Origin: Promethearchaeota archaeon
GTDB lineage: Archaea > Asgardarchaeota > Lokiarchaeia > Sigyniarchaeales > Promethearchaeaceae
Direction: 5' to 3'
Assembly (NCBI GenBank): GCA_016933055.1
Contig: JAFGBS010000004.1
Span: 360,001 to 392,000 of the forward strand
DNA: 32,000 nt
Shown here: one piece after another, positions 1-32,000 of the stretch
Layout of the letters: every line of letters starts with the position of its first letter
How positions within the stretch are numbered: the stretch's first letter is position 1
Program-made: the position numbers and the translations under genes
Notes under the pieces: model-generated
What the model was told of the DNA's origin: nothing
Database searches by the model: none
Seen by the model: the letters and a program-made list of their open reading frames with translations, nothing else

Positions 1-246
1 ATGAATGAGCGGATTTCCTTTAGTTTCACATTTAATAGTATATCCGGGGCCTCCCATACCCGTTCCCTCCGGACATCCTCCTTGAACTACAAATCCTGGA
101 ATTACTCGATGGAACGTTAACCCATTATAAAATCCCTTACGTGTTAAATCTAAGAAATTTTTCACGGTTCCCGGAGCATGTTCCGGATAAAATTCAATCT
201 TAATTATTCCCTTATTCGTTTCCATTTTTACTTGTGGATGAGACAT
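1..246 (-). CDS. Cyclophilin-type peptidyl-prolyl cis-trans isomerase (N-terminal part; runs off the window edge)
   Basis: Not in the ORF track. Manual translation of the minus strand from ATG at 246 gives [74 protein letters not shown], with the cyclophilin motifs FY.G..FHRVI.GF..QGG and GTG.GGPGY. An alternative in-frame ATG lies at 270. Confidence 0.95.
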
Positions 247-381
247 AAGAATACTAAGAACCTCCCTCATTTTAATGTAAGGAAGTAATCAAAAAAGTCG
301 CGGTTGCATCACTTGCTATTAGTTATCCCCTTGGTCGGGGAAAAAATAATATATCACTTTCCCCAATTGTAAGATAGTACC

Positions 382-687
382 ATGATTCTTGAGTATTCAC
401 GACGAAGTGATAACCGTATTGGACCTCTCATTATGGTTGCTATGGGAGTATTCCAATTCTATGTGTTTTGGTTTCTTTATTATTCGGTTGAATTGCCCAT
501 TCTGGCTTGTATAAGTGCCTTAGTTGGAACATTCCTGCAAGTCATTGGGATGATAAGACTCTATCAAAGAGCAAAAACTTCTCAAGGAGCCACACTCATC
601 ATTAGCTTGATAATCAGCTTAGTACTTCTATGGAGTTGGTGGATTGTATATTACTTCTTCTTAATACAACAACATATTTTTAATTGA
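382..687 (+). CDS. Small hypothetical membrane protein (about 3 TM helices)
   Basis: 101-aa ORF with three hydrophobic stretches; fills the gap between the PPIase and the zinc-finger gene; no family recognised. Confidence 0.55.
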   Translation: MILEYSRRSDNRIGPLIMVAMGVFQFYVFWFLYYSVELPILACISALVGTFLQVIGMIRLYQRAKTSQGATLIISLIISLVLLWSWWIVYYFFLIQQHIFN

Positions 688-700
688 TTTTACCTCTACC

Positions 701-895
701 TTATTTGCAATTATAACAGAAATTGTAATCGATATTTTCATCTTGGTAATCATCCCCGCACTCCCCTCCAATGCAATAAAATTGTTTGCATTTATCGCAT
801 CTTACTGCGCATTCTTCGCATAAAGTGGCACCACACACTGTACAGACATGCCAATTCCGACTGAAAGTAGATTTACAAATCTCACATTTCGTCAT
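701..895 (-). CDS. Cys-rich multi-zinc-finger protein (64 aa, 12 Cys)
   Basis: Pattern CxxC-x10-CxxC-x4-CxxC-x3-CxxC-x4-C-x4-C-x13-CxxC; its ATG lies 3 nt after the tmk stop codon on the same strand. Confidence 0.75.
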   Translation of the reverse strand: MTKCEICKSTFSRNWHVCTVCGATLCEECAVRCDKCKQFYCIGGECGDDYQDENIDYNFCYNCK

Positions 896-898
896 TTA

Positions 899-1540
899 CT
901 AATCTCCCGCGGAAATAATACTTACTACGCAATCATAAATGGTATTGGCAATTTCTTTTACCGATTTCGCACCGTCTACTATTATATGTTTCTGGGATTG
1001 GGCTCGTTCAAGATATATTTTTCTTACGGAATCTAGAAAATTCACCGTTTCGAATTTTTCTAACGCAAGGGTGGGGTTTTTACGGGCTAGGGAAACCCGG
1101 GGATCAATATCGATGATGAAGGTGAGATCGGGCTGGGGAGCAAATTGATTAATTGCTAACACCCAGTTTATATCCATATGTTTAAAGGGAGAGTTTTCGA
1201 TCTTTTCTTCTAATTTTCCTTGGGCTGTCTGATAGGCAATTGATGCTTCTAAATACCTATCACTAACGACTACATATCCTTCCTCCAACTTTGGGAGAAT
1301 TTCATAATAATAATGTTCCACACGGTCAGCTGCAAATAGTAATGCATCGGTTGCGATGGGAGCGGTTTCATTCTGTAAATACTCTCGTAATAAATTTCCA
1401 ACGGGTAATTTGGAGGGTTCATGCGTAAGATGCACTTTTATTCCACATTCAATTAATTTCGCACCTAATTTTGCCGTTTGTGTAGTGGAACCACAACCAT
1501 CTATTCCATCAATGACGATGAAAACTCCTTGGTCGTCCAT
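899..1540 (-). CDS. tmk: Thymidylate kinase (dTMP kinase), variant P-loop
   Basis: FIVIDGIDGCGSTTQ (P-loop region), THEPS, LLFAADR, VVSDRY..S..AYQ and PDLTFIIDIDP are all TMPK motifs. Confidence 0.92.
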   Translation of the reverse strand: MDDQGVFIVIDGIDGCGSTTQTAKLGAKLIECGIKVHLTHEPSKLPVGNLLREYLQNETAPIATDALLFAADRVEHYYYEILPKLEEGYVVVSDRYLEASIAYQTAQGKLEEKIENSPFKHMDINWVLAINQFAPQPDLTFIIDIDPRVSLARKNPTLALEKFETVNFLDSVRKIYLERAQSQKHIIVDGAKSVKEIANTIYDCVVSIISAGD

Positions 1541-1697
1541 AAGTGATCGTGCGATTTCTTCTTTAAAAACATTATAACCAATTCATTAATCTGTCCCTAA
1601 AAGGTGCGATAGTAATAGAAAAGAATGAAGGATAATTCACTTAGGTCGAAGGAATGTATATTATTTAAAGAAACGTAGGAGGATTTTACCTTCTACC

Positions 1698-1754
1698 AGA
1701 GTCGAACTCGTTAATTATTTAAGCTTATATCGTTCATAAGCTGATATCGACTCT
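1698..1754. promoter_or_regulatory. Nested inverted repeat in the divergent tmk / transglutaminase-operon promoter region
   Basis: AGAGTCGA (1698-1705) pairs with TCGACTCT (1747-1754); inner AGCTTAT (1722-1728) pairs with ATAAGCT (1736-1742) and overlaps a TTATAT TATA-like element. Function is inferred only. Confidence 0.3.
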
Positions 1755-1791
1755 TTTTATCATTCATTCAACAAACAATTAGGTACGGATA

Positions 1792-4700
1792 ATGTCGGAG
1801 CAACCAAAATCAGAAGGCAGTTTGAAAAAACAACTGATTTCGTTGGGTATTATTGTAGTCCTTGTAGTGGGAGGATGGTATCTCTCAGCAGTAGTTTCAG
1901 AAGCGATTTTTCAAAGAGGAAAATATGTCTCCGTGGACATATTGGGTGAAACCCCTTTCTTCCCCACGGATAATACTCCGATTTCGCCCCCTAATTTTAC
2001 TCCTCCTGATGATTGGAGTGGTTTCGACCCCTCTTTATTAGATTTATTAGCTGGTTTACCATTTTTGGCGGGGGCATTGGGGAATTTTACGGATCTGGAA
2101 CAATTCAACACAGTTGCTTTCCGTGTGTATGCCGGATCTGCTACTACGTTACAAGATGATAATTTATGGAGATATAGTGCTTATGATGAGTATCAAAGCA
2201 ATGGTTGGGCTCGTTCGGTTGAATATAATTATCCGTTAGATCAGAATTGGAACAGCGGCCTTTTTGCCAACGAATATCAAATTCGTGTTCCCTATGGATC
2301 GGAGCAACAAATTGCAATCGCATTACCCAGCGTTTTCCCTTATCCTGCGGTAAATAATTTCTGGTTGGAACCCGGGACATTTTCGAGTCAAACTCTTAAT
2401 ATTGATTCCCAAAACGGATCGTCTATAACATTTACTCAACAAGATGCGGTAGAAGGAAATTTAACTTATACCTTATATGGTAATAATCCTACCCCCGAGG
2501 ATCAATATCAAAATAACTGTGATGTGCCAGCAAATGCACCACAAATAATTAAAAATCAGTATTTACAGTTCCCAAATGGAGGTAAGGTGCAATATGCAGC
2601 AGATAAACCTAGTTATCAAAACGCAGTTTCCACCATTGAAGGAATTATTTTATCATTATATGGATACATGGGAAACCAAATTCCTTACAATATGCGCACC
2701 TATGACATTGTAGAGATTATCCGCACATATTTAGAAGATAATTTCTCCGTTGACATGTCTTTCCCCTTTGAGAGACCTGGTTCGGGAGATGACGTAGTAG
2801 AATGGTTTCTTTCTCGTGGTTCGGGATTACCGATGGATTTTGCGGCAGCCTTCGTAATGTTATGCCGCTGGTTTGAGGTTCCCTGTAGGTACGCTGCGGG
2901 ATACAACTCAAAATATACCTCAGATGAGTATGATCCTTATTGGAATGGCGGAACAAGTTACCGAGATATCCGAATGGTAAATATGGACGCATGGAATGAG
3001 GTATTTATGCCCATGACGGGGGGATTCCCCAGTGAATTTACACCCATATTATTAACCGATGTCTCATTTCCACCACCACCGAGTAATGGAACAACGGGCG
3101 ATCCCATAAACATTCTTATCAATGGAACCTACTCCACTCAAAGCCTATCCTATCGAGGATTTGATGTAGAAATAACCGCTGAATTACCATCTGGTGCGGA
3201 AAATGAGCCTATTACTTTTTATGATCATACAACCGAAGAAAATTTAGCACAATTATATACGAACTCTTTCGGTCGTGCTTCTTATATTTACTCTTTAGAT
3301 AATAGTATTACTGCAGGGGCTCATTTTATTTCAGTCCAAGCAACGATCTTCCAACGGAATGCGTGTGCCATCATTTTGGATGATGAGGTGCAAGTCATGA
3401 TGACGTCACTCAATCCCACCGTCATCAATAGAGCGACGGAAAATGAAACCCAAGTCATCGCATACATCTACGATCCCGAAAATGGAAATCGTGTGAAAAA
3501 TGCAATCCTGCATCCAGTTGTAGTACAAGGAGGGACTGCAATTTCAGATAGTATAGCCCCGCCAAATGATGCCATTAAAGTGGATGATAATGGTGCAATC
3601 AACAAGCTCGTAACGATATCGGAGTATGTAAGTCAAGGATCATACACATTTCGCGTAGATTTCAATGGCACCTATAGTATAATCGACCCCATAACTGGTC
3701 AACCTCAAGAAATTACGATTCCGGGAGGATTAATTGATGATTCAAGTAATGCCCTCCCATTCACTATTATTGATGACAATCAAAAAATATTTGATCTATA
3801 TGTGGATAGTGGAAGTGTTGGAGAAGATACTGCTTTTTATAAAACCCGTGGTGTTTCGATCGATTTTGATGTTTATCTCCGACAAGGGTTAGTGGATGTA
3901 TCGGGAGGAATTGTCGAAATCCGAGATCGTACCTATGACGATTTTCTTGTAGCTACCTTAATCACAGCGATAGATGGAACCGCTTCTACTACTTATTCGT
4001 TAAGTACGGATTATGCTCATTGGGTTGCTGGTGTTCATGAATTATATGGCATTTGGACGAATGGTGGGGGACGGCTGAATCAATCCTATTATCTTATAGT
4101 GGATGAACCTTTAACAATACAAATAACTAACACTCCTGGTCCCACAGTGGATAGAACGGGAGGTACCTCAGAATTGCAAGTTCAAGGAATTCTCTATGAT
4201 GCAGATCCTCTCGTAATGTCGTATAGTCGCTATGGATGGATGAGTGTTCTATTACGACATGCTACTACTCTAAATGATTACACCAGTGTCTTAACCGGAG
4301 ATATTCCTTATTTCAATAGCCCAACGGGTACATGGACTCGAAATCATGGAGTTCAAGCCACCACTCCTCTTGGAAACTATGAAGTATATGCCGCGTTTAA
4401 TGGGAATTGGGAACTTCCCAACGGTTTTACTGTGTCAGATGCATCGTTTTATGTGGTATCCGCATATAATCTCATTACAATAATTGATCCCAGTGATATT
4501 AATATTGAATTTGAGATTGATGGAACTCCTACACAAACCACGTATTTTGGGTCTTCCGCACCGTCATATACTCGCTACCAAACGGTGAATTTATATGCGC
4601 GAATTTGGCAGGGAGGAATTAATCCGAGCGGAGTAGCGGTGAATTTTTATGATGAAACCACAGGTACTCAAATCGGCTCAACCCAATATACAAACGGATG

Positions 4701-5499
4701 GGGAGAGGTAACGCTCCCTTTCACATTGGGCAACTCCTGGACAGCGGGTCTTAATAAGATTAGCGTAGCGTATGGTACTAATAAAAATTATTCTCAGATT
4801 TACCTAAACGCACCTATGCAAGTATACATAGTTTCATCTCCTCCTACATCTGGAGTGCGTGTATCAGATCAAATGATAATATCTGGGGTGATTCGGGATT
4901 CCCTCAATCTTAATCCTGTTAAGGGTGCTGAAGTCCGATTAGATGTATACGATGGCGCAACTGATAAAACAGATGAAATTACCACTTGGGTTAGTCCCTC
5001 TACAGGTAGGTATACCTTTACCAGTCAATCCGATGGTACATTTCAGATATTATGGAGAATGCCAATCCACTTCCAGTTTAATTATGATGTGAGTGTAACC
5101 TTTACAGGATTTCAGCAAGATCTCTCACCTGAGTGTCAGGCAAATTACAATAATCCGGCACAAGCATCATCTTCAGGGACCTATGTAACTCAAGTAATTG
5201 CGGGAGTGGAATTAACCGCTGAATACTCCCCACATCCATTCGTTATGGGTCAACCCGTATGGGTACGTGGATATTTGACCTATGATAATGGTACGGCTAT
5301 TGTAGGGGAATCGGTTACTATCACTTTTTATGATAGTGGAGATAATCCCTTGCATACCAACACAGTTACCACCAATGGTGCAGGTAATTATACATACTCC
5401 CCAACGCTTACATGGCAATATACGGATACAATTTATGTCGAATATGCGGGTGGAACCGCAATAGATGGCACGAGCACCCAAGCTGCCTATATACCTTAA
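1792..5499 (+). CDS. Large membrane-anchored transglutaminase-like (probable pseudoenzyme) protein with tandem Ig-like beta-sandwich repeats
   Basis: N-terminal TM (LISLGIIVVLVVGGWYL). WRYSAYDEYQSNGW resembles the TgpA N-terminal-type region. The transglutaminase core is VEWFLSRGSGLPMDFAAAFVMLCRWFEVPCRYAAGY...DAWNEV. About 800 aa of beta-rich, Thr/Gly/Tyr-rich repeats follow. Confidence 0.85.
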   Translation: MSEQPKSEGSLKKQLISLGIIVVLVVGGWYLSAVVSEAIFQRGKYVSVDILGETPFFPTDNTPISPPNFTPPDDWSGFDPSLLDLLAGLPFLAGALGNFTDLEQFNTVAFRVYAGSATTLQDDNLWRYSAYDEYQSNGWARSVEYNYPLDQNWNSGLFANEYQIRVPYGSEQQIAIALPSVFPYPAVNNFWLEPGTFSSQTLNIDSQNGSSITFTQQDAVEGNLTYTLYGNNPTPEDQYQNNCDVPANAPQIIKNQYLQFPNGGKVQYAADKPSYQNAVSTIEGIILSLYGYMGNQIPYNMRTYDIVEIIRTYLEDNFSVDMSFPFERPGSGDDVVEWFLSRGSGLPMDFAAAFVMLCRWFEVPCRYAAGYNSKYTSDEYDPYWNGGTSYRDIRMVNMDAWNEVFMPMTGGFPSEFTPILLTDVSFPPPPSNGTTGDPINILINGTYSTQSLSYRGFDVEITAELPSGAENEPITFYDHTTEENLAQLYTNSFGRASYIYSLDNSITAGAHFISVQATIFQRNACAIILDDEVQVMMTSLNPTVINRATENETQVIAYIYDPENGNRVKNAILHPVVVQGGTAISDSIAPPNDAIKVDDNGAINKLVTISEYVSQGSYTFRVDFNGTYSIIDPITGQPQEITIPGGLIDDSSNALPFTIIDDNQKIFDLYVDSGSVGEDTAFYKTRGVSIDFDVYLRQGLVDVSGGIVEIRDRTYDDFLVATLITAIDGTASTTYSLSTDYAHWVAGVHELYGIWTNGGGRLNQSYYLIVDEPLTIQITNTPGPTVDRTGGTSELQVQGILYDADPLVMSYSRYGWMSVLLRHATTLNDYTSVLTGDIPYFNSPTGTWTRNHGVQATTPLGNYEVYAAFNGNWELPNGFTVSDASFYVVSAYNLITIIDPSDINIEFEIDGTPTQTTYFGSSAPSYTRYQTVNLYARIWQGGINPSGVAVNFYDETTGTQIGSTQYTNGWGEVTLPFTLGNSWTAGLNKISVAYGTNKNYSQIYLNAPMQVYIVSSPPTSGVRVSDQMIISGVIRDSLNLNPVKGAEVRLDVYDGATDKTDEITTWVSPSTGRYTFTSQSDGTFQILWRMPIHFQFNYDVSVTFTGFQQDLSPECQANYNNPAQASSSGTYVTQVIAGVELTAEYSPHPFVMGQPVWVRGYLTYDNGTAIVGESVTITFYDSGDNPLHTNTVTTNGAGNYTYSPTLTWQYTDTIYVEYAGGTAIDGTSTQAAYIP

Positions 5500-5603
5500 C
5501 AAATTCCTCATCTTTTCATATTCATAATCTGAGATGAAAATATTTAGGCAACATACACTAACACATATACATAAAAGCTAATAGAACATGGAGTAGTACA
5601 TGA

Positions 5604-7211
5604 ATGTCCACATTCTCACAGATTAGAAAACGAATTGCACACTCAATCGGACGTTCACGTGGTACTTCCATAATGAAAATTTCTCTCAGTTTTCTGTTGA
5701 TCCTTGTGCTCCTATGTATTACTTATCATTCCCCTATGCAAAAAGAGAATCTGAACATAACCTTAACTCCCCGCTCCTCAATCCGTACAATTACAGGAAA
5801 TGTGACATTGTCGGGATTAAATACTACTACCGCTACCTATGGAGATGATATAATTTTGTATGGACATGCCGAAAGATGGGATGGAGGAGGGCTAATGTGG
5901 GTACCCTATATTGGAGAAATCTATTTAGTAGTAAACGATAACCCCAAAACGGATGTTACGACGGATACCGACGGATCCGGGGATTTTGAGCTTATATTCA
6001 CGGTCCAGAGTGATTGGCCGGTAACTCCAGATGTCAAAATAGAAGCAAACACGTCTCAAGGGGGTTATGATACGTTCTGCTATGATCAATTATATCTAGA
6101 TGTGGATGCAACCGCGGAGATCACCATCGAAATGGATTTATTACCTGGATTAGAAGGAAAATCCTATGAAAATTACCCTGTTCGAGGAGAGATCAGACTT
6201 AATTCGGGTTTAGCGTATAGCGGACCATCATTTGAAATTGAATTCTGGTACGGTGATATTAGTACAGGAGAATATTACAAAAATATAACCGTTCAATCCG
6301 ATGGGTCTTATTCCGATTTTGTAGAAATACGAACTGAATTCTCTTCCTATACGCTTCATTGGGATGGCAATGATGACGTGATCGGAAATACCCAGCAGTT
6401 TGATTTTAATACTATTAACGGAATTGACGTTATATGGAATTTGCCTACCCGGATTTATGCCAATCAAACAGAAACCATAGGATTTACCCTACATAAAAAC
6501 ACCAATCCAGAGGAAGTCCTTGCAAGGAGCAATGTGACTTGGATCATTACTGGTCCCGCAAGTGGATCTGGAACCGTATTACTTTCAGTTGGGGGATCTT
6601 TTACCCAGTCTTTCACATTCCCCATCGAAGGTGAGTACACATTGATGGTAGTTGTTAATCAGTATCACTCGGAATGGGGAGAAGAAAATGTTACGGCTTC
6701 TTGGACGGTCCAAACTACCTTCAACGTTCGCGTAGCGACAGTTTTCAGTAATTTGCCCTGGCAATTTATTGTGATCGGCGTTGTTGCGGCAGGGATCGTC
6801 GTGGGAATTATTTTCCTTCAAAGATGGTTAATGAAACTGCGCGTTCAGCGAGATAGAAGTAAAATTGCCGCAGATATTGAAGCTCGTCTCAAAAATGTAC
6901 GATTATTGTATGAAGTGGGTAGAGTAAAAGAGGCCCTTGCCTATCTTTATGTTACTTACACCGAAATCGCATTATTCAAATATGGCATAGAGAAACGTTT
7001 ATCTCAAACCACCACTGAGTTCGCGATACTAATGGTAAAGCAGTTTGGGCAAAATCCACAAAATATTTATCCTTTTATCCAAGAAATTGAGCAAGTCGTA
7101 TATGGGGGATATCCACACAACAAACAAGTATTCAATCATATAATTGAACTGTTTGCTCGTATCTATTTGGAATTGATGGAAAAACCACTTCCTTCATTCC
7201 AATTAAGTTAA
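5604..7211 (+). CDS. Surface protein: signal/TM, Ig-like domains, TM helix, cytoplasmic DUF4129-like domain
   Basis: Hydrophobic segment ISLSFLLILVLLCITY (true start may be the internal MKIS Met), beta-rich extracellular part, TM WQFIVIGVVAAGIVVGIIFL, then KEALAYLY...SQTTTEFA...IEQVVYGG, typical of DUF4129-like C-terminal domains. Confidence 0.75.
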   Translation: MSTFSQIRKRIAHSIGRSRGTSIMKISLSFLLILVLLCITYHSPMQKENLNITLTPRSSIRTITGNVTLSGLNTTTATYGDDIILYGHAERWDGGGLMWVPYIGEIYLVVNDNPKTDVTTDTDGSGDFELIFTVQSDWPVTPDVKIEANTSQGGYDTFCYDQLYLDVDATAEITIEMDLLPGLEGKSYENYPVRGEIRLNSGLAYSGPSFEIEFWYGDISTGEYYKNITVQSDGSYSDFVEIRTEFSSYTLHWDGNDDVIGNTQQFDFNTINGIDVIWNLPTRIYANQTETIGFTLHKNTNPEEVLARSNVTWIITGPASGSGTVLLSVGGSFTQSFTFPIEGEYTLMVVVNQYHSEWGEENVTASWTVQTTFNVRVATVFSNLPWQFIVIGVVAAGIVVGIIFLQRWLMKLRVQRDRSKIAADIEARLKNVRLLYEVGRVKEALAYLYVTYTEIALFKYGIEKRLSQTTTEFAILMVKQFGQNPQNIYPFIQEIEQVVYGGYPHNKQVFNHIIELFARIYLELMEKPLPSFQLS

Positions 7212-7298
7212 ATCAAGTTCACGACAGTTATTTAGCACATACAATCTCTACATCATCTATTCCAAATAAAAAAAACACCAAAACCTTGAGGGTTTTTT

Positions 7299-7670
7299 AT
7301 GGCACGAAAAAAGAAAGATACTACTGAATCATTAAATGTTTCATCTAAATTCGAAAATGTAAAAATATTATACAATACTGGAAGAATAAAGGAAGCAATT
7401 GCTTATCTATACACCATTTATACGGATCTCGCATTACAAAAATATGGTGTACGAAAAACGTTTTCTCAAACAGTTAGGGATTTCGCCATTATTATGGTAA
7501 AACAATATGGACAGGATCCGGCAAATATCTACCCATTTATTCAACAAATCGAGAAAGCAATTTATGGAGGATATCCCTCTACACCTGCATTCTTCTTGGA
7601 AATTGTTAAATCATTCGAAAACATTTATCGGGAAATGAGTGGACATCGAATGCCATCTTTGAATCTGTAA
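7299..7670 (+). CDS. Stand-alone soluble DUF4129-like domain protein (paralog of the C-terminus of the upstream gene)
   Basis: Manual alignment gives about 57 of 106 identical residues with the last ~107 aa of 5604..7211; no TM segment. Confidence 0.85.
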   Translation: MARKKKDTTESLNVSSKFENVKILYNTGRIKEAIAYLYTIYTDLALQKYGVRKTFSQTVRDFAIIMVKQYGQDPANIYPFIQQIEKAIYGGYPSTPAFFLEIVKSFENIYREMSGHRMPSLNL

Positions 7671-7695
7671 CTAATAGAAGCATCTTGGGATTAGA

Positions 7696-9885
7696 ATGGC
7701 AAAAAGGAAAAAGAAATCAAAGAAAAAAAGAGAAAAAGGGTATTATAGATTACAGTCCCCCATAGGTACTGCATTTCGATTGCTGTTTCTCTCATTGTTT
7801 GTGCAATTTCCGGGAGATAGTTCCAGTGCCATTTTTACCATCATCAACGCTATAAAAATCGGATATTTTGATATTATGGGAATGCTTCCCGTAATCATCG
7901 CGGTAGGTATTTTTATCATATCTCTTATAATCAGAAAAAAATGGCCACGCGTGGTTCCGATCTTGTGCAACACCGTTATGTTCATCTGGTTAGGTATGTA
8001 TATGACGTGGATGTCTCGATCGATTGTGGAGCTATTAGGTTACATCATAATCGATACTAATCAAATCAATGGAGAATTGATCTTCAATGGTGTTGTTGGT
8101 CTTTTTTGGTATATTATTAGTTTTGGTACCATAAATCGGATGAAAAATTCTTTCCGTGATTTAGAACCCGAAACCGATACAATGATCGTAGTGATCTGGG
8201 TGATGATTATTATGGTACACATTTTTGGGATTCTTGCGACCATACCTGCATTTTTACAGCCCGGAATTGACTTTTTGGGTGCATCTGGTTACGAAAGTAT
8301 GATTAGTTTTCTTATGTATTTGTTCCCAATCGGGTATATCATAAAATTAATTATGAGTGGACTACGAGCAATTCGGGAATTCCGACGAGCCAAAAAGTCC
8401 CAATGGGGATTACAACAAGCTTTATTAGTTGTCTTATTCATCTTTGCTTGGATCCCATTGTTGGGTCATGTGATTGATGGCGGAATGAATTCTCGGGACC
8501 ATTCTGTATATAACACTCGACCCACGGGTAATTCAGAATTCCGGGAATATGTGGAATCCCAAGGCTATGAAACTTATGCCATTCAATCCTCACTAAGTTC
8601 ATTGATTCGGATGAATCGCAGTGTAGTTTTAGTAGTATTCGATCCTAAACAAACCTATAATCCTCTTGCAGAAGTGCCTTTTTTCATTGAGATGTTCAAC
8701 CAAAGTCATGATTTCTCCATGTTAATTTGCGATGATCACGGAAGTACTACCTCGTTAATGACAGAGATGTTTCTTTCATCGGCCGCTGCATCGGGCAGCT
8801 TGGACAATACGGTCCCCTTAGCATTATTTCCTAAAGGAACTTTGATTGATAACGCAACCTATGATACAGCGCCATGGTTTCCTATAATCCAAGATTTTAC
8901 TAGCCATCCCACTACATCTGGTGTGACTCAAGTGGTATTATCCCGAGCATCAGCGATTTTAGGAGGAGATTTACTGAGTTTTTTTGGATGGGAGACGATT
9001 GGTCGAAGCTCTGCATCTTACTCTTTTGTGGATGTTAATGGGGATAATATGTATCGATATGAAGATGATAATTATCCTATTCCAGAAGCATTGATCAACG
9101 TACTCGCAGATTTTGCTGGATTATACTTCCCCGAAGGCATACCCCTTGGAGGATATCCCCAAGTTACTTTTGCAGCGAAAGAGATTTCTGCTGGGCGACG
9201 TATCTTTCTTTCTTCGGATGCTTCCTTATTTGACAATGAACTCATTACGAAATATGACAACTTACAATTTGCACAAAATATAATGGAATGGTTGACGGGG
9301 GGGGATACTAGTATAGCTATTGTATTTGATGAATCCCATAATGCACCCTATGGTCGCAGGGAATTCAATTCTGCAGCGATGTTCGGAATGTTCCAAGGTT
9401 ATATCAATTGGTTATCTACTAATCCGTTTCTCTCGTGGATTTATCCTTTATGGGCGGTTCGTATCATTGCAAGATGGGTTCCCAAAGAAGGTGACAAACG
9501 TCGACGCAAGAGGAGACAAGAGGAAGAAGTTGAGGAAGAAATAAAAGAACTACAATTCCGAACCAGCTCGTTTTTCGCTGAAAAAATCAATTGGTATCGT
9601 ATCAACAAAGAATACAACCAAGCGCTGGTATTACTCTATCGACGTCTTGAGCGTAAAATCAATAAAATGATGGGAGGAGCAGCATCATCTGTAGATACCA
9701 TTCTAGCGACTATTAAGGAAGCCCAGAAACAATATATGAAAGATGAAGAGTACCTTCGCATTAAAGCATTCCTTATCAAAATGGAGCAAGTGAAGAAGAA
9801 CGAAATCGAAATAGTGGATGAAAGTGAATTTCGGGACATGTTTTTCGAGATGGAATGGGTGAATGAACACATCCGACATTTCTAA
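7696..9885 (+). CDS. Multi-pass membrane protein with DUF4350 / GIFT (GldG-IFT52)-like extracellular domain and charged cytoplasmic C-terminus
   Basis: About 7 N-terminal TM helices; DHSVYNTRPTGNSEFREYVESQGY (DUF4350-type start); RIFLSSDASLFDNELI...NLQFAQNIMEWL and IVFDESH; then a membrane-associated segment and a helical C-terminal domain (EYNQALVLLYRRLERKI). Confidence 0.75.
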   Translation: MAKRKKKSKKKREKGYYRLQSPIGTAFRLLFLSLFVQFPGDSSSAIFTIINAIKIGYFDIMGMLPVIIAVGIFIISLIIRKKWPRVVPILCNTVMFIWLGMYMTWMSRSIVELLGYIIIDTNQINGELIFNGVVGLFWYIISFGTINRMKNSFRDLEPETDTMIVVIWVMIIMVHIFGILATIPAFLQPGIDFLGASGYESMISFLMYLFPIGYIIKLIMSGLRAIREFRRAKKSQWGLQQALLVVLFIFAWIPLLGHVIDGGMNSRDHSVYNTRPTGNSEFREYVESQGYETYAIQSSLSSLIRMNRSVVLVVFDPKQTYNPLAEVPFFIEMFNQSHDFSMLICDDHGSTTSLMTEMFLSSAAASGSLDNTVPLALFPKGTLIDNATYDTAPWFPIIQDFTSHPTTSGVTQVVLSRASAILGGDLLSFFGWETIGRSSASYSFVDVNGDNMYRYEDDNYPIPEALINVLADFAGLYFPEGIPLGGYPQVTFAAKEISAGRRIFLSSDASLFDNELITKYDNLQFAQNIMEWLTGGDTSIAIVFDESHNAPYGRREFNSAAMFGMFQGYINWLSTNPFLSWIYPLWAVRIIARWVPKEGDKRRRKRRQEEEVEEEIKELQFRTSSFFAEKINWYRINKEYNQALVLLYRRLERKINKMMGGAASSVDTILATIKEAQKQYMKDEEYLRIKAFLIKMEQVKKNEIEIVDESEFRDMFFEMEWVNEHIRHF

Positions 9886-9903
9886 CTTCCTATACCTTTG
9901 TAC

Positions 9904-10155
9904 TTATTCTTTTTTTCTGCCGAACACTATTGCAATATAGACAACCAGTCCAATAAATGAAATCCATAACTCAATTGCGTATAAACGGCGTACTACCATG
10001 GTTTCATAAGGTAAATCCACTGCTGATCCAAAACATATTAGCTGTCCTGCTGTGAATACAAAAAAGAACTGACACATGCAATACAAAATCTGTAGAACAA
10101 AAATACTAATTACAGTTGCATGAAAAATCTGCCAAAAAATCTTCTTTTTATCCAT
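9904..10155 (-). CDS. Small hypothetical membrane protein (2 TM)
   Basis: 83 aa, basic N- and C-termini flanking two hydrophobic helices; convergent with 7696..9885. Confidence 0.65.
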   Translation of the reverse strand: MDKKKIFWQIFHATVISIFVLQILYCMCQFFFVFTAGQLICFGSAVDLPYETMVVRRLYAIELWISFIGLVVYIAIVFGRKKE

Positions 10156-10281
10156 AGATGCTTTATGCCTCCTAAATCTATATTAATTTTTACATCGAAA
10201 ACGGGATTCAGCAATATGGTTGATGGGTTATAAGAATGGGTTTTAAACGCTATTAAGTAATATACTAGAAATAGAACCACA

Positions 10282-11289
10282 ATGAAATATCGAAAAGTTG
10301 GAAAATCGGGATTGCGCATCAGTGAAATATCCTTGGGATCTTGGTTGACGTATGGTGGATCGGTAGAGCGAAAACAAGCCAAAAAATGTCTCAAGACTGC
10401 TTTAGAAAACGGGATTAACTTTATTGACTCCGCAGAAGCGTATGCGAAGGGAGCTGCGGAGGAACTTATTGGAGAATTTTTCACCGAAGACACGTATAAC
10501 CGTCACGAGTACGTACTTTCCAGTAAAGTATTCTGGCCGTTCAATGATTATGATGTGAACCGGTGGGGATTGGGAAGGAAAAACATTCGAAATGCAATCA
10601 ATGGGACTCTAGAACGCCTGCATATGGACTACATCGACATCTATTTTATGCATCGATATGACTATACTACTCCCTTGAAGGAAACCATGATGATTTTGGA
10701 TGATTTGATCCATGAGGGAAAGATCCATTATTGGGGGACAAGTGTCTGGACGGCAGCCCAGCTTGAGCGTGCAAACGCAATTGCTAAAGAATACGGATTA
10801 CATAAGCCAATAGTCGAGCAACCGATGTATAATATGTTTTTCAGGCATATTGAACTTGAAATTATGCCAGTAGCGATAACTCATGGGATGGGTTTTACCG
10901 TGTGGTCCCCATTAGGTCAAGGATTACTTACAGGAAAATATAACGATGGCACAATTCCCAAAGGAAGTAGAGGGGAGAACATGGAATCCATTCAAAAATT
11001 TCTCAAACCAAAAAATATAGAAAAATTACAGAAACTCACAGAAATCGCCACAAAAAATCATCTTACCCTAAGCCAACTCGCACTGGCTTGGATATTACGA
11101 CATCCAGAAATCTCGTGTGCCATAACAGGAGCTACTACCCCTCAACACATACTAGAAAATGTAATAGCATCCGATGTGAATTTGGAACCCGATATATGGA
11201 AGACAGTTGATACTATACTTGATAATGAACCTCAATGGCCACGAACGTATGAACCAAACCGCTATTTTACGGATAAAATGCGATATTGA
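10282..11289 (+). CDS. Aldo/keto reductase (Kv-beta-like / AKR6-type subfamily)
   Basis: MKYRKVGKSGLRISEISLGSWLTYGG; catalytic tetrad candidates in IDSAEAY (D, Y), SSKVFW (K) and FMHRYD (H); WSPLGQGLLTGKY; QLALAWIL...AITGAT. Confidence 0.93.
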   Translation: MKYRKVGKSGLRISEISLGSWLTYGGSVERKQAKKCLKTALENGINFIDSAEAYAKGAAEELIGEFFTEDTYNRHEYVLSSKVFWPFNDYDVNRWGLGRKNIRNAINGTLERLHMDYIDIYFMHRYDYTTPLKETMMILDDLIHEGKIHYWGTSVWTAAQLERANAIAKEYGLHKPIVEQPMYNMFFRHIELEIMPVAITHGMGFTVWSPLGQGLLTGKYNDGTIPKGSRGENMESIQKFLKPKNIEKLQKLTEIATKNHLTLSQLALAWILRHPEISCAITGATTPQHILENVIASDVNLEPDIWKTVDTILDNEPQWPRTYEPNRYFTDKMRY

Positions 11290-11338
11290 TCCATTTCTTG
11301 ATTTTTTTCAGAAGCCTCAATATCAGCATGATTATTCC

Positions 11339-11569
11339 CTATAATTTAGTAACTTCGATAATCGAAACCGGGCAGGCTTCTTCTGCTTCTAATGCAGCTT
11401 CCATTTCCTCATCTTCGAACTCCCCAGTAGACGTACTTGTATCGGTCTCGCCCCCCACTACTTGTGCAAGCGCTTCATCATCACTTTCGAAATGAATTGG
11501 ATCCACCGTATAGCAATTGCCGCATGCAATACACTCCTCCCGATTTATCACGATTTTATATTTTGCCAT
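11339..11569 (-). CDS. Monocluster [4Fe-4S]/[3Fe-4S] ferredoxin
   Basis: CIACGNC plus distal ACPVSII; acidic, 76 aa. Confidence 0.92.
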   Translation of the reverse strand: MAKYKIVINREECIACGNCYTVDPIHFESDDEALAQVVGGETDTSTSTGEFEDEEMEAALEAEEACPVSIIEVTKL

Positions 11570-11662
11570 TTCACAGATAATTCTGATGAGAATTTTATAA
11601 AATTATTGTTAATAAAAAAGAGTAAAATCTCAGGCTGCAAAAAATTCACGCATCCTAAGTGT

Positions 11663-12145
11663 TTAGAAATCGTTTCGGATTGACTTTGCGTATTCTTCAA
11701 AGAATTCCAATACGCCATCTTTAGGAGGTGGGGGATTCTGTCCTCTTACTTGTCCGGATAGCCACTCTGGATGGATCTTGTTAAAGTCGGGTCCTTTAAT
11801 GGTTTTATGATATCTTCTACCCCATAAATTTGCGATTTTTTTTGGGAGTGCATGTGTGAGAAATACTGCTCCATAGGGTACTGTAAAATTTAGTTTGCGT
11901 ATTTCTTGCTTGAACCGTTTTATCCAGTTTTTAGAAGAAGCGCTAGTGGAAAAAGCTCGTATAGCTGCCCCAATAATCACTACATCGGGTTTACCCTCTG
12001 CAACTTTTTTTGGATCTACTTGCTTTACGTGACCAATATGCACATCAGCAGAAGATTTCAATGCGTTTTGCATAGTTTCTGCAATCAATTTTCCATTTCC
12101 GAGTTGTGTATCGTGTAAAATCCATACTTTCATTTTTCTTTTCAC
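11663..12145 (-). CDS. Flavodoxin-like domain protein
   Basis: KVWILHDTQLGNGKLIAE (flavodoxin phosphate-loop-like) and DVVIIGAAIRAF; GTG start at 12145 or ATG at 12133. Confidence 0.75.
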   Translation of the reverse strand: MKRKMKVWILHDTQLGNGKLIAETMQNALKSSADVHIGHVKQVDPKKVAEGKPDVVIIGAAIRAFSTSASSKNWIKRFKQEIRKLNFTVPYGAVFLTHALPKKIANLWGRRYHKTIKGPDFNKIHPEWLSGQVRGQNPPPPKDGVLEFFEEYAKSIRNDF

Positions 12146-12266
12146 CTTGGGTTATTACAATATGTTATAACGAATGGTAACTTTAAACCTTGAACAGTGA
12201 TATTTTTTTCCATCATAGAGGTCACATTTCTATAAGTTTTTTATCCATTCTCCCCAGTCTTTCTTC

Positions 12267-13838
12267 ATGCCACACTTGTTTGCAGCAGATCGGATCTATA
12301 CCCTAGACCACCCTAATGAATTTTACAAAGCAATGATTGTGAATGATGGTAAAATTCAAAATCTTTTGGGAGAAAACGAGTTTGAACAAGAAAAAGCAAA
12401 CCCAGTATACGAAAAAATCCACGAATTCTCCGGTTATATATTCCCCGGATTTATAGATTCCCATATTCATGCGATTAGTTATGGGAAATATCTGGATTAT
12501 GTTGACTTACGATCCGTCCAATCCATCGAAGAATTAATCCATAAAATCTCGTTAAAAGCAAAAAATACTCCTGAAGGTGAGTGGATTTATGGATTTGGTT
12601 GGAATCAAGTGAAATTCACTGAACAACGCTTACCAAATAAACAGGATTTAGATAGAATATCTATGAATCATCCGATCATCCTCAAACGAGTATGTACTCA
12701 TATCTTAGTAGCAAATTCAGTGGTGCTAGGTAAGGCAGACATCAATGAGCAAACACCAGAACCGCCTGGTGGTATCATTGATAGAGATAAACTAGGTAGA
12801 CCAACGGGGATTTTACGAGAAACCGCTATAGATTTGCTAGACCCTATAATTCCCCAATCAATTGAGCATGATATAATAAGATGGCTGCAAACTGCTCAAT
12901 CACAGTTGAATTCATTTGGTATTACATCTATTCATACATTGGATGAGTATTGTTATCCTGTGTATCGTTCATTAAAAGATCAACTTACTGTTCGAGTTTA
13001 TTTTTGTCCAAAATACAAAAATTTGTCGAAAATCTATGAGATGGAAGAAAGTGCAAAAACAGGGGTTGGAGATGACTTTTTACGATTAGGGCGAGTCAAA
13101 CTATTCGCTGATGGTTCCTTGGGAGCGCAGACTGCTGCATTAAAAGAACCTTATGAAAATACTGAAAACTATGGGATACCAACGCACTCATTAGATGAAC
13201 TTATGGGACTGATTAAGAACGCAGACGAAATGGGATGGCAAATTGAAACGCACGCGATAGGAGATAAAGCGGCTGAATTGACATTAAATTGCTATGAAAA
13301 GATTTACCACTCAAATTATAGACCTGTTCTTACTCATTGTCAAATACTCGCAGCAGATTTGATCCAGCGTATGGCGGACCTTGAGGTAATTGCATCCATT
13401 CAACCCATCTTTATTGAACAAGATATGGATTTTGTGGAAGATTTTGTAGGAAAAAAGCGGATGGGTTATGCATATGCTTGGAAAAGTTTACTCGATGGGA
13501 GGGTTCATTGTTCTGGAGGTTCTGATTGCCCTGTTGATTCTCCTAATCCCCTGTTTGGGATACATTGTGCGGTAACACGGATGAAATTGGAAGGTATACC
13601 TAGCCATGGATGGATTCCCGCGCAAAAAATTACGGTTTGGGATGCTTTTCGCTTATTTACCATTGATGCGGCTTATGCAGAATATCAAGAGCACCAAAAA
13701 GGATTACTGAAACTGAATTATCTTGCCGATTTTGTATTATTGGATAAAAATCCATTTCAAATACCTGAAGACGAGATCCAATCTATTCGAGTTTTGAAGA
13801 CGTTTTTGGCGGGAAAGGAGGTTTATTCCCGGGAATAA
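12267..13838 (+). CDS. Metal-dependent amidohydrolase (Amidohydro_3 / YtcJ-like)
   Basis: PGFIDSHIH, KLFADGSLGAQTAAL, ETHAIGD, LTHCQ, GGSDCPV, FTIDAAY...KGLL....ADFVLLD. Confidence 0.92.
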   Translation: MPHLFAADRIYTLDHPNEFYKAMIVNDGKIQNLLGENEFEQEKANPVYEKIHEFSGYIFPGFIDSHIHAISYGKYLDYVDLRSVQSIEELIHKISLKAKNTPEGEWIYGFGWNQVKFTEQRLPNKQDLDRISMNHPIILKRVCTHILVANSVVLGKADINEQTPEPPGGIIDRDKLGRPTGILRETAIDLLDPIIPQSIEHDIIRWLQTAQSQLNSFGITSIHTLDEYCYPVYRSLKDQLTVRVYFCPKYKNLSKIYEMEESAKTGVGDDFLRLGRVKLFADGSLGAQTAALKEPYENTENYGIPTHSLDELMGLIKNADEMGWQIETHAIGDKAAELTLNCYEKIYHSNYRPVLTHCQILAADLIQRMADLEVIASIQPIFIEQDMDFVEDFVGKKRMGYAYAWKSLLDGRVHCSGGSDCPVDSPNPLFGIHCAVTRMKLEGIPSHGWIPAQKITVWDAFRLFTIDAAYAEYQEHQKGLLKLNYLADFVLLDKNPFQIPEDEIQSIRVLKTFLAGKEVYSRE

Positions 13839-13883
13839 ATAGACTCCATAAAATTTTCACTCACCATTGGAAGTCTACCTTTA

Positions 13884-15629
13884 TTAAAATACAAATTGTT
13901 GTAGCGATCCATAATCTACCGTTGGTAGGGATATCAGAGAAGGATGTGTAGTATTACAGTAGACTTTATTCTTAGCAACAAAATAGGTATTATTCTGCCA
14001 TAGAGGATCACCAGTATTAGGATTAGTTTCAAACCGTGGATAATTTGAACTGGAAATTATCAACCGGATTTGATGTTCTACATTAAATAGGTATGCAGTA
14101 CTCTCCAATGGTATGGTAATTCCATAGATTGTATCTGGTTCCATAAACTCCCAATCGGAAAGAGTATTTCTATTTCGTACTCGGAGAATTGTATCCGTTA
14201 CTAACATAGATCTCCCGTCCGGATAGACATCGGTTAATTTTACCGTAATATCGGTATCCGTACAGTTGGATGAGACATACAATGTAATGTTAATTTGACC
14301 AACAACCGTTAATGCTTCACTTAATTCGGGGGTTTCAAAAATAATTATATCACTTCGGTTCTCTATCGCTGCTTGATCATATATACCAGCAGCTATCACT
14401 AAATTATTTCCTCCTATCGTAACTATTGGATTTTCAGGATTCCATTCCCATTCAACAGAATTATAAACAGGATCATTAGGAGTGCCTAATAATCCGTAAG
14501 GTTCTGATCCCTCGTCAAGTGAAAGATAGAGATCGGTAGTATTCACGGAGATTGGCCAACCCTCCGCTCTGTACCATCGATTAGCCACGTTACTGGGATT
14601 GTACTCCACGGAACTCATCAGATAGAATAATATAGTTGGATAGTGATCCCAGAGAGTAGAATCTCCCCTCAACCATTTATCAAATACAGCATCTGCAATA
14701 TTAGTCACAATTGCTGCATCCTGATTTGGAAATTCCATTTCACCGGTTGGACCTCCATAAAAATTCCCGTGCAACCAAGGACCCATCACCAATTTTGCAT
14801 TTCCTTGTGCAAGATCTCCTCCCTTATATTGATATCCAAGGAACGCATCAATGGTACCTTGGGAGAAAATATCATACCAGCCTCCGAAATGCATGGATGC
14901 AGTATTCACTTGCTCATAGTTTTCCTGAATTCTCATGGGATCCCATATTTCTGAAAGTTTTTCGTTTAAGATTACATGCATAATTGCTTCTTCGGAGTAT
15001 CCATTTCCTTCCATCCATGGAATTATAAGTTCTCGTCGTAATTGTCCCCCTTTGAATATTACATTATACAAATCAGGCGAACCTACGATAGGTAGTTGAC
15101 ATTTTAAGGACTCTGGTGCATTGGGAGCCATTAGATATTGGGTTATACCTAATGCGGATCCGCCCCATGTACCGACCTTTTTATTACTCCATGGTTGTTT
15201 TTCCAGCCAGCTCAGAGTATCATGTCCATCCACTTGTGCGAAGGAGAATGGGAATCCTTTTTCCCCTTCTGAACCATGAAATCCCCTAGTGTCTTGAATG
15301 ACAACTATATATCCTCGTTGAGTGTAGGTTTGGATAAATGATCCGATGTTATTCTTATTATAGGGAGTTCGGATGAGAACAATTGGAAGAGAATTATTTA
15401 TATCCCGTGGAATATGAACGTCTGTAGCTAGTTGGATTGTATCCCTCATAGAAACTAGATATGGAATCGTAATGTAATCAGAATGAAATGTACAATTACG
15501 GGGAAAAGACCAATTGATTGAGTGAACGTACTTGTATCGAGTGGATGACAGATAAAAAACTCCTATCGTAATTCCTGAAGCAAGAACTATAAATCCAGAA
15601 AGAATCACTGCAAGGATTTTTTTCTTCAC
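13884..15629 (-). CDS. Membrane-anchored CocE/NonD family (S15-like) serine hydrolase
   Basis: N-terminal TM; LIRTPYNK, QDTRG...SEG, nucleophile motif GTWGGSALG, GGWYDIF (Asp), GPWLHG (His), C-terminal RLIISSSNYPRF. Confidence 0.92.
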   Translation of the reverse strand: MKKKILAVILSGFIVLASGITIGVFYLSSTRYKYVHSINWSFPRNCTFHSDYITIPYLVSMRDTIQLATDVHIPRDINNSLPIVLIRTPYNKNNIGSFIQTYTQRGYIVVIQDTRGFHGSEGEKGFPFSFAQVDGHDTLSWLEKQPWSNKKVGTWGGSALGITQYLMAPNAPESLKCQLPIVGSPDLYNVIFKGGQLRRELIIPWMEGNGYSEEAIMHVILNEKLSEIWDPMRIQENYEQVNTASMHFGGWYDIFSQGTIDAFLGYQYKGGDLAQGNAKLVMGPWLHGNFYGGPTGEMEFPNQDAAIVTNIADAVFDKWLRGDSTLWDHYPTILFYLMSSVEYNPSNVANRWYRAEGWPISVNTTDLYLSLDEGSEPYGLLGTPNDPVYNSVEWEWNPENPIVTIGGNNLVIAAGIYDQAAIENRSDIIIFETPELSEALTVVGQINITLYVSSNCTDTDITVKLTDVYPDGRSMLVTDTILRVRNRNTLSDWEFMEPDTIYGITIPLESTAYLFNVEHQIRLIISSSNYPRFETNPNTGDPLWQNNTYFVAKNKVYCNTTHPSLISLPTVDYGSLQQFVF

Positions 15630-15782
15630 ACACTAAAATTATTGCTTGTGAATTATATACTTAAGGATGCTTCTAATGAACAAATTAGGGTACATGGGTT
15701 AATGGTATAAACAACGGTATCATTTGTTTGATAACTTGTCTTTTGCAATTTTGATGAGAGTAGGAAATAGAGAACTACTAAG

Positions 15783-16082
15783 TCAATCTTTATCTTCTGT
15801 AAACTCGTTTTCTCTTCGTTCTTTCCGTCGGAACCATTTATTAAGTTCCACCATAATTCTGGCACTTTGGCTTACCATTCCCAGTGTAGCAGACAGTAAA
15901 ATTATTCCTATTACCAAAAAGAATAATAATGCCAGTGCTGCACCAATCCAAAGCGGAGAAAGTACCCATAACCATGACCAGTCAATTACACCAGTCAGTT
16001 TCATGATAATGAACACAATTAGGAGAAGAGATGGTAAGCTTATGCTACCACTGATATTTCTACGTTTATAATCATCCGTCAT
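15783..16082 (-). CDS. Small membrane protein, Tmemb_185A ('transmembrane Fragile-X-F')-like repeat
   Basis: LLIVFIIMKLTGVIDWSWLWVLSPLWI matches the KL.G.I.WSW.WV..PLW motif of this family as recalled. Confidence 0.75.
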   Translation of the reverse strand: MTDDYKRRNISGSISLPSLLLIVFIIMKLTGVIDWSWLWVLSPLWIGAALALLFFLVIGIILLSATLGMVSQSARIMVELNKWFRRKERRENEFTEDKD

Positions 16083-16379
16083 TTTCCTAGTATGAGCTTA
16101 GTATCGATCTAAAAAATAGTTTCCTTGATGTTTTTTTGTATCCTTACTTTGCCTCAGTGAAAAAACACTGTAATTTTCAAAATTATTTAATTTTCCATAT
16201 AACCTCATAATCTTGAACGTTATTGTTCTTGGCTTTAAAGCCGAGAAATATAACAGTATAGGAATATGATCAAAAAGGGAAGGATTGTATGTGTACAAGG
16301 GATAATAATTCATTCCATATCAGCTAAAAGTGTAAAATTACTCCAAACCGATAATTAAGCTTGTATTTTTAATCGTATT

Positions 16380-17174
16380 TCAGTTTTTCATCACTTTCTT
16401 GCCTCCAACAGCTTCAGAAAATCGTTTTGGCATTGTTTTTTTATGGACCACATAATTCAATGCAAAAAGCAGAACGATCCAACTACATAAGATCAAAATG
16501 TTCATTCCAGGTGAAATGACGCTGATTTCATTAATGCAACCTCTTAGTAGCTCAGTTAAATACGTAAGGGGAGAGATCAGGTTGATTATAGAACTGTATG
16601 AAGTGAGATCTTTTAATGGAATGAAAACCCCTCCTAGGAATAATAACGGAAACTTAACTAAATTAACCAAAACCATAATATCAGAGGTCTGATCGGTAGG
16701 TTTTGCGGACACCAACAATGCAAGTAGGGACCCTAACAATCCCATTAAAAAAATCCCAAAAAATATCATAAGACCTGCGATTACAGAGGTTAACAGGAAG
16801 GGATAAACAATTAAAAAAATGCCCGTAATAATGGTTGAAATTACAAATGAATAAATTGTTGACGCCAAGGTTATTCCCAGGAGGATTTCAACTAAGGAGA
16901 TTGGAGCCGCCAACAATCGTTCCAAGGATTTCTCGCGGGTCTCTATGGGTAAAATTACGGGACTGATTGCTGTGGCAGTAAAAAAGGATGTCATACTGAC
17001 AATTCCTATGAAAATCTGATCCGACGATATCTCTCTTCCGAGAATCCAAGAAATAAGCATAAAAAAGGGAAATAGCAGTCCAAAGATTAATACGGGTCCT
17101 TTTTTAATATAAAGAATAAAATTTTTCCGTGTAAGCGTTATTATTGTCTTCAATTCAATGTGTCTCATTTCCAA
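16380..17174 (-). CDS. ABC-2 type transporter permease
   Basis: Six TM helices; EAA-like ETREKSLERLLAAP; FLGGVFIPL; SPLTYLTELLR; overlaps the ATPase gene by 20 nt. Confidence 0.9.
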   Translation of the reverse strand: MEMRHIELKTIITLTRKNFILYIKKGPVLIFGLLFPFFMLISWILGREISSDQIFIGIVSMTSFFTATAISPVILPIETREKSLERLLAAPISLVEILLGITLASTIYSFVISTIITGIFLIVYPFLLTSVIAGLMIFFGIFLMGLLGSLLALLVSAKPTDQTSDIMVLVNLVKFPLLFLGGVFIPLKDLTSYSSIINLISPLTYLTELLRGCINEISVISPGMNILILCSWIVLLFALNYVVHKKTMPKRFSEAVGGKKVMKN

Positions 17175-18126
17175 CTCCTCCCAGAGTATCGTTTTTTATC
17201 AAGTGGATGAAAACTTCCTCCAAGGTTGATTCTATCAATTTAAAATTTGAGACCGAAAGGTCATATTTTTCAACAAAATCATTAAATTTCTTAATATCTC
17301 TCAATGGATTGCTGGATACTATATTTACTTGGTCATTTTTTAGTTCAATGAATTGGAAAATAGATTTTAATTCATTGTTTTGTTCTTGTGATAATAGAGT
17401 ATTTATTTTAAAAGATAAATTGGTGTAAGGTTTGATCTTCTTGAGAAGATCTTCTGGTGATTGATCTGCAATAATTTTCCCCTTATTCATAATTAATACG
17501 CGATCACACACTTTTTGAGCTTCTTGCATGTTATGGGTTGTTAAAAGAATAGTTTTTCCTTCCCGTTTTAATTCCAGAATCTGATTACGAACGATGTCAA
17601 CTGAAAATGGATCCAATCCACTCATCGGTTCATCTAATATGATTATTGAAGGATTATGAAGAAGTGCTAAGCATACGTTTAACCGCTGTTTTAAACCTTC
17701 AGAAAGCGTTTTTGTCTTATCATGAATTTTATTCTCCAAATCAAAACGTTTCAATAATTCCTGTGCTTTCTCTTTAATCTGCGCTTTTGATAATCCATAT
17801 ATTGTTCCTGCGAAGGTTAGGTTCTGCCATACCGAAAAATCTAAAAACGCATTACTAACTTCAGGAACTATACCAAACTCTTTTTTCAATAACTTCGGAG
17901 AGTGTGTTAAATCGGAAGAATTGATTTTAACTTGAGAAGTGGATTCCAACTCGAAAATCCCTGTAATTAAACGGATCATGGTGGTCTTTCCAGCACCATT
18001 TGGTCCTAATACTCCAACTATTGATCCTTCTTCAATGGTAAAAGAGACATTGTCAACAGCGATTAAGGTTCCGAATGATTTTGTTAAATTAGCTGTTGTT
18101 AATGCTATCTTTTTAGACAAGCTCAT
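17155..18126 (-). CDS. ABC transporter ATP-binding protein (DrrA/CcmA-type exporter)
   Basis: Walker A GPNGAGKTT, signature LSEGLKQR, Walker B IIILDEP, H-loop TTHNM, C-terminal TLEEVFI. Confidence 0.95.
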   Translation of the reverse strand: MSLSKKIALTTANLTKSFGTLIAVDNVSFTIEEGSIVGVLGPNGAGKTTMIRLITGIFELESTSQVKINSSDLTHSPKLLKKEFGIVPEVSNAFLDFSVWQNLTFAGTIYGLSKAQIKEKAQELLKRFDLENKIHDKTKTLSEGLKQRLNVCLALLHNPSIIILDEPMSGLDPFSVDIVRNQILELKREGKTILLTTHNMQEAQKVCDRVLIMNKGKIIADQSPEDLLKKIKPYTNLSFKINTLLSQEQNNELKSIFQFIELKNDQVNIVSSNPLRDIKKFNDFVEKYDLSVSNFKLIESTLEEVFIHLIKNDTLGGVGNETH

Positions 18127-18847
18127 TATTCAATTGAATTGTGAAGACTAAATAAAATCATTCATTATTTTTCATCCTCTTCATTGCCAGACTAATCCGC
18201 TCTATTATATGAATACCTCCTAATGATTTTAGTGTGTATTATTTCCTCACACATCAACCCCAGTGAAATTTTGAACTGATTTGAAGACGAGATAATATAC
18301 TGTTTAGCTAAATAGAAATTAGCAGTAAAATTAGATAAGGATCTAGATTCTATCCGATCATCCTTGGAAGATTAGACTCGAATATAAATACATTAGTGTC
18401 CTGCGAAACCATGCTAGACATCGTACAATATAGTAATAATGAAAATTTAGAAGAAAAAAGCCTAATATACACTTCAAACCAGAATTATAGTGCGTTTGGG
18501 TCGCAAAACAAGTCAGCAAGAAACGATTAATCTCCGTGTAAAATATACGAACATAAATATTGAGGACATCATTAACATGATAAAAAAAATCCCAATTATT
18601 ATTGTCCATATAGCTTTTTATCTATTATCCCTCAACTTAAGATAAAAAGGGTATCTCTTATCATCTGAGATCTTCCTAACTTCTTAAAGAAGAGTACAAT
18701 TTTCGCCGTAAGCCCCCTCATTATTGCTGTAATTAGGCATATATAACCAACTGAGTCTCAGCTGATTGATTTTATGCATCTCCTAAATTGATATGGTTTT
18801 TGGCAAATAAACGCGTGCAGTAATATTCTTGGTTCTATAAAACAAAA

Positions 18848-19876
18848 TCAACTTCTTAATCTTGCTCTTGTTTTTATTATCGCTTGATTTTGATCTTTTA
18901 CCAAACACCCTAATAATATAATAAATCCTATAAGTGTAGCTATCGAGGAGGTGATGAGACCTTTCAGCAAACTACCAAAAACTTCGGATTTTGATAGGAC
19001 TTCATATTTAACACACGCTGCACCAAGCATTGAAATCCCAATTCTAAATTCAAAAGAAATTTGTGAATAACCATAAAGAGTCAAATTGATGGCATGTGAA
19101 TAATATCCTGGTGATGTATTAGGGACATAAGGAAAATAAAAGAAGGAACTCCCTCCAATATATATGGAAGCGGTTTTTAATTCTATTTCTCCCACAGATG
19201 AATTTACAGAATATTCTAAGAAATCACTTGATAATGAATAACTCAAATTATATTCATTTTCATTTATCCAAAAATACATATCCCCTGAAAAATTTGATAT
19301 ATCCTTGACATAAATTAAATTCTGCTTGGAAAACAAGTAATATCCAGAGCCGATGCTGCTGTACATCCCTCCATCTTCTGAAAAACTTGAATGAAATAAT
19401 CCGACTAGTAAATTTTCGAATCGTTGAGGTGAGCTTAGTTCGTATTGAACCTCAACTTGGGAATTATCTACTTGAAATTCCGTCATGTTCGTAAGTAAAA
19501 AAACTGTGTAGAATGTAAGCCCGTAATTGGCTTTTATGGTTAAATATATTTGAGTTCTATTAAATAATAACGGAATTATTGAATGCGTGTCGGATGTGAA
19601 ATTCGGCTCAACGCCTTTATGAATATCAAATGCGAAATTAAATTCGTATAGATATTGTTTATGTATCCGCATTTCTCTTACGGAATACGATAATGTGATA
19701 TTCGAATTGGGGGTTGGTTGGATGTATTGGGTGCCCGATGTTTGTATTCGAACAGATGCGTCAACTGCAGGAGAAACTACTAAAAAATTCACCAAGAAAA
19801 TACCGGATGGAATCACAAACACAAGGATACTCCCAATAATTACTGCCCATTTAAACTTTTTATCTATTATTACCAA
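18848..19876 (-). CDS. Hypothetical surface glycoprotein with N- and C-terminal TM anchors (paralog A)
   Basis: TTG start preceded by AAGGTGA; TM at both ends; many N-x-S/T sequons; clearly homologous to 25024..26067. Confidence 0.8.
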   Translation of the reverse strand: MVIIDKKFKWAVIIGSILVFVIPSGIFLVNFLVVSPAVDASVRIQTSGTQYIQPTPNSNITLSYSVREMRIHKQYLYEFNFAFDIHKGVEPNFTSDTHSIIPLLFNRTQIYLTIKANYGLTFYTVFLLTNMTEFQVDNSQVEVQYELSSPQRFENLLVGLFHSSFSEDGGMYSSIGSGYYLFSKQNLIYVKDISNFSGDMYFWINENEYNLSYSLSSDFLEYSVNSSVGEIELKTASIYIGGSSFFYFPYVPNTSPGYYSHAINLTLYGYSQISFEFRIGISMLGAACVKYEVLSKSEVFGSLLKGLITSSIATLIGFIILLGCLVKDQNQAIIKTRARLRS

Positions 19877-19880
19877 ATTT

Positions 19881-19887
19881 TCACCTT
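19881..19887 (-). promoter_or_regulatory. Archaeal-type Shine-Dalgarno site (AAGGTGA)
   Basis: Lies 4 nt upstream of the TTG start at 19876 on the minus strand. Confidence 0.5.
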
Positions 19888-20008
19888 CGCAATAACCATT
19901 TAACTCCGTATAATTATGGTACTAAGTTACATATAAGCATGTCGAGGTTACAGTAGATGGAAATTGAGAGTGATACCCTGAAATAAAATTGGTGGATGAT
20001 GTAAGATT

Positions 20009-21544
20009 TTACAAATATTCCCACACGCCACTACCTTTGAAATTATGAACAATAGTTTTTGTTGTAGTTAACTGGTAGGCAGAATAGCCGATACCTTCTC
20101 TCCCTATACCTGAATCTTTTACACCACCAAATGGATAATATCCAATCCCATGTCGCGGATATTCATTTACAAATACTGCACCAACTTCTAAACTACGGGC
20201 AATTTTCTGTATTTTTGATTCATTTTCGCTAAAAATAGATGCATCTAATCCAAATCGGGACAGATTAGATAGCTTTAATCCTTCGGTGGGAGTTTCAATT
20301 TTAATTATGAGTGATAGAGGTCCGAATATTTCATCTTGAAACGCTATTAATTGAGGTAACATATCGGTGGTAACCTCCATTAATAATGGGTCGATATAAT
20401 TATCGTGACGGTTGAATTTGGTTAATAAATTGGCTCCTTTTTGCAATGCATCCTTATAGGCTTCTTCAATTTTATCCGTACTCTTCATATCAATTAAAGG
20501 TCCCATGATTGCTTCTTTATGGATGAGAGGATTTTCTGCTTTCACATTTTCTAATTTCTTGAGTAAATTTGTCTTTAGTTCGGAATAAATTCCCGATTCT
20601 ACAAAAATCAGTTTTATTGCATCGCACCGCTGTCCTGCATATTTCACAATGCCATTGAAGAGTTTATCTACAGTTCTCTCTATATTACAATCATTCAGAA
20701 CAATAGCGGGGTCCTTTCCTCCCAATTCCATGTGATAATTCTTAATTCCCCCTTGTTTAATGATGGTTTCACCTACGGCAGTACTGCCCGTAAAACTAAT
20801 GGCACAAAATTTGCGATTTTGAACCAATACATTAGTCTCTTTCCCGCGAATGGTCAAAACTGTAAGGCTACCTACAGGTAAACCCGATTGTTCTAAAATC
20901 CGTGTAAGCATAAGAGGCGCAATAGGAGCTGCCGATGCAGGTTTCAAAAATACTGCATTTCCCACTAATATGGAAGGGATTATTTTCGTTGCGGGTATGA
21001 ACAAGGGATAATTAAAGGGACCGATGGTGAGAATCAATCCGAATGGCTCCCGTTTAACAAAGCCTTGAGTCTCATAGGTCTCTTCACTCCAGTCACCCGG
21101 AATATATTCACCCATTAGACGAGTACTCTCCATAGTCGTTTTATCCAGTCGTTCAATAGTTGCATTCACTTCCCCCGTGGCGTTTTCTAGTGGTTTTCCG
21201 GCGCTTTTTACCAAGACGTCAATGAAATCTTGTTTAGATTCCTCCATTATTTTAACAGCGGAGAGGAAAGTTTTAATGCGTTTTTGACCTGGATAGTTAC
21301 GAATATTCTTTCTTCCATCTTGATATGCTGAATCTATAGCAATATTGATCGTTTTGGATGTTGGAATGGTTACTCGAGCGATAAGTGCTCCATCTATCGG
21401 AGAGTGGATTTCCATGAATTTCTCACAAAAAAGCCATTTTCCCCCGATGAAATTCTTAAATTCGGGAATCCCATCCTCTCCGATTTGATAAATATCTTGA
21501 AATATTTCATGCGTAAGTTCGATTTTCATTGGGTTATTTTGCAT
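20009..21544 (-). CDS. gapN: Non-phosphorylating glyceraldehyde-3-phosphate dehydrogenase (archaeal GAPN, ALDH superfamily)
   Basis: GEYIPGDW...ET.G.V.REP, PFNYPLF, FTGST, MELGGKDP, catalytic YAGQRCDAIKL, PRHGIGYYPFGG, and a C-terminal KTIVHNFKGSGVWEY, all matching Thermoproteus tenax-type GAPN as recalled. Confidence 0.92.
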   Translation of the reverse strand: MQNNPMKIELTHEIFQDIYQIGEDGIPEFKNFIGGKWLFCEKFMEIHSPIDGALIARVTIPTSKTINIAIDSAYQDGRKNIRNYPGQKRIKTFLSAVKIMEESKQDFIDVLVKSAGKPLENATGEVNATIERLDKTTMESTRLMGEYIPGDWSEETYETQGFVKREPFGLILTIGPFNYPLFIPATKIIPSILVGNAVFLKPASAAPIAPLMLTRILEQSGLPVGSLTVLTIRGKETNVLVQNRKFCAISFTGSTAVGETIIKQGGIKNYHMELGGKDPAIVLNDCNIERTVDKLFNGIVKYAGQRCDAIKLIFVESGIYSELKTNLLKKLENVKAENPLIHKEAIMGPLIDMKSTDKIEEAYKDALQKGANLLTKFNRHDNYIDPLLMEVTTDMLPQLIAFQDEIFGPLSLIIKIETPTEGLKLSNLSRFGLDASIFSENESKIQKIARSLEVGAVFVNEYPRHGIGYYPFGGVKDSGIGREGIGYSAYQLTTTKTIVHNFKGSGVWEYL

Positions 21545-21969
21545 AATTAAATGGGAAAGAATCCGAACTTTTAATGCTCGTTCTAATAATTTATTTTTTG
21601 ACGGAATCAGTTATATATTTTCAAAGAGCTTAAAAATGCTCTTTAGAGTCAGAATTTTTTTCTTTTTTTCTTAATTATGAATTTTTTTCAACAATTCTGT
21701 TTGCTCAGTTAACTGTTCCATTATTTCGTTCAAAATTTCCATCAATATAAAAGAAAAACAAGTAACTTTTCGAAAAAATATATAAGGAAAACCGTTAGTA
21801 CTCAGAATCTCGTGCTTAAAAAACTATTAAATCAGGAATTTTCTGAATTTATTTTGAAATTAGAGAGAGGAGAGAGATACAATAATAAAACTTTTCTCGT
21901 AAAACAGAAAGTACCGAATTGTTCTCCCTAATCTTATGTTCTAGAGCATCTGTTTTTGATCTTTCGAAA

Positions 21970-23268
21970 TTAAGATATCAATGATCGTTCTTCAGAAAAT
22001 TCGAGGAATTCTTCAGTATCAATGATCTTCTTTATATTCTGAACCACCTGCCATATTTCATCATAACTGTTATATAGGGCGATTGGTGCTATTCGGATAA
22101 TGTTTGGGGGTCGAAAATCTGGAATGATACCATGTTTCTTCATTGCTTTACATATTTGATATGCATTATCGTCACGGAGTAATGCAATATGTCCCCCTCG
22201 ACGATAAGATTCTCGGGGTGTACCGATTCGTATATTGTATGGAGGGTTTTTTAAATAATGATCCGTAAGCTCTATGAGATATTGGGTTAGGTTAAGTGAT
22301 TTTTGACGAATTTGGGCAATTCCCGCATCTAAAGTAACTTCAAGAGCCCCTTCAACTCCACCCGATGCAATAATCCCAGGTGAGGAGATTTGCCATCCTC
22401 CCGCATTATACGCTTTTTCATAATCTAATGCCATATCAAATTGTTTTTCTTTCACATATCCGAACCACCCAAGGAGATTTGTCGTTCTATGAAAATGTTT
22501 TTCGTTTACATACAAAAATCCGGGTGCTCCTGGCCCCCCATTTAGATATTTATACCCGCACCATACTGCAAAATCGACATCCCACTCATGTAATTTGTGA
22601 GGTATTGCTCCTACGGAATGAGCACAATCAAATCCGACACAAATTCCATCTTTGTGTGCTGCTTGTGTTAAATGATGTATGTCCAACAGTTGCCCACTGC
22701 AGTATAAAACGGAGGGAAGGAATACAAGTGCGACATCCTCTTGCATTCTCTCAATAATTCTCTCTTCGGTAAGAGTTAACCCATTTTCGCTGGGAATAAG
22801 AATTAATTCTTCTGCAGGATCTAAACCATGCATTCGTATTTGTCCCATTAATGCATAAATATCCGTTGGAAAATTCAGTTCATCCGCCAGGATTTTCGTT
22901 CTTTTTCCTTTAGGTTGATAGAATGTGTCTACTAATGTATGGATATTTACAGTTGTAGTTCCAGTCATAATAACTTCCGATGGTTTCGCTCCTACAATCG
23001 GGGCAATTTTTTTACCCATTTCTTCTGCGAAAAAAAACCAAGGGATTTTACCCTCTAACCAACCGTTTATGCCCAAAGTCTTCCATTCATTTAATATTCT
23101 CTGAATGCTCGTTTCCGACTTCTTCGGCATTAATCCTAACGAATTACCATCCATATAAATAGAATTTTCGGTTAAACTGAATTGGTTTCGATATATTTTC
23201 AGGGGATCTTGACGATCCATGGATATTGCGTAGTTTTCCGAAAATTTGTCTAGTTCGGACAAAATCAT
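21970..23268 (-). CDS. kynU: Kynureninase (PLP-dependent)
   Basis: YMDGNSLGLMP, NFPTDIY, FDCAHSVG, PLP-Lys motif WCGYKYLNGGPG, GWQISSP, RRGGHI, PDFRPPNIIRIAP..LYN. Confidence 0.95.
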   Translation of the reverse strand: MILSELDKFSENYAISMDRQDPLKIYRNQFSLTENSIYMDGNSLGLMPKKSETSIQRILNEWKTLGINGWLEGKIPWFFFAEEMGKKIAPIVGAKPSEVIMTGTTTVNIHTLVDTFYQPKGKRTKILADELNFPTDIYALMGQIRMHGLDPAEELILIPSENGLTLTEERIIERMQEDVALVFLPSVLYCSGQLLDIHHLTQAAHKDGICVGFDCAHSVGAIPHKLHEWDVDFAVWCGYKYLNGGPGAPGFLYVNEKHFHRTTNLLGWFGYVKEKQFDMALDYEKAYNAGGWQISSPGIIASGGVEGALEVTLDAGIAQIRQKSLNLTQYLIELTDHYLKNPPYNIRIGTPRESYRRGGHIALLRDDNAYQICKAMKKHGIIPDFRPPNIIRIAPIALYNSYDEIWQVVQNIKKIIDTEEFLEFSEERSLIS

Positions 23269-23474
23269 AATCCTTTAACGATTTAATATTGAAATGTATG
23301 GGATTGTTTTTAAAAATCTTATTTACTTGTTCGTTCCTTATCTTGCTCATCATTTTTTAGCGAGATTTTGTCCATATTGAACTTGTAATATCTATGGGAT
23401 GATCATACGATTTGCAAATTTGAAGATATTTAAATATTGTATAGAATAGCTGACTTAATGAAAAAAAAGGGAAC

Positions 23475-24635
23475 TTAGTGGATAACATTATTACCAATTA
23501 TGTTATTTGTTCCACTATCGATAATCCCATTAGGTAGCGACATCACATCTACAATATTTCCGGTGATTACATTGTATGATCCAGACGCGGTTATCTGTAT
23601 GCCATAACAATTGGAAGGATTAAATGCCGTTATACAGAGAATATTCCCTGTTATTGAAGTATCATTGCCCTCTATATTGATCCCTACTACATTATATCCT
23701 GTGTAAATATCATACATGGTATTATCACTAATGCTATTGTAGGAGGCACTCGTAGTACACCACAAAACCCACACGAATCCACCAGCCGAATAGAAATCAC
23801 ATAAGATATTATTACTTATTATATTACTTTGCGACAAACCTTCCAAATAAATTCCATACATCCACCCCGTATCACCTTCAACAGAATCTAAGTCATATAT
23901 TATGTTCCCGGATAGGATATTAAAACTGGATTCAATTAAATGAATTGCATAAGCATCCCAATCATTTGTCCTTAGTTGAGAAATCGTATTCTCGATAACA
24001 TGGCAATTCCCACTTCCACTATCCATCACGATTCCCTCATACATATTGGTGATGATGCAATTTTCTATCCAAACGTTTTCTGAATTGATGTAAATGCCTC
24101 TCGCAATTCCCCCTTGGATCCTAACATTTTCAATACGCACGAGATTATTGTCATGTTCTGTAATATTTATTCCTTGTATACTTGGTGCAGAAATAGAGGA
24201 TGTATCAATATTCATATTTCTTAATACCATCGACTCCACATCTGTTATTACAAAAGTTTCATCATTGATATTGAGTGAGAGAGTTATCTCCCCTACCCCC
24301 TCTATTATGTAACTTCCTCCCCCATTGATATATATGGTGGAATACAAGGTAATATCTTCCGTAATAAGAATATGCCCCGTTCCCGTCCCTATTGTAATTA
24401 GTGCATCTTCTATTTCCTGTTGTGAAGAACAATAATAGGTATTCGGAACATCAGTCCCATTCAATCCATCTTCTCCGTCCGTACCATTTATTCCAGGAGG
24501 ACCTTGTGGACCTTCGGGACCTTCCGGACCAGTAGTCTCCAACTCGTAGACCATCACGAATGTACCTATGCCTAAACCTGATGCTCCAAGAACTAGCGAC
24601 ACAATAATCAGAGCTTGAGTTTTTCCATTTGACAT
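23475..24635 (-). CDS. Membrane-anchored protein with short collagen-like stalk and right-handed parallel beta-helix (NosD/pectin-lyase-like)
   Basis: N-terminal TM, nine Gly-X-Y triplets, then repeated N-I-I-S-x-N-x-I beta-helix rungs (NILSGNII, NIISNNIL, NSISDNTM, NVITGNIV, NIIGNNVI). Confidence 0.85.
   Translation of the reverse strand: MSNGKTQALIIVSLVLGASGLGIGTFVMVYELETTGPEGPEGPQGPPGINGTDGEDGLNGTDVPNTYYCSSQQEIEDALITIGTGTGHILITEDITLYSTIYINGGGSYIIEGVGEITLSLNINDETFVITDVESMVLRNMNIDTSSISAPSIQGINITEHDNNLVRIENVRIQGGIARGIYINSENVWIENCIITNMYEGIVMDSGSGNCHVIENTISQLRTNDWDAYAIHLIESSFNILSGNIIYDLDSVEGDTGWMYGIYLEGLSQSNIISNNILCDFYSAGGFVWVLWCTTSASYNSISDNTMYDIYTGYNVVGINIEGNDTSITGNILCITAFNPSNCYGIQITASGSYNVITGNIVDVMSLPNGIIDSGTNNIIGNNVIH
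24450..24530 (-). repeat. Collagen-like (Gly-X-Y)9 repeat; 9-nt periodic DNA
   Basis: Encodes GPE GPE GPQ GPP GIN GTD GED GLN GTD; on the + strand GGACC recurs every 9 nt around 24499-24530. Confidence 0.85.
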
Positions 24636-25023
24636 TTCACTTACTTCCTATTAAGTCACGTTTATGACTACACGTTATTGGGGTGAACATGCAAAAAAGT
24701 GTTCTGGATTTTTCTGTCATATCCCCACAGAAGGAATTTGCTACTTACACAAAAAAACTTTGATTTGTAAGATGGGTTCCACATCTCATATAAAAATATT
24801 AAAGGAGTCAGGTACGCCAAATAAGTAAAATAATTCTAGCTTGAGAATGTATTATAGGGATAATAATGGTTTGGAATTACCATCTTGAATAAACAGTGTA
24901 GTCCATAAAGGAAATGGGAGATATCAGGTTGTTTTATAAGATTTTTTTTTGTCAGTTCACAATGACAAAAAGGTAAAAAAAAGATAAATGGACCTTTTAT
25001 TTTAAATGAATAAGGAAAAATCC

Positions 25024-26067
25024 TTAGGATATTTTTCTCGGGTAATTTACCATGCTCCCCAAAATTATTAGAAATATTAGAATTGTAATTGAAGTAGATG
25101 TATAGAGAGATTTCAGAAAATTTTCTCGTCGTTGTTCTTCTAATGCTTTTTGTTGAGCCAGAATTTCTGCAATTGGTAGGATTTCATATTCAATTTCTGG
25201 TCCACCATATTCCACTCCTATCAAGAATTCAAAGCAAATGTGCTGATACGCACTAGTGAGCGTGATGTTAGAGGATTGTGAGTAATTTCCTGGCGGAGTG
25301 GGTGCATAGGGGAAATCTATAGACCCTATCTGGAATCTTTGATTGTCTGTTTTACCATGTATGGAGATTTGACCGGTCATCAATTCTAAATCTCCTATAG
25401 ATGAATTCAGACAATATATCAGGTTTAAGGTTGAATTTAGTAATACTCTATAACTCAGATGGTAACTGTTCGAATTAATCCAAAAATGAATAGTACCCGA
25501 AAAATCATATACATTCTCAGCAGAAATACTACTATTCCGAAAAGGTAGTATAATTTCTCCGCTAATTATTGTTATTCCTCCCTCCTCAGAAATGCTTGAT
25601 TGGTATAGCTTTACATCAAGATTTTCGAATCTCAAAGAGGATTCCATATCGGTTTTAATCTCTACTTGGGAATTATCCTTTTGTAATTCACTCATGTTCA
25701 AAACGAACATAGATGTATAGAATTCTAAACCAACGCTTGCTCTTATGCATAAATACATTTGAGTTCGATTGAATAGTTGATCAAGCCTTGTGAAATTTGG
25801 TTCAACTCCTTTCAGAATATCAAAAGAAAAATTAAATTGATACAAAAAATAGTCTTGAAGATCAATTTCCTTCACCGAATAAGAAAAGTCAATATCGGAA
25901 TCCGGAGTTGGATGAATATTACGATAAATTCCTGAACGATTTATCATGCTGTCATCTTCGTGTAGAGAAGAATGGATTATGATATAATACGCTAGCAAAT
26001 TACTTGAGGGTACTGCTAAAATGAATATCGTTCCGATAATAATTGTCCATTTTAATCTTTTATCCAT
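25024..26067 (-). CDS. Hypothetical surface glycoprotein with N- and C-terminal TM anchors (paralog B)
   Basis: Shares blocks such as FNF.FDI.KGVEPNFT, LFNRTQ.YL, DNSQVE, RFENL and S.SE.GG with 18848..19876; about 10 sequons. Confidence 0.8.
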   Translation of the reverse strand: MDKRLKWTIIIGTIFILAVPSSNLLAYYIIIHSSLHEDDSMINRSGIYRNIHPTPDSDIDFSYSVKEIDLQDYFLYQFNFSFDILKGVEPNFTRLDQLFNRTQMYLCIRASVGLEFYTSMFVLNMSELQKDNSQVEIKTDMESSLRFENLDVKLYQSSISEEGGITIISGEIILPFRNSSISAENVYDFSGTIHFWINSNSYHLSYRVLLNSTLNLIYCLNSSIGDLELMTGQISIHGKTDNQRFQIGSIDFPYAPTPPGNYSQSSNITLTSAYQHICFEFLIGVEYGGPEIEYEILPIAEILAQQKALEEQRRENFLKSLYTSTSITILIFLIILGSMVNYPRKIS

Positions 26068-26100
26068 TATACATCCACTTTCTATCGAGAAAATTTAAAT

Positions 26101-27762
26101 TTATTTTTTCTTCTTCTTGTCCATCACTTCTTTTTTTCTGGCCTCCAATGAATGTCTATATCTCGCTTGTCCTCCACTAAAAAAAGCTCCTTTTGTTTCC
26201 CCAACATTTTGACTTCTTTTAATAATCTCTTTCCATTCCTCCTCTTCTGAATCAATTAATTCACTTGCAGAAGATAGGTTTTGCGTTCCCACGTAGTAAT
26301 CACTCGCTAATGTTTTCCGCATCTTCGCTAATTTCTTCTTAGCTTCCTCCATTTGAAATTGCTGTACTAATTTATTCGCTTTTTGGAGTTCTAAATTCGT
26401 GATTAATTCACTGTCGTAATAGTCCTTGAATTCAGAGACATCATCTGTGATTTCATAAGTTGAATGGAGCAGACGTGTCTTCTTGACATCATTTCTATCC
26501 AAATAATCTAACTGAATTTGGACATCGGCTTTTTTCTGAGTAGTAGATTTTGTTTTATGGAATTTCAGATACAATTCTCGGTTTGGATCCAGCGCTCCAA
26601 GGCTAATGGGAACACCTGATTTTTTGGGTATATTTTGCACATAAATACCTTCAATTTCTTCTAGTTCTAAGAAATCGGGATAAAATACTCTGAGGATCGC
26701 ATTTCGAGCAATATAATTCTTACTTTCTAAATGTTTAAAGGTGCTTTCGATGAGATCTTTTGAGATCAGAGACACCTCTCCTCCCGTAATATCCGTGATT
26801 TTTCCAATCAAATCAAGTGCCATTTGGCTGCTACCGTCATCCACACCGATTAAATCCATAATCACCCCTTTCTGGCGTGCTCTATTTGCTAGATTAGAAT
26901 AAAATTCTTCTGCCTTGGACTTGTTGCCACCCTCTATCATTCCCATGCCAACATTTGCCAACCCATCAGTAAGCAAAATAAGTCTCGCACTTTTCTTACC
27001 CCGTTTCAAGATCTTTCGTTCTGTTAAGATTTGACCACAAAATAATGCCGGTCCCAATGCAGTATAATGAAGAGGAGTTAGTTGTTCAATTTTGCGAATC
27101 CACTCGTCTCCAAATTCCGATACTGGACCAACATGAGCATTTTCAAGTTCTTTAATCAAGAAATTTTCCAGATTTGCTTCAGAAAAAATATGCTCTTCTT
27201 TCCGGATTTCTAGATGCTCATGGGGAGTTGAATAGATTGATACCTCACTGGTAAATGTGATCAACACGAAAACACTGGAAGGGTTATTTACTTTCAAATT
27301 TTTGATCGTCTGGATTAACGAATGCTTTACTGCTTCTAATTTTCCCCGGAACATGGAACCTGAAACATCGATTATAGCAATCAAAGCTTCACCCCGATCT
27401 TTCTTTATTTCACTGTCCTCTTCTGTTTTTGCTGTAGGTTCTTGAATCTCTTTGAATAATATGTGTAAATCTTCGGATTTTCCCTCAGTCTTTTCTTTTT
27501 CTTCTAAAACTTCCATATTGGTAATTTCATACTTATTATCATTACCGCAAAACTCACAATTCCATGAAATAGAATTTCCCATTTTCTTAAGGCTACTCGT
27601 ATCAGAGACTATAGCTCCACAAAATGCGCAAATAATTGGAATGAACGATTTTTCCTCGACATCTTGCTCTAATTTTTCCATATTTAAAGCTAATATTAAT
27701 GGAAGATCTTCTACTTCAGAAGTTTTTTTCCCGATAATTTTTTTGAATCCTTTACGTAACAT
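26101..27762 (-). CDS. Sec23/Sec24-type zinc finger plus vWA domain protein (CPRas1-like module, no Ras domain)
   Basis: Probable start is the Met at 27762 (the track ORF extends into the upstream gene). PIICAFCGA-x17-WNCEFCGNDN zinc finger; MIDAS DVSGS...TALGPAL...LLTDGLANVG; beta-rich segment; helical C-terminus. Confidence 0.8.
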   Translation of the reverse strand: MLRKGFKKIIGKKTSEVEDLPLILALNMEKLEQDVEEKSFIPIICAFCGAIVSDTSSLKKMGNSISWNCEFCGNDNKYEITNMEVLEEKEKTEGKSEDLHILFKEIQEPTAKTEEDSEIKKDRGEALIAIIDVSGSMFRGKLEAVKHSLIQTIKNLKVNNPSSVFVLITFTSEVSIYSTPHEHLEIRKEEHIFSEANLENFLIKELENAHVGPVSEFGDEWIRKIEQLTPLHYTALGPALFCGQILTERKILKRGKKSARLILLTDGLANVGMGMIEGGNKSKAEEFYSNLANRARQKGVIMDLIGVDDGSSQMALDLIGKITDITGGEVSLISKDLIESTFKHLESKNYIARNAILRVFYPDFLELEEIEGIYVQNIPKKSGVPISLGALDPNRELYLKFHKTKSTTQKKADVQIQLDYLDRNDVKKTRLLHSTYEITDDVSEFKDYYDSELITNLELQKANKLVQQFQMEEAKKKLAKMRKTLASDYYVGTQNLSSASELIDSEEEEWKEIIKRSQNVGETKGAFFSGGQARYRHSLEARKKEVMDKKKKK

Positions 27763-27794
27763 CGGATAAAATATGAAAAGGGGATTATTTAATA

Positions 27795-28199
27795 TTAATC
27801 CCAATTGACAATGGGTCTTCCAAACGAATCCTTGAACGATCCCGTTAAGATAACAATTAAATCGATGAGCAACCCAATTCCGAATAATCCCCCGGTTACT
27901 AACCACAGGATACCCATCCCAATTCGTCCCACATAAAAGTAATGCACCCCTAATGCTCCGAAGAATACCCACAACAATAATGTAATTAATCTGGATTTCG
28001 GGGAGATAGGATAGTTAGAAGAATCAGATTGTCTATATTCCGGTCTATGAACGTTGACTTTAATTGTTGAGGAATAATGACCTGAAGAAGACTGATCGGA
28101 ATACGTCTGTTCAGCATCGGTGTAGAGAATTTTGGTTCCACAATACTCGCAAAATTTTGATCGTTCATCTAATTTTGCACCACAACTTGCACAATACAT
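27795..28199 (-). CDS. Double zinc-ribbon plus TM2 domain protein
   Basis: Probable start MYCASCGAKLDERSKFCEYCG (ATG at 28199); TM2 motif KSRLITLLLWVFFGALGVHYFYVGRIGMGILWLVTGGLFGIGLLIDLIVILTGSFKD. Confidence 0.9.
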   Translation of the reverse strand: MYCASCGAKLDERSKFCEYCGTKILYTDAEQTYSDQSSSGHYSSTIKVNVHRPEYRQSDSSNYPISPKSRLITLLLWVFFGALGVHYFYVGRIGMGILWLVTGGLFGIGLLIDLIVILTGSFKDSFGRPIVNWD

Positions 28200-28491
28200 G
28201 ATAATTATATTAAGGATCGTTAATCTAAAGAACGATCGGGGGTCCATTTTTTATCCGACCTAATTTTTGATGTTTTTATGGTTTTTTTTTGAAGTGTTAT
28301 TGCGTATAATAATCATCATATAAAAATTCACAATTTTGAGCAGTAATATGCAATAAGCAATTTCAAACAAAAATTGGATTGAAAATTCAACCTATCAAAT
28401 ATATTAGTAAAGAAATATAGAATCGGGATGACATGATTCTAAATTATCTTTTAATATGGCAATATTCCCCTCTCTAATAATGACCTAGTAG

Positions 28492-29115
28492 TTACGGACC
28501 AATTTTGCCATTTGGAAGAAGGTGACCTAAAAGTGCACCTAGCGAACCTTGGAGGATTCCAAAAGGCATTAAAAACCATGCATAGGTAAGATAATTGGTA
28601 TCGGCGGGAATGGGATTATAAAACCAGTTTAAGGGGATTATGCTCAATCCTAATAATGCCGCAGAAAATAACAATCCCGAAAGAAAAACAGCACGCTTTC
28701 TCTTCTTCATAATCTTTACAAGGAACATTGAGAGGTCTGCAACTAGACCATATAAAATGTAGATGACGCCCCACCCAATTGCACCCCATATCGATTTAAG
28801 TGCGGGGGTCACAAGATATTCTAACCAATACTCAATCGGGATCCCAATCAACCCCATTAATCCAAATACGATGGTTCCGAGCCATTTTATTTGTAGTTTC
28901 TCATAAAAGAAATATAAAACAATACTAAAGAAAAATACCGCAAAATACATGTATCCATAGCCTATTTTAAGATCAAATAGTACAACATCAAATAGGTAGC
29001 TGAATCCGCCATTGATTGATGAAAGTAAAAGAAAACATAAGAAAATCCACGCTAATATCGACCATGACGGATTTTTTTGGGAAATTGGATTATTTGCTTT
29101 TTGCATCTTAAACAT
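28492..29115 (-). CDS. Hypothetical multi-pass membrane protein (about 6 TM)
   Basis: Almost entirely hydrophobic helices; start probably ATG 29115 or 29106 rather than the track start 29163; no family recognised. Confidence 0.7.
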   Translation of the reverse strand: MFKMQKANNPISQKNPSWSILAWIFLCFLLLSSINGGFSYLFDVVLFDLKIGYGYMYFAVFFFSIVLYFFYEKLQIKWLGTIVFGLMGLIGIPIEYWLEYLVTPALKSIWGAIGWGVIYILYGLVADLSMFLVKIMKKRKRAVFLSGLLFSAALLGLSIIPLNWFYNPIPADTNYLTYAWFLMPFGILQGSLGALLGHLLPNGKIGP

Positions 29116-29399
29116 TATTTCGCAATAGAATTTATATAATCTCTGTAGTCTGGAAGTGAGCAATTATTGGACATACCAGATAATAAATATACAACAACCT
29201 CAATCCTACACTCCCACCAAAGCACATACTACTTTAAAACTCTACTCATAAAATAACTGAATGGGTTTGAATTCATTTAGGTGGACTTGAACCCTACAAT
29301 TGGCTCTTAGGGGCAACTCATTGGGTATCCATAGGGAAATTGTATGATTATCTCACTAACGTGCAATATACACCTGGAATACGATTATATCAGAAAAAA

Positions 29400-29430
29400 A
29401 TGAATGAAAATACCCTAACGGCTAGTTAGG
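29400..29430 (-). terminator. Possible terminator downstream of the DedA-like gene
   Basis: CCTAAC (29414-29419) / GTTAGG (29425-29430) hairpin followed on the minus strand by T-rich sequence, about 35 nt after the stop at 29466. Confidence 0.25.
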
Positions 29431-29465
29431 TGTCGGGATATGGTGATTAACGAAAAAAACTTAAA

Positions 29466-30869
29466 TTATCGTTTAATGTTTTTTTCAAAATGCTTTTCGA
29501 AGAAATTTTGCACCCGTCTGGCTTCATCCCGCTCTCCTGCCTGGTGGTAAATTATCATCGATTTGTTAAAGATTTGTCCAGCGTCTTGCTTGTGACCGAG
29601 TTTATAATAGCAGTGACCCAACCCCTCAAGCATGTGGGCAATCATATCGGCATCTTTTGATTTGAAAACGTCTTTTAAGACCAAACGATAAGATTTTGCT
29701 AAGCGGAGCCACAATCTGTCGTCAGGTTGAGCATCGGGATAGTGAATTTCCACATCATCCATTTCTTCGGGGATCGCCCGTTCCAAAATAAGTTGACTCA
29801 TCACTTGAATGGTCTCCTTAAGCAAGATTTTTCCTTCCTTGTCCGTTTGTATAAAGAGTCCCATGATTTGGTGGGCTTCGGGGGGAATCTCTCCAGAGAG
29901 AATGGCTTCCATGGTGTACTGACTAAAACCATACTCTTCTAAATGCCCTCCTTCTTCGAGTTCGGCGATTTCGTTCTGTACTCGTTTCCACTTGAGGTAT
30001 TTTGCTAGCCAGAATTTGTAGATCAAAAACATAAGAATCAGGACGACAGCCGCGCAGAGGATCAAAGTGTTGAATTGGGCAGAACCGGTTTTAATAAACT
30101 CATCCAATAACTCAGGGTCACTTAACACCTCAATGATAGGACGATCTTCGGAATTCATTTTCGACCCAATGAATGTGAAGAATAAACTCCGGGGAATGGA
30201 TCCGATCAAGGTAGTGAGGTAGTAGTCGCGTCTTTTGATCCCAAGAAACCCGGCTGCAAAAGAGATATGATCGAAGGGGATTGCTGGAATTGCACGGCTG
30301 ATAAGTAGGGTGGGATTGCCATATTTATACATATAATAGTCAACGACATATAAGTCGTCTCCAATAAATTTCTCTGCGACCGGTTTGCCTCCCCGAATAC
30401 CGATTTCATAACATAAAGCAGCGGTGAGTAACAACCCTGCTATTGCCATTCCAGTGCCGATCCACAGCCCCCACAGTAACCCGCAAGCAAGTAGCATGAG
30501 TTCCGAAGGGAGGGGGGCTATAACTCCTTGAAGTGCCATGAAAATAAAAAAAAGGACGATTCCCCATCCCCCGAGCGTTACAATCGGCCGGATAAAATAT
30601 TTCAGAACCAATCCGAACATCCAGCTAGAATCCTGCACGAGTTTGATAGTTAAAACTACAGTAAGTAAGATGATAAAAACTATTAACCCAAACCAGAACC
30701 ATGTCTTTAGATCAAGACCTGTAAATGCCTTTTTGAACCGAATTTTAATCGGGATTTTTACTTTAGCGACTCTAGGTTTCGCATATTCATCGATGTGTGC
30801 ATCCATTTCTGACTCTTCATCGGTATAGGCAGTAGGCTGATTATCTTGTTTCTCCGAGTCAGAAATCAT
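29466..30869 (-). CDS. TVP38/TMEM64 (DedA/VTT) family membrane protein fused to a C-terminal soluble helical/TPR-like domain
   Basis: LQGVIAPLPSELMLLACGLLWG...LLISRAIPAIPFDHISFAAG...YYLTTLIGSIP is the VTT/DedA core; about 150 extra C-terminal aa end in LEGLGHCYYKLGHKQDAGQIFNKSMIIY (TPR-like). Start probably ATG 30869 or 30806. Confidence 0.85.
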   Translation of the reverse strand: MISDSEKQDNQPTAYTDEESEMDAHIDEYAKPRVAKVKIPIKIRFKKAFTGLDLKTWFWFGLIVFIILLTVVLTIKLVQDSSWMFGLVLKYFIRPIVTLGGWGIVLFFIFMALQGVIAPLPSELMLLACGLLWGLWIGTGMAIAGLLLTAALCYEIGIRGGKPVAEKFIGDDLYVVDYYMYKYGNPTLLISRAIPAIPFDHISFAAGFLGIKRRDYYLTTLIGSIPRSLFFTFIGSKMNSEDRPIIEVLSDPELLDEFIKTGSAQFNTLILCAAVVLILMFLIYKFWLAKYLKWKRVQNEIAELEEGGHLEEYGFSQYTMEAILSGEIPPEAHQIMGLFIQTDKEGKILLKETIQVMSQLILERAIPEEMDDVEIHYPDAQPDDRLWLRLAKSYRLVLKDVFKSKDADMIAHMLEGLGHCYYKLGHKQDAGQIFNKSMIIYHQAGERDEARRVQNFFEKHFEKNIKR

Positions 30870-31302
30870 CTTTCTATATATACAACAAAAGCGAAATTTA
30901 TGAATCTTTTGTGCAGGCAGTCGATATTTAACCATTTTTTTATGTAATCAACATATAATCGGGTATTTCCGAATAATATCTTAGCCCATTTACTTAACAC
31001 CACCATAAAACAACGTGATACATATAAATCGGAATCAAACTGTGATTTTACATTAGGATGGATAGGTAACACGATTGCTAACACATCTTGATTCGTTTAA
31101 ATACCCCGAGCAAATGTTAATAGTAGAAGTCCTCGGTATGGGAACGTAATCCAATTGGAAGATCCAAAGCCGAATACGTAGTATGATCTACATTCATCAA
31201 TTCACGGATAGCCAAATTGACAGAAGTTCGTACGAGATGCCTCATGATCACTTAAGGTAATATTTTTGGGTATCACGGGATGAATTTTGACACAATAATT
31301 GA

Positions 31303-31652
31303 ATGTCCAATAATCCTAAAAACGAGTCCAACCACAATGGTGAAGTATACATTCAAGATATAGTAGAAGTTTGTAATTCTATTATGGAATATACGAAGGG
31401 ATACGATTTAAAGAAATTTTAGGATGATAAGAGGACGGTAGATGCAGTGATTCGCAATCTTGAAATTATAGGAGAGGCAGCAAAGAAGATTCCTCAAGGT
31501 ATTCGTGAGAAAAATATCTTTTTAAATTGTAGGAGTAGGTAGGTATGCGAGATAAGTTAATTCATGAATATTTTGGAGTGAATCTAGAAATAATATGGAT
31601 GACTATTGAAAAAGAAATTCCAAAATTAATGAAAAATCTTCAGCATCAATAA
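31303..31652 (+). pseudogene. HepT / DUF86 HEPN ribonuclease toxin pseudogene
   Basis: ATG 31303 frame reads MSNNPKNE...YIQDIVEVCNSIMEYTKGYDLKKF*DDKRTVDAVIRNLEIIGEAAKKIP with an in-frame TAG at 31420-31422. After a frameshift near 31520-31540 another frame reads VGMRDKLIHEYFGVNLEIIWMTIEKEIPKL...* (RxxxxH motif), stop at 31650-31652. Confidence 0.9.
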
Positions 31653-31808
31653 TTAGGTATTTAAATAGCAGATTTCTTTCGCTGTTTTTCCGCTGATAGT
31701 GAGACCCATTGAAAACATTAACCCATAGCTATTTTGGTGAATTCAACTAACTATACTTAACTCACGGGGATGTGAACGCCCCGCACGAAACAAAAAAAGT
31801 GAAAAACT

Positions 31809-32000
31809 ATGGAAGCTGCAAAAACCTCTGCTCTGGAGGAGTTCCAACATGTCGATGTGAGTCCCGTAAGAAATGTTGCACAGGATGTCTTAACGGAAGT
31901 CTCCCGAGTAATCGTGGGCTACGGGGATATCTTACAAAACATGTTTATATCGTTGCTCGTGAATGGGCACATATATTTAGAGGGAGTTCCTGGACTTGCG
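31809..32000 (+). CDS. moxR: MoxR-family AAA+ ATPase (N-terminal part; runs off the window edge)
   Basis: Not in the ORF track. ATG 31809 gives MEAAKTSALEEFQHVDVSPVRNVAQDVLTEVSRVIVGYGDILQNMFISLLVNGHIYLEGVPGLA, the MoxR pattern VIVG...L..GH..LEGVPGL(AKT). Confidence 0.9.
   Translation, partial: MEAAKTSALEEFQHVDVSPVRNVAQDVLTEVSRVIVGYGDILQNMFISLLVNGHIYLEGVPGLA

Follow-up and report, generated by a model that had tools for sequence, protein, structure and literature searches.

Gene and domain layout

The window, that is, the whole 32,000-nucleotide stretch of Promethearchaeota archaeon DNA analysed here, carries on its minus strand, at 26101–27762, a coding sequence for 553 amino acids plus a stop codon, as given by the open reading frame and its translation. 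An alternative frame starting with GTG encodes 623 amino acids, extends to 27972 and overlaps the upstream TM2 gene. Because the N-terminal motif M-[FL]-[RK]-x-[SG]-F-K lines up with the starts of homologues, we assigned the start to the ATG at 27762. The genome holds one copy of this Sec23-like gene, in contrast to the Sec23/Sec24 pair of COPII. The features of the locus are as follows.

26101–27762, minus strand: whole coding sequence, Asgard Sec23/24-like (CPRas-type) protein (open reading frame, translation, Asgard homologues)
27640–27762, minus strand: N-terminal strands, residues 1–41 (model strands, VIA alignment, conserved M-F-x-x-S-F start)
27526–27639, minus strand: Cys4 zinc finger of the Sec23/Sec24 type, residues 42–79, with C45, C48, C69, C72 and N76 (Pfam, invariant Cys)
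27388–27525, minus strand: acidic Lys/Glu-rich linker, residues 80–125, partly disordered (sequence, pLDDT)
26719–27387, minus strand: vWA "trunk" with complete MIDAS, residues 126–348 (Pfam Sec23_trunk, VWA, VWA_2)
27355–27369, minus strand: MIDAS D132-x-S134-x-S136 (sequence)
27061–27063, minus strand: MIDAS T234 (sequence)
26965–26967, minus strand: MIDAS D266 (sequence)
26440–26718, minus strand: beta-sandwich, residues 349–441 (Pfam Sec23_BS, model strands 352–439)
26104–26439, minus strand: helical domain, residues 442–553 (model helices 442–552, pLDDT >90)
26104–26148, minus strand: polybasic tail, residues 539–553 (C-terminal charge)

The zinc finger named in the original prediction is present as C45-x2-C48-x20-C69-x2-C72, with W67 and N76, and the complete MIDAS described there was located in IDVSGSM (131–137), TALGPAL (234–240) and LLTDGLANVGMG (263–274); the FYSNLANRA segment starts at residue 287, and TGGEV lies at 326–330. 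The acidic linker, beta-rich segment and helical tail that had been read from the sequence all appear in the AlphaFold2 model (pLDDT 88.1, pTM 0.87). This model places the N-terminal strands at residues 2–4, 8–10, 22–27 and 36–38 and gives the trunk an alpha/beta fold, and its pLDDT drops below 50 in the linker at residues 92–94 and 109–120. The C-terminal end of the helical domain carries a conserved G-Q-x3-R-x-S motif followed by the polybasic tail; across the Asgard homologues, the net charge of the last 15 residues has a median of +5. As had been anticipated, Pfam found neither a Ras nor a gelsolin-like domain in the window protein, and no gelsolin match in 38 relatives.

The four cysteines together with D132, S134, S136, T234 and D266 are invariant in 113 Asgard-type homologues wherever the column is aligned, which is more than chance would produce, and the MIDAS residues are nearly invariant in eukaryotic CPRas-like proteins as well. 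Columns common to the Asgard and eukaryotic rows comprise the four cysteines, D132, S134, S136, M137, T234, L236, G237, P238, T265, D266, G267, N270 and G274. With D-x-S-x-S, the threonine and the aspartate as putative metal ligands, the trunk has the sequence hallmarks of a MIDAS-type vWA domain.

Kinship with Sec23 and Sec24

Pfam matched residues 130–333 of the window protein to Sec23_trunk (PF04811) with 38.1 bits (cut-off 27), and gave weak scores for Sec23_BS (PF08033, E 0.012) and zf-Sec23_Sec24 (E 0.036), the three matches standing in the order that they have in Sec23. Among 38 family members, the trunk was matched in all 38, the beta-sandwich in 37 (best E 3.3e-11) and the zinc finger in 13 at E ≤ 0.01 (best 8.4e-5). 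The Sec23_helical model had no match in the 38 relatives; an alpha-helical domain after the barrel, as in Sec23, is nevertheless predicted by the AlphaFold2 model. When the PDB was searched with the family profile, yeast Sec24 was matched at E 1e-24 in a single stretch (profile positions 44–477) that runs from the zinc finger, Sec24's own finger included, up to where the helical domain begins, and Sec23 was matched at E 2e-10. A single-sequence search of the PDB returned ArnB alone (E 0.09), and Sec24 became visible with profiles only.

The structure searches place the protein in the same company. Foldseek against the PDB returned Sec23/Sec24-type chains at all of ranks 1–46 (best E 1.9e-27, TM 0.71), whereas the top rank among Swiss-Prot models was Dictyostelium CPRas1 (Q75J93, E 2.8e-35, 22% identity). 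A VIA comparison of the model with Sec23A residues 16–636 gave a Z of 28.3 over 503 residues (rmsd 4.0); the alignment begins with model residue 1 paired to Sec23A residue 16, covers model residues 1–553 and stops in Sec23A at ~636, before the gelsolin domain. In the model, residues 1–41 align with the beta-barrel strands found at the N-terminus of Sec23/24. The proposed membership in a Sec23/CPRas superfamily is thus supported by Pfam, profile and structure matches together. Its product is a cytosolic protein of the Asgard Sec23/24-like family, and the structure predicted for it has four of the five Sec23/24 domains, with domain order and packing kept as in Sec23 and Sec24; sequence identity to these proteins is only 13–17%.

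A published but patchy Asgard family

Such a protein is already known as a member of a published Asgard signature family. Asgard "Sec23-like" proteins have been described, all of them devoid of the gelsolin domain (PMC11914678, Nat Commun 2025), and Asgard Sec23/24-domain proteins are among listed trafficking homologues (10.1101/2025.11.06.686947). The window protein shares with the former its Asgard origin, a Sec23-like arrangement of zinc finger, trunk, beta-barrel and helical domains, the missing gelsolin domain and a Foldseek search of the PDB that puts Sec23 first. It thus bears the whole signature of the Asgard Sec23-like proteins (four of five Sec23 domains and a Foldseek match to Sec23) and shows no essential difference from them; it is a further, uncharacterised example from a different Asgard genome. 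The published study mentions neither MIDAS nor CPRas ("MIDAS" occurs zero times in its text), and the literature searched contained no paper joining Asgard with cpRAS, or Asgard and Sec24 with MIDAS.

We found ~80 Asgard homologues with 24–48% identity to the window protein; the lineages represented in the family are named Loki-, Thor-, Hel-, Hermod-, Frey-, Jord- and Sigynarchaeota. Lokiarchaeum ossiferum has a homologue (P0013). Relatives occur in 71 of the 201 Asgard genomes sampled, a spread that takes in many lineages and is patchy. The gene is present in 3 of 41 genomes of the window's own order and is missing from many of the sampled Asgard families, and its function is therefore not a core one.

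Relation to eukaryotic CPRas-type proteins

The nearest relatives beyond Asgard archaea are eukaryotic. With an Asgard-only profile, eukaryotic CPRas-like proteins scored 200–237 bits among the best 150 clusters, all of which were Asgard or CPRas-like, as against 62.9 bits for Sec24, 34 for ArnB and 29.8 for Sec23, and alignment of the Asgard profile with a CPRas-like profile by hhalign gave a probability of 100 and an E of 9e-78 over 452 columns. In a tree of 58 Asgard-type and 43 eukaryote-type rows, from which Sec23/24 sequences were left out, the two types split cleanly along a long branch (SH-aLRT 100). A word-index search for Sec23/Sec24 sequences returned only Paratrimastix CPRas1 and an actin-WW fusion. 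CPRas1-type zinc-finger/vWA proteins are accordingly the nearest eukaryotic relatives; Sec24 and Sec23 stand further off.

The window protein shares with CPRas1 the Cys4 zinc finger, the vWA/Sec23 trunk, the beta-sandwich and the helical part, as well as the invariant motifs DxSGSM, TALGPA and TDGLANxGxG, and so has the zinc finger, trunk and family motifs that make up the C-terminal half of the cpRAS-VWA family. Pfam found no circularly permuted Ras (cpRAS) GTPase domain in the 553 residues; Ras domains occur in the eukaryotic rows only (for example P0160, P0217 and P0238), where members often carry added domains (Ras, RING, Deltex-C, CARD, or actin and WW). Relatives that lack Ras have been reported from ciliates, Entamoeba and Lottia (Elias and Novotny 2008, PMC2430557), and it is these, not CPRas proper, that the window protein resembles.

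[quoted passage not shown] The ancestral module would then have been an effector platform that relied on its MIDAS and served a small GTPase; in Thorarchaeota it would still share an array with Roadblock regulators and a GTPase. Fusion of this module to a Ras domain would have produced CPRas1 in eukaryotes, and the line to Sec23/Sec24 would have involved duplication, loss of the MIDAS aspartate and gain of the gelsolin domain.

Gene neighbourhood and small GTPases

In the window, the Sec23-like gene sits between a Zn-ribbon/TM2 gene and a gene for a 347-aa membrane protein, with gaps of 32 and 33 bp, and the three may be co-transcribed. Other genes flank P0002, P0003, P0007 and P0009, the four nearest relatives for which gene context was available. 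We therefore rejected the three-gene operon as a conserved unit, since its linkage is not kept even in the closest relatives, and the context consequently offers no functional clue for the window copy.

In Thorarchaeota, the Sec23-like gene, Roadblock genes and a small-GTPase gene form a conserved array on one strand. Ras-family matches number 46 in the window's genome and range from 26 to 73 per genome. In one genome (G030), a small-GTPase gene lies directly upstream of the Sec23-like homologue. This GTPase gene is common among Asgard archaea, mostly as a single copy: it occurs in 134 of 201 genomes, and in 34 of the 41 genomes of an order in which the Sec23-like gene occurs in only 3 of 41, so that the adjacency is probably due to chance. 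We rejected it as a functional link, the GTPase being widespread even where the Sec23-like gene is rare. Counting the Thorarchaeota array, G030 and L051/L052, there are three separate juxtapositions with GTPase genes, for which a rough estimate gives a chance probability of ~0.04, assuming ~11 lineages and ~7% per lineage, both values chosen post hoc. We treat the GTPase neighbours as a lead rather than as a result.

Proposed function

The motif and domain evidence suggests that the protein works in the cytosol as an adaptor that depends on its MIDAS and may be coupled to a small GTPase. By analogy with other MIDAS vWA domains, a Mg2+ (or Mn2+) bound at the predicted site would capture a partner protein through one of its acidic side chains, a role that the conserved motif residues suggest for the family as a whole, while a second binding surface would be offered by zinc finger, barrel and helical domains, the protein as such serving as a protein–protein adaptor. 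Judging by its charge, the polybasic C-terminal tail may hold the protein at an anionic membrane. Sec23 is an effector of Sar1 (Bi et al. 2002, as cited in PMC11914678). By analogy, and in view of the Ras domains fused to eukaryotic relatives and the Thorarchaeota array, the Sec23-like protein may likewise act downstream of a small GTPase. Counting against the proposed function are the patchy distribution and the weak, nucleotide-independent co-precipitation of three Asgard Sec23-like proteins with one Asgard Arf (PMC11914678).

The gelsolin-like domain of Sec23 carries the arginine that serves as GAP element for Sar1. The window protein ends with its helical domain and has no gelsolin domain, hence no Sec23-type arginine finger, and because both are absent we regard it as no functional COPII subunit. 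Taken as a whole, it is very likely an Asgard Sec23/24-like protein that would act as a MIDAS adaptor, perhaps coupled to a GTPase, and not as a working part of a COPII coat.

Genes of this kind have been used to argue that parts of eukaryotic trafficking predate eukaryotes. The window copy brings no new type of protein to that argument. It does sharpen the picture of the family, which has an invariant predicted metal site, is without the GAP domain and is by score much nearer to the little-studied CPRas-type vWA proteins than to COPII. If the CPRas relation holds in phylogeny, the label of coat precursor needs qualifying, and the function of eukaryotic CPRas-type proteins would become a route to that of the archaeal proteins, and vice versa.

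Alternative explanations

A different function would follow if the protein were a signalling scaffold like ArnB, in which an ArnA zinc finger and an ArnB module are fused and which changes partners upon phosphorylation and regulates gene expression or motility. The two share much structure: VIA aligned 355 residues with ArnB (8s05) at a Z of 23.9 and gave a Z of 22.5 for the paralogue 5a8j, and the family profile matched ArnB at E 2e-11. ArnB and vWA2 of Sulfolobus acidocaldarius (8S05, 5A8J) likewise consist of a vWA domain, an eight-stranded beta-sandwich and a C-terminal helical domain. In the ArnAB crystal structure, the zinc finger of ArnA lies against the beta-sandwich and C-terminal domain of ArnB, and the authors term ArnAB a relative by the Sec23/24 core motif (PMC12852372); packing of a zinc finger on the sandwich is a feature that the window protein would share with ArnAB. 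Fusion of the eukaryotic relatives to the signalling domains listed above (Ras, RING, Deltex-C and CARD) also fits a scaffold of this kind. In sequence, however, the protein is far nearer to CPRas-like proteins (200+ bits) and Sec24 (63) than to ArnB (34), and ArnB, ~170 residues shorter, spans only the vWA, sandwich and helical parts. The zinc finger of ArnAB resides on a separate FHA protein, whereas that of the window protein is fused to it; Pfam scans of 20 neighbours in the window detected neither an FHA partner nor kinase or phosphatase genes. We consider an ArnB-like role rather unlikely.

It is very unlikely, in our assessment, that the protein is a working inner-coat subunit of a proto-COPII, recruited by an Arf/Sar-like GTPase and forming a polymer that bends the membrane or sorts cargo. 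In its favour are the Sec23/24 fold across ~505 residues, the polybasic tail, the 46 Ras-superfamily GTPase matches in the genome and the GTPase and Roadblock genes that neighbour the copies in Thorarchaeota; the family has also been seen as a coat precursor (PMC11914678). The missing gelsolin domain and its GAP finger nevertheless stand against a Sec23-type subunit, as does the reported lack of key residues for Sar1 contact (PMC11914678). When three other Asgard Sec23-like proteins were combined with an Asgard Arf in yeast, co-precipitation was weak and independent of nucleotide (PMC11914678). The spread over 71 of 201 genomes is patchy for a coat component, and the MIDAS is intact in the window protein, whereas yeast Sec24, although it retains IDVSxS and ALGPAL, has lost its own by replacement of Thr-Asp with Ser-Gly (TDG to SGT).

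That the protein is a generic prokaryotic vWA protein of YfbK or chelatase type whose zinc ribbon is unrelated and whose likeness to Sec23 is superficial can be dismissed, for although NCBIfam matches are weak and limited to chelatase-type vWA, bacterial vWA loci weakly match the vWA part (E 1e-8 to 1e-4) and bacterial 4fx5 is a structural match (Foldseek E 2.7e-16), this reading is already contradicted by the profile and structure rankings, in which five motif-bearing regions align to Sec24 in one HMM stretch (E 1e-24), 13 of 38 relatives match the Sec23/24 zinc-finger model, and every bacterial vWA ranks behind the Sec23/24 chains, with 4fx5 and ArnB appearing from rank 47 onward. That the gene was recently acquired from a eukaryote, or reflects eukaryotic DNA contaminating the assembly, is of negligible probability as well: the nearest non-Asgard relatives are indeed eukaryotic, but the tree already contradicts this origin by its fully supported split of the 58 Asgard-type from the 43 eukaryote-type rows with no nesting, the gene has no introns, homologues extend through the seven Asgard lineages named above and form a deep clade of ~54 clusters at 50% identity (among the best 150 clusters), and the contig that carries it is ~0.4 Mb long (426,971 bp).

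Gene model and domain content of the Sec23-like protein

The Sec23-like gene (window 26101–27762, minus strand) is an open reading frame of 553 codons. An alternative frame of 623 aa with a GTG start overlaps the upstream gene; because homologues also open with M-F-[RK]-x-S-F-K, we assigned the start to the ATG at 27762, which gives the 553-aa form. A 105-aa antisense ORF inside the gene (27452–27769, plus strand) is probably spurious. No signal peptide or transmembrane segment was found in the protein sequence. The original prediction had described a Sec23/24-type zinc finger followed by a vWA domain, resembling the non-Ras module of CPRas1. The motifs on which it relied are present, namely C45-x2-C48-x20-C69-x2-C72 for the zinc finger and IDVSGSM (131–137), TALGPAL (234–240) and LLTDGLANVGMG (263–274) for the vWA metal site (MIDAS). 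Profile searches with Pfam, which that prediction had proposed, returned three domains in Sec23 order, with the trunk above its cut-off:

Residues 42–77: zf-Sec23_Sec24, E 0.036, below cut-off
Residues 130–333: Sec23_trunk, 38.1 bits against a curated cut-off of 27
Residues 354–431: Sec23_BS (beta-sandwich), E 0.012, below cut-off

Across 38 family members, Pfam detected the trunk in all 38, the beta-sandwich in 37 (best E 3.3e-11) and the zinc finger in 13 (best E 8.4e-5), while Sec23_helical and gelsolin matched none of the 38.

Predicted fold

An AlphaFold2 model built from an alignment of 49 sequences is confident (pLDDT 88.1, pTM 0.87), with the acidic linker as the sole uncertain part. 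When the model was compared to the PDB with Foldseek, ranks 1–46 were exclusively Sec23 or Sec24 chains (best E 1.9e-27, TM 0.71 by query), including Sec23/24 paralogues from the Toxoplasma pre-conoid ring; a Catenulispora vWA protein (4fx5) and ArnB (8s05) followed. VIA-align superimposed 503 residues on Sec23A residues 16–636 (Z 28.3, rmsd 4.0), a stretch that stops where the gelsolin domain starts, and 355 residues on ArnB (Z 23.9). Against the Swiss-Prot models, Dictyostelium CPRas1 ranked first (residues 285–817, E 2.8e-35, 22% identity), with Sec23 and Sec24 behind it (E about 1e-27, 13–16% identity). The structural comparison thus favors the proposed kinship with both Sec23/24 and CPRas1. 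The Toxoplasma subunits named Sec23/Sec24 (PDB 9ya0, chains GA, GB, GC, GF and GH) are among the best structural matches, with a Z of 27.4, indicating that the fold is also employed outside COPII vesicle coats.

Relatives, conservation and phylogeny

A word-indexed search retrieved about 80 proteins at 24–48% identity, whose sources, where named, are Lokiarchaeota/Promethearchaeota, Lokiarchaeum ossiferum, and Thor-, Hel-, Hermod-, Frey- and Sigynarchaeota. The tier after these Asgard proteins consists of eukaryotic vWA proteins from Paramecium, Entamoeba, Stentor, Lottia and Stylonychia, together with fish 'circularly permutated Ras protein 1'. An exhaustive profile search over 1.84 billion representatives gave 4651 matches at E ≤ 1e-3 (580 at E ≤ 1e-30), ranking about 54 Asgard-type clusters first and then eukaryote-type proteins at 200–237 bits. 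Several of the latter combine an N-terminal Ras domain with a zinc finger, trunk and sandwich of Sec23 type, an arrangement that Elias and Novotny described as cpRAS-VWA (PMC2430557). Further fusions of the CPRas-like module occur in the eukaryote-type relatives P0260, P0259, P0113 and P0223, where it is combined with actin and WW (1230 aa), with the C-terminal domain of Deltex (Paratrimastix), with CARD (sponge), or with Ras and a RING at the C-terminus. Bacterial matches in a species-level genome collection did not extend beyond the vWA part and had E-values no better than 1e-8; the named loci in that collection are mostly from Thorarchaeota, with others from Frey-, Hermod- and Jordarchaeota and one 'Odinarchaeota' record.

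The window's genome (3.76 Mb, 91% complete) has one copy of the gene, which was detected in 71 of 201 sampled genomes of the phylum. Some families have it almost throughout (40/43, 13/19 and 6/6 sampled genomes), but it was not found in many others within this sample, and few genomes of the window's own order carry it (3/41).

Across 113 Asgard-type rows, the four cysteines and the MIDAS residues D132, S134, S136, T234 and D266 never vary at positions where a row is aligned. Of 147 eukaryote-type rows, 146 retain T234 and D266; for the DxSxS residues the figure is about 107 out of the 133 that are aligned there. The C-terminal 15 residues of Asgard rows are strongly basic, with a median net charge of +5 (73 of the 98 full-length rows reach +4 or more).

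Profile comparisons place the Asgard and CPRas-like proteins near each other (probability 100, E 9e-78, 452 columns) and about equally distant from Sec24 and Sec23. The Asgard-only profile scored yeast Sec24 at 62.9 bits, Sec23 at 29.8 and ArnB at 34, and the CPRas-like-only profile scored Sec24A at 60, yeast Sec24 at 51 and Sec23 at 36, with ArnB not listed at E ≤ 1e-5. The profile that combined Asgard and CPRas-like proteins matched yeast Sec24 at E 1e-24 through a single continuous alignment, which runs from the zinc finger to within the helical domain; it matched Sec23A at E 2e-10 and ArnB at E 2e-11. In the Sec24 alignment, yeast Sec24 retains D-V-S-Q-S and ALGPAL but carries S-G-T in place of the family's T-D-G, and has therefore lost the MIDAS aspartate.

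In a quick maximum-likelihood tree of 101 Asgard- and eukaryote-type rows, with Sec23/24 sequences not among them, one branch (SH-aLRT 100) parts 58 Asgard-type from 43 eukaryote-type rows, as grouped by rank and length, with names known for some rows only. The window protein falls in an 8-row clade that includes a Lokiarchaeota-named protein and neighbors the L. ossiferum clade.

Taken with the fold and the zinc and MIDAS ligands, this homology upholds the original Sec23/24–CPRas reading, and the window protein, which lacks a gelsolin domain, is a new addition to a family already known. Asgard Sec23-like proteins were described in 2025 as having all Sec23 domains except gelsolin, returning Sec23 in Foldseek, missing the Sar1-contact residues, and co-precipitating weakly with one Asgard Arf independently of nucleotide state (PMC11914678); that paper does not mention gene neighbors or MIDAS. 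ArnAB has been called an archaeal relative of the Sec23/24 core (PMC12852372). The literature searched did not yield 'Asgard' together with 'cpRAS', nor with 'Sec24' and 'MIDAS'. The unpublished aspect is how close the Asgard family, whose MIDAS is invariant, stands to CPRas-type proteins, as judged so far by profile and structure scores and by a tree of Asgard- and eukaryote-type rows.

Gene neighborhoods and a possible small-GTPase partner

Across the phylum, synteny around the Sec23-like gene is kept within lineages only. Most of 22 Thorarchaeota loci share an array of Roadblock(−), Sec23-like(+), Roadblock(+), Roadblock(+), small GTPase(+) and Roadblock(+), of which we found no description in the literature examined. 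In this array (L029:7440–11749 and L060–L081) the GTPase is Arf/MglA-like, and SMC lies upstream. In two related Promethearchaeota genomes (L051:3435–7650 and L052:3927–7650), a gene of the CAAX-protease family (Rce1-like) and a GTPase of the Ras family, which scores 152 bits against Pfam Ras, lie about 1.2–2.5 kb upstream on the same strand. A different GTPase lies directly upstream in one genome; this adjacency is probably chance, as that GTPase is widespread in Asgard without co-occurring with the Sec23-like gene. Since each genome holds 26–73 Ras-family genes, the Thorarchaeal array alone counts as a solid lead, and it belongs to one lineage.

Together with the Ras fusions in eukaryotes and the Sec23–Sar1 precedent, this array suggests that the Sec23-like module may work with a small GTPase. 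The MIDAS would bind Mg2+ or Mn2+ along with an acidic residue of a partner, and the basic C-terminal tail could contact the membrane.

At L040:9708–13736, the homologue P0009 has as neighbors a gene with a JAB/JAMM domain and another that weakly matches RING fingers, a possible ubiquitin-type link seen in this single case.

In the window, the Sec23-like gene is flanked by:

27795–28247, minus strand: 150-aa protein, zinc ribbon at the N-terminus and TM2 domain at the C-terminus, ending 32 bp upstream
25024–26067, minus strand: 347-aa protein, hydrophobic segments at the N- and C-terminus, starting 33 bp downstream

This linkage is not conserved, as the closest relatives with context have unrelated neighbors; the zinc-ribbon/TM2 gene is not beside the Sec23-like gene in the closest homologues. 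The 347-aa protein matches no Pfam family, has many N-x-S/T sites and is possibly a surface glycoprotein. Two genes upstream of the Sec23-like gene, and in the same direction, lies a 489-aa membrane protein (29466–30935, minus strand) in which long extensions at both termini flank a VTT/DedA domain (PF09335, E 2.7e-21). Elsewhere, a 386-aa protein (23475–24635, minus strand) combines a right-handed beta-helix (PF13229) with a short collagen-like G-x-y stretch and a membrane anchor at its N-terminus, and a 1235-aa protein (1792–5499, plus strand) has a core resembling transglutaminase, with weak Ig-like/MG2-type matches close to its C-terminus.
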